A DNA stretch of 64,000 nt from Bdellovibrionales bacterium (GTDB taxonomy: Bacteria > Bdellovibrionota > Bdellovibrionia > Bdellovibrionales > JAGQZY01): NCBI GenBank assembly GCA_964230645.1, contig CAXRHT010000001.1:160001-224000 (forward strand), read 5' to 3'. A program made the translations under genes and the position numbers. Every line of letters starts with the position of its first letter. Positions within the stretch are counted from its first letter, which is position 1. The notes below the pieces were generated by a model. The model saw only the letters and a program-made list of their open reading frames with translations, was not told the origin of the DNA and made no database searches. Of the stretch, positions 1 through 64,000 are shown in pieces.

Positions 1-992
1 ATGGGCCCATAGATTCTTTTGGCGTTTTGGCTGATCAGATCCAATAGTAAAACAGAGGCAAAAAAACCGAGAATAATAATACCTAAAAAGAAGAGCGCAC
101 AGTAATAGGTGCCGTAATCTGTATATGTTAGCCAGCGTGGAAGGATTGAGAAAATCCAAGAAGCACCAAAGGGAAGATCACTCACTTGATGAATCAACGG
201 CAGAGCCATGACACCGATAATAAGAGCAAGAAAAAGAGCACTTATTATTAAATTGATAAAAAAGGATATACTATCAAGTTTTGACTCCTCGGTTTTCAGA
301 TGACTGTAAAGCCCCACACCGACAAACAAACAAGCCAGCCCGTGCCCAATGGCATCCAAAAGGGAACGAGCGGTCAGCGAGGCGAAATCCGGATAGAGAA
401 GAACTTTTAGAGCCTCGAAGTTTTGAAGACTAAATATAATTTTCAAAAAGAGGAAGAGTAAAATTAAAAAACAGCCTGGTAGAATCCAGCGTGTGAACCA
501 GGTAAAAAAGAATCTTTTTCGGAAAACAAACGTGACATAAACAAGCGCTGACCAAACAAGCCCACCCACTATACCAATATCCAATTGAGGCATTTGCGGC
601 AGATCGCTGGCCTGGCTGGAGAGATTGAGCCAATACTTTAAGAGATAAAAGAAATACAGGCAGGCCGTTCCACTTAAATAAAGAAAAAACCATAGGAAAC
701 TAAGGAGTATAGCGAGTCTTAACCCGTACCACACAAAAGTTAAGGAAATACTCCATATCGAGCGCTGCCCGCCTTTTTTGATTCGAATTAAGCTTTTAAG
801 ATCAATGGACTCTAATTTTTTATCAAGAATCCTTTCGGTGATAAGAAGGGGAAAGAGGGCGCCATTCAACACAATAAGAAATATAAGGAGAAAAGCGCCT
901 CCCCCATTTTCTAAAATAAGATGGGGAAAACGCAGAAGGTGAAAAAGCGTGAGCGTAGTAAAAATTGTCATTAAAAAATGACGAGGAGCCAT
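1..992 (-). CDS. Divergent NSS/SNF-family (sodium:neurotransmitter symporter-like) membrane protein, 3' end outside window
   Basis: Manual translation from ATG 992 is open to position 1: MAPRHFLMTIFTTLTLFHLLRFPHLILENGGGAFLLIFLIVLNGALFPLLITE..., matching the NSS RFP..NGGGAF..P..E pattern; many hydrophobic helices. Absent from the ORF track because truncated. Confidence 0.7.
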   Translation of the reverse strand, partial: MAPRHFLMTIFTTLTLFHLLRFPHLILENGGGAFLLIFLIVLNGALFPLLITERILDKKLESIDLKSLIRIKKGGQRSIWSISLTFVWYGLRLAILLSFLWFFLYLSGTACLYFFYLLKYWLNLSSQASDLPQMPQLDIGIVGGLVWSALVYVTFVFRKRFFFTWFTRWILPGCFLILLFLFLKIIFSLQNFEALKVLLYPDFASLTARSLLDAIGHGLACLFVGVGLYSHLKTEESKLDSISFFINLIISALFLALIIGVMALPLIHQVSDLPFGASWIFSILPRWLTYTDYGTYYCALFFLGIIILGFFASVLLLDLISQNAKRIYGP

Positions 993-998
993 GCTCTT

Positions 999-2315
999 TT
1001 AACCTCGGCTTTTCATTACAAAAATTCGGATGGGAATTCCTTCCAATCCAAAACGGGTTTTTATCCTTTTTGTTAAAAAGCGTCGATAAGCATTGTCTAC
1101 TCCATCGGGATGATTGGCAAAAGCGATAAAGCTTGGAGGCTTCTGACGAGTCTGAGTGAGATAGTAAAACTTCACATTTCTAAGCCCGTAGACTGGAGCC
1201 GGCGCCTGGCGAATGACGTTCATAAAGAATTCATTGAGTTCATTGGTGCTGATCCGTTTTTCAAGTTTTTCTCGCACCTCTTCGATTTTACTAAAAAGGT
1301 CTTTTAAACCCTTGCCGGTTTTTGCACTGATAAAAACGATAGGAATATCGATATAGAAATGAAACTGATCAGAAAGTTTTTCCCTGGTAGTTTTACGAAA
1401 CTCAGGAATATCAGCCTCACCTAAATCAAGCTTATTCACCACAAGCACGACGGCTTTGTGAGATTCCACAATCTCTTGCAGAATTTTTGCATCCTGCTCA
1501 CTGGGACCCTGTACACCATCGATCATCAAAAGTACGAGTTCTGACTTTTTAATAGACTGACTGGTTTTAATGGCGGAAATGGCCTCGACGGCCTCTGTTC
1601 TTTTTGCCGATCGACGCAAACCCGCCGTATCAATCAAGCGATAATCTTTTTCATTGTACTGAAACTCGAAATCCACGGAATCAACAGTCGTGCCAGCTAT
1701 TGTGGAGACCAACATTTTTTTGGCTCCTAGAAGTTGATTGGTGAGCGAGCTTTTACCAACATTGGGTTTTCCGACGATAGAAAAGACAAAACCTTTCTTT
1801 TCCTCCGCTTCGGTATCTTTTAATTTATCACTGATCCATTCAAGAAGCTGATCCACCCCGTAGCGACTCTCCACCGAACACGTTACAAGGGGAATCCCAA
1901 ATTCGTAAAATTCAGCCCCTGCCACATCAAGCTCTCGCGATTTGTCCACTTTATTGACCACAATGAGCATTTCTTTGCCAGACTCCTTAGCAATACGGAC
2001 CATTTCTCTATCTTCAGGACAAAGACCACTTTTGTAATCCATGACCACAAGGAGATAGTCGACTGACTTTAGAAAATCGAGAACATGCTCTCTAATGTGA
2101 GCAGAAATCTCATCTTTGGCTTCGGTTATTCCGCCTGTATCCACCAACTCAAAAGTCTTTCCCCAAAGTTCTGCATCTTCAACGATCAGATCTCTAGTCA
2201 CTCCCGGCTGATTTTTTACAAGAGACCGGCGGGATTCTACCAGATAATTAAAAAGAGTGGACTTACCGACATTGGGGCGTCCAACGATCGCAAAAACAGG
2301 CTTATCGTTTGTCAT
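999..2315 (-). CDS. der: Ribosome biogenesis GTPase Der (EngA)
   Basis: Two tandem GTPase domains (GRPNVGKS/DTGG/NKVD and GKPNVGKS/DTAG/NKLD) and a KH-like C-terminus. Confidence 0.97.
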   Translation of the reverse strand: MTNDKPVFAIVGRPNVGKSTLFNYLVESRRSLVKNQPGVTRDLIVEDAELWGKTFELVDTGGITEAKDEISAHIREHVLDFLKSVDYLLVVMDYKSGLCPEDREMVRIAKESGKEMLIVVNKVDKSRELDVAGAEFYEFGIPLVTCSVESRYGVDQLLEWISDKLKDTEAEEKKGFVFSIVGKPNVGKSSLTNQLLGAKKMLVSTIAGTTVDSVDFEFQYNEKDYRLIDTAGLRRSAKRTEAVEAISAIKTSQSIKKSELVLLMIDGVQGPSEQDAKILQEIVESHKAVVLVVNKLDLGEADIPEFRKTTREKLSDQFHFYIDIPIVFISAKTGKGLKDLFSKIEEVREKLEKRISTNELNEFFMNVIRQAPAPVYGLRNVKFYYLTQTRQKPPSFIAFANHPDGVDNAYRRFLTKRIKTRFGLEGIPIRIFVMKSRG

Positions 2316-3189
2316 GCTTATACCCCACTTCAGTCATTATACTTTTTTTCTTCATCCAGTTTTTCTTAAAGGCCACATGAAGTCCAAGGAATATCTTTTC
2401 CCCCAAAAGGGATTCGATATTTTTTCGGGCTTCTTGGCCGATCTTTTTTAATTGCGAGCCCTTTTTACCAATAACAATGGCCTTGTGATTTTCTTTTTCA
2501 ATCAGAATATTGGCTTCAATATGAAGCAGATTCTTTTGCCTTTTGTAGGACTTAATCACCACGCCCACTCCAAAAGGGACTTCCTTTTCAAGCTGCAAAA
2601 AACATTGCTCTCTAATAAATTCAGCGACGATTTCTCGGGTGTTATCTAAAGAAATCATATCGGGGTCATAAAGAGGGTGATGCTCTTTTTTAAGAGTTTG
2701 CGCAAGAGTTTTCAGGTACTCGTTTAATACACTTTTGGGATCGTTCTTTAAACTGATGTCAGCTTGGATCGCCTCACCTACCTCTTCTTTAAGCTTTCCC
2801 ACAAAATCGGTCTCTTTAAGGTCTGATTTGGTGAAAAGGTAGCTCTTTGGCTTATTGATATTTTGAACCTTGTCCCAAAACTTGGTGAAGGCTGGTGTTT
2901 CCTTTTGCTCGTGACTCACCAACACCAATAAGTGCTCTGCCCTTTCCACTACATTTTCAAATTCCTTATTGAGAAATTCAAACAAGCCAGGCTTTGACTC
3001 CACAAATCCCGGGGCGTCCAAGAGAATCAATTGATAGTCTTCCTCAGTGATCACCCCAGAAAAGCTCTGCCTTGTCGTTTGGGGTTTACTGGAGACAATC
3101 ACCAATTTTTCACCTAAGATTTCATTGAGAAGAGAGCTCTTCCCCGCATTGGGAAGCCCCAAAATTCCTACAAATCCACAATGTATCAT
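2302..3189 (-). CDS. era: GTPase Era
   Basis: GLPNAGKS, PQTTR, DAPG, KH domain VIGKKG..LKKIG..AR; follows rnc. Confidence 0.95.
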   Translation of the reverse strand: MIHCGFVGILGLPNAGKSSLLNEILGEKLVIVSSKPQTTRQSFSGVITEEDYQLILLDAPGFVESKPGLFEFLNKEFENVVERAEHLLVLVSHEQKETPAFTKFWDKVQNINKPKSYLFTKSDLKETDFVGKLKEEVGEAIQADISLKNDPKSVLNEYLKTLAQTLKKEHHPLYDPDMISLDNTREIVAEFIREQCFLQLEKEVPFGVGVVIKSYKRQKNLLHIEANILIEKENHKAIVIGKKGSQLKKIGQEARKNIESLLGEKIFLGLHVAFKKNWMKKKSIMTEVGYKHDKR

Positions 3190-3875
3190 TTCTCAATCCT
3201 CTCAAGGGCCTGTTTGGCGGCTTTTTGAGCAGCCATTTTTTTTGAGGTTCCCTCAGCGGTCCCCCAACTTTCATCACCCACAAAAACTTCCATCACAAAA
3301 ACCCGAGCGTGATCCGGTCCCGATTGACCAATCACTCGGTAGTTGGGAGTTTTCTTATGTTTTTCTTGGACCCACTCTTGAAACCGGGTTTTGTAGTCCT
3401 TTTCAAAATCATGTTCATCAAAAGCTTGCAAAAGGAGTTCTTGGAACTGATCTTTTATCCAGCTAAATGCCTTTTCATAGCCACTGTCTTTATAGATCGC
3501 ACCAACAACAGCTTCAAACACCGAGGCTACAATACGGGGATTTTCCCGTAAATTATTGTTGGATTCCCTTTCCCCAATGAGCAAATACTTCTGCATGGAA
3601 GCTCCTGTGGCGAGCCGGTAAAGACTCTCTTCATTCACCACACTGGCTCTTTTACGAGAGAGACTTCCCTCTTGATCGGCTTGAAACTGTTCCATTAAAA
3701 GGTCACTGACCACAAGATCTAAAACCGCATCGCCTAGAAATTCGAGAAGCTCATTGTGTTTCCACTCCGGGTTCTCTTTATGAAAACTTTTATGGCAAAA
3801 GGCTTGTTGGAGCCACTGGGAGTCGATGGCTTTATAGCCAATGGACTCCTCTATTTTTTCAAGTTCAAAGTTCAT
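3186..3875 (-). CDS. rnc: Ribonuclease III
   Basis: NELLEFLGDAVL signature and C-terminal dsRBD (DYKT..QE, GPDH, SKK.A.Q.AA). Confidence 0.95.
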   Translation of the reverse strand: MNFELEKIEESIGYKAIDSQWLQQAFCHKSFHKENPEWKHNELLEFLGDAVLDLVVSDLLMEQFQADQEGSLSRKRASVVNEESLYRLATGASMQKYLLIGERESNNNLRENPRIVASVFEAVVGAIYKDSGYEKAFSWIKDQFQELLLQAFDEHDFEKDYKTRFQEWVQEKHKKTPNYRVIGQSGPDHARVFVMEVFVGDESWGTAEGTSKKMAAQKAAKQALERIEK

Positions 3876-5206
3876 AGGACCACTCCTGTAAGAAAACCTT
3901 TCGTGCGCCCCATTTGAACTCGCTCATAACCACTAATTTTGACTTCTTGGATTTGGCCTTGTTTTAAATCTCCACGATTTTCTAAGAACACATCCCAGTA
4001 GTCTTGACTAACACTGCGTACGAATTGGTCTTTCGGTTTTAATAACAACACTTTTTTAACTTCACCCACTTGCTCGGAAGCTCTTGTGTCAAAGCGCTCA
4101 TCACTCAGCGCCCTTAAAAATTTCGCACGCTCCTTGCGCACTTCCCATGGAACCACTTCCGTCATTTGATCCGCTCTCGTCCCTTTGCGCTCACTGTAAG
4201 GGAACACATGAATTTTGGTCCATGGCCAACGCTTAAGATTTTCAAAGGTCTCTTGAAAAAGCTCTTCAGTCTCCCCAGGAAAACCGGTAATGACATCTAG
4301 ACCCACGAAAGCTTTTGGAAACTCCCTAGCAATCCATAAAAGAGACTCTCCAACTTGCTCGGCCGAATAATTACGCCTCATGCCTTTTAGAACGGGGGTT
4401 GATAGAGACTGCAAACTCATATGAAAATGAGAGCAGAGTCTTGGATTTTTAAAAAGACGCATCAGCTTTTCGGTGAGCTCAATGGGTTCAAGGCTTGTCA
4501 GACGAATGCGTGGAATTTCTGTGGAATTAAGTACTTGCTCAACCAAATCATCAAGAGCGTAGGGGCCACCAAAGGTTTCCTCATCCAAATAATCGCCGAT
4601 ATGCACACCTGTCAGAACCACCTCGTTCACACCTTGGGCTTTGAGCTCCTTAATGCGACGAAGAAGAATGGGAACAGGCAGGGAGCGACTCTTGCCTCTA
4701 GCAAAAGGAATCACACAGAAACTACAAAAGGAATTGCAACCGTCCTGAATTTTTAAATAAGATCGGGTGTGATCGGCTTCCTCACCTCCACCCACACCAA
4801 GAGCTTCGTTACGGAAAATATTGGAGCGATGGACCTTTTTTTCTTCCTCACCTCTTAAGTACTGCTCAATGATTGTTCCTAGTTGCGCTTTATGAGAATT
4901 GGCAACGATAAGATCAATCGAGTCCACATCATCAAGCATTTCACCATCGACTTGCGCAGCACATCCCGTGAGAATCACTTTGGCCTCAGGGTTTTTACGT
5001 TTGATTCTGCGCGACTCACGGATCACTTCTTTGGTGGCTTCTGCCGTCACCGCACAGGAATTTAAAATATGAAGAGGGGCTTCACCTTTAGAGTCATACT
5101 CAAAACGGCCCTCAGCAAGACGCTTTTGCACTAGCCCTGTGTCGTAAGTATTAACCTTACAGCCATAGGTTTTGATCTGAAAAGGGGTTTTACTCACCGG
5201 ATCCAT
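3872..5206 (-). CDS. mtaB: tRNA t6A37 methylthiotransferase MtaB (radical SAM)
   Basis: [51 protein letters not shown]. Confidence 0.92.
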
Positions 5207-6267
5207 CCTCCACCGATGAGTCTTTTGCCTTGATAAAAAACGGCCGCCTGCCCAGGAGTTATGGCCCTTTGCTTTTCAACAAAACTCACCTCACAACTGC
5301 CATCATCTTTGCGCAAGAGCTTAGCCGGAGCCCCTTTGTGAGAGTAACGGATTTTAACCTGATAGTTATCCTCTTGCGGAGTCTCTAACCAATGACAATT
5401 ATCAATGGTCATACTTTGAGAATAAAGATCTTTTTCTTCGCCCACCCATACTTCGTGGGTGTCTGGGTCGACTTTCAGAACATAGAGCGGACACTCGGCA
5501 GAAATACCCAAACCTTTTCGCTGACCATAGGTAAAGTGATGAATACCATTATGCTCTCTTAAAACCTCTCCACTGGGATAGCGTTTCATGAGTCCCTTTT
5601 TTTGAGGAACTTGCGAGTAATGGGTATCAATAAACTCACCGTAGCCCGCCTGATCCACAAAACATATGCCAACGGAGTCTTTCTTCTTTGCTACCACCAA
5701 ACCTTTTTCCTCAGCATAACGGCGAACGTCTTTTTTGTTCATGTCGCCAACTGGGAAAAGAAGTTTTGGAATCAGCTCGGGATCAATTGTAAATAGAAAA
5801 TAGGTTTGATCTTTCCAGTCGTCCTCGCTGGTCACAATTCCCCACTGATCTTTTTCGTTTTTTTCTAAGGTCGCATAATGACCGGTGGCCAAATAATCAC
5901 AAGAAAGCTCTTTCATTTTTTTTATTAAGTGATCAAACTTCAAGTAAGTGTTGCAGTTTACACAAGGTAGAGGTGTTTTTCCCGCCATATAGGAAGACAC
6001 AAAAGGATCTATCACTTTTTCACGAAATTCATCTTCACAGTTAAGAACATAAAAAGGAATACCTAAACGATCGGCGACATCTCGGGCATCATCCACATCT
6101 TCACTGGAACAACAGGTGCCCGTGCCCTCTTCGATATCACACTGAGAGTAGTCCCAAACTTGCATCGTCACACCAATGACTTCGTAACCTTGATCGACTA
6201 GGAGACTGGCTGCAACGGAGGAATCCACTCCCCCACTCATGGCCACTAGAACTCGTCCCTTAGACAT
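5194..6267 (-). CDS. mnmA: tRNA 2-thiouridylase MnmA
   Basis: [45 protein letters not shown]. Confidence 0.97.
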
Positions 6268-7438
6268 GAATAACCTCCCCGGTTTCGGGGTCCAAACTGC
6301 GCAAATGTTTTACAACTTCAACCATAGCGTTTCCAAAATCTCTCACTTGTTCGGAGGTCGTCATTCGTCCCAAGCTCACCCTCACCGAGGATTGGGCTTG
6401 GTCTCTGGATAGACCGAGTGCCAAAAGCACGGGGCTTGGCTCGGGGTTCCCCGAACTGCAGGCCGCCCCTGTTCCAATTGAAAATCCACGTATATCCAGA
6501 TTCATTAAAAGGCTCTCGGCATTGAGTCCGTCCACCATAAAACAGGATGTGTTACAGAGGCGCTCTGTGGATTTCCCAAGGACTCTAACTCCCTCAATAT
6601 TCTCACACAAAAAGTTTTCAAGGTTATCTCTTAAGGGCCTGATGGAGTCAACAAAGCCCTTGGGATCAAGGAGCTGGCTCACATAGGAAAAACTGGCGAT
6701 CGCTAGGAGGTTTTCGGTCCCAGCTCTTCTTCTTCGCTCTTGAGAACCTCCGAAAATAAGAGGAGAAAGAGGTGTCCCCTTTTTTATATAAAGAAGCCCT
6801 GAACCTTTCAGGGAATAAATTTTATGGGCTGAGAAACTGGCAAGGTCCACGTTTAAATCTTTCAGGTAGAAGGGAAACTTTCCCAAAGCTTGCACACAGT
6901 CACTATGAAAGAGGGCACCCTTTTTATGAGCCAGAGCCACCATTTCCTTAATGGGTGCAATCACTCCTAATTCATTGTTAGCCAACATCACAGAAACCAA
7001 GGCCACGTCCTCATCCAACTGAGATTCAAAAGTCTCAAGGCTATAGGCGCCGTCAGTATCTACAGCGATGGTTTCAACACGAAATCCAAGTTCTTCAATG
7101 GCTTCTTTCTGCTTGAGAACGCTGGGGTGTTCGATCGAGCCTAATAAAACTCTTTTTTTCTCAACGCCTTTTCTCTTTAGCTCTTTTAGAACGCCTTGCA
7201 AAGCCAGGTTGTTGGACTCACTTCCCCCACTGGTAAAAATAAGCTCAAGTGGGTGCACACCTAGAAGACTGGAAATATTTCGGCGCGCTTCCCTGAGAAT
7301 CCGCTTAGGACCCCGACCATGCTGGTGAATCGAGCTGGGGTTTCCCCAAAGGTCGAGCCAGGAGCCGATGGACTCTTTGAGCCTGTGATCTAAGGGGGTT
7401 GTGGCGTTGTAATCCAAGTAAATATTGCTTTGTGTCAT
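6260..7438 (-). CDS. iscS: Cysteine desulfurase (IscS/NifS family)
   Basis: [28 protein letters not shown] (PLP lysine), TGAACSSG; upstream of mnmA. Confidence 0.9.
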
Positions 7439-7520
7439 CCGCGGTAACCTATCACCCCTCCCTCTGAGAGGTCAATATATAGTCGAAGGTCTAGTTCCGG
7501 GCCGAAAGGGGCCAATGCCC

Positions 7521-7547
7521 TTAATCCTGCTGAGGATTTTCCGATAA
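7521..7547 (+). promoter_or_regulatory. Putative sigma28 (FliA)-type promoter
   Basis: TTAA-N15-TCCGATAA, ending 7 nt before ATG 7555. Confidence 0.5.
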
Positions 7548-7554
7548 GCCATTG

Positions 7555-9585
7555 ATGGCAAAGAAGAAAACACCCTGGGTAAAAGCTCTGGGGCTCACAT
7601 CAGCAGATTTTAAGCAGCGCCCCCAGGGCCACGACCCACTTGTTTGGGGGCTTAAAAATAAAGTGATCAACCAAGACGAGTACTTGGCTTGGGCCACCGA
7701 CTATTATCAGCTACCTGCCATCAAACCAGAATTTTTCAGCATGGCTGTGGACTTTACTTTGATTCAAAAACACAGCCATATCCACGATTGGAACGCTCAC
7801 TGCTACCCCATCTACACCTGGCAAGACACTCTTTTTGTGGCCTGTCTGGAACCGACTGAAATAAATACACAGGAAAAGCTTTGTTTTGTAGTAGCCCCCT
7901 TTTTCCCTATGGAAAATGCCTGGGATAAATTTCAAAACTCAAAAGACAGTCAGCAAACAGAAACTGAAGTTCATCAAACGTCTACAGCTTCTGAACAAAA
8001 CGTGGCTCAAAGAAGTCAAGCCGCCACATTGGAAGAGCCTGTCTCACCGGAAACACCGCCTGTTCCTGAACTGCAAGAAAACGGGCCTCAGGTTTCAAAC
8101 GAAGTCCCAAAAGTAGATGTTGTGCAAGAAGCTTCCGCACAAGAAAAATCCTCAGAAGCCCCCTTGGATCTCCCGGATTTAAACTTTGATTCCCTTGGAG
8201 ATGATTCTCAACAGGAAACTCAAAAGGTAGAAACGAACGACCAAGAGACCTCTTCGGAAGAAGAAAGTCAAAAGGAAGAAGACAACTCTTTTGATTCCCT
8301 CGATTTTTCAGCAATGGGAGCTGACACTCCGGCTGAAGCTTCAGAGGCGCCTCAAAAGAAAGAAACAAAAGTTGAAACTGCGGCTGAAATCACTCAAACC
8401 AAAATTGATGAACATGACTTAAATAACTTTACCACCGCTACGGAAACAATCCACGCCCCTCGCGAAACAGTCGTCGCTAGCGGTGAAAACACGGAACATA
8501 AAGAATTGGATTTTGATAATCTAAGTACAGGTGGAATAAGTCTTGAGGGTGATCCCGAAAAATCAGAGATCACTAAGACGAAACTTGGAGAGTCGTCAGA
8601 CAATGAAACGGCTAAAAAGAAAAGTGTGCCCCCTCCTCCTCCCGTCATGAAGGAAGATAACAGTAAAGAAGAACAAGCAAAAAGTGCCGCGCCCGTCCCT
8701 CCACCGCCGCCACAGCCAGCCCAAGAAAATCCGTCCTCAAAAGAGGAGGCCATTCCCGATTTGAGTGACCTTATGGCTCATCAAACCGAGAATCCTAAAA
8801 GAGCACCTGGTATGGAGCACACACATACGGAATTAAAAATTCCAAAACATAACAATGAGGAGCCTGTGATTTTAAAAGGAGAGCAGGCCCCACAACCACC
8901 AGTCGCTCCTTTGATTGAAGAGGAAGAGTACGACGATGACTACACTCCCATACCGGAGGTTTCGGAAGGGCAAAAAGAAGCTCATGCCGACAAAGAAAGT
9001 CTAGAGCTCAATGAAGTCACTCAAACGAATCTTACAGAAAACACAATCACCTACTCTGATCAGCCTGTGCACACTCCACCGGAAGCGCTTATTTCTGATA
9101 AAGAACTCACCGGGGCCGACAAGCTTGAAAACTGCAAGAGTCTTAAAGAAGTGATGGCCCACCTTTTCAGTCATCTCACTCGGGATTACAAAAAACTTCT
9201 CTACGTTGGCCGTGAGGATGGCAAACTCTTTTATCCTAAATTTGTATACGGCCCATGGAAGATGACTTCCATGGCGTGGAAAATGCACATCAATTTGAGT
9301 AATCCAAATATTTTTCGTATCGCTCATAAATCAGGCCACCCTTTTCATGGGAAAATTTCGGACAATCCATTCAACGATAAATATTTCGAGTGGTGGTCTA
9401 AAGGTAAAAAACCTGATTTCGCTACGATCTATCCTGTGGTCGTAGAGGAAGAGATCATTGGCTTTATCACCTGCTTTGGCAAAGGTCCTGAATTCGATGA
9501 GCTTGGAAGTCTCAAGAAAATCGAGAATCTTGTCTCGATATGCAGGAAAAGTTTTGTAAAATCCAGTAAAGCTAAGGCCGCCTAA
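7555..9585 (+). CDS. Hypothetical protein: folded N-domain, long acidic/Pro-rich linker, GAF-like C-domain
   Basis: 676-aa ORF; central region rich in E/D/S/P with PPPPP runs; globular-looking termini. Confidence 0.75.
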   Translation: MAKKKTPWVKALGLTSADFKQRPQGHDPLVWGLKNKVINQDEYLAWATDYYQLPAIKPEFFSMAVDFTLIQKHSHIHDWNAHCYPIYTWQDTLFVACLEPTEINTQEKLCFVVAPFFPMENAWDKFQNSKDSQQTETEVHQTSTASEQNVAQRSQAATLEEPVSPETPPVPELQENGPQVSNEVPKVDVVQEASAQEKSSEAPLDLPDLNFDSLGDDSQQETQKVETNDQETSSEEESQKEEDNSFDSLDFSAMGADTPAEASEAPQKKETKVETAAEITQTKIDEHDLNNFTTATETIHAPRETVVASGENTEHKELDFDNLSTGGISLEGDPEKSEITKTKLGESSDNETAKKKSVPPPPPVMKEDNSKEEQAKSAAPVPPPPPQPAQENPSSKEEAIPDLSDLMAHQTENPKRAPGMEHTHTELKIPKHNNEEPVILKGEQAPQPPVAPLIEEEEYDDDYTPIPEVSEGQKEAHADKESLELNEVTQTNLTENTITYSDQPVHTPPEALISDKELTGADKLENCKSLKEVMAHLFSHLTRDYKKLLYVGREDGKLFYPKFVYGPWKMTSMAWKMHINLSNPNIFRIAHKSGHPFHGKISDNPFNDKYFEWWSKGKKPDFATIYPVVVEEEIIGFITCFGKGPEFDELGSLKKIENLVSICRKSFVKSSKAKAA

Positions 9586-9739
9586 ACCTCACCTGTGGCC
9601 TTCTGCTGCCCTATTTGCAAAGATCAACGCAACTTCACACCTAATTGTGTAAATTTCTAATCAATCTATGAATACAGATTTCGAGAAAGCCAGGGCTTTT
9701 CATGAGACCTTTAAAGGACTTAAAGGAGGATTATTCAAG

Positions 9740-10684
9740 ATGGAAAAGGTGTCTCATCTTCCCGGGCGCGAAAACAAAGAGCGCCTAGTGGGTATTGAAA
9801 TAGAATTTATTGGTGTTCCCTTAGACAAAGCCACAGATCTGGTGGCCGAGGTTTTTGGCGGACAAGTGGAAAAGAAAGATGAATACATCTACCATGTTAC
9901 ACATTCGGAATTCGGTGAATTTCGTGTTGAGTGTGACTCTTCCTTTGTTAAATCAAGAAAGTTTAATCAATGGCTTTCCAAATTGGGAATTGACCTTGAG
10001 CCAGAGGATGTTCAGAAAATGGATGAGAAAATTGCTCAAGGAGCCAACGTCCTCATTCCCTTTGAAATTATCACACCTCCGCTGCCTCTTTCACAAATTG
10101 ACCGTTTTGATGAATTGATCGAAAAATTAAAAGAAGCAAAGAGAAACCTAGATAGGATCCCTTTTTCTCTCGCCCCTTGCGGTCTTCACATTAATGTTGA
10201 GGCCCCAAGCCTTGAAGTTAAAGACCTTCAAAGTATTGTCGCCTCTTTTAGCCAGAGTTATGACAATCTTGTCGAAGAAATTGATGTTGATAAAAAAAGG
10301 CAAATTGCTCCTTACATAGCGCCCTATCCTCGTGAGTATCGCCGACTCTTGATGAATCCTAGTTATGAGCCCGATATAAAAACTTTTTTTGAAGATTATC
10401 TAAAATTCAATCCCACCCGAAATCGGGCCTTGGATTTGACAACAATCATCGGTCACATGAATTGGGAGCTCTTAGAAAAATACGAAGACAAAGGAGTGGA
10501 GCTAGAGCTTATAAAACCGAGGCCGGCCTTTCACTATCGTCTTCCTAATTGTCACCTCGATGATGAGGACTGGAATTTCAAAACAGAATGGCAACGTTGG
10601 GTGAAGGTGGAAAACAAAGCCGAAACCCTGAAAACGAACTCAAACTCGAAATCCCAATCATCTCAACCTGAGGCTGTAATATAA
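9740..10684 (+). CDS. Amidoligase (COOH-NH2 ligase, Amidoligase_2-like) family protein
   Basis: VGIEIEF, EIITPPL, CGLHIN, NPTRNRALD, RPAFHYRLPNC; AGGAGG before ATG 9740 (ORF track starts at 9668). Confidence 0.8.
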   Translation: MEKVSHLPGRENKERLVGIEIEFIGVPLDKATDLVAEVFGGQVEKKDEYIYHVTHSEFGEFRVECDSSFVKSRKFNQWLSKLGIDLEPEDVQKMDEKIAQGANVLIPFEIITPPLPLSQIDRFDELIEKLKEAKRNLDRIPFSLAPCGLHINVEAPSLEVKDLQSIVASFSQSYDNLVEEIDVDKKRQIAPYIAPYPREYRRLLMNPSYEPDIKTFFEDYLKFNPTRNRALDLTTIIGHMNWELLEKYEDKGVELELIKPRPAFHYRLPNCHLDDEDWNFKTEWQRWVKVENKAETLKTNSNSKSQSSQPEAVI

Positions 10685-11511
10685 TGAACGATAAAAAACC
10701 TGAAATCGCTGTTACTGGACCGAGTCTTGGCGGTTACCCCGCTTGGTTTTTCACCGCACTGCAAGTTTGGATAGCGGGTGGAAAAGCCACCTACCTCCCT
10801 CCCCAAGAGCTCAATGAGAAAAAGATCCGTCAATTTGATGGTATCATCTTAGGGGGTGGAGCCGATATCAGTCCTAAACTTTATAGAAACAACGAAGAAA
10901 GTGAAGAAGATCTGGAACTTGTGGAAGACGAGGTGGCCCGTACGGAAAACTTTGTGGTAAAATTTATTAAGCTTATTTTGCTAAAAATATTTAACTACAG
11001 CCCCAGTCGTCATCAAACCGATTTTGAAAGAGACCTTTTTGAAATGAAAGTCCTGCGCCTTGCTGTTAAACAGAAAATCCCTGTTTTTGGAATATGCCGA
11101 GGCATGCAAATGATCAATGTCTTCTATGGGGGTAAAATTGATCCCGACATTAAACGTCACTACACTGAAAAAGAAAAGCTCAAACGCGGACATCGACCTG
11201 TCAAAAAAATCAGATTAGAAAAAAACTCTCTGCTCTTCGATGCCATTGGCAAAGAAGACCTTAAGGTTAATGCTTTTCATGATCAAGGCATCTTACACCT
11301 GGGTAAAGAGCTCTGTATTACAGCCTCTGAGAAAAACGGGGTGATTCAGGGTATCGAGCAGTGCGAGGGAGAAAGCGCTTTGGTTATGGGCGTACAATGG
11401 CATCCAGAATTTATGGTCTACCAACGCGCACAGAGAAAACTGTTTTCCTGGTATGTGAAACAACTCAAAACGGAAGAGCTTGTCAGTCGGAAGGAACGGT
11501 TTGCAACGTAG
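10684..11511 (+). CDS. Class I glutamine amidotransferase / peptidase C26 (gamma-glutamyl hydrolase-like)
   Basis: LGGGADI, GICRGMQ (Cys nucleophile), H.Q, GVQWHPE; TAATG overlap with the amidoligase. Confidence 0.9.
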   Translation: MNDKKPEIAVTGPSLGGYPAWFFTALQVWIAGGKATYLPPQELNEKKIRQFDGIILGGGADISPKLYRNNEESEEDLELVEDEVARTENFVVKFIKLILLKIFNYSPSRHQTDFERDLFEMKVLRLAVKQKIPVFGICRGMQMINVFYGGKIDPDIKRHYTEKEKLKRGHRPVKKIRLEKNSLLFDAIGKEDLKVNAFHDQGILHLGKELCITASEKNGVIQGIEQCEGESALVMGVQWHPEFMVYQRAQRKLFSWYVKQLKTEELVSRKERFAT

Positions 11512-11512
11512 A

Positions 11513-12172
11513 ATGAATCCACGCCTGATTGTTCTTGTCTTATTTTTAGTGGCCGTAACAACTTTGTGGTTTTTTACACCCCTCAAGAAGCTTTTCCAGC
11601 CTGAAACGCTCTGGGAATATTCTGTGGATCTCGCTCAGTCCCCTTGGACCCCCGCCCTCTTACTAGCCCTCTTTTTTATAGGAACTTGTGTGTTTATCCC
11701 GGTGGTCGCTGTGGCTCTTGCCAGTGCGATGATTTATTCTTTTTGGATGGGTCTTTTACTTTCTTTGCTTGGAGTTTTTTTAGCCTCCCTTTCGGGCTAC
11801 TTTTTAGGACGCTACTTCGGAATGGGCTTCCTTCCTGAGAAAGTAGCCAACCGAGTAAATAATTTCTCAGAGCATTTTCAAAACGCCACCGGCTGGACCG
11901 TGTTAGCTCTTCGAGTGGCTCCCACCCCTCCTTTTACACTCACCAGTATGCTCTCGGGAGTGTTTAAAATACCAATACTCCCCTACTGTCTTGGCACTGT
12001 GGTTGGTATGATCCCGATGATGACTCTTATTCAACTCTTTGGCACTCAAATCATTGATCTTGTGCGTAACCCTTCATTTCTTGCACTATTTTCGGTCATC
12101 GCTGTCGTAATCCTCATTTTTGTATATAATCAGATCAAGAACCATTGGACAAAAAATAGGAGCTTGTCGTGA
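11513..12172 (+). CDS. TVP38/TMEM64 (VTT/DedA superfamily) membrane protein
   Basis: Hydrophobic; G..L.S..GY.LGR and LRVAP.PPF motifs; ATG 1 nt after the upstream stop. Confidence 0.85.
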   Translation: MNPRLIVLVLFLVAVTTLWFFTPLKKLFQPETLWEYSVDLAQSPWTPALLLALFFIGTCVFIPVVAVALASAMIYSFWMGLLLSLLGVFLASLSGYFLGRYFGMGFLPEKVANRVNNFSEHFQNATGWTVLALRVAPTPPFTLTSMLSGVFKIPILPYCLGTVVGMIPMMTLIQLFGTQIIDLVRNPSFLALFSVIAVVILIFVYNQIKNHWTKNRSLS

Positions 12173-12909
12173 AGTTATTAGCCTCGATATTGGCCATTCT
12201 TTTATCTATCAGTATTTTGCCGTCCAAAAGCTTTGCTGACGTCGAAAACTACAGTGGAGTTGTTTACGATATTGAAACTTCAAAAAAGCGTTTCACCTTT
12301 AGTCACGAAATGGAGAAGAAGGACGGAAAGGTTCTATCTAAAGTCACTTACAAAAATCTCAATGGAGATATGGTTCTTGTTGAAGAAATTGAAACTCGCG
12401 CCGGTAATCTTAAAAACTATAATATCAAACAACTACAAACCAATCGTTCTGCCCACGTATATCTTGATAACAAAAACGTGCATTTTTATCTGCGCGACAT
12501 TAAAACAGACAAAATAATAAAAAAAGAAAAAAAAGATATTCCCGACTCAAAAATTGCTGTTGGCTCGACCATATTTAACTTAGTTGACCGAAACTCAGAT
12601 CGCCTAGCCAAAGACAAGGACGTGGATTTTAGCATTGCCCTTTGGGGGCGCCAGGACCTTATTGATTTTTATCTTAGACGAGAAAATATCGACGGGCCCA
12701 TTCTGACGATCCATATGCTTCCAAGTAACTTTTTCATTCGTCAGTTTGTCGACACTATTGAAATAAAGTTTGATCGTAAGTCTCAGAAAATTGTCTCCTA
12801 CAAGGGGCGAACCAATCTCATGGTAAAAAGCGATGGAGAATGGAAGGAGTTTGATGGTCTCATCAAAATCTCCGAAAAATCTCAACTTCGTAATCTTACG
12901 AATGACTAA
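12169..12909 (+). CDS. Hypothetical exported beta-rich protein
   Basis: Signal peptide MKLLASILAILLSISILPSKSFA; GTGA overlap with the upstream gene. Confidence 0.75.
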   Translation: MKLLASILAILLSISILPSKSFADVENYSGVVYDIETSKKRFTFSHEMEKKDGKVLSKVTYKNLNGDMVLVEEIETRAGNLKNYNIKQLQTNRSAHVYLDNKNVHFYLRDIKTDKIIKKEKKDIPDSKIAVGSTIFNLVDRNSDRLAKDKDVDFSIALWGRQDLIDFYLRRENIDGPILTIHMLPSNFFIRQFVDTIEIKFDRKSQKIVSYKGRTNLMVKSDGEWKEFDGLIKISEKSQLRNLTND

Positions 12910-13588
12910 CTTGTTTGGATTTTAATACTTTTTTCTTTGCGATAAGAAATAGAGGAATCAGAATCAAGGCCGCTCCCATAGCACAGGCTGTAATCACCGA
13001 GGGCTCCTTGAGTAACGACATAGCTCTCGATCCCAGTATAAGGCCAAGTGCGATCATAGGACCAAGACCTAAAAGAGATGCTAGTAGATACTGAGGGAAA
13101 CTCAATTTTAAGGAACCAGCGATCACACTGGTGGCAATGAATGGCGGCTGGGGAGCCAACCGCAAGGCGCCAATGGCCCAAAAACTCAATCGCTCCACTT
13201 CTTTTCTTACGAAATCAACGTGTTTTTTAAAACGCGGCATCTCGGCAACGTTCAAAAAGTAACGGCCCACCAAGTAACTAAAGGTCGCCGATAACGCCAC
13301 ACCAAGCAGAGAACAGAGGGTGGCTTTCCAGAAGGGAAAGACAATCACAGTTAAAACGGAGGTTAAGGTCAGAGGAAACAATACCCAGCTTCCTAACGTG
13401 AAGATAATAAGAAAGACAAAAAAACTGATCCAATTGTCTGGGGTTTTGGCAGCGGCTCTGAGGGCATTCTCAGCGGAGAGATGCTCACCCATGGGAGAAA
13501 GATAAACAACAGTGATCAATAAGGCCAAGCCCCCGAAAAACGCCACTAGCTTCACGAAATAACTACGTTCTTTATATCCTAATTCCAC
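12896..13588 (-). CDS. TVP38/TMEM64 (VTT/DedA superfamily) membrane protein
   Basis: SYLVGRY and LRLAPQPPF motifs; paralogous to 11513..12172. Confidence 0.85.
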   Translation of the reverse strand: MELGYKERSYFVKLVAFFGGLALLITVVYLSPMGEHLSAENALRAAAKTPDNWISFFVFLIIFTLGSWVLFPLTLTSVLTVIVFPFWKATLCSLLGVALSATFSYLVGRYFLNVAEMPRFKKHVDFVRKEVERLSFWAIGALRLAPQPPFIATSVIAGSLKLSFPQYLLASLLGLGPMIALGLILGSRAMSLLKEPSVITACAMGAALILIPLFLIAKKKVLKSKQVSHS

Positions 13589-13700
13589 AGATCGAGTCCT
13601 CCAACTGTATAGTAATAATTTAAACTCTGATGAGCTTTAGAGAATCTAAACTAGGTGACAAACTTGTGTAATTATTTTCAAAGGTGAGGGAAAGCTAAGC

Positions 13701-14138
13701 CTATTTTAGCTTATAGGAGCGAGTTTTATCACCTGGAGGTTTACTTATCTCGATTTCCAAAAGATTCCAATCCAGAGGAAGATCCTGAGAATTAATACGG
13801 TCCGCCCATTCAATCAACACAAGACCTTTTTCCTGGGAGAAAAGATCCCAAAAGCCTGTGCTCTCTAAGTCTTCCTCGCCTTCGGTTCGATATAAATCCA
13901 CATGGGCGATAAAAGGATACTTTTTCGTTGAGTAGTGATTGATTAAAGAAAACGTGGGTGATGAGACAGGCTCATTCACTCCAAGCTGTGCCAGAGCGAT
14001 TTCAACGAGCTTGGTTTTACCAGCTCCCAGTGGTCCCACCAAACTTAGTATTTGTTTTTCTTGAAAACGAGTCGTGATGATCTCTTGAATCCAAGGTTTA
14101 ACTTCACTAAGGCTAAGAGTAACGGGCTTCATTATCAA
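13701..14138 (-). CDS. tsaE: tRNA t6A biosynthesis ATPase TsaE
   Basis: GPLGAGKT, V.SPTF, H.DLYR, LIEW. Confidence 0.93.
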   Translation of the reverse strand: MIMKPVTLSLSEVKPWIQEIITTRFQEKQILSLVGPLGAGKTKLVEIALAQLGVNEPVSSPTFSLINHYSTKKYPFIAHVDLYRTEGEEDLESTGFWDLFSQEKGLVLIEWADRINSQDLPLDWNLLEIEISKPPGDKTRSYKLK

Positions 14139-15496
14139 TTGAGATTTTTTTCTAGGAAAGAGGCCATCTCTTGAGCGTGATCAGAAATCTGTCTTTTGTT
14201 AGGGCCTTCAACCAAGACACGCACAAGATTCTCGGTGCCAGAGTAGCGCACTAAAATTCGCCCTTCGCCTTTGAGCTCTTTTTCAATTTTTGATTTGATC
14301 TCACCGTAGCCTTTAAGATCCTTTAGATCCTTCTTTTTCTTGATCTTTGTATTCACCAAAATCTGGGGCATCTCTTTCATAACTTCATTGAGCTCGCTGA
14401 GTTTTTTTCCAGAAGCCTTCATCACGGCCAGTATATTGAGGGCGGCTACGATACCGTCTCCTGTGGTGGAGTGTTCTAAAAAGATGATGTGTCCTGATTG
14501 CTCACCTCCTAGGGTGTAGCCATATTTTCGCATCTCTTGCACCACGTGTTTATCACCCACATCGGTGCGAACCACTTGAATGCCATTTTCTTTCATTAAT
14601 TTATCAAGGGCAAAGTTACTCATTGAAGTTGCGACCACTGTATTTTTAGGAAGGCGATCCTGCTTTTTTAAATGAAGAGCGCAAATGGCTAAAATGTGAT
14701 CACCATTCACCACTTTTCCTTTTTCATCAGCCATAATCACTCGGTCAGCGTCACCATCAAGGCTCACTCCCACATCGGCGCGATACTTCACCACGGCTTC
14801 TGTCATTTTCACAGGATAAAGAGCGCCGGCTTTATCGTTGACGTTAAAACCGTTGGGCTGATTACCCAGCAAAATCACCTCAGCACCGAGTTCTTCAAAC
14901 ACAGCCGGGGCCACCTTGTATGAGGCTCCGTGAGCACAGTCGAGAACAATACGAACTCCTTCTAAGGTGTACTCAAGAGGAAACGTATTTTTTAGATCGA
15001 CAATATAGCGACCTTGAGCATCCTCGATTCGCTTTGTTCTTCCAAGGTTAGGACCATCGGCAAGAAGAGGTTCCATTTCCGTATCGAGAACAAGTTTTTC
15101 AATTTCGTCTTCCATGGCTGACGAGATCTTAAATCCGTCTGAGCCAAAGATTTTAATTCCATTATCATGATAGGGGTTATGGGAAGCTGAAATTACAATT
15201 CCGGCATCGGCTCTCATATTTCGAGCCAAGAATCCAATACCAGGAGTGGGAAGGGGGCCGACCAATTGCACATGCACCCCCATAGAATTAAGACCACTTG
15301 TGAGAGCTAATTCCACCATATAACCTGAGAGTCTTGTGTCCTTACCGATCACCACCTTGGCGTGATGATTACGAGGCGGGTCTTTTTTGATCAAATAGCC
15401 CAGGGCCTGACCGACTTTTAAAATAATCTCAGGAGTCATGGGATAGTGATTGGCGGTCGCGCGGATTCCATCGGTACCAAAAAGTCGTTTTGCCAT
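14135..15496 (-). CDS. glmM: Phosphoglucosamine mutase
   Basis: LFGTDGIR, GKDTRLSGY, ISASHNP, DGDADR, GGEQSGH, RYSGTE. Confidence 0.97.
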   Translation of the reverse strand: MAKRLFGTDGIRATANHYPMTPEIILKVGQALGYLIKKDPPRNHHAKVVIGKDTRLSGYMVELALTSGLNSMGVHVQLVGPLPTPGIGFLARNMRADAGIVISASHNPYHDNGIKIFGSDGFKISSAMEDEIEKLVLDTEMEPLLADGPNLGRTKRIEDAQGRYIVDLKNTFPLEYTLEGVRIVLDCAHGASYKVAPAVFEELGAEVILLGNQPNGFNVNDKAGALYPVKMTEAVVKYRADVGVSLDGDADRVIMADEKGKVVNGDHILAICALHLKKQDRLPKNTVVATSMSNFALDKLMKENGIQVVRTDVGDKHVVQEMRKYGYTLGGEQSGHIIFLEHSTTGDGIVAALNILAVMKASGKKLSELNEVMKEMPQILVNTKIKKKKDLKDLKGYGEIKSKIEKELKGEGRILVRYSGTENLVRVLVEGPNKRQISDHAQEMASFLEKNLN

Positions 15497-15631
15497 AAAC
15501 TGCTTCCTTTTATGCTCCCCTGTTCTGGGAAAATCATCTGTTATCTAATAAGTGGTTTTATACCATAAAATTAAGGGACTTTGCACGGTTGTTCTCATGC
15601 TTTGGCGGAGCCGAGCTTCTAAAATTTAAAC

Positions 15632-15663
15632 AAAAAAAAGGCTCCCACTGAAAAGGAGCCTTT
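15632..15663 (-). terminator. Intrinsic terminator after ftsH
   Basis: AAAGGCTCC/GGAGCCTTT inverted repeat with a T-run on the minus strand. Confidence 0.75.
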
Positions 15664-15688
15664 CTTTGAAAAAGTTGCAAAAAAGTCA

Positions 15689-17683
15689 CTAAGCTGTGAC
15701 GGGATCTCCTGGGACACCGCCGCTGGCCATCTTCTCTTGCGCCTCTTTTTCCTCTTCTTTTTCTTTTTTCTCCATTTCTTCGCGCGCTTCCTTCTGCTCT
15801 TTTGCCATTTTGCGCTCACGCTCTTCAAGACGCGTTTTTAGATCGTCAAGATTTCCACCTTTCATAATCATCGAAACATCTTCACCGTCGATTGTTTCAA
15901 ACTCAAGAAGGGCTTTGGCCAGAGTATGAAGGACTTCTAGGTTATCTTCGAGAAGACGACGCGCCTTATTGTAGCCATCCATAATAATGCGATGAACTTC
16001 ACGGTCGATCTCCTCGGCTTTAGAATCGGAGTACTCCTTGTTACTGCCACCGTTCTGCATTCCTAAAAATACGGGGCCATCGTTTTTCTCGTATGCTAAG
16101 GGTCCAAGCTTCTCACTCATTCCCCATTCACAGACCATTTTGCGAGCCACATCCGTGGCGCGCTCAATATCGTTTCCGGCTCCTGTGGTGTAGTCTTCAA
16201 AAATAATTTCTTCGGCAACACGTCCACCAAAGAGCATGGCAATCATGTTCTCAGCACTCTTCTTAGACATATTAAGACGGTCTTTTTCCGGCAAGAACTG
16301 GGTGAGACCTAGCGCCATTCCCCGAGGAATAATCGTCACCTTATGAAGAGGATCCGTTCCTTTGAGCATTTTCCCAACTAGAGCGTGTCCAGCTTCGTGG
16401 TAAGCCGTGATCTTTTTGTCCTCATCGCTAATAACCATGGACTTTCTTTCAGAACCCATGATCACTTTATCTTTAGCAAAATCAAAATCACTCATGGTAA
16501 CTTTGGAGTGATTATTTCTAGCAGCGTTCAGAGCCGCCTCATTCACTAAATTGGCTAAATCGGCACCAGAAAACCCAGGGGTTCCTTGTGCTACTTTTTT
16601 AAGATTTACATCACTGGCCGCAGGAACTTTCTTAGCGTGCACCGCTAAGATCTTTTCACGTCCGTGAAGATCGGGCTTATTGACCACCACACGTCGATCA
16701 AAACGACCGGGGCGAAGAAGGGCTGGATCCAACACGTCCGGACGGTTGGTGGCAGCGATAATGATCACACCATCGTTACTTTCAAATCCATCCATTTCAA
16801 CAAGCATTTGGTTAAGGGTTTGCTCACGCTCATCATGACCTCCACCCATTCCAGCACCACGGTGGCGGCCGACAGCGTCGATCTCATCAATAAAAATCAA
16901 ACAAGGAGCATTCCGCTTTCCTTGCTCAAATAAGTCACGCACTCGACTCGCACCCACACCCACAAACATCTCAACGAAATCAGAACCTGAGATTGTAAAG
17001 AAAGGAACACCCGCTTCACCAGCGACAGCTCGAGCTAAAAGAGTTTTACCCGTTCCAGGGGGGCCGACTAAGAGAACACCTTTAGGAATTTTACCGCCAA
17101 GTTTGGTGTACTTTTTAGCATCCTTAAGGAAGTCCACCACTTCGGTGAGTTCTTCTTTGGCTTCGACAACACCAGCAACATCATTAAATGTGACTCGGTT
17201 TTTATTCTCTGTTAATAATTTTGCCTTACTCTTTCCAAAGGACATGGCCTTTCCACCACCGACCTGAAGCTGCCTCATCACAAAGATAAAGAGTCCAAAA
17301 ATAATGAGGATCGGCAGATAGTTCATAAGAAAAACCATCATAAAAGAATTATTGGCGTTGGATTCGTACTTCGGGGTGATACCGTTTTGCTCTAAAAGAC
17401 GGTTCCCCTGCTCACCGATATTTCCGACGATGGTAAAATCTTTACCACCGAATTCTTTTTTATAGGGATCTTTAATTGTTCCATGGATTTCTCCCACGTC
17501 TCCACCGGAGCCTGTGTCACGGAACGTAATACTCTCGATTTTATTGTTTTCAAGAGCCTGTCTGAACTTAGGGTAATCAAAGTCGGCGATTTGGGTTTGC
17601 TTAGTTTGTTCGTAAGCCTGCACAAGTAATACAACGACTAAGATTGCAAGGGCCCAGAAGGCCATGGATCGCGATGCTTTCAT
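15689..17683 (-). CDS. ftsH: ATP-dependent zinc metalloprotease FtsH
   Basis: Two TM helices, [26 protein letters not shown]. Confidence 0.98.
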
Positions 17684-17742
17684 TTCACTTCCTTTTGGTA
17701 AAGCCTTTCTCTAGTTTAACACTGTCAGGAGGAGGGCTCAAT

Positions 17743-18720
17743 TCAGGCCGAGAAGTCTCGGCTCATTCGTCCTGCGTCAACTTTCCAACGCTGACCCAAT
17801 AGTTTAAATGTGAGTCTTTTCTGGGAAGTGTCAAGGCGCTTAAGGGTCTCTTTTAGGTGAGAGAGACCATAGTTTTTTAGCCCCAAACGACGAAAATATT
17901 CGGCAACAACCCTTATTTTTTGCTGATCTCCCAAAGAGAGCAGTTCAGCGACAAATAAGGCCTCTTCATCCATAAACTGACTAAAATCCAGAGTTTGCTT
18001 CTCATTTTCTGACATTAGAGTCTCAAGAGATCGGGCAAAACTGTCCCTAGAACCAGGACGCTTGTCTTCTAATTGCGGCAACCAGTCATTGCGAATCCAA
18101 TTTCGAAACGCCTCATTCACCCCATTGGAAGGGTCTTCAAGCCACTCAGCCTTTTGGGACTGCATATAAGTTTTTAATTCCATTTTAGAAAATTCTAGAA
18201 GCGGCCTTATGCGATCTCCTTGTTGAAACTGCATTGAAAACAGATGATCCGGCCCCACACCTCGGATCAATCGCATGAGGCGTGTCTCAAAGAGGTCATC
18301 TTTATGATGGCCAAAAACCAGCAGATCCCCTTTTTCCGTTTCGATAAGACCCTTTAAATATTGTAAACGGGCTTTTCGGCACGCCTCTTCGGATCTCAAA
18401 GGTTTAGAGAAGGATTTCAAAAATTCTTTCGAATTATCACCATCAAAGTTGCTGAAAAATTTAAGTTCTCTTGAATCACATTGTTTTTTTACAAACTCAA
18501 AAGTGCGAAACCGATACTCGGTTTGCTCTTCACTTTCAGCGGGGCCATGATGAAAATGTGCCACTGAAAACTGGATTTGAAAATTGCGGTGAAAATGCTC
18601 AAAAAGATGGAGGAGAGCCATAGAATCAAGTCCCCCACTGATGCATAAAATAAAATGATTTTGAGACAGAGCTTGGAGTTTTTTTGTGAGTTTATGAATT
18701 TTCTGGGCTTGTAGTTTCAT
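17743..18720 (-). CDS. tilS: tRNA(Ile)-lysidine synthetase
   Basis: SGGLDS PP-loop, GHHKDD..ET..MRL.RG, RPLL, EDPSN, RN.IR; upstream of ftsH; start uncertain. Confidence 0.92.
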   Translation of the reverse strand: MKLQAQKIHKLTKKLQALSQNHFILCISGGLDSMALLHLFEHFHRNFQIQFSVAHFHHGPAESEEQTEYRFRTFEFVKKQCDSRELKFFSNFDGDNSKEFLKSFSKPLRSEEACRKARLQYLKGLIETEKGDLLVFGHHKDDLFETRLMRLIRGVGPDHLFSMQFQQGDRIRPLLEFSKMELKTYMQSQKAEWLEDPSNGVNEAFRNWIRNDWLPQLEDKRPGSRDSFARSLETLMSENEKQTLDFSQFMDEEALFVAELLSLGDQQKIRVVAEYFRRLGLKNYGLSHLKETLKRLDTSQKRLTFKLLGQRWKVDAGRMSRDFSA

Positions 18721-19090
18721 CCCGATCTTCAATCACATCATTTTTAGGAACAAATTCAATGTCGGCCTTGATAGAAATTTTGTGTTCTCTTAGAGCCTTC
18801 TTAATTTCTTTGACCACATCAATCTTTTGAATCACTTTTGAAAACTCACTGCCCACTCTTTGCATTAGATCCTGCTTAGATTTTTGAGCACCTTTTAAAA
18901 CCTGTACGATCACTTCTTTGGGAAGGTTGAGACCTGAAAGATAAATCTTCAACTGATCCTCTGAAAGAAAGGGGGAAGAAAGCCCTGTGGCCACGACCTT
19001 TCGGATGGTGTCTGAGATACCACCCTTTTTTTCTTCGTCCCAGTTTAGTTCTACTTTTTCATTTTCCATTTCTTTGTCTTCAGTTTCCAT
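18692..19090 (-). CDS. Hypothetical protein
   Basis: 132-aa ORF overlapping both neighbours in the operon. Confidence 0.7.
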   Translation of the reverse strand: METEDKEMENEKVELNWDEEKKGGISDTIRKVVATGLSSPFLSEDQLKIYLSGLNLPKEVIVQVLKGAQKSKQDLMQRVGSEFSKVIQKIDVVKEIKKALREHKISIKADIEFVPKNDVIEDRDETTSPENS

Positions 19091-19511
19091 AAAGTTCCGC
19101 CACTCGCTTGTGATAGGCTTTCATCATAGCTGGTAAATTGGCGCTAATCACTGTTTTTGTCATTGATTTAGGCACAAACATCCCAAACTGAGCCTCTACA
19201 AAGTACTCAGCCTTAGTTTTGCCATCCTCTTCACTCAGTTTCCAGTGCCCATTCATACTTTTAAATAAGTCTCCTTCAAGAAACCGCCAGGAGACTTCAT
19301 TGGGCCTGGATTCTTTCTGCTCATTCACGTAAGTGAGGGATTTTATCACTGAGATCTTAAACTCCACCTTCTTTGTGTCACCTTGATCCTCGAGGACATT
19401 GACTTCCTTCACCTCATTTAAAAACTGAGGATAGTTCTTGTAATCGATCAGAATTTCAAAGAACTGTTCCGGTGAGCAGTTGAAAACTTCTGTGTGTCGT
19501 ACTTCCGCCAT
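19080..19511 (-). CDS. SRPBCC/START (polyketide cyclase/Coq10/RatA-like) protein
   Basis: DY.NYP.FL, W....GD.FK.MNG.W.L pattern; GGAGG SD. Confidence 0.85.
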   Translation of the reverse strand: MAEVRHTEVFNCSPEQFFEILIDYKNYPQFLNEVKEVNVLEDQGDTKKVEFKISVIKSLTYVNEQKESRPNEVSWRFLEGDLFKSMNGHWKLSEEDGKTKAEYFVEAQFGMFVPKSMTKTVISANLPAMMKAYHKRVAELYGN

Positions 19512-19519
19512 GGGTCCTC

Positions 19520-19810
19520 CTATTTTTTAAAAAGTGCTTCGGCTTGCGCCAATAGATCATCTCTTTTGTCTTTTTCGAAGGTGCCGTCGCCTGGTTCAAA
19601 GTAATCGCAAAAATTACTCTCTTCCTTTTCTCGAACCACATCGGCTGAGGGTTCGCGGCACTCGTTGTAGGCATTTTCGTCGTAGAACCGACAGTTTTTA
19701 CAGACATGAAGGTCGGCCCCACACTTATCGCATTCATCGCGTCTCCCCACTCGGTCCATCACAGGGTTTTTCGTCCCGCAAGAAAAACAGACCACTTGGA
19801 CTTCTGCCAT
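19520..19810 (-). CDS. Small Cys-rich putative metal-binding protein
   Basis: CFSC, CDKC, CKNC, EC, NFCDYF. Confidence 0.75.
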   Translation of the reverse strand: MAEVQVVCFSCGTKNPVMDRVGRRDECDKCGADLHVCKNCRFYDENAYNECREPSADVVREKEESNFCDYFEPGDGTFEKDKRDDLLAQAEALFKK

Positions 19811-19813
19811 AAA

Positions 19814-20791
19814 TTAAAGACCTCCTGAGAAGGATTGGGGTTTCTTTTTCATATCATGATGAGAATCAATAAATCGAATGGTACCAGACTTTGAACGCAT
19901 CACAACCGATTGAGTTAAAACCTGGTTGTTACTTAAGAAACGAACGCCTTTTAGGAGCGGACCATCGGTCACACCGGTCGCGCAAAACATCACATCCCCT
20001 TTGGCCAAATCATCACGAGTGTAAACCCGGTCCGGGTCTTCTACTCCCATTTTTAGGGCTCTTTGCTTTTCTTCCTCACTTTGCCATTTCAGCTTTCCAA
20101 GAAAGTCGCCCCCTAGGCATTTGAGAGCGGCTGCCGTGATCACTCCCTCAGGAGCGGCACCAATTCCAAGGAGCATATCAATACCGGTTTCTTCAAGAGA
20201 GGCGGCAATCCCGGCTGAAACGTCTCCATCACCTATAAGGAGAATTCTTGAACCAAGAGCTCGAACTCTTGAAATTAGCTCCTTATGGCGGTCTCTTTCT
20301 AAGATAACAATGGTCATGTCTTCCACATTTTTATTCAGAGCTTCGGCTGTGGCTTTAATATTTTCTTCAGGGGTTTTATCAAAGGAAATCACACCTTTGG
20401 CTTTGGGCCCCACAGCAATTTTATCCATATAAGTATCAGGAGCGTGAAGGAAGTTTCCTTTTCCCGCCACGGCAATAACGGAAAGAGCTCCCACCCCTCC
20501 ACTAGCACAAATCGCCGTTCCCTCTAGGGGATCAAGGGCAATATCGACCTCTGGAGAGTCGGGCCCCACTTTGCCCACTTTTTCACCAATAAAAAGCATA
20601 GGGGCTTCGTCACGCTCCCCTTCTCCAATCACGATGGTTCCATCAATGGAGATATGGTTAAAAGCGCTGCGCATAGCATCAACAGCGGCTTGATCCGCTC
20701 CGTGAGAGTCTCCTCTTCCTGTCAATTTTGAGCATGCCAGTGATGCGGCTTCAGTGATTCGAACAAATTCTAGGGCTAAATTGCGATCCAT
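19814..20791 (-). CDS. glpX: Class II fructose-1,6-bisphosphatase
   Basis: VIGEGERDEAPML, DPLEGT, DGDV, APEGVI.AAA, ATGVTDG. Confidence 0.96.
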   Translation of the reverse strand: MDRNLALEFVRITEAASLACSKLTGRGDSHGADQAAVDAMRSAFNHISIDGTIVIGEGERDEAPMLFIGEKVGKVGPDSPEVDIALDPLEGTAICASGGVGALSVIAVAGKGNFLHAPDTYMDKIAVGPKAKGVISFDKTPEENIKATAEALNKNVEDMTIVILERDRHKELISRVRALGSRILLIGDGDVSAGIAASLEETGIDMLLGIGAAPEGVITAAALKCLGGDFLGKLKWQSEEEKQRALKMGVEDPDRVYTRDDLAKGDVMFCATGVTDGPLLKGVRFLSNNQVLTQSVVMRSKSGTIRFIDSHHDMKKKPQSFSGGL

Positions 20792-20792
20792 A

Positions 20793-21212
20793 CTAAGTTT
20801 TCTCCGCCTCGTCTTTTAGAAAATTGATCACATAAGCTGGCAGCCGGATGGCTCTGTTCTTTTCCATATCAAATGCGACATGGACTGTCTTACCAAAGGC
20901 TGAGGGTTTATCAATGCTTTTTGTCCATAGAACGTATTCAAACACCAGTTTAGCCCCTTCTTGGTAAGCACTGTAATCCACTGTAACTTCCTCGTTGAAT
21001 CTCAAGGCCAATTTGTAGTCGACATGGCAACTCACCAAGGGATAGTTCACGCGCCCGAGAATGTTACCCTCGGAGTCACCATGAAGTCTGCGAAGAAACT
21101 GCAAGCGGGCTTCCTCAAGAATCCGCACATAGTTGGCGTGATGGATGATACCCATAGCATCGGTTTCATAAAACTGTAAAAGACGCTTGTACTGGTATTT
21201 AGGCTTCAACAT
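20793..21212 (-). CDS. Acyl-CoA thioesterase (YbgC/4HBT hotdog family)
   Basis: FYETDAMGIIHHANY...EEAR motif. Confidence 0.9.
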   Translation of the reverse strand: MLKPKYQYKRLLQFYETDAMGIIHHANYVRILEEARLQFLRRLHGDSEGNILGRVNYPLVSCHVDYKLALRFNEEVTVDYSAYQEGAKLVFEYVLWTKSIDKPSAFGKTVHVAFDMEKNRAIRLPAYVINFLKDEAEKT

Positions 21213-21858
21213 GCTCTTTCACTTTTTCTTTGAATTGCACAAGAGCCGGCAATTCCGATTCAATTTGCCGCACGATCGAATAAACTTTCAAGGCAATCTG
21301 CTGATTATTGAGCACAGGAACACCCTCGCCACTTTTTTTATTTTCAAAAAGGATCATATCCTCATCCATCACCATGGATGATCCACTCATATCCATTTGC
21401 GCCTTCACCAGTTCCCCCTCCTGCATCCATAGGTAAAGATTGGTGTCTTTAGGCCCATGAAACCAAAAACTGAAGTCAGCTCCCGCGCTGTAGTGTTTGG
21501 GGTCAATAAGAGCCATGTTGAGCCCCACAATGCGATCAGTAACCACACGGTCGATAATAATCCGAGCGGCCACACTAATATCTTTAAAGTGCACGGCCAC
21601 CACCTCATCACTCACGCGAACAGTTTTGGCCGCAATGGCCGCCTCATCCACGTCAGTTTTAAGATGAAGTCTTATGGGCTGATCCACACTCTCCACTTTT
21701 CTTTCTTTGGGTTGAGCGAAGGCCGCCCCTTCATAACTCATATCAAAAACCAAGGTGGGACCGTAGTCCGTGACGGTGACTTGTAGAACTTTTGAAGAAG
21801 GTTCAACCAGCACTCTTTGATATTTACGACGGTCCTTTACGCTGTCACTTTTGGCCAT
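21199..21858 (-). CDS. PilZ-domain protein
   Basis: RRKYQR (RxxxR) and DMSYEG (DxSxxG). Confidence 0.8.
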   Translation of the reverse strand: MAKSDSVKDRRKYQRVLVEPSSKVLQVTVTDYGPTLVFDMSYEGAAFAQPKERKVESVDQPIRLHLKTDVDEAAIAAKTVRVSDEVVAVHFKDISVAARIIIDRVVTDRIVGLNMALIDPKHYSAGADFSFWFHGPKDTNLYLWMQEGELVKAQMDMSGSSMVMDEDMILFENKKSGEGVPVLNNQQIALKVYSIVRQIESELPALVQFKEKVKEHVEA

Positions 21859-22504
21859 TTTTCCTGCTTGTTTTAAGGGATTGACGGAAATTCTCTTCCA
21901 TAAAGGTTCGCATTTTTTGAGCCACTTTTTCAGCGATAACTTCGAGCGTAAAATTCACCAAAAACTGAGGAATAGGAATATCAGATTTCACCAGAGAGGA
22001 CCAAATGGTGATCTCTGTTTTGGTGGGCTCAATGTAACGAAACTTATAATGCCCGACCATCCCTTTCAAAAGACCCCAGGTCACTTTCCAGTCCATTTGA
22101 GCCTCTTTGAGACTCGTTTTCCCCCATTTGTACTTTTGAATGAAACGCATCTGCATACCAAGAGCACGGATATGGAAGTACACTTCTTTTTTTTCTTTTT
22201 TATGAACCACTTTTTTAAAATAACTGGAAATCTCGGGAAGCTTTTCAAAGTTAAGCACTTGCTCTTTGGCAAAATAAAGGGGCACATTCACCACACCGGC
22301 ACCGAGCATTCCCACCTTCGTGCCTCCGGCCACACTCTCTGAGGTGACTGAAACCACAATTTTCCTCTGCTCCGTCATTTTTTCTACAAGATCAGGTTTA
22401 TGATGCCAAAAAGGCAGCTCTTCCTGAGCCATTGTTTGCGAGGCTGGCAGAAACAAAAACAAAATAATAAGACCTATGGCCTTTGAGAAAAGAAATCGAT
22501 TCAC
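21845..22504 (-). CDS. Exported START/SRPBCC-like protein
   Basis: Signal-peptide-like start from GTG 22504; START-like pattern (W.V.WG.LKGM.G.Y.F, IP.FLVN); start uncertain. Confidence 0.6.
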   Translation of the reverse strand: MNRFLFSKAIGLIILFLFLPASQTMAQEELPFWHHKPDLVEKMTEQRKIVVSVTSESVAGGTKVGMLGAGVVNVPLYFAKEQVLNFEKLPEISSYFKKVVHKKEKKEVYFHIRALGMQMRFIQKYKWGKTSLKEAQMDWKVTWGLLKGMVGHYKFRYIEPTKTEITIWSSLVKSDIPIPQFLVNFTLEVIAEKVAQKMRTFMEENFRQSLKTSRKNGQK

Positions 22505-22675
22505 ACCCTCTATTGTATCGAACTCCCCCCCCTTTCGACCACCCCTTCTTTTTTCCAGTTCACGAGCAATTTCTCTCCGCTCAGGCAAAAAGTTCCCCTG
22601 GAGTGAGCTTTTAAAAAAAGGAACTTTCAAAAAAGTCTATGGTATGAGCCCTCTGGAGTGTTAGGATTGGATTAA

Positions 22676-23218
22676 ATGAAGCCCTCACCCTTGCCTATGC
22701 TGGCCACTTTATTTCGAATGGCAGTTGTCCCTGTCATTATCGCGCTTGTCTATTGGCAACCACGCCACTGGGCCCTCGTATCTTGTGTGCTCTTTATCAT
22801 CGCCTCAATAACTGACTGGCTTGATGGTTATTTGGCCCGCAAACTCAATAGTGTGACCACCATGGGGAAATTTATGGACCCCATTGCTGACAAAGTCTTG
22901 GTCTCAAGTCTTCTGATTGTGTTTATTCCATTAAAATGGATCGACCCGATCGCGGTGATTTTACTGATCAACCGAGATGTTGTAATTGGAGGAATCCGCT
23001 CAATCAGTGCCTCACGCGGTCTTGTGATCGACGCTGGCGACCTGGGAAAATGGAAAACGACAGTGCAAATGATCGCTATCCCTGCCCTCTTTTTAAGCGA
23101 AAGCCTGACATTTCTTCCTTTTTTGCAAATCGGTTATTACGGACTGTGGCTAAGTGTTCTGCTTAGCGTTATTTCCGGGTTTCAATACTTTAGCGCCTTT
23201 CTTAAACATAAAATTTAA
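22676..23218 (+). CDS. pgsA: CDP-diacylglycerol--glycerol-3-phosphate 3-phosphatidyltransferase
   Basis: TDWLDGYLARK...T.MGKFMDPIADK; GKWKT..QM. Confidence 0.93.
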   Translation: MKPSPLPMLATLFRMAVVPVIIALVYWQPRHWALVSCVLFIIASITDWLDGYLARKLNSVTTMGKFMDPIADKVLVSSLLIVFIPLKWIDPIAVILLINRDVVIGGIRSISASRGLVIDAGDLGKWKTTVQMIAIPALFLSESLTFLPFLQIGYYGLWLSVLLSVISGFQYFSAFLKHKI

Positions 23219-23347
23219 GGTTCTTAAATATTATTTCACGTTTAAGATTGTTTAAGTGTCATTTCAGTCGTTCGACTTTTATACCCCTATCCAAGCTCTT
23301 AAAACCAATTCCGGCTTTTAGAGTTCAAACAATCAAGAGGGGGTAAA

Positions 23348-24130
23348 ATGTTTAAAAATATCTTAATGATCGCAGTTATGGCTTTCAGTTACGGGGCCTT
23401 TGCTAAAGACATAAAAGTAATGGGAGAGAAGCACTCTCAAGGACAAGAAGTTCTGCACCTAAGAACTCTCGCCAATAAAGCTCTAAAAAATCAAAATTTA
23501 CGAAATTTTGAACTCGTTGGTGTGACCATGAAAGCCAAAAGCCTTCACGGTAACGGCAAGGCCACTTTAGTGGTTGGAAATGATCAAAGCCAAAAAAATG
23601 TGGATCAGTTTGGCGACGCTATTTTCTTTCTTGTGGAAGCGCCATGGGCTTACCATACCCTTCGTTGGAACATCTCCAGTATGCCTGGGCAAGCCAATGA
23701 AATCTGGCAAATTCACTTGAGAGGAAACATCAAAATTGAAGAGGTTAAGCTTAAGCTTAGACCCAGATCAAACCTCACTCGTGTTCGTATTCCTATGAGA
23801 GGTGAGCTTTTAGCGGGAGAGAACACCATTAAACTTCGTCAAGAACTGAAAAAAATGGGTTATCAAACTCGACGTGATCAACTTCGTCGCGTAGTAATGG
23901 TTGCAAAAAGTCGCCGCGGAAGAGCTTCTGCCGGAATGCAAGTGGGACAAAACTTTTCCAACGCTCAAACCATCGGACAATCTCAAAACGGTTTAGCTTT
24001 TCAAAGTAATTTACCAAAAAGTTATAACAGACTGGCTTGGAACTTTCGCGGAAGAACTCCTGGCGCGTGGCAACTCCATATGAAAGGTCGTATCAAAGTC
24101 AAAGCTGTTATTGTTGAGTTCCAAGAGTAG
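23348..24130 (+). CDS. Exported basic protein with two tandem repeated domains
   Basis: Signal peptide, AGAGGGGG SD, internal duplication. Confidence 0.85.
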   Translation: MFKNILMIAVMAFSYGAFAKDIKVMGEKHSQGQEVLHLRTLANKALKNQNLRNFELVGVTMKAKSLHGNGKATLVVGNDQSQKNVDQFGDAIFFLVEAPWAYHTLRWNISSMPGQANEIWQIHLRGNIKIEEVKLKLRPRSNLTRVRIPMRGELLAGENTIKLRQELKKMGYQTRRDQLRRVVMVAKSRRGRASAGMQVGQNFSNAQTIGQSQNGLAFQSNLPKSYNRLAWNFRGRTPGAWQLHMKGRIKVKAVIVEFQE

Positions 24131-24160
24131 TTGATTCTTCTTATTAAATGTTGGTTGCTT

Positions 24161-24194
24161 AAGGTAGGCTCCCCCAAGGGCCTTCCTTTTTTTT
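24161..24194 (+). terminator. Probable intrinsic terminator
   Basis: Imperfect AAGGTAGGCTC/GGGCCTTCCTT hairpin with a T-run, between convergent genes. Confidence 0.55.
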
Positions 24195-24209
24195 GGGAAA
24201 CCTACTTGA

Positions 24210-25340
24210 TCACTGGGCGATGTGAGGGTTTGCGGGATCATTACCTTGCAAACGCCCCTGTTTAAAACACTGAGCGTTGTTGCAACAAGCAATGGCCGCG
24301 TCAGAAAGAACCCGCAACTTGTAAAAGTCCTCGCTCATCAATCCTTGGATTTCTGGAGTCACGCCGTTTTGAGGGCGAGCCAGAATTTGTGAAAGCTCCT
24401 CAGTCACCCCCTGATCGTTTGGACCAGAGAAGCTTGAAGGCGAACGGTTGGGAACATCTCTTAAATAAACGGCCCCCTCTTGCCCGTCGCTTCTGACATC
24501 ATAGGCAATTCGACCAATCTCTCCGGAACGCGTCCCGCTTCCCCCTTGCTGCCTGGTGAGACTCATTCTTGTTTTAGGAGGTGAACTGCTTCGATCTAAC
24601 TGAGTCCTGATTCGTATTTCACCAAAAGTTTGAAAGTCAAAATCGAAAGCCGCTTCACCAGAATCACAGTATAAATTGTATTGCTCATTGAGGTGCTGAC
24701 CGCCTGAAATTAGCGCTCGGCCATCGGTCATATAAGAGGAAACCAGATCCTTTTGGCTCCATTCATCCACGGCCATGGACGCTACGATGGCAGCCCAGTA
24801 GCTGGTTTGCGAACCACTGAATTCAAAAGGAGTTCCACTGAAAACTTGTGAATTTTGGGCCCAACTGACAGCAAAAAGAAGGTTGAGAATAGAGGCTGAT
24901 TTTTTATTTCTCTGCTTTCTTACAAATATACGGGTCATCCACTCATTGAGCGACTCCCCCTTGTGCCTTGAAATATCTTTTTGATTGTAGAAGAAACGCA
25001 CCCTAGAGCCTTTTTTACGAGCACTAAGAACGCTCACTGGGCGTTGTGACTTTGAGTCGAGAAACAAAATGACGTTTTTATGGTGAATAAACTTCGGAAA
25101 AGAGCCATTAGCAAATTTTGAGAAGTGTTGCCTTCGAAAAAGCCGCACCGATCGTGATCCGGAATTGAGCCATTGTTGCACGGACTTCACATTGTGCAAT
25201 TCGGCCGCCACTTCCGTTATCTTCCTTTCACTGATCGAGATATTTTTTGGGGGAGCTTGAGGGGTATTTTTCTTTGCTTGTAGTGTAAGGCTTGAAAAAA
25301 ACAAAGTTAGGCAAACAATCAGATTTTTAGACATAAACAC
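24210..25340 (-). CDS. Hypothetical exported protein
   Basis: 376-aa ORF with signal peptide (..FFSSLTLQA). Confidence 0.7.
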   Translation of the reverse strand: MFMSKNLIVCLTLFFSSLTLQAKKNTPQAPPKNISISERKITEVAAELHNVKSVQQWLNSGSRSVRLFRRQHFSKFANGSFPKFIHHKNVILFLDSKSQRPVSVLSARKKGSRVRFFYNQKDISRHKGESLNEWMTRIFVRKQRNKKSASILNLLFAVSWAQNSQVFSGTPFEFSGSQTSYWAAIVASMAVDEWSQKDLVSSYMTDGRALISGGQHLNEQYNLYCDSGEAAFDFDFQTFGEIRIRTQLDRSSSPPKTRMSLTRQQGGSGTRSGEIGRIAYDVRSDGQEGAVYLRDVPNRSPSSFSGPNDQGVTEELSQILARPQNGVTPEIQGLMSEDFYKLRVLSDAAIACCNNAQCFKQGRLQGNDPANPHIAQ

Positions 25341-25477
25341 TCCCTCTATGAATTGTAGCCAGAAAAGAGTAAGGCATCAAATCAGGAGCCAGGCTGAAAG
25401 GTCTAGGTTTTTTACATCTCATTCTCTTACTGGTGGCTTCCTAGAGCTCATGTTCCTGGGGGCGAAGAAACTCTCCC

Positions 25478-26128
25478 TCATTCAAGATCTTTACGTATAT
25501 CCATCCATATCTCATGATAACGCCATGCTGGCGGAGGGTTTTTACCTTGTCTGTGATCTGGTAACAGCTCTAGGCCTTTAGTCCTAGAAAGGACAGCTTT
25601 TACCTTGGGGTTTTGCTCTAGCTTTGCTTTCATAGCCTTTCGAATCAGATGATAAAAATCACCTTTCTCTTGCAGCCTATAAGTCATTTTTCTTTTTTTG
25701 AAACTAACCCATTCTAAATTATTTTCTTTCATCACCTTTGACCCAAAATCTCCGGCTTTTTTAGCTTGAAAGGCTGTCATCAAAGCCACTTCCCCACGGG
25801 TATAAGGCCACTTAGCCAATGAAAGACGTGGATCTTCTGCCCCCTCAGGATACTTCATGGCTTGCCAGAAGCCCTCAAGGCTAGCGAACTTCTCTCCCTT
25901 ATAGATGAAAGGGGTGGATGCAAAATTTGATAAAATTCCAAGCTCGTTTCTTTTGGAAAGTATCACTTGAGGGGGCTCAACTGAGGCAGGGCTAATCTCC
26001 CAAGATTTTAATTCAGTGGCCGGCACGGACTTCCACCAGAGATCAGGATAGTTGTTTTGGTTTTTGGGGGCTTGAACACAAGAGACAAATAAAAGAAACA
26101 CTAGAAACGGCATGAATTTTCCTTTCAA
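25478..26128 (-). CDS. NADAR-family protein with lipoprotein signal
   Basis: LSNF..PF...G..F.S.E...QAMK and MKAK..QNP..L..T..L; lipobox FVSC. Confidence 0.75.
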   Translation of the reverse strand: MKGKFMPFLVFLLFVSCVQAPKNQNNYPDLWWKSVPATELKSWEISPASVEPPQVILSKRNELGILSNFASTPFIYKGEKFASLEGFWQAMKYPEGAEDPRLSLAKWPYTRGEVALMTAFQAKKAGDFGSKVMKENNLEWVSFKKRKMTYRLQEKGDFYHLIRKAMKAKLEQNPKVKAVLSRTKGLELLPDHRQGKNPPPAWRYHEIWMDIRKDLE

Positions 26129-26190
26129 GCCTAAACTAGCAGAAAGAAAGAGCAGGTGAAACTTTTTTTGATTGCATTGAATGGCTGGGA

Positions 26191-26589
26191 CTAGGGCTTT
26201 TTAAAAGCAACCACTTTCTGTTTTTCCAGATCAATCATGTACTCTAACTGCGAGGACTTTTTGGATAGGTAAAAACGCTGACTTAAAGGATGAAAGGAGC
26301 CTTCGAAATCAACGAAGAGCTTTTTGCCAAGTTTTCCAGAAAAGTCTATTTTGATCTCCGAGGGTCCAAAAGCGTACTGATTTCCTATAGATGATTTGAA
26401 AAGACGAGCGGATTTTAAGCTGACACAAAAGTCCTTGTGACAAGAAGTCATCGCCACATCACCCATTTTCTCATCAGAGGCTTGCGCAAAGCTTGTAAAA
26501 AAAACTAAGGAAGCTAGATAGACTAGCCTCCCAGTTTTTCGAAAAAAAATGAGAATAATCTTAGTACTCGACAGCACAAAGACCTTCAT
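26191..26589 (-). CDS. Hypothetical protein
   Basis: ORF with a signal-like segment (..FFTSFAQA); start uncertain. Confidence 0.5.
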   Translation of the reverse strand: MKVFVLSSTKIILIFFRKTGRLVYLASLVFFTSFAQASDEKMGDVAMTSCHKDFCVSLKSARLFKSSIGNQYAFGPSEIKIDFSGKLGKKLFVDFEGSFHPLSQRFYLSKKSSQLEYMIDLEKQKVVAFKKP

Positions 26590-28048
26590 TTTTATTAATG
26601 GCTTTAGTTTCAGAAAGAAACTGATCAGCATCGCCATTCACGAACAGTCCACCGAGACTATTGTCAGCAAAACTCTTCGCTTCACCACAATCATTGTAGG
26701 CATCAGGCGCTACACTTCTGAGGTTTTGGATCGGATTATTAAGAACAGCTGTTGGTCTGATCTCAGCTTTTACTTTCTCACCAGTTGACCTAATCACAGG
26801 TATGTTCGATCGACCCATTTGGATGAAAGTTTGACGTTTCTTCTCACCTTCAACTTCAATAACACCACCACTTAATGCAAGATCAATGGTATCTAATACT
26901 TTTTCAAGAGGGCTATGAAAAGTTCCTTCATTCAAGCACAACCCTTCATCGAGAACATAACCTTCTCTTCTTAACAGCTCTTTTCCTGGGCGGTAATCAT
27001 AATGATAATTTCCGTTACCATCCACACGAGAAGTTATTTCAACTTCTCCAGTGTAGACAAAAGAAGTCCCCTCTGTAGGCAAAGGACAAAGAGTTTCTTG
27101 ATTCTCCTGAATCCAACGAACTCCGACCATCGCATCAATACCGAGGTCCACTATTTGGGAAAGGGCCTGATCATCGCGAAGAGTTCCGAGTTTCTCGTCA
27201 GAGTTTTTAGCGATTTCAATTTTTTGCTGTTGAGTCATTAAAGGCTCATCACGAGTCTCCATGATTGTTTTTTGTAAACCCGTTCCATCGTATGCTGTGA
27301 GAAGAATGGAATAGATTTGCATTCCAGCAAACGAGTTCTTGAAAACTTCCATCTCACCACGATCAACTTTCATCTTCATGAAATCCATATTTATTTCACA
27401 ATCAATGTCTGTCGCAAGGTCATGGATACGAGTATAGGTACAAATATGACCACGATCTTTTAAACGTTGATCAAACCATTTTTCTGAAACATTAATTTCT
27501 AACTCAAGATCACGATTTTCACGAAAGAAAGTTCGAGCTTCATCGTAAGCGGCAACCTGTCCTTGCAAGAAATCCTGTAGGTCTTTTTCAGTGGCAATAT
27601 CGGGCTCACCATCTTTTAAGAACTCATCCAAAAGCGGGTGCATACGAATTCCGGCTTGCTCACCGTAGTAATTGGCCTGATAACTTTCATAGCTTTTGGG
27701 ATCTTTTTTCATTAATGGTTCTATTCTCTTTACAATTCCCTTGAGATTCATCATCGGTTTTGTGATCGCTCTATACATTTGAGCTTTTTTATTCGAACTG
27801 TCATGGTTCATAGCCTCAACGAAGAGTCTATCGGCAAGAAAAAACGACTCCGGGCTAAAAAGCATCTCTCCGGCTTCGACCAACTTTTGAGCCTTTTGCT
27901 CAGGAGTCATTGTGTCGTCATCGACGATCTTCTGACCATCCACTCGGTTTTGGCCCGAGGCATCCGATTGGTTCGAGTCGTTATCACTTGTACAGGCCAC
28001 CATAAGTCCAAGGACAGCCAGTAGTGCAATCACATAGTTTTTAATCAT
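26561..28048 (-). CDS. Hypothetical lipoprotein
   Basis: Lipobox LMVAC, AAGGAG SD, 495 aa. Confidence 0.85.
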   Translation of the reverse strand: MIKNYVIALLAVLGLMVACTSDNDSNQSDASGQNRVDGQKIVDDDTMTPEQKAQKLVEAGEMLFSPESFFLADRLFVEAMNHDSSNKKAQMYRAITKPMMNLKGIVKRIEPLMKKDPKSYESYQANYYGEQAGIRMHPLLDEFLKDGEPDIATEKDLQDFLQGQVAAYDEARTFFRENRDLELEINVSEKWFDQRLKDRGHICTYTRIHDLATDIDCEINMDFMKMKVDRGEMEVFKNSFAGMQIYSILLTAYDGTGLQKTIMETRDEPLMTQQQKIEIAKNSDEKLGTLRDDQALSQIVDLGIDAMVGVRWIQENQETLCPLPTEGTSFVYTGEVEITSRVDGNGNYHYDYRPGKELLRREGYVLDEGLCLNEGTFHSPLEKVLDTIDLALSGGVIEVEGEKKRQTFIQMGRSNIPVIRSTGEKVKAEIRPTAVLNNPIQNLRSVAPDAYNDCGEAKSFADNSLGGLFVNGDADQFLSETKAINKNEGLCAVEY

Positions 28049-28304
28049 GAGGGGAGCTCCTTTCAGAATTCGATTGATAGGTTTCCCCCACTAAAGAGCA
28101 ATTCTGATACCAACAAAAATACAGCACAAAAGTGACCTGCAGGAATCATCAAACAATGCCTATAGAGCCACTCAAAGGCCTTAAAGCTCACAAATTAGAA
28201 AATTTTTCCACTGTAAATAGATTGGTCAGTCGACCTTAAACGTCACCGCTGCGGCCCCTGCAAGCTTTGGGATAGTGGTTTATTGTCGAGGATGTCTTCT
28301 ATTT

Positions 28305-28517
28305 CTATCCAATCTGGGCCCAAGCTATGCGAGCTTTTCGATAGGCATTCAACGGAGAATAGGCTTTCGCTGAAACTTTTTTCCCCTTCCACTCAAGACT
28401 GACTTGAAATTGTCCGAACTCTCCTTCGGTGACGCTCACTTTTGGAGCTTCAAGGATATCCAAGGACCTTTTCGCCTCTTTCTTCGTTGATTTTTCTGGA
28501 TAACTTTCAACTTCCAC
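28305..28517 (-). CDS. Small hypothetical protein
   Basis: 70-aa ORF with GGGGAGG SD, 20 nt after the nitrilase fusion. Confidence 0.55.
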   Translation of the reverse strand: MEVESYPEKSTKKEAKRSLDILEAPKVSVTEGEFGQFQVSLEWKGKKVSAKAYSPLNAYRKARIAWAQIG

Positions 28518-28536
28518 AGTCCCCTCCCCTAAGCGA

Positions 28537-30087
28537 TCAAATGTCTTCGTCCAAGTTGTGCCAACTCACAGAATAAAGATCGTGCCTTCTATCCTTGAGG
28601 TTTTGAACGGCCCCACTGTTTCGGGCTTCTTTTAATACATCCATGCGGAGATCAGCAATTGCTACCATCTCAGCATTAGGCGTGGTATCAGCGGCGATTC
28701 CATCCCTAGCAAAGGGGTAATCACAAGGTGTTAGAATGCAGCTCTGCGCATATTGGATATCCATATTATGAACCCGTGGAAGGTTCCCCACATTTCCGGC
28801 CATGGCCACATAAACTTGATTTTCAATGGCTCTGGCCTGACAGCAGTACTTCACGCGGCAGTAGGCCTGTCGATTATCAGTTAAGAAGGGAACAAAAAGA
28901 ATCTGCATCCCTTGATTGACCAAATAACGAGAGAGCTCGGGGAACTCACTATCATAACAGATCAAAACCCCAATAGGCCCACAATCTGTTTGGATCACAT
29001 TGAGTTTACTTCCCCCCTCAATATTCCACCAGTAACGCTCATCGGGAGTGGGATGAATTTTTGCCTGCTGGTGAACCGAGCCATCCCGCAAACATACATA
29101 AGAGATGTTCTGAACTTTTTTACCAACGTAGGTGGGATGAGACCCTGCAATAATATTCACATTGTACTTGAGTGCTAAGCCCTGAAAGAGGTCTCTGACT
29201 TGATCGGTCCACTTTGTCATTTTCTCAACGGCTTTTGAAGGATGGATCTGCTCGTTTTCAATAGAAAGAAGCTGCATGGTGAAAAGCTCTGGAAATAACA
29301 CAAAGTCCGCTCGGTAATCCGCTGTGACATCAACAAAATACTCCACCATCTGGGAGAAATCTTCAAAAGACTTAATACCCCGCTGCTGGTACTGTACGGA
29401 AACCACTCGTACAGAATTCTGACGACTGGGCTTTCTTTTACTTTGAGAGTTCACTTGGTTTTCGCTGATTTCTGGATTCTTCCAAAGCAAGTGCACGGCA
29501 AAACCCATCGACTGTTTATCCGAAGGTAGATATTCCTTTAGAATTCCAAGAACCTCAAAGCCATTTTTAACTTGAAAGTTTAAAGTTGGATCATTAATTT
29601 TTTTATCAAGAACCTGCTGAATGTACTCTTCAGGGCTCCCTACCTTTTTCTTTCTTTTTCGATAATTGGGAATTCTGCCCGCAAAGACAATCCCTTTTAG
29701 TCGCTCATATTTTACAATATTTTTTCGCTTATTATAAAAACGCTGGCCAATGCGGTGGCGTCGATATCCAGGGTGAACACAGGTTTCATAACCATAGAGG
29801 TAGTCGCCATTTTCGTCATGGGTGGTTCCGAAACCATCTCCAGTGATTTGTTGCCAAGTGTGTTTGCTGAAAGCTTTCTTTTCTGAAACCTTAATACTTG
29901 CTGAGTAACCAACAATTTCACCATTCATTTCCGCCACCAAGTGACCATCGGGAAAATGCAGTATCTGCCCTCGAATCATGGCTGGAGAGTAACTGGGCAT
30001 CTCGCTATAGACTTTGTCACAAACGGTGATAATCCCATCAATATCATCAAGTGTCGCTGTACGTACTACCAATTTTTTTTTGCTCAT
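28537..30087 (-). CDS. GNAT acetyltransferase / carbon-nitrogen hydrolase (nitrilase superfamily) fusion
   Basis: N-terminal GNAT (CVHPGYRRHRIG); C-terminal E-K-C triad (FPELF, KIH, ICYDSEFPE), ARAIENQ. Confidence 0.92.
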   Translation of the reverse strand: MSKKKLVVRTATLDDIDGIITVCDKVYSEMPSYSPAMIRGQILHFPDGHLVAEMNGEIVGYSASIKVSEKKAFSKHTWQQITGDGFGTTHDENGDYLYGYETCVHPGYRRHRIGQRFYNKRKNIVKYERLKGIVFAGRIPNYRKRKKKVGSPEEYIQQVLDKKINDPTLNFQVKNGFEVLGILKEYLPSDKQSMGFAVHLLWKNPEISENQVNSQSKRKPSRQNSVRVVSVQYQQRGIKSFEDFSQMVEYFVDVTADYRADFVLFPELFTMQLLSIENEQIHPSKAVEKMTKWTDQVRDLFQGLALKYNVNIIAGSHPTYVGKKVQNISYVCLRDGSVHQQAKIHPTPDERYWWNIEGGSKLNVIQTDCGPIGVLICYDSEFPELSRYLVNQGMQILFVPFLTDNRQAYCRVKYCCQARAIENQVYVAMAGNVGNLPRVHNMDIQYAQSCILTPCDYPFARDGIAADTTPNAEMVAIADLRMDVLKEARNSGAVQNLKDRRHDLYSVSWHNLDEDI

Positions 30088-30305
30088 AGCCCCTAAGACT
30101 ATACAGCATTTTAGCATAAGGCAAATAAAGAGGCGCCCCGAGAGCCTTGCCAGGCTTGATTTTGCTGCTTTTTAAAGCAAATACTAGAGGCCTTGTTCTA
30201 ATCAAGAGCTAGAATCGTTATTTGACACGACATTTCTAGCAACGCTCGACCAAAATTCTTTACCCATTAAAATTTCAAGGTATACTTTGGACAAACTAGG
30301 AATTT

Positions 30306-31790
30306 ATGTCGTTTTTTAAAAGCATCAATTTAAAACAAGAGCTTTTCTCTTCCTTTGTTGTCTTTCTTATCGCTCTGCCTATATGCCTTGGGGTTGCCAT
30401 TGCCTCTGGTGTCGACCCTATTAAAGGTCTCCTAACTGGTATAATTGGTGGAATTGTTGTCGCCTCCATTAGTGGCGCGCCCTTACAGATCAGCGGTCCT
30501 TCAACCGGCTTAGCTGTGATGGTGCTTCATGTTGTGGATGTCTACGGGGCGCCAGCACTCATCCCTCTTGGAATTATTGTTGGGCTTTTTCAACTTCTCA
30601 CTGCCATCTTTAAAGTGGGGCACTTTTTCCAAGCCACACCTCCGGCCCTTTTAAGAGCCATGCTCTCTGGAATCGGAGCCCTCATTCTCGTCTCACAGAT
30701 CTATATCATCTTTGATCTCCCCATGAGTTCCAAAGGACTACAGAACATCATTGGCCTTCCCGATATTGCTGGAACTATTTTTGGTGGCCAGCTTACGACA
30801 GTGCAAATCGAAGCCGCCATTGTGGCTCTGCTTGTACTAGCCGTTTTATTTTTATGGAACCTCGGTAAATCCCAAATTTTTGAAATCTTTCCGGGCCCCC
30901 TTGTCTCCACTCTTGCCGCCTCACTTCTCGTCTATTTCCTCGGCTGGGATATGAGAATGGTCAATCTTCCCGAAGATATTTTTGGTAAACTTCTTCATAT
31001 TAATTATGGAGAAGGCTTTGCGGTGATAGATTGGAACTTTATTGCCTACTCCTTAGGTTTTGCCTTTGTTGCTAGTGCCGAAACCCTTTTATGTGTCAGT
31101 GCCATTGATAAAATTGCCAAAACCACTTCCAACTACAATCGCACCATTTTCGCACAAGGGATGGGGAATTTTGTGGCAGGCCTTTTGGGTGCCATTCCTG
31201 TTGTGGGCGTGATTTCTAGAAGTGCCGCGAACCTTGAGTTTGGTGCAAAAACAAGAATGTCCTCAATCATGCAGGGCTTTTGGCTCTCAGCCTTTTTATT
31301 TCTCCCCGCGGTTCTGGGATATGTACCCATTCCAGCTTTGGCAGGTCTTCTAATTTACATCGGTATAAAGCTTCTCGATTTTAAAAATATGTTTGCCTAC
31401 ATTAAAGCATGGAATAAGACTTCCTTAATTTTTGGAACTACTTTTGTTCTAACGATCACTGTGGATTTGTTGGCTGGAGTTCTTTCTGGTTTTGTGGTCG
31501 CTATCCTTCTACTTGTCGTAGATGTCCTGAAATATGATTTGGTTGTTCAAGACGAAGGAGAAAATAAAGTTCTAAAATTTAAAGGTAAACTTTCCTTTTT
31601 AGATCTTCCCGTTCTTTCTAAAAAACTAGAGGGTCAAGACCTTGGCGATGTTACTAACTTAGAGTTCTGTTTGCGTGAGGTGGATTATCTCGATCCCGCT
31701 ATCTCTGAACACCTTAATGAACTTAAAGATAAACTTGAGAGCCAGGGTAAGACCATAAAAATTCGCTACAGCAAATTTAATATTCACTAG
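30306..31790 (+). CDS. SulP/SLC26 anion transporter with STAS-like C-terminus
   Basis: LIALP.CLG.AIASG, QISGP, ETLL, GVISRS.AN...GAKT. Confidence 0.93.
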   Translation: MSFFKSINLKQELFSSFVVFLIALPICLGVAIASGVDPIKGLLTGIIGGIVVASISGAPLQISGPSTGLAVMVLHVVDVYGAPALIPLGIIVGLFQLLTAIFKVGHFFQATPPALLRAMLSGIGALILVSQIYIIFDLPMSSKGLQNIIGLPDIAGTIFGGQLTTVQIEAAIVALLVLAVLFLWNLGKSQIFEIFPGPLVSTLAASLLVYFLGWDMRMVNLPEDIFGKLLHINYGEGFAVIDWNFIAYSLGFAFVASAETLLCVSAIDKIAKTTSNYNRTIFAQGMGNFVAGLLGAIPVVGVISRSAANLEFGAKTRMSSIMQGFWLSAFLFLPAVLGYVPIPALAGLLIYIGIKLLDFKNMFAYIKAWNKTSLIFGTTFVLTITVDLLAGVLSGFVVAILLLVVDVLKYDLVVQDEGENKVLKFKGKLSFLDLPVLSKKLEGQDLGDVTNLEFCLREVDYLDPAISEHLNELKDKLESQGKTIKIRYSKFNIH

Positions 31791-31814
31791 AGGCTGGATC
31801 TAGCCCTCAATTAT

Positions 31815-32702
31815 TTAATTGGCCCCAGAGGGACTTCCGAAAATATTAATGGTCTCACCAGTCACATAGGATCCCGTTATTTCAGATGCTAAGTAGACGT
31901 AGGCAGGAGCAATTTCTACGGGTTGAGCCGGTCTGCCAAAAGATGTGTTCTTTCCAAAATCTTTGATTTCTGTTTCGGAGCGTTCCGCTGGATTGAGTGG
32001 CGTCCACACAGGTCCTGGTGCCACCGCATTGACTCGGATTCTTCTTTTCGCCAGTTGCTTTGCTAATGACTTGGTAAAACTTCGAATAGCGCCCTTGGTG
32101 GCCGAATAGTCTATTAGGGAATCATCTCCCACGTAGGCCAGAATGGAGGCTGTATTAATGATGTTTGAGCCTTCTTTAAGCAGAGGTAAGAGGGCTTTAG
32201 TGACTTTGAACATGCCAATGATATTGGTGTTGAACGTCTTTTCAAACTGTTTGACCTGTAAGTCCTCAATGGAGTCCACATGATTTTGAAAGGCAGCGTT
32301 GTTCACTAGGATATCAAACTCACAAAAATCTTTTTTTGCCTGGGAAACCAAATTCGCAATGGACTTTTCATCTTCAAGGTCCAAGGCTATGGAAAAAGCT
32401 TTTTGACCCTCGTTTCGGATTTCTTTAAGAGTTTTTGTGGCATCCTCTTTTTCCTCAGGGAGATGAGTAATAAACACATCAGCCCCTTCTCTGGCGAACA
32501 TCACTGCCACAGATCTTCCAATCCCTGAGTCTCCCCCCGTGATTAGCGCCTTTTTCCCAGCTAATTTTTTAGAACCAATATAATCGTCGGTCATATAAAC
32601 TGGCTCGGGCGTGAGCTGGTTTTCCATCCCTGGGGGATGATCTTGAGTTTTTGTAAATGGGGGCTTGTATTTAGGCTTATGTGAAATTTCAGTTGTCTTC
32701 AT
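31815..32702 (-). CDS. Short-chain dehydrogenase/reductase (YghA/general-stress type)
   Basis: TGGDSGIG, NNA, YSATK, VAPGPVWTP, GRPAQP.E. Confidence 0.92.
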   Translation of the reverse strand: MKTTEISHKPKYKPPFTKTQDHPPGMENQLTPEPVYMTDDYIGSKKLAGKKALITGGDSGIGRSVAVMFAREGADVFITHLPEEKEDATKTLKEIRNEGQKAFSIALDLEDEKSIANLVSQAKKDFCEFDILVNNAAFQNHVDSIEDLQVKQFEKTFNTNIIGMFKVTKALLPLLKEGSNIINTASILAYVGDDSLIDYSATKGAIRSFTKSLAKQLAKRRIRVNAVAPGPVWTPLNPAERSETEIKDFGKNTSFGRPAQPVEIAPAYVYLASEITGSYVTGETINIFGSPSGAN

Positions 32703-32966
32703 GATCATCTCCTCTGTCAAATCAGGATAGAAGTAAGATTAGCCCAAACCCTTTACGAAAACTTCGAGATGAGGTTCAGATAGGTTTTAAAATCCTACAA
32801 ATTACTGCCCGTAGTTCGAGAGATTGAGATGAAAAACCCACTCGCTGCCTTCTATATTTCTTACAGAATTCTGATCCATAAGGGCCAGTAAACTTTATAA
32901 AAGCCAGTGAAGTTCATGATTCTCAGTGAAGTCTTCGTTAAAGCTTTGGTTTCAGAGGAGAATTCC

Positions 32967-35585
32967 ATGAAATCTATACTTTTATTTATTGGCCTGATCG
33001 GCTTTTCCCCCTCACTTTTTGGGATGTGTTATGAGCGCTTTTACACTCAAGAACACCTTGCCAAACATCCCGATCAAGAAGTGCGGTCGGTGATCGTGCA
33101 AAATGAGGATTGGGCTAGTTTTATTAGCGACGAATTCCCCATCACAGTCCAAATTCATCTCGTTCAGAATGGAAAAGACAAGTTGGCTGAAGTCACAGGA
33201 CGTTGTCAGTACGACAATCCAGAGGACCCTTGGGCCGCTCAAAGGGAAGGTCGCCCCGCCACCGGAACCTGTAACTTCAATTCGCAAGGGCCTCGCTCAG
33301 CAACGTTTCGCGCGAAAATGGAGTCCTCTCTTTTTGGGTATGAACCTGGAGAAATCCTTTTCAAGGTCGCCAGCGACTTTGTCTACGACGATGTCACAGC
33401 TGGAAGTAGGCCGGGATCAAAAATCGAAATTACCGATTACGACAACACTTTTCTCGTTCACTTTAATGCCATGGAATCCAATTTGGGGCGAACCTGCGAA
33501 CAAACACTTTTAATGGCTCATAAGAAAAACCTTCCTCGCTATTGGAACGAAGCCATTCTGCACAGTATCCGCAATGACTTGGCCAGACCCACGGTTACCG
33601 CCAGAAACCTATTTCACCTCTCAGCCCTTCTCTGGGATATTTACGCTCTCTATAACTCGGAAAAGACTTACTACCTCAACCCAAACACCAATCTTCCAAC
33701 CTCTAATGATGAAACCGCCTCAATGAACAAAGTCATGAGCTTTGCCGCTCATAGACTCCTAAAAACACGCTATGAGTTGGCTCCTGGAAATGGCGATAAC
33801 TATCCCAATTGGGAACTGGGAACCGATGGAGAACCAGATAACCGTGTGAATCTCTTTTTAGACCGGGCCTTAAAACGTCTTGGCTATTTTCTAGAAGACC
33901 AGGGAGCGGAAGCTCTGCTTGGTCAGCAGTTGGCTGAGGAATTAATCCAGTCCCAACTAGATGATGGATCTCGTGAAGCGAATAACTACTCGGATCCCGA
34001 CTTTCAAAACATGGTGAATAACCAAATTGCAGACATCTCTCAATCAGGTTTAAAAAAGCCCCACGACTACGGTGAGGGAGGAGATATTTTCTCCTTCATG
34101 CCAGAGTATCTGTTTGATCACTTTGGCTTTAGTATCGAGGATCAAAGCCTTGTCGACAGTGATGTAAAGTCAGGCCCTTCTATTGCTGGGGAGGTCGATA
34201 TCGATCATTGGATCAGGCTTCATATCCCGGGCTCCATTGATCAAAGTGGAAATGCTCAAGCCAGTGAACAACAACCGCTCACTCTTTTCTGGGGTGAATT
34301 GCCTACCTTTGGGAATCTCAGTGAGTACCGCTCAAGTGACAAACCGGGAGTCTATTTTGACCCCTCCGAGCACTATCCTTCCTTTCGAGATAGTCCCGAG
34401 GAGGTGATCCTAGCCAATCTTCAGGTGGTGGGATTTAGTGCCCTTCTTAATCCTCAAGATATGTCGAACTTTGATTTCGATCGCGACGGGAAACCCGATC
34501 ACAATCAAGGCGCTGAGATGATCGACATTTCACCAGGTCACCTTGGAAACAATTCTCTTGGAGCCAATGATGGCGCTGGAAGATCGATTAACCCTATTAC
34601 TGGTCAAAGTTATGAGCCCTACAAGGTAAAGGCTGCCAATTATTATCGCTCCATTGCAGAGTTTTGGGCCGATGGCCCCTCTTCTGAAACGCCCCCAGGT
34701 CACTGGAACACCTTAGCGAATTACGTCATGGATCAATTACAGAAGAAACAAAAAGGTTTTTACTGGCTTGGAGACCAACAGAAAAAACTAACACGCAAAG
34801 AGTACGAATTAAGACTTTACCTCACCCTCAATGGTGCCCTTCACGATGCTGCTGTCGTGGCCTGGGGAATCAAGGGACATTTCCAAGGAAACCGTCCCAT
34901 TACAGTGATCAGAAAGCTCGCCACCATGGCGGAAAAAGATCCTCAATTTGGAGCCTACCTTGAAAGCCTCGCCCCAGACCTTGTGAAAATGGTGACCTAT
35001 AAAAAAGAAGTTTTAAACTCTAAGGGTCAAATGGAAACCAAAGAAGTCACACGTCTTGCTATCAAAGCCTGGCGTGGTCCTCGAGAGCACGGTTTTTATT
35101 TGGGCGACTTTGATGGTGGCGGATATGTGGAGATGCGTGATTTCAGTTTTAAAAAACGCGATTCCCTCGCTTTAGAGGAAAATGATTTTTTCAGTCGGAT
35201 GAATCACGCCGGTGTGGGTTGGATTCTCGCAGAAAACTGGCTCCCCTACCAAAGACAAACCTTTGTTACTCCACCTTTTCCTGGTTTCGTTTCAGGACAT
35301 AGTACTTTTAGCCGAGCGGCTGCTGAAATATTAACGGGTGTGACTGGGAGTGAGTACTTTCCTGGAGGATTGGGGACCTACCCCGCCCCTCCACTTCATT
35401 TTGAATACGATGAAACCAAAGATTTTGAATTTCAGTGGGCCACTTATTTTGATGCTTCAGACACCAGCGGAATCTCAAGACTTTACGGCGGTATTCACGC
35501 TTCTTATGACGATCTTCCCGCTAGAAAGATTGGCTCGAAAGTGGGTAAGAAAGCCTTGGAAAAAGCGAAAGCATTTTTCCAATAG
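32967..35585 (+). CDS. Exported vanadium-haloperoxidase/PAP2-superfamily protein
   Basis: W..K.....RP, PPFPGFVSGHS, SRLYGGIH, EFWADGP..ETPPGHWN; GAGGAG SD and signal peptide at 32967. Confidence 0.8.
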   Translation: MKSILLFIGLIGFSPSLFGMCYERFYTQEHLAKHPDQEVRSVIVQNEDWASFISDEFPITVQIHLVQNGKDKLAEVTGRCQYDNPEDPWAAQREGRPATGTCNFNSQGPRSATFRAKMESSLFGYEPGEILFKVASDFVYDDVTAGSRPGSKIEITDYDNTFLVHFNAMESNLGRTCEQTLLMAHKKNLPRYWNEAILHSIRNDLARPTVTARNLFHLSALLWDIYALYNSEKTYYLNPNTNLPTSNDETASMNKVMSFAAHRLLKTRYELAPGNGDNYPNWELGTDGEPDNRVNLFLDRALKRLGYFLEDQGAEALLGQQLAEELIQSQLDDGSREANNYSDPDFQNMVNNQIADISQSGLKKPHDYGEGGDIFSFMPEYLFDHFGFSIEDQSLVDSDVKSGPSIAGEVDIDHWIRLHIPGSIDQSGNAQASEQQPLTLFWGELPTFGNLSEYRSSDKPGVYFDPSEHYPSFRDSPEEVILANLQVVGFSALLNPQDMSNFDFDRDGKPDHNQGAEMIDISPGHLGNNSLGANDGAGRSINPITGQSYEPYKVKAANYYRSIAEFWADGPSSETPPGHWNTLANYVMDQLQKKQKGFYWLGDQQKKLTRKEYELRLYLTLNGALHDAAVVAWGIKGHFQGNRPITVIRKLATMAEKDPQFGAYLESLAPDLVKMVTYKKEVLNSKGQMETKEVTRLAIKAWRGPREHGFYLGDFDGGGYVEMRDFSFKKRDSLALEENDFFSRMNHAGVGWILAENWLPYQRQTFVTPPFPGFVSGHSTFSRAAAEILTGVTGSEYFPGGLGTYPAPPLHFEYDETKDFEFQWATYFDASDTSGISRLYGGIHASYDDLPARKIGSKVGKKALEKAKAFFQ

Positions 35586-35756
35586 TCACTTCTACGTCTC
35601 TTCCCTACGCCCCTCTCAACTACTATGGGGGGGGGGCATGGAAGAGAGTTTTGAAATTTTTTATTCCATTTATAAAATCTTTTATTTCTAAGTTATTTTT
35701 ACACACTTACTTAGGGAGCCCTCCCCAACCAAGCCCCCTTATGCTACTCCCAGGGC

Positions 35757-36338
35757 ATGAAACGAATCATTCTTTGCGTGGCATTTGTCCTGTCTCCTCT
35801 ATTTTCGCAAGCCCTTCAATGTGCTGAGGCTCTCGGTGTTCCACAAAAATCAATAGGACTTTATTGGGACCTAACGGACACTAGGATTGCACTAGAAAAC
35901 TTTAATTCCCGCGACAACAATAATTTTCGCACCATGGAGCTTGAATGGATGCCCCTTGGAGAGTTACTACAAAAAGCTCGTATGACTGAAAAGAGGGTAA
36001 ACATTCACTATGTCCAAGAGGATATGAACGCTCTTTACTTAGGAGAGTCCTATTTGGACTTAATCGACACCCCCGCTTTAACAGCCCTGCTCTGGGCTGA
36101 TCAAGACCATCTAGCAATAACCAGTAATGCCCAGGCCAAAGCTTTGTACGAGCTTTATCGCCAAGGCCTTATTTCAAAAGAGGAAAATATTCCGGTGGTG
36201 ATTCAGTCCCTACCCACAAGTGGAAAAGACGAACTGACACAGCCTCGGTGGTCATTTGAGGAAGCGGCCTACTTTCAAGAAGGTTCAACGGGTGAACGAC
36301 TCGTGCCTACTGAGCCTATTCCCCATCTAGCATTTTAA
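35757..36338 (+). CDS. Hypothetical exported protein
   Basis: Signal peptide MKRIILCVAFVLSPLFSQA. Confidence 0.7.
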   Translation: MKRIILCVAFVLSPLFSQALQCAEALGVPQKSIGLYWDLTDTRIALENFNSRDNNNFRTMELEWMPLGELLQKARMTEKRVNIHYVQEDMNALYLGESYLDLIDTPALTALLWADQDHLAITSNAQAKALYELYRQGLISKEENIPVVIQSLPTSGKDELTQPRWSFEEAAYFQEGSTGERLVPTEPIPHLAF

Positions 36339-36430
36339 AAAGTCCCATATCGAGACAGTCTTTTGATTTTTTGTGGATCGTAAACATTGTTTGATTCTCC
36401 TATTCTGTAAACATCAAAGGGAGAGATAAA

Positions 36431-36826
36431 ATGAAAAAAGGACTTCTACTCATTCTCGGTTTAGGCTCATTTATCCTTGGCTTTTTAAGTGTGGAATTTC
36501 TTCCGCTGGATTCCAAACAGAAGAACACTGTCAAACAAGCTCAAGTCGAAGAGCCCGTCACACTCTCTATTCCAAAAGCTCAAGTCATTGAACCAAAAGT
36601 TGAAGCCAGGAAGGTCAAAACAAAAAATCCCATGAAGCAACAGGGAATCACCTTAGATATTCAAATCGAAGATCGCAGCCAAAGAGTTCAAGCTTATGAT
36701 GACAGCCTAGACAACGCCCTTATCGACATGATGGAGGAAGGGCGAAAACTAAGTTCCGCCGAGAAACACAGAAACGATCTCCAAAAAGAAATTTATCAGG
36801 AATCCACCCACTTAAAAATTCAATAA
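36431..36826 (+). CDS. Hypothetical membrane-anchored protein
   Basis: N-terminal TM helix; AAGGGAG SD. Confidence 0.7.
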   Translation: MKKGLLLILGLGSFILGFLSVEFLPLDSKQKNTVKQAQVEEPVTLSIPKAQVIEPKVEARKVKTKNPMKQQGITLDIQIEDRSQRVQAYDDSLDNALIDMMEEGRKLSSAEKHRNDLQKEIYQESTHLKIQ

Positions 36827-37005
36827 GAATCACCTTTGAAGAGGGCCAAAGCCACAAGGTCGACCACTCAAAAAAGCCACAGAGGGCTCTTTTTTGGGAC
36901 GTCGGCCTTTTTTTTGGGCAAAATAACCTCCTATGTCATGAACTTTATAGACAGTGACTTGCCACAGCCTCAAATTAAGTTTAGAAACACAGTTCTTTCC
37001 GCGAC

Positions 37006-37082
37006 GCGGGTGTAGCTCAGTTGGCTAGAGCGCAACCTTGCCAAGGTTGAGGTCGTGGGTTCGAGCCCCATCACCCGCTCCA
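37006..37082 (+). tRNA. tRNA-Gly (GCC)
   Basis: GCGGGTG/CACCCGC acceptor stem, TAGCTCAGTTGG D-arm, CAACC-TTGCCAA-GGTTG anticodon arm, GGTTCGAG T-arm, encoded CCA. Confidence 0.98.
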
Positions 37083-37243
37083 ATTAATTCCTAAAATCTT
37101 GCTTGCCTAGATTACCATGCCTTTTCTGCGTGGAATTTTTTGATGGGGCACGGGGCCTTCCGACATGCACGGCCTACGCCGCGCGAGCCTTCAGGTTGCT
37201 CTGCACCAAAATGTACCGCTGGCACATTTTAGCGCAGGCATAA

Positions 37244-37258
37244 CCATCACCCGCTCCA
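37244..37258 (+). repeat. 15-bp direct repeat of the tRNA-Gly 3' end
   Basis: CCATCACCCGCTCCA at 37068-37082 and again at 37244-37258. Confidence 0.9.
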
Positions 37259-37392
37259 TTTTCCTGTCATAGTGAGCGCAACTTTTCTGTCACCTCATTC
37301 TCAAATTGAGCCAGTTCTATAAAAAGCTATTTAATATATCTTATTTATTTCTTAGTCTAAAGTTGAGGGCATCCTCTGCCGATTGAGAGGTC

Positions 37393-40035
37393 ATGGAACG
37401 TCTTCTCGGGTTAATTTTAATGTCCAGCCTTTTTGTTGGCTGCGGACTCGATCTTAAAGTGAATAGTGACTTGACCACTCCGTTAAATAAGGAAGTCACG
37501 ATCGCCTCTCCCACACCTGGCCAAGTTTTTAATGATAACAAGGCTTCCTCTTTGAAAGTTTCAGGACTTTGCTCGTCTTTGCAATCTGAAGACTTCATCA
37601 TTGTAAACTTGCGTGAAAATATTAAAGTGGACTGCTCCTCTCAAAACGAGTGGAGCTTGGATATACCGTGGCAAAGAATTCCGGAAGGCCAAAACACTAT
37701 CACTATCCATAACTCCTCTGGCCAACTTATCAAATCATTAAATTTTGAAAAGTCATTTATGCCTGATCATGTGATTTTTAATAAAAGAGTTAAAAAGATA
37801 TCAAGTTACAATCAAATTGATAGTTCTCCCTATCACAATAAATCTGAAGCCATAGCCTACGTTTCCGATGAGTACTGTATCGTACTTGGGTGCTCGGCTA
37901 AAAATATCGTCCTTAGAATCAAACAGGACAACTACGAAACCGCCCATTTTGTGACTAGCAGTCTCACTAAATCTTTCTCCTGGCCAAGGGTCGTTCAGGT
38001 CTCTGAAAACCAGTTAAGAGTTTTCTACATTGCAGACAGGAGCAACAATGATAGCCGTAACGTTGTTTATAAGGACTTCAATCTTGCAAACAAGACCTTC
38101 ACATCAGAAAAAAGCCTAACCAATTTTGGACCAAACGAAATGCTCAACAGTTTGCAATTGGAACAAAGCAAAGAGGGAGAAATATTCCTTAGTTACGCGT
38201 CAAAAGAGTACTGCGCCCAAAATGCCTGTGATCTTTTTCGAGCCGTCGTTAGATCATCCAAAGACAACTACCAATCGAGAAAATATTTTGGCCAAGAATC
38301 CACTTGTGACGTTAATATGGTGCGCACTGGTTTACGTGATAACACGCAGGACTTTTATCTTTTTTACAACTTTGAGCGAAACACAGGCAACTGCACCAGT
38401 TGGCAGAACTATTTTAACTATAGCGTTCACGACGGCGACCAATGGTCTGCACCCACAAGTTTTACCAATGGCCGCAACCCTGGAAGCGCTCACTTTGCCA
38501 TTGATAATTTCGGAGAAATCTTTGTTTTCCACCATTCGACATGGCATGCCGGTTGTTCGAATTGGGCTCTTTACTATGGATCCAGCCAAGATAATTTTGC
38601 ATCGGTCAATATGGTGCCAGGCTCCTGTGCCTATTCTCATTCCTACCCCAATGAACATCATCGTCCCAGCAGCCAGGTGAAAAACGATGGACATATTTAC
38701 TTGTTATCGGCAAGAAGAGGGGCGCCGACTCCTGCGGACTTTTCTCACCACTTTTTTATATCAGACTCAAGCAACGATTATGCCACTCCTTATATTTTTT
38801 ATGAGAACGACTTTTCAAACTGGACACCATCCCTTTCCCTCTCACAAGATGCAAACTCCTTAGTTGCAAATGTGATGATTGGATCAGGCTCCAAAAGTGG
38901 TCTCAATCAATTCAGAATAAACAAAGATTTTTCCGCTACAACCAGTCACTTGATCGAAGGACCTGCCAACAATTTTATAAAAACAGTGGCCCTTGATGAT
39001 GGAGAAATTGGCTTTGTCGGACAATCCTCTGAATACTGTGAGACTCTTGGTAGTTGTGAAAATTCTAATTTTTATCTGCAAAATATTTTTGGGACAGAAA
39101 AGACCTGGTTGACTAAAAAGACTGACAACACAATTGAAATCAGTTCTCCACACTACCTCTCTCGCCCCGGTGACACGGATGTATTCATTTATGCCTCAAA
39201 CGAAAAAAACTCTAAATTTATGGGAAGTCGATTTAGCACGTCTTCTGATAATTTTACTGTGAGTACGGATTTCGCCAGCATTGATGCCAATACGTTACCC
39301 GTTATTTCTACCATTGGATTGGATGACTCTGGAACCGTCTATACCGCTGGAAGTATGGGAGATGCCTATCTTTTTGATAGTACTGATAACTTTTCTAGTT
39401 ACACGCTTATCAACGATGGAAACTTGGGAAGCTCTCCCGGACCGGGAGCCGTACGCCATGATGGAGAATATGTACTGGCCTACGGCTCTAATGGAGGCGG
39501 TTGGCGCGGGCGGTTTCGTTGGTCTCTGGACTCATATACAAGCGATCAATATGTTTCAAGCGATGGTAGAATTAAATACGGTGGATGGACCCCTCTGTGG
39601 CGACCTGATGATGGTTTAGATGTCTTCTTATTGACTGACTCTAATTCTGACGGACGCGTTGATATATCAGTGTTGGACTCAGCCGATGGTTTTAGCAGCC
39701 TAAGCCCACTTATTGCATTTACCGATCAATCAATTTGTAGATCCTTCACCCCCGGTTCGAGTGCAGGAACCCCCTTTCTACAGGCAAAATATGATGACCT
39801 AGGACGATTGAATATTTTGTATTCAGCAAGAACAGACAGTGATCCTGCATGCTATCTTTATCTAAAACGATCTGATGACTGGAATAAAAGCTGGAAAATT
39901 CCCACCACTCAAGGGGTTAGCCTCGAGCCCGATGGTCTTTTCTTAAGACCGGATGATGCACCTATCGTTTGCGCCAAATCTTTGAGTGACTACTACTGTA
40001 TGGATCTAAGTTTGATTGAGCCAATATCTGATTAA
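37393..40035 (+). CDS. Large lipoprotein with Ig-like N-domain and Asp-box-like repeats (putative beta-propeller)
   Basis: Lipobox FVGC; about nine S-x-D-x-[FYW]-like motifs. Confidence 0.75.
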   Translation: MERLLGLILMSSLFVGCGLDLKVNSDLTTPLNKEVTIASPTPGQVFNDNKASSLKVSGLCSSLQSEDFIIVNLRENIKVDCSSQNEWSLDIPWQRIPEGQNTITIHNSSGQLIKSLNFEKSFMPDHVIFNKRVKKISSYNQIDSSPYHNKSEAIAYVSDEYCIVLGCSAKNIVLRIKQDNYETAHFVTSSLTKSFSWPRVVQVSENQLRVFYIADRSNNDSRNVVYKDFNLANKTFTSEKSLTNFGPNEMLNSLQLEQSKEGEIFLSYASKEYCAQNACDLFRAVVRSSKDNYQSRKYFGQESTCDVNMVRTGLRDNTQDFYLFYNFERNTGNCTSWQNYFNYSVHDGDQWSAPTSFTNGRNPGSAHFAIDNFGEIFVFHHSTWHAGCSNWALYYGSSQDNFASVNMVPGSCAYSHSYPNEHHRPSSQVKNDGHIYLLSARRGAPTPADFSHHFFISDSSNDYATPYIFYENDFSNWTPSLSLSQDANSLVANVMIGSGSKSGLNQFRINKDFSATTSHLIEGPANNFIKTVALDDGEIGFVGQSSEYCETLGSCENSNFYLQNIFGTEKTWLTKKTDNTIEISSPHYLSRPGDTDVFIYASNEKNSKFMGSRFSTSSDNFTVSTDFASIDANTLPVISTIGLDDSGTVYTAGSMGDAYLFDSTDNFSSYTLINDGNLGSSPGPGAVRHDGEYVLAYGSNGGGWRGRFRWSLDSYTSDQYVSSDGRIKYGGWTPLWRPDDGLDVFLLTDSNSDGRVDISVLDSADGFSSLSPLIAFTDQSICRSFTPGSSAGTPFLQAKYDDLGRLNILYSARTDSDPACYLYLKRSDDWNKSWKIPTTQGVSLEPDGLFLRPDDAPIVCAKSLSDYYCMDLSLIEPISD

Positions 40036-40177
40036 GGTATTGATAGTGAATTTTAATTCTCTCCTGCGAAATTAATTGAGTGATCATTCCATCGTCTAAA
40101 TATTTGACAGTCTTTGTAATGGCTTCAGACCACCGGTTAAAAGTGGATTCTTTTAGAGGAGAAGGTAAAATGTTTAC

Positions 40178-41851
40178 ATGCTTAGTTTGCAGAAAAGATA
40201 TTCATTTACCCTCTTTAGCTTTTGTTTTCTGCTCTTAGTTTTCCCTAAAACCTCTTTGGCTCTGAGTTGCCCGGAAAACCTTCCTAGTCTTAGTGAAAAG
40301 AGTTTCTATACACCGGGAGAGCAAAGATCCCTTCTTTGCTATCTGAAGGACGTTCTTGAAAATCGTCATTCAGGAAAAGTGTTTAATAATTTTCAAAGCC
40401 ATGTCGACTCTATATTCAACACTTGTGGAGAGACAATTGGCTCAAGTAACCTTGATCGAGTCCAAACCAATGGCCTCCTAAAGAAATGTCTTTCACATTT
40501 CCGGAACGGACATATCTCTGTCAACCTTAGAAACACTGTTAAGGTAAGACTCCCCTTTCAAGTTCTTTACACACAAGGAAAGTATCTCGTTAAGAGTGTG
40601 TTCCCCAGAGAAAGTTGCGTTTCGATGAACAGTTTGCAGCGAGGCGATGAAATCTTGATGATTGACGGCAAGCCCATTGAAGAATTCGTTACTGATCTCA
40701 AAACCTATCAGATCAATAGCTCCTCTCACGCTCAGGTGCAAAAAGCCGTCAGTGCTTTAACAACAAGAAACTATGCCTATCCAGAAACCTCTGTGGCTCA
40801 AATTCAGGTTAAAAGAGAGAGAGAGGTTATTGACCTTAGAGAAAATTACTACTTCTTTCGAGACGATTTTAGCGACGACCAATTGCAACCACTTGTCGAA
40901 AGATCCATAACCCAGTGTTACAGAGAACAGGATCAACCTCATCAGGGAAGAGGTTATTATTTTTCTCGCTCCCTTTACTCAACCTCATGGACAGCCTTTT
41001 CTGACTCTTCACGCGTAAAAGAGATCGCTTCATTTTCTAAAGGAGTGGAGGGACTCCCCATTAACTCCTGCTATTTAAAAATTAAAGATTTCAACCATAA
41101 TCAGGTTTTCTTGAACTCCTCAGGTGAAGAGACAGACTTATGGGATCAAATCGAAGTTGATATTGATCAGTGCAAATACGAGCAAAAAAAATTGATCTTG
41201 GATATTCGCTCAAATGTCGGAGGTGCTTATCAGCGCTTATCAAGGCTTCTCAATGTTCTTGTACCGGCTCATCTCAATAATGGTTCAGAGTATCGTTCCT
41301 TAAGAGTGCAGCACAGTTTTGCCGGCGAATTTAGCTGTGAGCTAGAATCCATCACAGAAAATTTTGAGGGACTAAACCTTGAGACTTTTTCCTCCTCCCT
41401 CTGTCGGACGCTTGATATTGAGCCCATGTGGCTTGAAGGCTATGCTCAAGAAATTCTAGTTCTAACCTCGCCTTTTTGCAAAAGCTCCTGCGATCTACTC
41501 ACTCGGACTTTAAAGAATCTTCCCAACACCACACTTTTAGGAACTCCTACAGAGGGTGCCTTTAACGGGGTGTCTTTTTATCAAAGGCAAGGCCTCGACA
41601 CACTCCCCTATTCCTCTTTTGTCTCACTCTATTTTGATGATGTGACCACCATGGTTCATGAGGATTTCAATCCCATTGATTCAAGTCTTTACTGCAACTC
41701 TGAAAATCGTCAATGCTTCCGCCCGCTGGAAGGAGAGGCCGTAACCCCTCATATAATTTATGAACCAAGCCTTGAAGACTTAACCCTTCGTCCTTTTGGA
41801 TCAGGACTAAGACAAAGAATCGAGGACATTATCTCGCCACTTCATCAATAG
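40178..41851 (+). CDS. S41-family peptidase with PDZ domain
   Basis: Signal peptide, GH, GDEILMIDG (PDZ), LILDIRSNVGG, C.SSCD, LLGTPT.G. Confidence 0.8.
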   Translation: MLSLQKRYSFTLFSFCFLLLVFPKTSLALSCPENLPSLSEKSFYTPGEQRSLLCYLKDVLENRHSGKVFNNFQSHVDSIFNTCGETIGSSNLDRVQTNGLLKKCLSHFRNGHISVNLRNTVKVRLPFQVLYTQGKYLVKSVFPRESCVSMNSLQRGDEILMIDGKPIEEFVTDLKTYQINSSSHAQVQKAVSALTTRNYAYPETSVAQIQVKREREVIDLRENYYFFRDDFSDDQLQPLVERSITQCYREQDQPHQGRGYYFSRSLYSTSWTAFSDSSRVKEIASFSKGVEGLPINSCYLKIKDFNHNQVFLNSSGEETDLWDQIEVDIDQCKYEQKKLILDIRSNVGGAYQRLSRLLNVLVPAHLNNGSEYRSLRVQHSFAGEFSCELESITENFEGLNLETFSSSLCRTLDIEPMWLEGYAQEILVLTSPFCKSSCDLLTRTLKNLPNTTLLGTPTEGAFNGVSFYQRQGLDTLPYSSFVSLYFDDVTTMVHEDFNPIDSSLYCNSENRQCFRPLEGEAVTPHIIYEPSLEDLTLRPFGSGLRQRIEDIISPLHQ

Positions 41852-42716
41852 TAGAGCTTTCTTGAGCCTCGGGACTATTTCTAAACCGATTGTGGCAACC
41901 TACAAGTTCAATGACATGATTACAAAAGGCTCTCATAGGCTGGGAGGGATACTCCTGCTCAGGCATATTGCATTCCTCTTGAAATAGAGGTCTCATTTCG
42001 TGTAAACATTTGGCTTGATCGAGCCCCCTTTGTTCAGGGGGAAGAATCGGCTCAGAACCGAAATACTCGAAAGTTCGAGTCTCCTCAAAGGCCACTCCCT
42101 GCCCTAACTCTTGCTCACAAGCGGACCTCAAGGCTTCAAAGCGTTGCAACTTGTCCTTAATGCAATAAGCTTGACGCTCTTGCCAGGTTTCGTTTCTATC
42201 AAAAGCGGCTCTCATCCAATTAGAAAGTCCCCAAATGATTCCAATAATTCCGCCCGTTCCATTGGGATCAAGAGCAAAGGCTTTTGTAAAAACAAGATGA
42301 GAGGGCTCGGTGGCTTTGGCATTTTGAAATCCGAGGATATTGTCGATTTTTCCTTTATTGGGAAGACTATAGGTACGACCATTAATATTTAACTTGGTAT
42401 GGGACTTGTTAGCCTTTTCAAAATAAACCACATATTTTTTATTTCTGGTTTGAATATGAATCTTAGCTTTGATGAGTTTGATTTTTTCTTTTTTAATCGA
42501 CTTTAAAAATGAAATTGTTTTTTGAGCGTTAATTGGAGACATGACCAAAAGAAAAGACTTTTGAATATCTTTGAAATCTATTGGCTTCGTCATTTTTTCA
42601 TAGACCATATTTGTCATGACAAAAGACGACAGTGCCGGCATGGGCTTTTTATTTTTATCGCTCGCCTGAGTTGTTAGAGAAAATACCGTAAACGAGGATA
42701 GCAATATCTTTACCAT
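41829..42716 (-). CDS. Hypothetical exported protein
   Basis: 295-aa ORF, signal peptide, Cys-containing C-terminus. Confidence 0.7.
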   Translation of the reverse strand: MVKILLSSFTVFSLTTQASDKNKKPMPALSSFVMTNMVYEKMTKPIDFKDIQKSFLLVMSPINAQKTISFLKSIKKEKIKLIKAKIHIQTRNKKYVVYFEKANKSHTKLNINGRTYSLPNKGKIDNILGFQNAKATEPSHLVFTKAFALDPNGTGGIIGIIWGLSNWMRAAFDRNETWQERQAYCIKDKLQRFEALRSACEQELGQGVAFEETRTFEYFGSEPILPPEQRGLDQAKCLHEMRPLFQEECNMPEQEYPSQPMRAFCNHVIELVGCHNRFRNSPEAQESSTIDEVAR

Positions 42717-43030
42717 GGCTTTATGATAGACCCTCCATTGTCAGCAGATACTAAAAGTTCACAGAACTAGACGTAAAGCGGGATATCATGATCCCTCCAA
42801 TTCGCATCCAAAAGGGTTCTCCTTTTTGTTTATTGATTCAATCTGATACACTTGAGCAGAAGTGTACGACTGTATAGAAATTAGTGTTTCAATAGGATAT
42901 GCTATTTAGCCTTTAAACCTCAGCCGTTAACCAAGTGGTTTGAAGGTATTAATTTTGGATTTTTCTAGATCATTCTATCTGGAATCATCCTTGCACCTTA
43001 AGAGGGTGGTATGGATCATGAGGGGGCATT

Positions 43031-45385
43031 TTGATACGCAAACGAATTTCTTTCATCTTATCTCTATTAACTGTTAGCGCCGTGTTTGGATTTCAAAGTT
43101 GTGGACCAGGGTTTTCTGGAAGTGACTTGGACATCGGAGCACAATTTAACTCTTCAGCCCTTCTGAATAGCGCTGACATTAAAGGAAATCTTTACCTAGA
43201 GGGACGTAGACTTTCTGGGGTTGTTTGTTCCAATGACCACTATGTCGAATTGGAAGTCGGAGCTGGTTCTAATAAAAAAAATATCCAACCAGCCCTCACC
43301 TTCACCGGAAGTGATCTTAAAAAGCAAAACCGTTTTATCAGTAAAGAATGTCAGAATATGACTCACCTGAGTTTTTTCAGTGCCAATCTTCCCAATTCAC
43401 TTAAAAATACTAAGAATTGGAAGGTAATTGGTCAGCATAGTGCCATGTCTTTTGAACCGATCTTACTCAACAGCAAGGGACGCAATTATGGAATTCTTTA
43501 CCACACCTGGCACTGCCCGGTTTCCGAAGAATTTGATCCTGATCATGTTTACGATGTTGAAAAAATCCTGAAAGGACAAGGAGACTGGGGACCTTTAAAC
43601 TGGCCTCATTGGGTGGGAAAACCATTTGACGGTTACTACTGCTTAAAGAACCGACCCGAGATCATTAAAAAGCACGCCATCCAATTAGTGAATGCTGGAA
43701 TTGACTATATTTATATCGATATCACCAATTGGCCTTACGCCTACAATGACGATGGAGGCTACGATCAGGAATTTAAAGATAAAATCCATGATCCTCTTAT
43801 GAAGCTTCTACAAGTCTACAGGCAACTCCAGGCATCAGGAATCGCCGTTCCTAAAGTTGTTCCCTGGATTGGAGCCACCAATTACCAAAAGAAAAGGGAC
43901 ATTCGTTACAAGAATTCCGTGGTCAAATGGGCCCGTGAGGTCTTCCATCCACAATCTGCTGGTGTAAGGTTTCACGACGGTTCTAAGCCCTTTCTCTTTT
44001 ATAAAGTGGCCAATGGCCACTACAATTACCCTGATGTTAAACCCATGATTGATCAGCTAAGAGACAAATTCTACCCCATTCCGAAATGGGCTCAAGTGGA
44101 ACACTTTGCTAAAAGTCCGCAAAAACCTTTTGAAGGCCTTAATAAAAGAGGTGTGTGGAGCTATCTTGAACCCTGTAAAGTGGATGGGAACCACAACATT
44201 GTAAAAGGCTGTAAGCAAAGACGAGCCGGCAACCAGGCTTCCGTCGCTCCTGCCTATCAACACAGTCATATGCTTCATCCCTTAGCTCAAGGTAAAAATA
44301 ATGGCATTACCCTTTATCATCAGTTCCAAGGGGCCATGAAAAATGGAATCCGTTTTGTGTCCATTGCGAGCTGGAACGAGTGGTTGGGTAGAAAATCGTG
44401 CAAAAGCATTCCTCACTCAGGGAATGCCCCGCTTTTTATTGAGCATGATGATATCTCGGACTACTTTAACTACCGCTGTCGGCAAGGCGCTGAGGAGACT
44501 GTCACTTATCAAGGAAAACAGTATCCTTTCTTTGCTGATGCGTTCAACTATAACCGTTCACGAGGCCTTGAGCCCAATAGAAAGTTCTCTGACTGCTACT
44601 ATCAGTTGATGAGACATATGATTCATGCTGATAAAATGGGACAAGGAGACCTCTCTCCTAAGGAAAAACAATCGTTTGCTAAAAATTGTGGATTTAAAAA
44701 CTTACGGTCTCCTTCTAGCTACACCCCAGTGGAACTTCCAGAAGCCAAACCGGTGAAGACGAATCCACAACCTAAGAAACCTACGCCTAAGAAGCCTACA
44801 CCTAAGAAGCCTACACCTAAGAAACCTACGCCTAAGAAGCCTACACCTAAGAAGCCTACACCTAAGAAACCTACGCCTAAGAAACCTACACCTAAGAAGC
44901 CTACACCTAAGAAACCTACACCTAAGAAACCTACACCTAAGAAACCTACACCTAAGAAACCTACACCTAAGAAACCTACACCTAAAAGTCCAAATCCCGC
45001 TCCTAAAAAGGTTTCCTACGGTCCTGTCGTTGGTAGTATCGCTAGTGTGGCAAAACTTAAAGATGGGAGAGTTCGAATCAAAGGTTGGGCTTGTCAAAAA
45101 GGCGTGGATAAGTCGATCGCTGTTCATATCTATGTGGGCAATCCTTATCGGTCAAAAAATAGTGGTGACTTTTTCGGAAAGGCTCTCACTCGCGATCGAT
45201 CAGAAAAGGCCGTGCATGACGAATGTAAAACCAAAGGGTCTGTCACTCACCGATTTGACCTCATTTTCTCTGAAAAGAAGAGAGTACGATTTAAAGGGAA
45301 AAAGGTTTATATGTACGGTATCCGAGAGAAAGGCTCCGTTACAAATTCCAGCCTCAATCGTTCGGGTCAATTTAGAATTCCCTAA
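43031..45385 (+). CDS. Lipoprotein with GH99/GH71-like domain, (PKKPT)14 linker and C-terminal beta domain
   Basis: Lipobox FQSC; YHTWH, HA..L..AGIDYI.ID.TNW, SWNEW, SR.LEP; C-terminal I.GWAC domain. Confidence 0.7.
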   Translation: MIRKRISFILSLLTVSAVFGFQSCGPGFSGSDLDIGAQFNSSALLNSADIKGNLYLEGRRLSGVVCSNDHYVELEVGAGSNKKNIQPALTFTGSDLKKQNRFISKECQNMTHLSFFSANLPNSLKNTKNWKVIGQHSAMSFEPILLNSKGRNYGILYHTWHCPVSEEFDPDHVYDVEKILKGQGDWGPLNWPHWVGKPFDGYYCLKNRPEIIKKHAIQLVNAGIDYIYIDITNWPYAYNDDGGYDQEFKDKIHDPLMKLLQVYRQLQASGIAVPKVVPWIGATNYQKKRDIRYKNSVVKWAREVFHPQSAGVRFHDGSKPFLFYKVANGHYNYPDVKPMIDQLRDKFYPIPKWAQVEHFAKSPQKPFEGLNKRGVWSYLEPCKVDGNHNIVKGCKQRRAGNQASVAPAYQHSHMLHPLAQGKNNGITLYHQFQGAMKNGIRFVSIASWNEWLGRKSCKSIPHSGNAPLFIEHDDISDYFNYRCRQGAEETVTYQGKQYPFFADAFNYNRSRGLEPNRKFSDCYYQLMRHMIHADKMGQGDLSPKEKQSFAKNCGFKNLRSPSSYTPVELPEAKPVKTNPQPKKPTPKKPTPKKPTPKKPTPKKPTPKKPTPKKPTPKKPTPKKPTPKKPTPKKPTPKKPTPKKPTPKKPTPKSPNPAPKKVSYGPVVGSIASVAKLKDGRVRIKGWACQKGVDKSIAVHIYVGNPYRSKNSGDFFGKALTRDRSEKAVHDECKTKGSVTHRFDLIFSEKKRVRFKGKKVYMYGIREKGSVTNSSLNRSGQFRIP
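44771..44980 (+). repeat. Coding tandem repeat, 14 x 15 bp (CCTAAGAARCCTACR)
   Basis: Direct count of units; encodes PKKPT x14. Confidence 0.97.
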
Positions 45386-45454
45386 ACGACCAGTCATCCA
45401 GACTCCTTGCTTTATAGGAAGTCACAAGTATAGACTTCAAGCAAGGAGACTCAA

Positions 45455-45877
45455 ATGCTAGAAAAAGACAAGGTTCTCGCCTACACTCTTCTTCGACTTA
45501 CAATGGGTGTGAACATGCTAGGACATGGGATCGTTCGAATCCCAAAAATTTTTGGTTTTAGAGATTGGATGCTGGAAGTCTTTTCCAGTTCCCTACTTCC
45601 CGACTTTCTCGTAGACCTATTCGGTCTCAGTTTACCATTTTTAGAACTAGGACTGGGTGTACTTTTAGTTTTAGGACTTTTTACTCGGCAAGCTCTGCAT
45701 TTTGGGGCTTTATTAATCCTCGCCCTTATTTTTGGGTCTTGCTTGGTTGAGAAGTGGGATTGGGTCGCCTTTCAAATGATCTACGCCCTTTTCTATTTCA
45801 CTTTGTCACTTTTTATCGATTTGAATCAAATTTCTCTAGACAACCAAATACTTAAAAAAACAAAAGGGAACCTTTAG
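45455..45877 (+). CDS. DoxX-family membrane protein
   Basis: LLRL.MG.N...HG, LP..E..LG.LL.LGL.TR; AAGGAG SD. Confidence 0.85.
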   Translation: MLEKDKVLAYTLLRLTMGVNMLGHGIVRIPKIFGFRDWMLEVFSSSLLPDFLVDLFGLSLPFLELGLGVLLVLGLFTRQALHFGALLILALIFGSCLVEKWDWVAFQMIYALFYFTLSLFIDLNQISLDNQILKKTKGNL

Positions 45878-45886
45878 TTCCCTTTT
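45862..45886. terminator. Bidirectional intrinsic terminator
   Basis: AAAAGGGAAC/GTTCCCTTTT inverted repeat between convergent genes. Confidence 0.7.
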
Positions 45887-45959
45887 ACCAACTGGCCGCC
45901 AAACCACTCGAATTTTTATTAAAGTCCCATGAAATCAAGCAGCCGACATTTTGTTTTTA

Positions 45960-46787
45960 TTAATAGGCCTGTAAATATTCGTTCGGGATTGAACTATTAA
46001 CTATCACTCTCACAGTGGAGCGATTGGCAAGAACTCCGGAACGCCTTCCTCCGATTTCCCTCATTAACCCATTTAGTTTTTCAGCCACTGAGAGGCGTGT
46101 GCGTATACAACCAGCCGAGGCTCGGGAACCGAGGTATTTGTAATTGCCTGTGCTCGTTGCGTGAATAAAAATATTTCCATGAATTTGCATGGCGTAATAA
46201 AGAGCGGCTCCAGAATAGAGGCTTGAGACTCTATTTCTTCCGGCTAACTCTTCGACATTGAAAAATCCATTGGGTGTGATTTTACCAGAACGAGCGGTTG
46301 ATACATAGGCCCAAAGCGATCCACCGAAGTCCATTTGCATACCGTTACGGAAAGCATAAAGACGTTGGGAACTCTTTGAAACCATGATGCAAAGAGGACG
46401 ACTGAGGCAGTCCATATACTGGGCATGCCCAACGGATCTTTGAATTCGAGCCGCATTGTAAATTTTTTCCTTATCGAAATCCTCCATCGCCTCTTCATCC
46501 AGACCATAAAACCAGGCGATTTCCTCACTGTCTAACTTTTCTAGAACATCGTCACCGGCAAGATTTTTATTCTCTCCAAGGAGAGCCTGGTAGGCTTTCT
46601 TTTGCGCCGGGCTCAATTCTTCATCGTCCATTACCTGCTGCAAGAATTTTGCACGCTCATCGGGATGACTTTTGAAATATTCATAGGGCGAATTTTCCCC
46701 AAAGGTTAGACTTTCTGCTTCAGCGAACAGACTGATAGACATTAGAGACATGACTAGCATTAATACACGAAAACTTTTTACGATCAT
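45960..46787 (-). CDS. L,D-transpeptidase (YkuD family)
   Basis: Signal peptide; VST....TP.G.F; IHAT...LG..ASAGCIR. Confidence 0.88.
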   Translation of the reverse strand: MIVKSFRVLMLVMSLMSISLFAEAESLTFGENSPYEYFKSHPDERAKFLQQVMDDEELSPAQKKAYQALLGENKNLAGDDVLEKLDSEEIAWFYGLDEEAMEDFDKEKIYNAARIQRSVGHAQYMDCLSRPLCIMVSKSSQRLYAFRNGMQMDFGGSLWAYVSTARSGKITPNGFFNVEELAGRNRVSSLYSGAALYYAMQIHGNIFIHATSTGNYKYLGSRASAGCIRTRLSVAEKLNGLMREIGGRRSGVLANRSTVRVIVNSSIPNEYLQAY

Positions 46788-47053
46788 TGACCCTCCCAGG
46801 ACTCAAATTAAAAAATGTCAATTTGTTACTGAGAGGTAAAACTACTCGATATTCAGGCGAATAATGAGATCTTTTTCTCAATACTGAATTGTTTTCCTCG
46901 ATTGTATTTTTTATATAAATAAGCAAAAAAGAAGCGAGCTCGAAAGATCAAAATTTTTCGGAGAATTGGGGCGGAAAAATGTCTGTAAACCCCTGAACTT
47001 TGGCCTTTGGATTCTGAATTAAATTCGAAGGTTTTTAAGAAACGAGAGGAAGT

Positions 47054-47242
47054 CTAATTTCCTTCACTCGAACTTTGGTAATCGAGGTTTTTCTCCCGAT
47101 CTTTGCCCGCAGAGTTTTCCTCTTCATCCCCTTGCAAATTTCTTTTGTCGACATCCTCTTTAAGTCCACCATTTTCTCTGGCTTGAACGTCTTCTGAGCT
47201 ATTGCCTGCTTCTGAGGGCGATGCTTTCGTACTGTCATTCAT
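47054..47242 (-). CDS. Small acidic hydrophilic hypothetical protein
   Basis: ORF MNDSTKASPSEAG... downstream of trpS with an AAGGCGG SD-like sequence. Confidence 0.4.
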   Translation of the reverse strand: MNDSTKASPSEAGNSSEDVQARENGGLKEDVDKRNLQGDEEENSAGKDREKNLDYQSSSEGN

Positions 47243-47338
47243 ATTAAATCCGCCTTGGTTTCTCATTTATCACAGTAGTATAGCAACAAACGGACCTCTA
47301 CGGCCTCTAACGAATATGCACAAATTGTGAAAGATTCA

Positions 47339-48358
47339 TCAAAAAGTGACTAGACCCAGGGCCTCATAGGTTTTCTTGCGCGTCTCAATAGCAACACTAC
47401 GAGCTCTCTCGGCATTGGTTTTCATGATATTTTTGAGATGATCAGGGTTTTCCATAAGATCTTGATACTTTTCCTGAACCGGAGCGAAGGTATCGCAAAC
47501 AAGATCGGCCAGTGCTACCTTCAGATGACCATACATTTTACCTTCGAACTCTTTTTCGATTTGATCCATCGTTTGCCCGCTTAGGACAGAATAGATTGTC
47601 ATCAAATTAGCCAGCCCCTTTTTATTTTCCTCATCATATTTGATGACCGCATTGGGATCAGAGTCCGTCACGGCCGCTTTAATTTTCTTTTGGATTTTTT
47701 TAGGGGGATCAATGATCGAAACAAAAGCCTTAGGGTTCTCATCGGATTTTGACATTTTTTTATCAGGGTCTTGCAACGACATGATACGAGCCCCGGATTT
47801 TCCTATAAAAGGTTCTGGAACTGTGAAAATAGGGTTTGCCTCGCTCGCGTATCGCTTATTAAACGAGAGAGCCAGATCACGAGTGAGTTCAAGATGTTGT
47901 TTCTGGTCGGCACCCACAGGCACGAGGTCGGCTTGGTAGAGTAAAATGTCGGCGGCCATTAATACCGGGTAGGTATAAAGACCGTTATTGATTTCTTTGG
48001 TTCGCTCTGATTTTTCTTTGAACTGGGTCATTCGGTTCAGAGCTCCCATGGGGGTGATACAGTTAAGGGCCCAGCAGAGTTCTGCATGCTCAGGCACATG
48101 AGACTGAACAAAGACCACATTGCGATCAGGATCTAAACCACAGGCTAGGTACTGAGCAAAAAAACTCAGCACTCTTTTCTGCAATTCTTCCGGGCGTTGA
48201 AATACGGTCAGCGAGTGCAGGTCAGCCACCATATAAAAGCAATCGTACTGCTCTTGCATGGGTTTCCAATTGTTGATCGCACCGACGTAGTTACCTAAGG
48301 TAAGGTCACCGGTTGTCGTACTAGCACTCAAAACTTTCTTTTTTTTCGTCATAGACAA
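47339..48358 (-). CDS. trpS: Tryptophan--tRNA ligase
   Basis: TLGNY, YPVLMAADIL, VPVG.DQ.QH.E, KMSKS. Confidence 0.97.
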   Translation of the reverse strand: MSMTKKKKVLSASTTTGDLTLGNYVGAINNWKPMQEQYDCFYMVADLHSLTVFQRPEELQKRVLSFFAQYLACGLDPDRNVVFVQSHVPEHAELCWALNCITPMGALNRMTQFKEKSERTKEINNGLYTYPVLMAADILLYQADLVPVGADQKQHLELTRDLALSFNKRYASEANPIFTVPEPFIGKSGARIMSLQDPDKKMSKSDENPKAFVSIIDPPKKIQKKIKAAVTDSDPNAVIKYDEENKKGLANLMTIYSVLSGQTMDQIEKEFEGKMYGHLKVALADLVCDTFAPVQEKYQDLMENPDHLKNIMKTNAERARSVAIETRKKTYEALGLVTF

Positions 48359-48390
48359 TTCTTAGCTTAAAACCGCCAAACAGGCAAAGG

Positions 48391-49905
48391 CTACATTTTC
48401 TGACCAGACTCAAAAACGGGATGAAGCTCCCCCCCAGGCTCAGCGGGATGAGAGATTTTAAGCCACAGGTCACTCTCCCCTTTCACCATTCGCACTCGCC
48501 ATTTATTTTTAGAAAAATCCAAGGGTGTCGGTAATGGGTGAGGTTCTAAATTCTTCCCCTGGCCGTCAAACTTCACAATTTCAGAGATTTTATGACTTTT
48601 GTAGCGAGGACCTAATATGTTTTTACTTTTCTTGTCAAAATGAAGGCCCACTAGAGAGTAGCCCACTTTTTTAGCAAAAACGCGCCAGTTCTCAGTGACC
48701 ACATTGTAGACGTAGATCTCCCCTCCGCGATCTTCGTTATAAAGATAAATTTCACTACGATAGGGGTTAAATGTCATAGCCGTTGGCCACCGGAGGGCAG
48801 GAATTGTCAATGGAGCATGGATGGGAGTGAAATCATTTTTTTCTTTATTCCATGTTCCGAATTGAAAATTTCGAATCACAAAAAGTTTGTCTGAACCCTT
48901 ATCATAGTGGGCCTGCATGGTTTTTTCAGGCAGAGGAAAAGTTTTCACTTGGCCATCTTGTTTCAATTGGTAGTGATCGGCTAAAAGAGTTTTACCTTGC
49001 CTTTTCCAGTGGATGCCATTGGCAAATCGGGAGTCATCCACAGTGGAGCTTAATCCTCGCTCGATACTCTCAGGCTCTTGATTGGGAATATCTAAAAAGG
49101 GCACCTTAAAATAGCGTCCCACTTCCTTGCCCTGGAAACTCGAAATACTCTTTCCTGTGTATTCTTTCAATGCCAAAGCCAGGCGACGAAACTCGTTTTC
49201 AGAATTCCCTAGCTCTTCCCAAGCAATGGGATAAGCGCAGAGTTGATCTTTGGTAAAATAGGTCACCTTGGTTTCTTTAGAAAGACCATCAATCCACACA
49301 AGCTCTGGTCCGATCACAATCACTTCTTTCACATTCGATAAAGCTTGATCCTTCCAATTTTCGGGTAACTCTTTGTTTCGATCAAGGACCACAGAAATAT
49401 CTTCGACGACTTGAGACTCTTCGGGAGGAGTGACCAGGGGTTCCGTCATCGAGACATGAGGAGGTACAAACTCTAGATTCCATTGCAGCATAGTTTGGCT
49501 AATTAAAACCAAGGTGGTTGGATACTTAAAGGACTCTAACTGAATATCGACGAAATGGCCTGGTTCGACTTTGCCATTTTCCATAAAACTGGGGCGAGGT
49601 CGCGCGACAGAAACCACATGCAGTTTCTCAAACTTTTGCTCTGGGTTAACCCATAAAGATTCTGGACAATTTTTTTGTGACTGGCAGAGAGAATCTTTAT
49701 TAACAGCGCTTTTAGGAATGGACCAATAAGCTTCATCGGTGTTGTGATCACCACACGCAAAGCTTACCTGCGCCTCGTTATCTTCCATTCTTTTTTCAGC
49801 CTGGTAAAAAAGGCTTTTAAGGAAGAGCAGCATTCCGAGCTGCACACACATTAGAAAGATAAAAATATTGAAACACCATTTAAACCATTTATCAGAACCA
49901 ATCAT
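48391..49905 (-). CDS. Hypothetical membrane-anchored protein with propeller-like C-terminus
   Basis: 504-aa ORF with an N-terminal TM helix. Confidence 0.75.
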   Translation of the reverse strand: MIGSDKWFKWCFNIFIFLMCVQLGMLLFLKSLFYQAEKRMEDNEAQVSFACGDHNTDEAYWSIPKSAVNKDSLCQSQKNCPESLWVNPEQKFEKLHVVSVARPRPSFMENGKVEPGHFVDIQLESFKYPTTLVLISQTMLQWNLEFVPPHVSMTEPLVTPPEESQVVEDISVVLDRNKELPENWKDQALSNVKEVIVIGPELVWIDGLSKETKVTYFTKDQLCAYPIAWEELGNSENEFRRLALALKEYTGKSISSFQGKEVGRYFKVPFLDIPNQEPESIERGLSSTVDDSRFANGIHWKRQGKTLLADHYQLKQDGQVKTFPLPEKTMQAHYDKGSDKLFVIRNFQFGTWNKEKNDFTPIHAPLTIPALRWPTAMTFNPYRSEIYLYNEDRGGEIYVYNVVTENWRVFAKKVGYSLVGLHFDKKSKNILGPRYKSHKISEIVKFDGQGKNLEPHPLPTPLDFSKNKWRVRMVKGESDLWLKISHPAEPGGELHPVFESGQKM

Positions 49906-49911
49906 ATGTTC

Positions 49912-49938
49912 TTATCGGTGTTTTGCCAAAAAAACTTA
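49912..49938 (-). promoter_or_regulatory. Putative sigma28 (FliA)-type promoter
   Basis: TAAG-N15-ACCGATAA on the minus strand, ending 6 nt before ATG 49905. Confidence 0.55.
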
Positions 49939-50181
49939 CTTATTAAAGAATAAAAACGCCTAAAAAACAGGCTGACCAAGGGTTAGGTCTGCTGTCACTT
50001 TCTTAACTGAGAAATTACAGTGCAAAAAAAGAGAGCAAAGCTTAAAAGTAAAGTTTCAACATCGAGCAAAAAAACCTGCCTACACACTGTACATCGGTCC
50101 AGAATAAACCACATATTCAGCACATAAAGGCTGACAGGTATTTAAATTCCATGAAATTCACTCGACCCGAATAAAACCTGT

Positions 50182-50210
50182 TTGACAGCCCTGGGGGTTA
50201 GCACTACCGT
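50182..50210 (+). promoter_or_regulatory. Putative sigma70 promoter of nrdAB
   Basis: TTGACA-N17-TACCGT. Confidence 0.55.
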
Positions 50211-50231
50211 CTTTAGACAGGGATACACATC

Positions 50232-50278
50232 AACCTAGATGTAGTATGAACAAAGTGGGAAAAAACTAGATTTAGTTA
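50232..50278. promoter_or_regulatory. Tandem NrdR boxes
   Basis: aacCTAgATgTAGtat (50232-50247) and aaaCTAgATtTAGtta (50263-50278), 31 bp apart, matching the CwAnATnTwG core. Confidence 0.8.
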
Positions 50279-50414
50279 AATCTTTCCAAAAGAAAGACCA
50301 AAATCTGGAAGCAACAAAAGGAGGCCTCGGCCTTCTTTTGGCGTCTTATACACTTTTTTTCAAGGACTATAGTCTAGGTCGTGTTCAAACAGCAAGTTTG
50401 GGGAGGCGAGACGA

Positions 50415-52796
50415 ATGGAAGCGACTAAGAACAAAACAACAAAATCAAATACGAAATCAAGCAAAACAGAAAACCTGATGCGAGTTCGCAAAAGAGACGG
50501 AAGTCTTGAGGCTGTGGACGTTACAAAGATTGTAAAACGAGTGACCGAGTGTTCGGAAGATCTCCGTGATATCGATCCCCACAGAGTGGCTATTAAGGCC
50601 ATCAGTGGACTTTACGATGGAGCCTCTACCAAAGAGCTCGACAATCTAAGTATCCAAACAGCCGCTATGCTTATTGGTGAAGAGCCTCAGTACTCTCTAC
50701 TCGCTAGCCGTCTTCTTGGTATTTATATTAATGAAGAGGTCAAAAACCGCGGTATTTATAGCTTTAGTGAATCTGTTGCCTATGGCCACAGCCGCGGCTT
50801 GATTGCAAAAAAGACTCTCGACTTTGTTTTAGAGCACCAAGAAACTCTAGAAGCGGCTATCCAGCGACGTCGCAATGAAAAGTTCCAATACTTTGGATTG
50901 CGCACTGTTTACGATCGCTATCTTTTAAAAGACCCTGAAACACGAGATGTGTTCGAAACACCTCAGTACTTCTTTATGCGTGTTGCCTGCGGGTTGGCAA
51001 AGTCGCCTGAGGAAGCCATTGAACTTTATAAACTAACATCCAATTTGGATTATTTGCCTAGTACCCCTACCCTTTTCAATTCGGGAACTATGCACCCGCA
51101 AATGTCTTCTTGTTATCTTTTGGATTCTCCTCAAGATGACCTGAAATCCATCTATAATAAATACCAAGACATCGCTCTTCTTTCAAAATTTGCTGGCGGA
51201 ATTGGGGTGGCTTACCACCGTGTGCGCTCAAGAGGATCTTTGATCAAAGGAACCAACGGCCACTCAAATGGGATCGTCCCTTGGCTCAAAACTTTGGACT
51301 CTTCTGTGGCCGCCGTAAATCAAGGTGGAAAAAGAAAAGGGGCTTGCTGTGTGTATCTTGAGTCATGGCATGCGGATATCGAGGAGTTCCTTGAACTTCG
51401 CGATAACACTGGAGATGAGGCCAAAAGAACTCATAACTTAAACCTTGCCAACTGGGTTCCCGACCTTTTTATGAAGCGTGTGGAAGCTGATGAGATGTGG
51501 TCACTCTTTGATCCTAAAATCATGCCAGAGTTGACTGATACTTTTGGTGAAGAGTTTGAAAAACTTTATATCCAAGCCGAAAAAGAAGAAAAATATATGA
51601 AGCAGGTAAAGGCTCGTGATCTTTACTCTCGTATGATGAAAACATTGGCCCAAACCGGTAACGGTTGGATCACTTTTAAAGATCATAGCAATCTTAAAAG
51701 TAACCAAACGGCCAAAAAAGAAAACGTGATTCACCTCTCAAATCTTTGCACAGAGATCCTTGAGGTAACAAACAATCGCGAAACAGCTGTTTGTAACCTA
51801 GGTTCTGTGAACCTCTCACACCATGTGACAGAAAATGGGGTGAACTACCGCAAGATCAGAGAAACTGTGGCAACAGCCGTTAAGTTCTTAGACCGAGTGG
51901 TAGACATTAACTTCTACCCTATTGATCAAGCCAAAGGCTCTAACCACAAATGGCGCCCTGTTGGTCTTGGGGCCATGGGTCTTCAGGATGTTTTCTTTAA
52001 ACTTGGTCTTCCCTTTGATAGCGACCAGGCCCGAAAGATTTCTAAGAAAATCCAAGAGGAAATTTACTACGCCGCTGTTAAAACTTCTTGTGAGTTAGCT
52101 CAAGAATTAGGGCCTCACGAGAACTTTAATGAAACTCGCGCCGCCCAAGGTGATCTGCAGTTTGACCGCTGGGGTGTCGAGCCAGACCGTAGTGAGAGAT
52201 GGCAAAAGCTTAAAGCCGATATTAAAAAGCACGGGCTTCGTAACTCTTTGATTATTGCGATTGCTCCAACGGCGACCATTGCAAGTATCAGTGGTTGTTA
52301 TGAGGCCATTGAACCTCAGGTTTCAAATCTGTTTAAAAGAGAAACTCTGTCAGGTGAGTTCTTGCAAATCAATCGCTACCTCGTAAAGGATCTTAAAAAG
52401 ATTGGTCTATGGACTCAGGACATCCGTGACCAAATTAAATCCAACGAAGGTTCCGTGCAGGAAATCACCGAAATTCCAGAGACCTTGAGAAAAGTCTACC
52501 GAACCGCTTGGGAGATCCCTATGAAGGGATTGATCGAGATGGCCGCCGACCGTGGTGCCTTTATTGACCAATCGCAGTCACTCAACCTTTTTATGGAAAG
52601 CCCCACAATCGGTAAACTTTCTTCCATGTATATGTACGCTTGGAAAAAAGGACTCAAGACAACTTATTACTTAAGAAGTCGCCCGGCCACGCGAATCAAT
52701 AAGACGACTGTGACCAACAAAAAGAAAACCTACACCGATGAAGAAGCCCTAGCTTGTTCACTAGAAAACCCAGAAGCCTGTGACGCCTGTCAGTAG
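50415..52796 (+). CDS. nrdA: Class Ia ribonucleotide reductase alpha subunit with ATP-cone
   Basis: V.KRDG ATP-cone, TPTLFN, SSC, NLCTEI, APTAT, KTTYY, C-terminal CxxC. Confidence 0.97.
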   Translation: MEATKNKTTKSNTKSSKTENLMRVRKRDGSLEAVDVTKIVKRVTECSEDLRDIDPHRVAIKAISGLYDGASTKELDNLSIQTAAMLIGEEPQYSLLASRLLGIYINEEVKNRGIYSFSESVAYGHSRGLIAKKTLDFVLEHQETLEAAIQRRRNEKFQYFGLRTVYDRYLLKDPETRDVFETPQYFFMRVACGLAKSPEEAIELYKLTSNLDYLPSTPTLFNSGTMHPQMSSCYLLDSPQDDLKSIYNKYQDIALLSKFAGGIGVAYHRVRSRGSLIKGTNGHSNGIVPWLKTLDSSVAAVNQGGKRKGACCVYLESWHADIEEFLELRDNTGDEAKRTHNLNLANWVPDLFMKRVEADEMWSLFDPKIMPELTDTFGEEFEKLYIQAEKEEKYMKQVKARDLYSRMMKTLAQTGNGWITFKDHSNLKSNQTAKKENVIHLSNLCTEILEVTNNRETAVCNLGSVNLSHHVTENGVNYRKIRETVATAVKFLDRVVDINFYPIDQAKGSNHKWRPVGLGAMGLQDVFFKLGLPFDSDQARKISKKIQEEIYYAAVKTSCELAQELGPHENFNETRAAQGDLQFDRWGVEPDRSERWQKLKADIKKHGLRNSLIIAIAPTATIASISGCYEAIEPQVSNLFKRETLSGEFLQINRYLVKDLKKIGLWTQDIRDQIKSNEGSVQEITEIPETLRKVYRTAWEIPMKGLIEMAADRGAFIDQSQSLNLFMESPTIGKLSSMYMYAWKKGLKTTYYLRSRPATRINKTTVTNKKKTYTDEEALACSLENPEACDACQ

Positions 52797-52815
52797 TATT
52801 TAAGGAGGAATAGAC

Positions 52816-53814
52816 ATGATTTTAGATCCGGGATTTGATTTAACACTAAGACCTATGAAGTACCCTGTCTTTTACGAAATGTATAAAGACGCAATTAAAA
52901 ACACTTGGACCGTTGATGAAGTGGATTTTTCCAAGGACGTTAGCGATCTTACTAATAAAATGAGCCCTGCTGAAAGACATCTTATCAACCGTCTTGTGGC
53001 CTTTTTTGCCACAGGGGACTCGATTGTTGGCAACAACTTGGTTCTAAACCTTTATAAACACGTGAATTCCCCTGAGGCGAGACTCTATCTTTCTCGTCAA
53101 CTTTTTGAGGAAGCTCTACACGTGCAATTTTACCTAACACTACTAGACACCTATATCCCCAATCACGATGAGCGAGCCAAGGCTTTCGCCGCTATTGACA
53201 ATATCCCGTCAATTAAGAAAAAGGCTGAGTTTTGCTTTAAGTGGATGGACTCTATCAATGAAGTTAACGAGATTAACTCTCTTGAGGATCGCAGAAAGTT
53301 CTTAATGAATCTTATCTGTTTTGCCACCTGTATTGAAGGTCTCTTTTTCTTTGGAGCTTTTGCTTACGTTTACTATCTTCGTTCAAAAGGTCTCCTTGAT
53401 GGCCTAGCGAGTGGAACGAACTGGGTTTTCCGTGATGAATCGGCCCACATCAACTTCGCTCTTGAGGTTGTGGAAACCGCTAGAAAAGAAGATCCTGAAA
53501 TTTTCACACCCCAGATGAACGATATGATTACACTTATGATCGAAGAGGCTGTGGAGTGTGAAATGGCTTTTGCTGAGGACGTGCTTGAACAAGGGATTGC
53601 TGGTCTTTCCATGAAAGATATGCGTCAGTATCTTGAGTTCGTAGCCGACTCTAGGCTTGAAGCTCTAAACATTGAAAAACGTTATAACTCCAAAAATCCA
53701 TTTGATTTTATGGAACTTCAAGACGTGCAAGAGCTTACCAACTTTTTTGAAAGAAAAGTCTCGGCCTACCAAGTGGGTGTTACAGGAGATGTTTCTTTTG
53801 ACGAGAGTTTTTAA
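52816..53814 (+). CDS. nrdB: Class Ia ribonucleotide reductase beta subunit
   Basis: D..EEALHVQFY (radical Tyr), IEG, RDESAH, NFFE.KV..Y. Confidence 0.96.
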   Translation: MILDPGFDLTLRPMKYPVFYEMYKDAIKNTWTVDEVDFSKDVSDLTNKMSPAERHLINRLVAFFATGDSIVGNNLVLNLYKHVNSPEARLYLSRQLFEEALHVQFYLTLLDTYIPNHDERAKAFAAIDNIPSIKKKAEFCFKWMDSINEVNEINSLEDRRKFLMNLICFATCIEGLFFFGAFAYVYYLRSKGLLDGLASGTNWVFRDESAHINFALEVVETARKEDPEIFTPQMNDMITLMIEEAVECEMAFAEDVLEQGIAGLSMKDMRQYLEFVADSRLEALNIEKRYNSKNPFDFMELQDVQELTNFFERKVSAYQVGVTGDVSFDESF

Positions 53815-53849
53815 TTTAAATATTTAATTGCCATTATTAAACTTCGACT

Positions 53850-53876
53850 AGGGATCTTTTAAAGATCCCTTTTTTT
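53850..53876 (+). terminator. Intrinsic terminator after nrdB
   Basis: AGGGATCT/AGATCCCT followed by a T-run. Confidence 0.7.
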
Positions 53877-54146
53877 ATGACAAATCAGACCAATGAGCTC
53901 TTTAATTTGGCAATTTTTCTCCACATCGTGTCTTAACTTCTTATTCCCAATGACTTTGTAATGATTTTTGCGCCCCTGTTTTGTAATGGAAATATAGCCC
54001 TCAGCCTCCAGGTCATGGATGATTTTTTGAGTGGCTCTTTCCGTGATCCCGACAATCGAGGCCATTTCTTTGGCCGTCTGGTCGGGATTACGGCTTATTA
54101 AAAAGAGAATGTGACCGTAATTGGTGAAAAAACTCCATTGAGACAT
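53859..54146 (-). CDS. Small winged helix-turn-helix regulator (MarR/AsnC-like, W.F.TN..H type)
   Basis: MSQWSFFTNYGHIL...GITERATQKII.DLE.EGYI...K.GRKN.Y; probable start ATG 54146. Confidence 0.88.
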   Translation of the reverse strand: MSQWSFFTNYGHILFLISRNPDQTAKEMASIVGITERATQKIIHDLEAEGYISITKQGRKNHYKVIGNKKLRHDVEKNCQIKELIGLICHKKRDL

Positions 54147-54180
54147 GTTTTGAACACTAAAGAACCTGTGACGATAAGGC

Positions 54181-54215
54181 AACAAAATACGAAAATTAAT
54201 TCGTGTATTTTTGTT
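54181..54215. promoter_or_regulatory. Palindromic operator candidate
   Basis: AACAAAATACGAA-aattaa-TTCGTGTATTTTTGTT; core ACGAA-N6-TTCGT at 54189-54204. Confidence 0.55.
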
Positions 54216-54330
54216 CACATATTAAAAAATGACTTAATACTGAACCTGACTTACTGTATTTATATAGAGACGCGCACGTTGCAGAATCCTGAAGGAGCTA
54301 TAGATTCCTTTTGAGATTTAGGGAAAAATT

Positions 54331-56373
54331 ATGTCCAGAGAACTTCTCATTCGAACTCCATTCAAACCACTGTGGAGAGTTTTACTTAGTTACAGAGACT
54401 TTTATCCGGTCATCATCGTCTACTCCATTTGCGTGAGCTTTCTCACTCTAGCTACCCCGATCTCCGTACAATCACTTGTAAGTACTTTTTCCTTTGGCGC
54501 TTATTTTCAACCTATTTTCATTCTGAGCCTCATCCTCCTGGCCCTTCTTGCCATTCTGGGACTGGTCAAATCATTGCAATACCTGATGGTCGAGTACTTG
54601 CAACGAAAGCTCTACGCGAAAATAACAGCGATTATTGGTATGGCCTATCAGCTCCAAGACGGTGAGAAGAAAGATTTAAGCCTCGCTAGAAAAGCCAATC
54701 GCTATTTTGATATTATTCTTATCCATAAAAGCTTAGCCTTTTTGATGACCGATGGAATTACGGTAGCCCTGCAGACTTTCCTGGGTCTCATCCTGATCTC
54801 TTTTTACCACCCTTTCTTTATTGTTTTTGGTGGCTTGATTCTGCTCTCTATTGTAGGGCCCATTTATTTTTTTGGTATTCGGGGCCTAAAAACATCCATT
54901 GATGAGTCCAACAGAAAGTACGATGTGGCTGACTACTTAGAAGAGTTGGCGGCTCGATTTGAAAGTGGCGAGTCCATTGACCAAGTCCAAAAAACCGATG
55001 AGCAAATTGGCTATTTTCTCTCGGGTCGCGCTCGTCATTTTAAGACCTTATTCACTCAAAACATCCTTTATATGGCTCTCTATGCCTTTTTAAATGCTCT
55101 CCTTCTGGCCCTTGGAGGGTATTTAGTGATTGAGAATCAATTGACCCTAGGACAGTTGGTTGCTGCCGAAATCGTGGTCAATGCTATTTTAAGTCACCTC
55201 CTCTATGCCATGAAGTATCTGGAGTCTTTCTACGATCTCTATGCCGCCACTTATAAGGTGTCCCCTTTCTTTGAGGTTTTTGAAGAGTTGGCGGAAAAAG
55301 AAAGAAAAGACTGGAACTTCCTTGATCGCTACCCTCCTGTGGGACGCGCGATCACCAAGATGAAATCCCTCAAACAAGTCTACACTCCTACGAACTATCG
55401 CAAGCTCAGCCTCAAGTTTGGTTTATCCGTCCTTGCGATCACACTGACATTTATTTTTGTCCCCTGGCAGCAGTTCAGTCGCGGACGCGGAAGTGTCGTC
55501 GCTTTAGACCCTAACGATCGCGTGCAAACCATCACGGCCCCCTTGGCGGGGATTGTGGAAGAATGGCTTGTTCAAGACGGACAAACAGTTAAAAAAGGCG
55601 AACCCATAGTGAGGGTGGTCGACAACGACCCCAACTACCTCACTCGCCTGGAGGCAAAACGAGATGCTGCCGTTGCAAAATTTGAAGCGGCCAAAGAGGC
55701 CAGTGACACGGGCCGCTTGAACTATCACCGGCAGGAAAAGCTCAATCGCGATGGTCTAAGTTCCTCCAAAGAGTTTGAACAAGCCAAAATTCGCTACAAA
55801 CAACTAAGAGCCGAAGAATCGGCTGCGGCCGCCAACTTGGCTAAAGCCGAAGTAGAACTCTCAAGGCAGCAACAACAAACCGTGGTCGCCCCCAGAGATG
55901 GCCGTATTCGCCGGATCCAAATTGGCTCTGGTCAAACTAAAGTGAAAGCCGGAGACCCACTGGTAGAGTTCGTGCCCGACACAGAGAACAGAGCCGTAGA
56001 GCTTTATGCGGATGCTAACGATTTACCACTAGTTCATTCGGGTCGAAAGGTGAGATTACAATTTGAAGGCTGGCCGGCGGTGCAATTCACCGGGTGGCCA
56101 TCGGTCTCGGTAGGAAGCTTTGGAGGAGTCGTCACCATGGTTGACCCTTCGGTTGATTCCAACGGGCAGTTTCGAATACTAGTAAAACCAGACCCAGAAG
56201 ACCCTGAACCCTGGCCCGATGAATTTTTCCTTAGGCAAGGAACCCGTGTGCTAGGAATCATTAACCTTGATGTGGTCACAGCCGGATACGAAGTTTGGCG
56301 ACAAATAAATGGCTTCCCTAAGTCTATGGATGTGGCTACCGAATACTTTAACGGGCAGGATAAAAAGAAGTGA
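54331..56373 (+). CDS. Fusion of ABC-exporter transmembrane domain and HlyD-family adaptor; no nucleotide-binding domain
   Basis: aa ~15-315 six-helix ABC membrane domain (L.LATP..VQ.LV, NRYFDI, FYHP, GGYLVI..QLTLGQLVAAEI); aa ~345-680 HlyD (TM, PWQQ..G.G, lipoyl halves, coiled coil, VRLQFEGWPAVQFTGWP, GYE.WRQ.NGFP); no Walker A/B or LSGGQ. Confidence 0.9.
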   Translation: MSRELLIRTPFKPLWRVLLSYRDFYPVIIVYSICVSFLTLATPISVQSLVSTFSFGAYFQPIFILSLILLALLAILGLVKSLQYLMVEYLQRKLYAKITAIIGMAYQLQDGEKKDLSLARKANRYFDIILIHKSLAFLMTDGITVALQTFLGLILISFYHPFFIVFGGLILLSIVGPIYFFGIRGLKTSIDESNRKYDVADYLEELAARFESGESIDQVQKTDEQIGYFLSGRARHFKTLFTQNILYMALYAFLNALLLALGGYLVIENQLTLGQLVAAEIVVNAILSHLLYAMKYLESFYDLYAATYKVSPFFEVFEELAEKERKDWNFLDRYPPVGRAITKMKSLKQVYTPTNYRKLSLKFGLSVLAITLTFIFVPWQQFSRGRGSVVALDPNDRVQTITAPLAGIVEEWLVQDGQTVKKGEPIVRVVDNDPNYLTRLEAKRDAAVAKFEAAKEASDTGRLNYHRQEKLNRDGLSSSKEFEQAKIRYKQLRAEESAAAANLAKAEVELSRQQQQTVVAPRDGRIRRIQIGSGQTKVKAGDPLVEFVPDTENRAVELYADANDLPLVHSGRKVRLQFEGWPAVQFTGWPSVSVGSFGGVVTMVDPSVDSNGQFRILVKPDPEDPEPWPDEFFLRQGTRVLGIINLDVVTAGYEVWRQINGFPKSMDVATEYFNGQDKKK

Positions 56374-57746
56374 GAATCGTTTTTTTTACTCTCTTGTTCT
56401 TCTCTCTTCCGACTTTCGCCATTACCCCAGAAGAAGTGGTGGCTTCAAGTCTTAATCACTTCCCAAAAGTGATTCAGTCCATCAAGCAATTGGAAATTGA
56501 AGAGAACAAGACCATGGAAAAGCGTGGAGCCTTTGATGGCAGCATTCAGGGAAAAATGAGTGCACGTACCGAGGGCTATTATGAGGGCGACTACTACGAG
56601 TTAAAAGCTGAAAAACCTATTCCCTATTTCAATACAAAAATCTTTGGAGGAAAAAGACAAGGCTTTGATGATTTTCCCGTTTATGAGGCCGAGTACGAAA
56701 CGCTCAACGAAGGTGAGCTTTTTGCGGGTTTTTCCGTATCACTTTTAAGAAACTCCTTAATCGATATGAATCGCTTTAATTTGTACTATCAACAGGAGAA
56801 CCGAACTCAGGCCAAAATTGACGTTAAAGATGTGAAGATCAATGTCCAGACTATGGCTCTTAAGGCCTATTGGACCTGGTTTGTAAAAGGCCAACAATTG
56901 TCCGTTCACCAGGGAATTCTAAAACTAGCCGCAGAACGGATGGGTAACTTTAAAAAAAGAGTGAAACTAGGAGATCTCCCCGCCATTTACCTCACAGAAA
57001 ACAATCAGTATCTTCTAGCCCGTAAAGCCAAAGTCATTGAGACGAGTCTAGAGTTTCAAAAAGCAAGCTTCTACCTCTCTCTATTTTACCGTAATGAGAA
57101 AGGTGTTCCGAAAGTGCCCGATCTCGAAGACCTTCCCTCTCTAGAAAAAATTGATTTAAGTGCTTCTGGGATCACCAATGATCTCTATAAGCGAGCGGTT
57201 GAAAACAATCTGGATTTAAAGAAGTTAAGATCCCAGGAAAAACAAGCTGAACTTGAGGTTCGAATGGGAAATAACGATCTAATTCCCGAACTTGATCTCT
57301 CCTATGAGTGGAGGCAAGATCAAGGGGTTGGACCAGAGCGCCTTCGACCCGAGGAGAACAAAGTCCTTTTGAGCCTTGAGATCCCTTTTCAGTTTAGAAA
57401 AGGACTGGGACAAAAACGTGCGGCTAAAGCAAAAATAGAACAGATTAAGACAAAAAAGAATTGGCAAATCGATCAACTCAACACGAAAGTAGCCAGCTTA
57501 AAGACTGAAATTGAGGCCTACTCTTCTATCTACCAAACAACAAAACAACAGGTGGAAATGGCCGACAAACTCGCCGATGCTGAAAGACGCAAATTTTCCC
57601 AAGGTGCCAGTGACCTTATTCTCGTAAACATTCGCGAAATCAACTACGCGGAAGCTCAGGTCAAAAATCTCATGAGTCTTCTTAAGTACGAGTTTGCATC
57701 GGCCGATCTTAAAAAACAATTGGTTGAATTCATCCCCCTTCAGTGA
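56370..57746 (+). CDS. TolC-family outer membrane channel
   Basis: Signal peptide; helical repeats, P.LDL, LEIP.Q.RK..G, E..KF..G.SDL..VN.RE; GTGA overlap with the fusion gene. Confidence 0.9.
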   Translation: MRIVFFTLLFFSLPTFAITPEEVVASSLNHFPKVIQSIKQLEIEENKTMEKRGAFDGSIQGKMSARTEGYYEGDYYELKAEKPIPYFNTKIFGGKRQGFDDFPVYEAEYETLNEGELFAGFSVSLLRNSLIDMNRFNLYYQQENRTQAKIDVKDVKINVQTMALKAYWTWFVKGQQLSVHQGILKLAAERMGNFKKRVKLGDLPAIYLTENNQYLLARKAKVIETSLEFQKASFYLSLFYRNEKGVPKVPDLEDLPSLEKIDLSASGITNDLYKRAVENNLDLKKLRSQEKQAELEVRMGNNDLIPELDLSYEWRQDQGVGPERLRPEENKVLLSLEIPFQFRKGLGQKRAAKAKIEQIKTKKNWQIDQLNTKVASLKTEIEAYSSIYQTTKQQVEMADKLADAERRKFSQGASDLILVNIREINYAEAQVKNLMSLLKYEFASADLKKQLVEFIPLQ

Positions 57747-57911
57747 TGAGGTTTACCCCCTCACTGATTCCTCTTTTGAATCTTGATGACTACTGGCACA
57801 GCGGTCTAAAAAAAATGCTGTTGATAATTTAGCTTGAATAATTGGTGTAGTTTTTAGAACAATTGTGTTTGAGCTTGCTCGCTTTGTGAAGTTCTGGGTA
57901 AAAGAATAAAC

Positions 57912-58331
57912 ATGCGTTGTATCCTCATTTTATTGTTTGTTCTTCTCGCCTCTCCTTTCCAAGCTCTGTCGAAATCTATAACAATTAAGATAGATGCCGA
58001 GGAGAGCAAAAAACATAAAGTCTATATGAGTGTCTTTACCCAAAGCGAAGGTTTCCCCGATCAAGCCAAGAAAGCTAAAAGAAATATTGTTTTAGAACCT
58101 GGCAAACAACAGATAACCATTAGGCTAAAAGAGCAGACCCTAGCTTTATCAGCCTTTATCGATACCAACGGAAATAAGGCTTTGGACAAAAATAGTCTTG
58201 GTATACCAACCGAGCCCATAGGCTTTAGCTCAAACCCGACCCTCGTATTTTCTGCACCCGACTTTGATTCCTCGGCCATCGAATTAAAGGAGACCTCGAC
58301 TGTCATTAATATGAAATTCAAGACTTACTGA
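57912..58331 (+). CDS. DUF2141-like exported protein
   Basis: D.NGN..LD.N.LGIPTEP.GFS.NP....APDF. Confidence 0.85.
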   Translation: MRCILILLFVLLASPFQALSKSITIKIDAEESKKHKVYMSVFTQSEGFPDQAKKAKRNIVLEPGKQQITIRLKEQTLALSAFIDTNGNKALDKNSLGIPTEPIGFSSNPTLVFSAPDFDSSAIELKETSTVINMKFKTY

Positions 58332-58528
58332 CCTTCCCTTTCTTCTACCAACCTTCGCCTTTAGCCCTCGATCATGCTTGGTGGCTCGGTATTTTTAGTT
58401 AACACCGAACGTTAGAGAGCAAATCATAGAGAAACTTACCCACTCCCCTGGTATTCTTGCAAAAGAGGAAGGCTTAAGCCAATGGCTTATTTTCTTGCTT
58501 TGATAGACCTCTAAACAAAGGGGGGATT

Positions 58529-59587
58529 ATGAGTGACTGGATAAAAGATTATTTTGTTCGGGAAAAGTCAGTGCTTAACAGATATGGTCTCTCTTTACTC
58601 CTTCTTGCCACTTCTTTTGTTGTTATGAATTTCGTATCTAACATTGAACAAGTGAATCTCTCTTCAGCGATTCTTGGAGCCGTTGTCCTCTCAGCGATCC
58701 ATGGGGGCTTTGGCCCAGCTATAGCTGTTAGCCTCATCGGCGCTCTAGGCCTCGATTTTTTCTATGTAGCCCCGATCCACTCGGTCTTGGACTCGCTCAA
58801 CTCTTTCCTCCGGTTTTTTATTTTTATTTCAGGTTCAATGCTTGTCTCCTTTATTGTCGTCCTATTGAGAAATTCTCTTATAGAGACTGAGAACTTTAGA
58901 CATGATTTGCAAGAAAACCATAGGCAAACTAATAATCTAATGGCTGTTATCGCCCACGACTTAAGAAACCCTATTGGAGCAATCAAAGGATTTGCCGATT
59001 TACAGAGGCAGTCTGATACCTTGAACTTGGATTTCATTGAGAGAATCTACAATAACTCAAACTTTTGCTTAGAACTGATTGAAGATTTGCAGGAGTTCTC
59101 TTCTTTTAGGCACTCCAATTTCACTCTAAAACCCAACCCCATAGACTTAAACTCAGCTCTGAGAGAGGTTTTAGAATCCATTCAACCTTTAGCCCGAAAA
59201 AAAGATATTCAAATTGTATTTGAGTCCCCAACCACAGATTTTACTGTGAAGGCTGACAAGAACCTTTTAAGAAGAGCCATTCAAAACATTATGGACAATG
59301 CGATTAAGTACTCTCCTTCTGGAACCGTTGTTACAATCGAACTCACAGAGTCTCAGCACGATTTGCAGCTTAAAGTCAGCGATCAAGGACTTGGTATCAA
59401 GGAAGAAGAAATTAAAAAAATATTTACTCCTTTTTACAAAACGCCCCACAAACCCACAAATGGTGAATCCAGTACAGGCCTGGGATTAGCCTCAGTGGTT
59501 TCAATCCTCAAAGCTCATCAAGGGGAAATTAAAGTTTCCAGTCAGCCGGGCGCAGGATCCTGCTTTACTATCCATTTACCAAAATAA
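58529..59587 (+). CDS. Sensor histidine kinase with DUF4118 (KdpD-like) membrane domain
   Basis: GG.GPA..DFF..P TM block; AHDLRNP H-box; NAIKYS, DQGLG, GLGL, G.GS.F. Confidence 0.92.
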   Translation: MSDWIKDYFVREKSVLNRYGLSLLLLATSFVVMNFVSNIEQVNLSSAILGAVVLSAIHGGFGPAIAVSLIGALGLDFFYVAPIHSVLDSLNSFLRFFIFISGSMLVSFIVVLLRNSLIETENFRHDLQENHRQTNNLMAVIAHDLRNPIGAIKGFADLQRQSDTLNLDFIERIYNNSNFCLELIEDLQEFSSFRHSNFTLKPNPIDLNSALREVLESIQPLARKKDIQIVFESPTTDFTVKADKNLLRRAIQNIMDNAIKYSPSGTVVTIELTESQHDLQLKVSDQGLGIKEEEIKKIFTPFYKTPHKPTNGESSTGLGLASVVSILKAHQGEIKVSSQPGAGSCFTIHLPK

Positions 59588-59612
59588 AAAAGCAGCCGGT
59601 CCCACCGGCTGC
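59586..59612 (-). terminator. Intrinsic terminator
   Basis: GCAGCCGG/CCGGCTGC stem with a T-run on the minus strand. Confidence 0.75.
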
Positions 59613-59652
59613 ACTTAAGATCTCCTTTCCCTTTTGTTTATTTTTTTATCCT

Positions 59653-60075
59653 TTAGTAATTTCTTATTAATTCAATTTTCTCGATCCTTAAATCTTCCTC
59701 CCCTTCTGACATCAGAACCTCATTGAGGCCCGGTTCTAGTTCTATCTTCCTATGTTCTGTTGTTAATTCTTGGGAGGGGTAGAGAAAAACCTCCTCCTCC
59801 TTGTTTTGATTTATTTCGAAATGAAATGGCACACCCAAGGTTCCCGTGGTTTTATAAAAAATGATCATCTCGTAAGTTCCTGGAGCCATTGTGCCGATGA
59901 CTGCCGAGAGCTGCTGCGGTTTCTCGGTTGTCGCTTGAAAATCTGAGGGCGTAAGGGTGCAGCCCTCATCACAGGCAAGAGCCTGAAAACCAGTTTCGTC
60001 ATGGTTGCTTTGAGCCACTGCAATTTCAACTATAGCTAAAGATAATAGAAAAATAAGGAAGCTTCGAAGTCCCAT
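59653..60075 (-). CDS. Hypothetical exported protein
   Basis: Signal peptide from ATG 60075 (MGLRSFLIFLLSLAIVEIAVA). Confidence 0.65.
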   Translation of the reverse strand: MGLRSFLIFLLSLAIVEIAVAQSNHDETGFQALACDEGCTLTPSDFQATTEKPQQLSAVIGTMAPGTYEMIIFYKTTGTLGVPFHFEINQNKEEEVFLYPSQELTTEHRKIELEPGLNEVLMSEGEEDLRIEKIELIRNY

Positions 60076-60233
60076 AGTCCACCCTTGAAAAAATAACCCA
60101 CAGACTTCTTTTGCAAAATAAATTCCATCTCTTCTCACTATGAATGGCTAATAGAGATGGTTATCTTGTCAAAAGATACAACGAGTGAATGTCTTGTATG
60201 CAATTTTCTCGGGCTGAGACAGTGAATGAAATT

Positions 60234-61355
60234 TCAGAGATTATCAAATATCTCTTGCGGCTCTTCATTGATCACCATATGCCCAGCACCTTCGACTTCG
60301 ACAAGGCGGGCATTGAGTCCACGATCCAGAAGAAGGTTAAAGAACTCCAATTCCATTTCTCGGGGCACAAGTTGATCATTTTCGCCAAGGATTAGTTGAA
60401 AATCAATTTGAGACGGTAAATCATCAACAACATCGCGACCGTCGAAAGAGCGAATTCCCTTTGTGATCTTAATGGCTGCTGCCACATGCTGTTCGATCAC
60501 ATAATTTCTTGTCTGGCGTCTTTCACGCCTTTGGCTGGATTCCTTAATATTTCGGATTGTGACTTCACTCAACTCTGGAACTCTTTGGTTAAGAAGCTTC
60601 TTAAAATGCTTGGTGTACATCTTAGTCATAAAAAGATCGGTCATAGGATCCGTAGTAAAAGCCTCCATACGGGCCTTGAATCGATCCGTGATAAAACTTT
60701 GCATCACTCTTAAAAAAGGTAGGCCTCCCATATAAAAAATCGTGTTCTCGGCCTTATAACCATCAATCCGATAAACATAGGGGGCAATCACAGTAAGTTT
60801 AGAGCTAATCAAGTTTTTCCCAAAAGGATGGGTGGCAATACTGGTTGCAATCCCTCCTCCATAAGAGTGGCCCGTTACTTGTGGGTTTCGTATGCCATAA
60901 TCTTGCCTCAATCGCTTAAGCACTTGAATTACATCAGACACGTTAAGACGATAATTATCTCTAGTATCAAGAAGCTTCATTCCCAACTGATAATCTTTAG
61001 CAAGTGTTCGAGCATGGCCATGAAGGTCTACTCGAATGACCCCTTCTCCATTTTCTAGAGCTTTTTTTGCAACAGCTTCCCAGCCAATATGGCTATCCAT
61101 TAAGCCGTGAATCAGGAAATGCCACTTTTTTGGCTCTTGACCATTTGGAGGTTTCTCGATCTTGACGAACATTGAGCGATTAAGACGTTTATGGGTTGTT
61201 ATATAGCCTTCAAATAAGACGTGCGAGGGGTTGCTGAATAGTTCCGAGCAAACAGGGGCCCCTTGAGATTGAGAACAAACGAGAATAAGAGAAAACAGAA
61301 AAATAAGATTCCGCATGACATTCTTAAATCGTTGCAAATGAGACTCCATCGTCAA
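60234..61355 (-). CDS. Exported alpha/beta hydrolase
   Basis: IHGL, DLHGHA, GHSYGG nucleophile elbow, GENDQLVP, GAGH. Confidence 0.9.
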   Translation of the reverse strand: MTMESHLQRFKNVMRNLIFLFSLILVCSQSQGAPVCSELFSNPSHVLFEGYITTHKRLNRSMFVKIEKPPNGQEPKKWHFLIHGLMDSHIGWEAVAKKALENGEGVIRVDLHGHARTLAKDYQLGMKLLDTRDNYRLNVSDVIQVLKRLRQDYGIRNPQVTGHSYGGGIATSIATHPFGKNLISSKLTVIAPYVYRIDGYKAENTIFYMGGLPFLRVMQSFITDRFKARMEAFTTDPMTDLFMTKMYTKHFKKLLNQRVPELSEVTIRNIKESSQRRERRQTRNYVIEQHVAAAIKITKGIRSFDGRDVVDDLPSQIDFQLILGENDQLVPREMELEFFNLLLDRGLNARLVEVEGAGHMVINEEPQEIFDNL

Positions 61356-61464
61356 TCCTCGTCAGTTACTTTTAAGCCCCACCCACGAATAAGCAATGAA
61401 AAATTTTTCAATCAGGACGCAAAGAATGTCATGGATTGAAAAAGCTTGCCTTCAAGATTTGGTT

Positions 61465-62364
61465 TTATTTTTTAATACTGCCGACCGCATCGTGAGCATG
61501 AAGACTCTCGTAATGGTGGGTTTTGACTTGAAAGTCCTTGAGAAAATCAAGCTGATTAAGACTATGCTTCATATTGCGAAGAGCGTCCTCAACAAACATG
61601 CTGTTCTCACCGTTAAGACGAGCAAATTCCTGCTCGTCTTCTCTTTTCACCGCACTTTGCACAGGGGTCTTTAGGCCTTCTTCCACAGCATCAATCATTT
61701 CTTTGATCGGGAAGTTTGTCACATTTTCTTTAAACTCGACAGTAATGTCCGCACGACTTCGCTGTGAATGAGGAGCTGCTATGCGAGACTCACCCAGCCA
61801 ATCAAAGACTTTTTTGAAGCTCATATTGTCTTCACAGAACTCCTTAGCAAAGGCTTTCTGATAGAGTTGCCGAGCCAAAGCCGCGGAACACGGACATGCG
61901 CTGGAATAAAAAAGAGAGAACTTCAATTCAAAACGGCATTGATCATCGGTCTGAACCGCTCTTAGCTCCACTGGATAATTTTTCCAGCCTTTATTATCAC
62001 TAAGAAGGGCCTTTCTTGAGAGGAGTTCATCCCATCTCAAAACAAGGAGGCTCGCGCTGGCTAGGCCCTTTTGAGACTCAACAAACTGATTGAGTAGTTT
62101 TTTGACCTGCTCCATCTCAAGGCTTTTATTCTCTAGGCCTTCATGAAGAGCGAGATAAAGGCGAGACATATGGATGCCTTTGGCCTCGGCTTTGGCTAAA
62201 TTAACAAAAATATCGGCTTGAGCAGAGACCTGGCGGTTCCCCTCGACTTGTACAGGAATATAAATATTCTCCATACCGACCCACTGCAGATCGCTTTCGA
62301 ACTGGGACTTTTCACTCAATGCCACGTCGGGCAATTCTCTTTTCTGATTTGGATCCATCAACAT
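61465..62364 (-). CDS. folE2: GTP cyclohydrolase IB
   Basis: LPDV, KGIHMSRLY, YSS.CPCSAAL, PHSQRS, VKR.DEQ.FA..NG.N.MF.EDA.R, ESLHAHDA. Confidence 0.95.
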   Translation of the reverse strand: MLMDPNQKRELPDVALSEKSQFESDLQWVGMENIYIPVQVEGNRQVSAQADIFVNLAKAEAKGIHMSRLYLALHEGLENKSLEMEQVKKLLNQFVESQKGLASASLLVLRWDELLSRKALLSDNKGWKNYPVELRAVQTDDQCRFELKFSLFYSSACPCSAALARQLYQKAFAKEFCEDNMSFKKVFDWLGESRIAAPHSQRSRADITVEFKENVTNFPIKEMIDAVEEGLKTPVQSAVKREDEQEFARLNGENSMFVEDALRNMKHSLNQLDFLKDFQVKTHHYESLHAHDAVGSIKK

Positions 62365-62533
62365 TCCTCGCTTTTAACAGAATTCCTTATAAAAACAATC
62401 CTCATTGCAAGAAATCCATAGGGTCTACAGGCTCTTAACGTCCCGCGTCTATTTTAAGAGCCACTGAAACGGGCTCTATATTGTGCCTCTTCTTAACAAA
62501 GGGCCCAATTGTGGGAAAGGCAAGCCTATGAGT

Positions 62534-62568
62534 AAAAAAAAAGGAAGTGTTTGTTCAACACTTCCTTT
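62534..62568 (-). terminator. Orphan intrinsic terminator in the divergent intergenic region
   Basis: Perfect 12-bp inverted repeat AAAGGAAGTGTT/AACACTTCCTTT with a T-run on the minus strand. Confidence 0.75.
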
Positions 62569-62745
62569 AAAACTAGCAACAAAGACCATCGTTATTGAGT
62601 TGGCAGAAATAAGTATGCCCATGTCGGGGAGTTCCAATCAAGAAAATCAGATCACGACGTGTGATATTAGGACCCCTGGTCTCTGGTCCAGGCCTCCAAG
62701 ATATAAGGTCTCAGGGCCTTAACCCTTTGATATACTTAGGATCTC

Positions 62746-63297
62746 ATGAACAAGATTGCACTTTCCCCTTTTTTAGCTTTTTTAAGTATTTTCTTCTTGT
62801 GCAGCCTAAGCCGCGCTCAGAGCAATACGACCACGAATACAAGTCAGAACACCACATTTTTAGGAGCAAAAACAGGCGCCCTCCTCCCCTCAGGAATAGA
62901 AGGGGTAAGGGAAACTCTCCCCATGTGGGGGTTGAAGTTTGGTCATGCGATCGGAGAGACCCTTTCACTGGAATACGATGTCGACGCCGCCAACGCCAAG
63001 GGTATCAATTATTATTTGGCCTATTTTAGTCTGCGCCATGATTTCACCATTGGTGATGCTCTTCCCCTATTTGCTTTGATCGGACTCGACGCCCACTACT
63101 TCAAAAGGAGAGACTCCTACGGGGAGATCACGGGGACACGCCGGGAGTATGATTTTCGCTTTTCCTCGGGTTGGCATTTAGGAGTTGGAACAGAAACAAA
63201 AGTATATGGAAACCTTTATGGCCGCGCTGATTTTCGCATGGGATTTAGTCCCGGCAGACAATTGGTGGTCACAATCGGAGGGGTTTACCGCTTCTAA
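62746..63297 (+). CDS. Outer membrane beta-barrel protein
   Basis: Signal peptide, alternating beta-strands, C-terminal GGVYRF. Confidence 0.85.
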   Translation: MNKIALSPFLAFLSIFFLCSLSRAQSNTTTNTSQNTTFLGAKTGALLPSGIEGVRETLPMWGLKFGHAIGETLSLEYDVDAANAKGINYYLAYFSLRHDFTIGDALPLFALIGLDAHYFKRRDSYGEITGTRREYDFRFSSGWHLGVGTETKVYGNLYGRADFRMGFSPGRQLVVTIGGVYRF

Positions 63298-63312
63298 AGA
63301 AAGGATATCTTC

Positions 63313-64000
63313 ATGAGAAAAATCCACTTAGTCCTTATTTCCATGGTGTTTGCATCTCTCGCGCAGGCCAATGTGGTTGGAGTGGACGCACAAAACTTCA
63401 ACCCCACGAGTAACGGGATTGATTTTGTCACCGTTCAGTCCTCTGAGACTCTTGAACCAGGGATTTTAAACCTTGGACTCTTTTTCAACTACGCCATCAA
63501 TACCCTTCCTAACTATCAAAACACCACAACACAAACCAGAGATGAACCTAAAGACCAACTGGTCTCAATGGATACAAGCATTGGACTAGGGCTTACAAAA
63601 AATTGGGACATTGGCTTTACCGTGCCTCAAGTGGTTTGGCAGGACGTGGATGAAAATTCGACGGTCTTTCGAGGTCAGTTTGAAAATACCGGAGTGACTG
63701 AGTACCGTATAAATACCAAGTATCGTTTTTTCGGAGATGCTAATGGCGGCTTAGCCACGATCCTTACCATGAACTATTATGCTATTGAAAATTACCCTTT
63801 TACTGGGATCGATCCGGGGCCTACTTTTAATTTTGAACTGGCCTATGACTTCACCATCGACAACTTTAACATTGGAACCAATGTGGGCTATCGCCTTCGC
63901 AACCCCGGCACCCCTGTGGCCGGAGTTCCAGTTGAACCCTGGCCCAATGAGTTCTTGATTTCCGTGGCAGGAAGTTATCTTGTCAGTAGCATTGATACCA
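63313..64000 (+). CDS. Outer membrane beta-barrel protein (possibly OmpA-linked), truncated by the window end
   Basis: Manual translation MRKIHLVLISMVFASLAQA-NVVGVDAQNFNPTSNGIDFVTVQSSETL... with amphipathic strands; absent from the ORF track. Confidence 0.75.
   Translation, partial: MRKIHLVLISMVFASLAQANVVGVDAQNFNPTSNGIDFVTVQSSETLEPGILNLGLFFNYAINTLPNYQNTTTQTRDEPKDQLVSMDTSIGLGLTKNWDIGFTVPQVVWQDVDENSTVFRGQFENTGVTEYRINTKYRFFGDANGGLATILTMNYYAIENYPFTGIDPGPTFNFELAYDFTIDNFNIGTNVGYRLRNPGTPVAGVPVEPWPNEFLISVAGSYLVSSIDT

Follow-up and report, generated by a model that had tools for sequence, protein, structure and literature searches.

An ABC-exporter-type membrane domain without a nucleotide-binding domain, joined to a periplasmic adaptor and encoded with TolC in a marine relative of Bdellovibrio

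The window analysed here, a stretch of 64,000 nucleotides, carries on its forward strand a 680-amino acid open reading frame (54331-56373) and, translationally coupled to it by a GTGA overlap, a gene for a TolC-family outer membrane factor of 458 amino acids (56370..57746, + strand; Pfam OEP, E 2.3e-28), both as originally described. The host of the fused gene is a marine relative of the predatory Bdellovibrio. Reading along the + strand, the frame encodes a type IV ABC-exporter transmembrane domain (TMD; amino acids 1-312, 54331..55266) without a nucleotide-binding domain (NBD), a cytoplasmic linker in the NBD's place (amino acids 313-358, 55267..55404), and a membrane fusion, or periplasmic adaptor, domain (55405..56373) made up of an anchor helix, lipoyl and barrel domains and a short hairpin. 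A winged-helix (wHTH) regulator of 95 amino acids (53859..54146, - strand, from the ATG at 54146; Pfam HTH_24) is encoded divergently, and an inverted repeat of the CAYG-N-N8-N-CRTG type at 54186..54207 is a candidate operator for it.

The six-helix exporter membrane domain that had been proposed was borne out by profile search and by a fold model. In the profile search the TMD matched PrtD-type 5l22 (E 3.1e-11) and HlyB 8dck/7sgr (E 8.8e-8), and in a wide structure search with the fold model the best match was HlyB 7sgr_J (Z 25.6, rmsd 2.5 A, 304 residues), with type IV ABC exporters in all top 32 rows for amino acids 7-324. Hydropathy of the fused protein likewise gave six segments followed by the adaptor anchor at 359-377. 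Foldseek with the full-length model returned adaptor matches only among those listed, the TMD being found by the wider search, and NCBIfam gave the TMD only a weak match (NF045998, amino acids 19-303, E 1.6e-6). A Pfam domain scan detected the adaptor and no ABC_tran, as expected, and no membrane domain in the fused protein; this miss by ABC_membrane, which also overlooks the TMD in the genome search, is a false negative and not an absence. Regular expressions for Walker A, Walker B and LSGGQ matched nothing in the fused protein. A linker does stand where the NBD should be, but between the last TMD residue and the adaptor anchor it spans about 50 amino acids rather than about 30, and its length varies from 33 to 58 across 54 fusions. 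The adaptor, described at first as a full HlyD, is an adaptor of another build: its hairpin is short and AcrA/MacA-like (helices 436-473 and 479-514), its best Foldseek matches are MacA and AcrA, and it scores 57 bits against the type-I HlyD model TIGR01843, far below the cut-off of 209 bits. Production of free adaptor from an internal ATG at 55360 found no support, the position being unconserved with F or L in most homologs, and a Met anywhere in the linker occurs in only 16 of 42 fusions. No N-terminal CLD or C39 domain was found in the fused protein; some family members keep a 140-190 amino acid N-terminal extension resembling a C39-like domain.

The observation of an NBD-less TMD-adaptor fusion with TolC is confirmed, and it is not private to one genome, dozens of diverged fusions being present elsewhere. 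Among the 120 homologs listed, 54 are full NBD-less fusions, as are 26 of the top 150 clusters formed at 50% identity, and within the same genus the junction lies in a single frame in all 9 matching genomes (of 12). In 7 genomes of two sister genera the TMD stands alone as an ORF and the adaptor is encoded apart from it, and 1 genome has a TMD with a degenerate NBD; the partial NBD tails of L100 and L162 were kept apart from the TMD-only counts, and loci L083 and L051 are ended by contig ends. The family comprises about 1800 clusters at 50% identity (E 1e-30 or better; adaptor, TMD and fused forms pooled), 111 loci have a homologous tolC gene after the adaptor, and a scan of genome contigs gave 2 loci only. 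Support for the junction at 55250-55400, which had been sought, came from contigs of two other runs, X3 (55242-56265) and X4 (55137-57900), that bridge the linker with zero differences; both runs are part of the study from which the DNA may derive. Run X1 yielded no matching piece, and the listed X5 pieces stop short of bridging. All 39 of the listed X5 variants inside the ORF are synonymous, and the TMD of one fused pair gave a dN of 0.096 and a dS of 2.5 (dS had reached saturation in 4 of the 5 fused pairs), indicating that the fusion architecture is under purifying selection. The fusions are polyphyletic on a tree of 42 of 112 rows (P0062, P0063 and 68 further rows were left out), with 7 changes of which at least 6 are forced (AU p 3.5e-68), and the tree would need the fusion to have arisen six to seven separate times.

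An earlier reading had overlooked the degenerate NBDs of unfused relatives and the module's ties to CO2/bicarbonate genes. Among 126 distinct NBD tails, the Walker A GK[ST] is present in 40 and the Q-loop Gln in 2; at LSGGQ the first Gly is found in 0 and the second in 27, and none keeps LSGG. Since 11 of the 126 have kept Walker A together with the catalytic Glu and the His switch, LSxGQ being present in 5 of these, some NBD-bearing members may still be able to bind or hydrolyse ATP. Walker A is missing from the NBDs of the closest unfused relatives. The fusion ends a series that runs from an NBD with degenerate motifs through a TMD alone to the TMD-adaptor fusion. The docking loops follow suit: in NBD-bearing rows ICL1 is 36 amino acids long in 69/70 and ICL2 42 in 68/70, while an ICL2 of 42 amino acids is found in 6/29 fused and 0/11 TMD-only rows, and the coupling-helix F/Y-K/R motif occurs in 59/70, 3/29 and 0/11, respectively. 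In the fusions the coupling helices are shorter and variable and their motif is gone, yet they are not entirely deleted. NBD-docking loops that stay fixed in relatives with an NBD but are eroded in fusions disfavour a borrowed ATPase.

A family-specific glutamate within the membrane, Glu280 of TM6, is present in 112/112 rows, where HlyB has Phe; E88 was noted in addition, on the cytoplasmic side, on which the conserved basic residues K133, K196, R233 and H236 also lie. Prediction of a homodimer of amino acids 10-385 scored 0.65 against 0.00 for the best of 3 controls, with contacts agreeing at 90% or more and a pLDDT of 71; 20 of 30 solved pairs attain the mark set for the dimer score, as does 1 of 23 single chains, and the pass obtained here may reflect likeness to solved exporters. 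The TMD is thus predicted to form a homodimer with Glu280 at its two-fold interface, and by analogy the invariance of this residue suggests proton coupling as in SbmA. SbmA is a proton-driven, NBD-less type IV TMD dimer without coupling helices (PMC8442886, PMC13316013), and SbmA and truncated LmrA are the precedents so far for an ABC exporter turned secondary transporter or channel (PMC8442886).

Comparison with known systems places the module between several of them. With HlyB-HlyD-TolC (7sgr, 8dck), PrtD-type 5l22 and PCAT ComA it has the type IV six-helix TMD in common, and as in HlyB-HlyD-TolC, adaptor and TolC-family factor belong to one operon and transporter and adaptor stand at 1:1 (PMC11026475). 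The 1:1 ratio of HlyB to HlyD invoked at the outset is correct, three HlyB dimers being present with six HlyD (PMC11026475). In contrast to the HlyB type, the fused protein has no NBD (Walker A, Q-loop, LSGGQ, Walker B-Glu, His switch), no CLD/C39 and no RTX-repeat cargo ORF in its genome, and its adaptor is fused and short-hairpin, not a separate long-helical HlyD. SbmA/BacA (SLiPT) likewise has an NBD-less, ABC-exporter-derived type IV TMD with a membrane glutamate (PMC8442886 and PMC13316013), its dimer being matched here by a predicted one, and the SbmA-type structure 9g3d aligned with the TMD at Z 17.5. However, ancestry is separate (HlyB-like here, YddA-like in SbmA/BacA), and no SbmA/BacA family match was found in Pfam or NCBIfam and no SbmA chain among 35 profile matches. 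TM0a/TM0b are missing here, with six TM segments ahead of the adaptor anchor, and SLiPTs are stand-alone, proton-driven importers of peptides whereas the fused protein is part of a tripartite TolC assembly. The coupling helices, lost in SbmA/BacA (PMC8442886), are in the fusions shortened and without their motif, though not wholly deleted. The adaptor fold (MacA, AcrA) and TolC recur in EmrAB-TolC, AcrAB-TolC and MacAB-TolC, but the inner-membrane part here has none of the RND, MFS or MacB/FtsX folds, and transporter and adaptor form a single chain. With the DabA-DabB (DAB) inorganic carbon pumps the module has co-occurrence, clustering and a common regulator family, and no homology; in its main text the DAB preprint 10.1101/476713 refers neither to TolC nor to efflux. 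The literature covered, mostly outside subscription journals and including part of one Chem Rev review, held no account of the family, of any fusion between TMD and adaptor, or of a DabA-tied TolC module.

The module and its regulator family are genomically tied to DabA and carbonic anhydrases (CA). DabA occurs in 41/71 genomes with the module and in 22/230 without it (within-family Mantel-Haenszel OR 8.8), against 27/71 and 98/230 for ChrA; as a control ChrA is imperfect, since bicarbonate is the substrate of one protein of the Chr family (PMC10880623). SbtA showed no co-occurrence (11/71 and 27/230 genomes). A dabA, beta-CA or sbtA gene lies within 5 kb of the module in 12/71 copies, where about 0.6 would be expected; the 12 cases come from 8 genera and 4 families, 7 of them from a single family, and the genomes are kin. 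Single-strand operons of the order dabB-dabA-abc-mfp-tolC were found on a Sphingobium plasmid (L165) and at L176, and bestrophin and DUF1275 membrane proteins are also encoded nearby in some loci. The large neighbour at L132, considered as a DabA, was rejected as a kinase. Homologs of the wHTH regulator occupy 19 places in 301 genomes and adjoin CO2/bicarbonate genes at 16 of the 17 other places, namely dabBA at 10, iota-CA-like genes at 4, sulP with beta-CA at 1 and beta-CA at 1; a search of plasmids gave 41 records, mostly actinobacterial. Regulators upstream of the module vary, being NhaR-like LysR in 13 loci, ArsR-like in 4 and wHTH in 4. With a matrix built from 31 sites at 13 other loci, the candidate operator of the window ranks 3rd in the genome (score 16.6, top 16.8), and it could serve autoregulation alone. 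This genome has no dabA; its sulP lies 22 kb off, its beta-CA 185 kb off and its sbtA on another contig, with no operator before any of these three (scores 7.3 or lower). A promoter scan gave 5 sites against 7.0 expected, hence no evidence.

We tentatively favour the reading that the module is an ABC-derived, ATPase-free envelope machine, likely a proton-driven pump for a small solute, likely serving CO2/bicarbonate or the linked pH homeostasis; the ATP independence of the machine, taken by itself, we consider highly probable. Six fused chains would assemble on one TolC trimer as three TMD dimers with a hexameric adaptor, on the model of three HlyB dimers to six HlyD; protonation of Glu280 would stand in for ATP-driven NBD closure, compare the glutamate ladder of SbmA; K133, K196, R233 and H236 may serve to bind an anion, for instance bicarbonate or a carboxylate; and transport would be outward, as in other TolC pumps. 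Against this reading stand the lack of dabA in this genome, the missing co-occurrence with SbtA and the many module copies far from dabA, beta-CA and sbtA; a single invariant Glu is not a glutamate ladder, and the nearest fold is HlyB, a protein secretor. The same loss of NBD function would also suit a passive or gated trans-envelope channel without energy coupling, possibly an inward route for bicarbonate from outside to cytoplasm, and so would the one-strand dab operons, the bestrophin and DUF1275 neighbours and the conserved basic residues. To our knowledge, however, the TolC assemblies characterised to date all export, an open conduit would leak protons, and the invariant membrane Glu suits coupling better than an anion pore, and we regard such a channel as unlikely. 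Gradient-driven efflux of a metabolite or stress product other than inorganic carbon (Ci), with the CO2-gene link reflecting a shared alkaline/low-CO2 regulon or islands, would agree with the 59/71 copies that lack all of dabA, beta-CA and sbtA in the surrounding 5 kb, with the several upstream regulator types and with TerC and a sodium:solute symporter also adjoining the module; it is nonetheless quite unlikely given that four unrelated Ci gene families recur beside the module in distant phyla and that the wHTH family is almost confined to Ci genes.

Calling the module type I secretion-like is right for its ancestry and fold, where HlyB, PrtD-type and ComA are the top matches by structure and profile, but not for its function. 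ATP-independent secretion of a protein or peptide whose gene lies elsewhere, which the C39-like extension of some members might also suggest, appears improbable: no cargo gene recurs among 2424 clustered neighbouring ORFs, 0/4944 genome ORFs have two or more RTX repeats, the fused protein has no N-terminal CLD and a short, efflux-type adaptor, and secretion by HlyB needs its NBD (PMC11026475). Of the three options originally offered, the conduit without its own ATPase is supported. An NBD or partner half-transporter encoded elsewhere, driving the TMD by ATP after all, is very improbable; the search for orphan NBDs gave 40 ABC_tran matches in the genome, a few of them lacking a membrane-protein neighbour by a crude test, but the genome holds a single TMD of this family, its three ABC_membrane exporters bear their own NBDs, no NBD gene recurs near fused or TMD-only loci, and the eroded coupling loops and the missing Walker A of the nearest unfused relatives speak against it too. 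Misassembly or a recent, private, inactivating in-frame deletion could appeal to the single study behind the bridging contigs and to a related fused locus (G107, L172) split into three frames; it is refuted by the diverged fusions, the bridging contigs, purifying selection and the multiple origins on the tree, and can be set aside as virtually excluded.

The ATPase-free fusion, together with degenerate NBDs and TMDs standing alone, offers a natural series with six to seven origins in which the conversion of ABC exporters into secondary transporters or channels can be studied. Fusion locks transporter and adaptor at 1:1, and the module is a two-gene trans-envelope conduit, simple for expression and structure solution. 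Its tie to DabA and carbonic anhydrase provides the first testable condition, low CO2 and high pH, for a family of about 1800 clusters. A bolder proposal, which we hold to be doubtful, is that of a fourth tripartite class, an ABC-exporter fold turned into an ATP-free, single-chain transporter-adaptor under wHTH control that moves bicarbonate or the base from CO2 capture across both membranes of heterotrophic Gram-negatives. If true, the bicarbonate-moving fusion would belong, so far unrecognised, to the means by which these bacteria take up CO2, with an undescribed family of wHTH regulators.

A single 680-aa frame occupies 54331-56373 (+), and its stop overlaps, in a GTGA, the TolC-family gene at 56370-57746 (+). 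The original prediction had described this frame as an ABC-exporter membrane domain lacking all nucleotide-binding domain (NBD) motifs, and on both points it held: Walker A, Walker B and LSGGQ are absent, there is no ABC_tran match, and profile searching together with an AlphaFold2 model (pLDDT 76, pTM 0.58) identified the first half as a type IV ABC-exporter transmembrane domain (TMD). Positions 4-316 of a profile of 19 fusions match HlyB, a PrtD-type transporter and ComA, and the best structural alignment of the model among 48,161 chains was HlyB 7sgr_J (Z 25.6, rmsd 2.5 Å, 304 residues), SbmA 9g3d giving Z 17.5. Pfam recognises only the adaptor half, a MacA- and AcrA-like part whose hairpin is short. 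After tolC lie a DUF2141 gene and a DUF4118 histidine kinase (57912-59587, +), not kept beside the module in relatives; elsewhere, a 784-aa lipoprotein-like ORF without a Pfam match (43031-45385, +) carries about 15 tandem KKPTP repeats close to its C-terminal domain.

An artefact or private deletion, an option raised by the original prediction, was contradicted by the homologs, and the probability that the fusion is artefactual is negligible. Complete NBD-less fusions, the query counted, make up 54 of the 120 homologs listed, with linkers of 33-58 aa, and partial fusions another 8; among the 150 top clusters (50% identity), 26 are complete fusions and 1 combines TMD, degenerate NBD and adaptor on a single chain. 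Nine of the 12 genomes from the same genus have a match, and all 9 carry the junction in one frame. Among the sequencing runs containing the window's DNA, which are marine metagenomes, contigs of X3 and X4, both from the possible source's own study, span the junction with zero differences. The fusion is under purifying selection: the TMD of one fused pair gave dN 0.096 and dS 2.5, dS being saturated in the remaining four pairs, and in the best-supported 40 differences of run X5 all 39 variants listed within the fusion ORF are synonymous, 6 of them in the TMD.

The module (TMD, adaptor and TolC genes) was found in 71 of the 301 genomes from the host's phylum, Bdellovibrionota, and also outside the phylum on Sphingomonadales plasmids and in one Bacteroidota record. 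Across 127 loci the TMD carries an NBD in 77, is fused in 15 and forms a short ORF in 14 (11 clean and complete), 1 locus being cut and 20 too short to call; two sister genera within the host's family have it as a 300-340 aa ORF adjoining a separate adaptor. Among 126 distinct NBD tails, a sample biased toward the query's relatives, LSGG occurs in none, the Q-loop Gln in 2 and Walker A in 40, while all NBD motifs are intact in three control exporters encoded in the same genome. Walker A together with the catalytic Glu and the His switch persists in 11 of the tails, 5 of them having LSxGQ as well, which counts against a wholly dead family. On a TMD-plus-adaptor tree (42 of 112 rows, LG+G4 quick search, unrooted) the fusions occupy seven separate positions; well-supported branches force six or more of these, and the hypothesis of a single origin was rejected (AU p 3.5e-68). 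Since regain of a degenerate NBD is implausible, the changes on this unrooted tree are probably NBD losses. One homolog, P0137 (1202 aa), is a fusion without NBD loss: its single chain runs from an N-terminal extension through the TMD and a degenerate NBD to the adaptor.

It had also been proposed that the fusion borrows an NBD or a partner half-transporter. The host genome has three ABC_membrane exporters, each with its own intact NBD. The NBD-docking cytoplasmic loops measure 36 aa (first) in 69/70 and 42 aa (second) in 68/70 NBD-bearing members; in NBD-less members lengths vary and are mostly shorter, 42 aa being found in 6/29 fused and 0/11 TMD-only members, and the corresponding loop of the window's fusion has 38 aa. 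An F/Y-K/R motif aligned to the second coupling helix of HlyB is present in 59/70 NBD-bearing, 3/29 fused and 0/11 TMD-only members. With docking loops thus eroded and this TMD family represented by one copy in the host genome, a borrowed NBD is highly improbable. According to PMC8442886 and PMC13316013, SbmA has lost its coupling helices and uses the proton gradient as energy source; in the fusions these helices are shortened and variable but still partly there.

Glu280, in TM6, is conserved in 112/112 rows, in 119 of the 120 proteins listed and in 25 of 26 distant fusions, one having Asp; the HlyB residue at this place is Phe. Also nearly invariant are H160, E88, K133, S193, K196, R233, Q243 and Y301-D302. 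Residues 10-385 gave a predicted homodimer with residues 280-281 in its interface (score 0.65 versus 0.00 for the best of 3 controls; pLDDT 71; contact agreement at least 90%), a pass that may stem from similarity to solved exporters; the score mark was reached by 20/30 solved pairs and 1/23 single chains. By analogy with the HlyB-HlyD complex, described in PMC11026475 as three HlyB dimers and six HlyD, six fused chains could form the same assembly.

DabA is encoded in 41/71 module-positive versus 22/230 other genomes (within-family OR 8.8), with 16/25 versus 2/49 in the largest family and 7/10 versus 8/19 in another. Neither the ChrA control (27/71 vs 98/230 genomes) nor SbtA (11/71 vs 27/230) was associated with the module. 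DAB, SbtA, SulP and carbonic anhydrase (CA) constitute a carbon toolkit according to PMC10880623 and 10.1101/476713. An inorganic carbon gene lies within 5 kb of the module in 12/71 genomes, from 8 genera (dabA 7, beta-CA 4, sbtA 1; about 0.6 expected by chance), and gene maps bear out 8 of the 12; in another locus set, restricted to the 49 loci with 3 kb or more of upstream sequence, dabA, beta-CA or sbtA occurs within 6 kb in 7, three being fusions. Against a link to inorganic carbon, most module copies in the 71 genomes have none of these three genes within 5 kb, the 12 clustered cases are confined to the 8 genera mentioned, and the host genome is without dabA. Genes for DUF1275 proteins and bacterial bestrophins repeatedly accompany beta-CA, dabBA and the module (loci L107, L172, L173, L175; L171, L174); their products are candidates for anion channels belonging to the same regulon. 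In one genus the module is immediately preceded, at two loci, by a co-oriented sodium:solute symporter gene (L187:5206-6696, L188:4822-6324).

Across the 301 genomes, homologs of the window's divergent winged-helix (wHTH) gene, 53859-54146 (-), were located at 19 places. Ten of these are at the head of dabBA operons, four adjoin genes similar to metal-independent (iota-type) CA (NF047901 E 1e-34 to 1e-44, short of the family cut-off), and one adjoins sulP plus beta-CA. Another has beta-CA on one side and a broken fusion on the other, two neighbour the module alone, and one is unrelated. Homologs thus stand at dabBA, beta-CA, sulP or iota-CA-like genes in 16/17 other places (L192-L209). The family begins with W[ST]F[FL][ST]N[YH]GH, and its loci share an inverted repeat, a putative operator, often in tandem with 14-bp spacing; the window's copy, 54186-54207, ranked third in the genome by a matrix made without it. 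That matrix found no site at the host's sbtA, beta-CA or sulP. A SulP-family permease is encoded at 30306-31790 (+); its gene stands 22 kb away from the module and has no copy of the wHTH operator. In genome G107 a separate fused copy split into three frames (L172:7187-9104), directly behind wHTH, beta-CA and DUF1275 genes, looks like a decaying module. The wHTH family is likely an undescribed CO2/bicarbonate regulator.

Literature listings, together with passages of PMC8277102 and PMC4446572, gave no description of the family, the fusion or the TolC-DabA link. In its build the fusion module resembles a type I secretion system, yet it lacks defining features of that family, and secretion of protein without ATP appears very unlikely. 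It may be energised like SbmA, yet lacks defining features of SbmA's family too. An efflux pump unrelated to carbon seems distinctly unlikely; a conduit, passive or inward, is unlikely as well. The best reading, held tentatively and at somewhat under an even chance, is that the fusion and TolC would form a small-anion pump that works without ATP and is likely coupled to protons, and whose role may be in CO2/bicarbonate or pH homeostasis.
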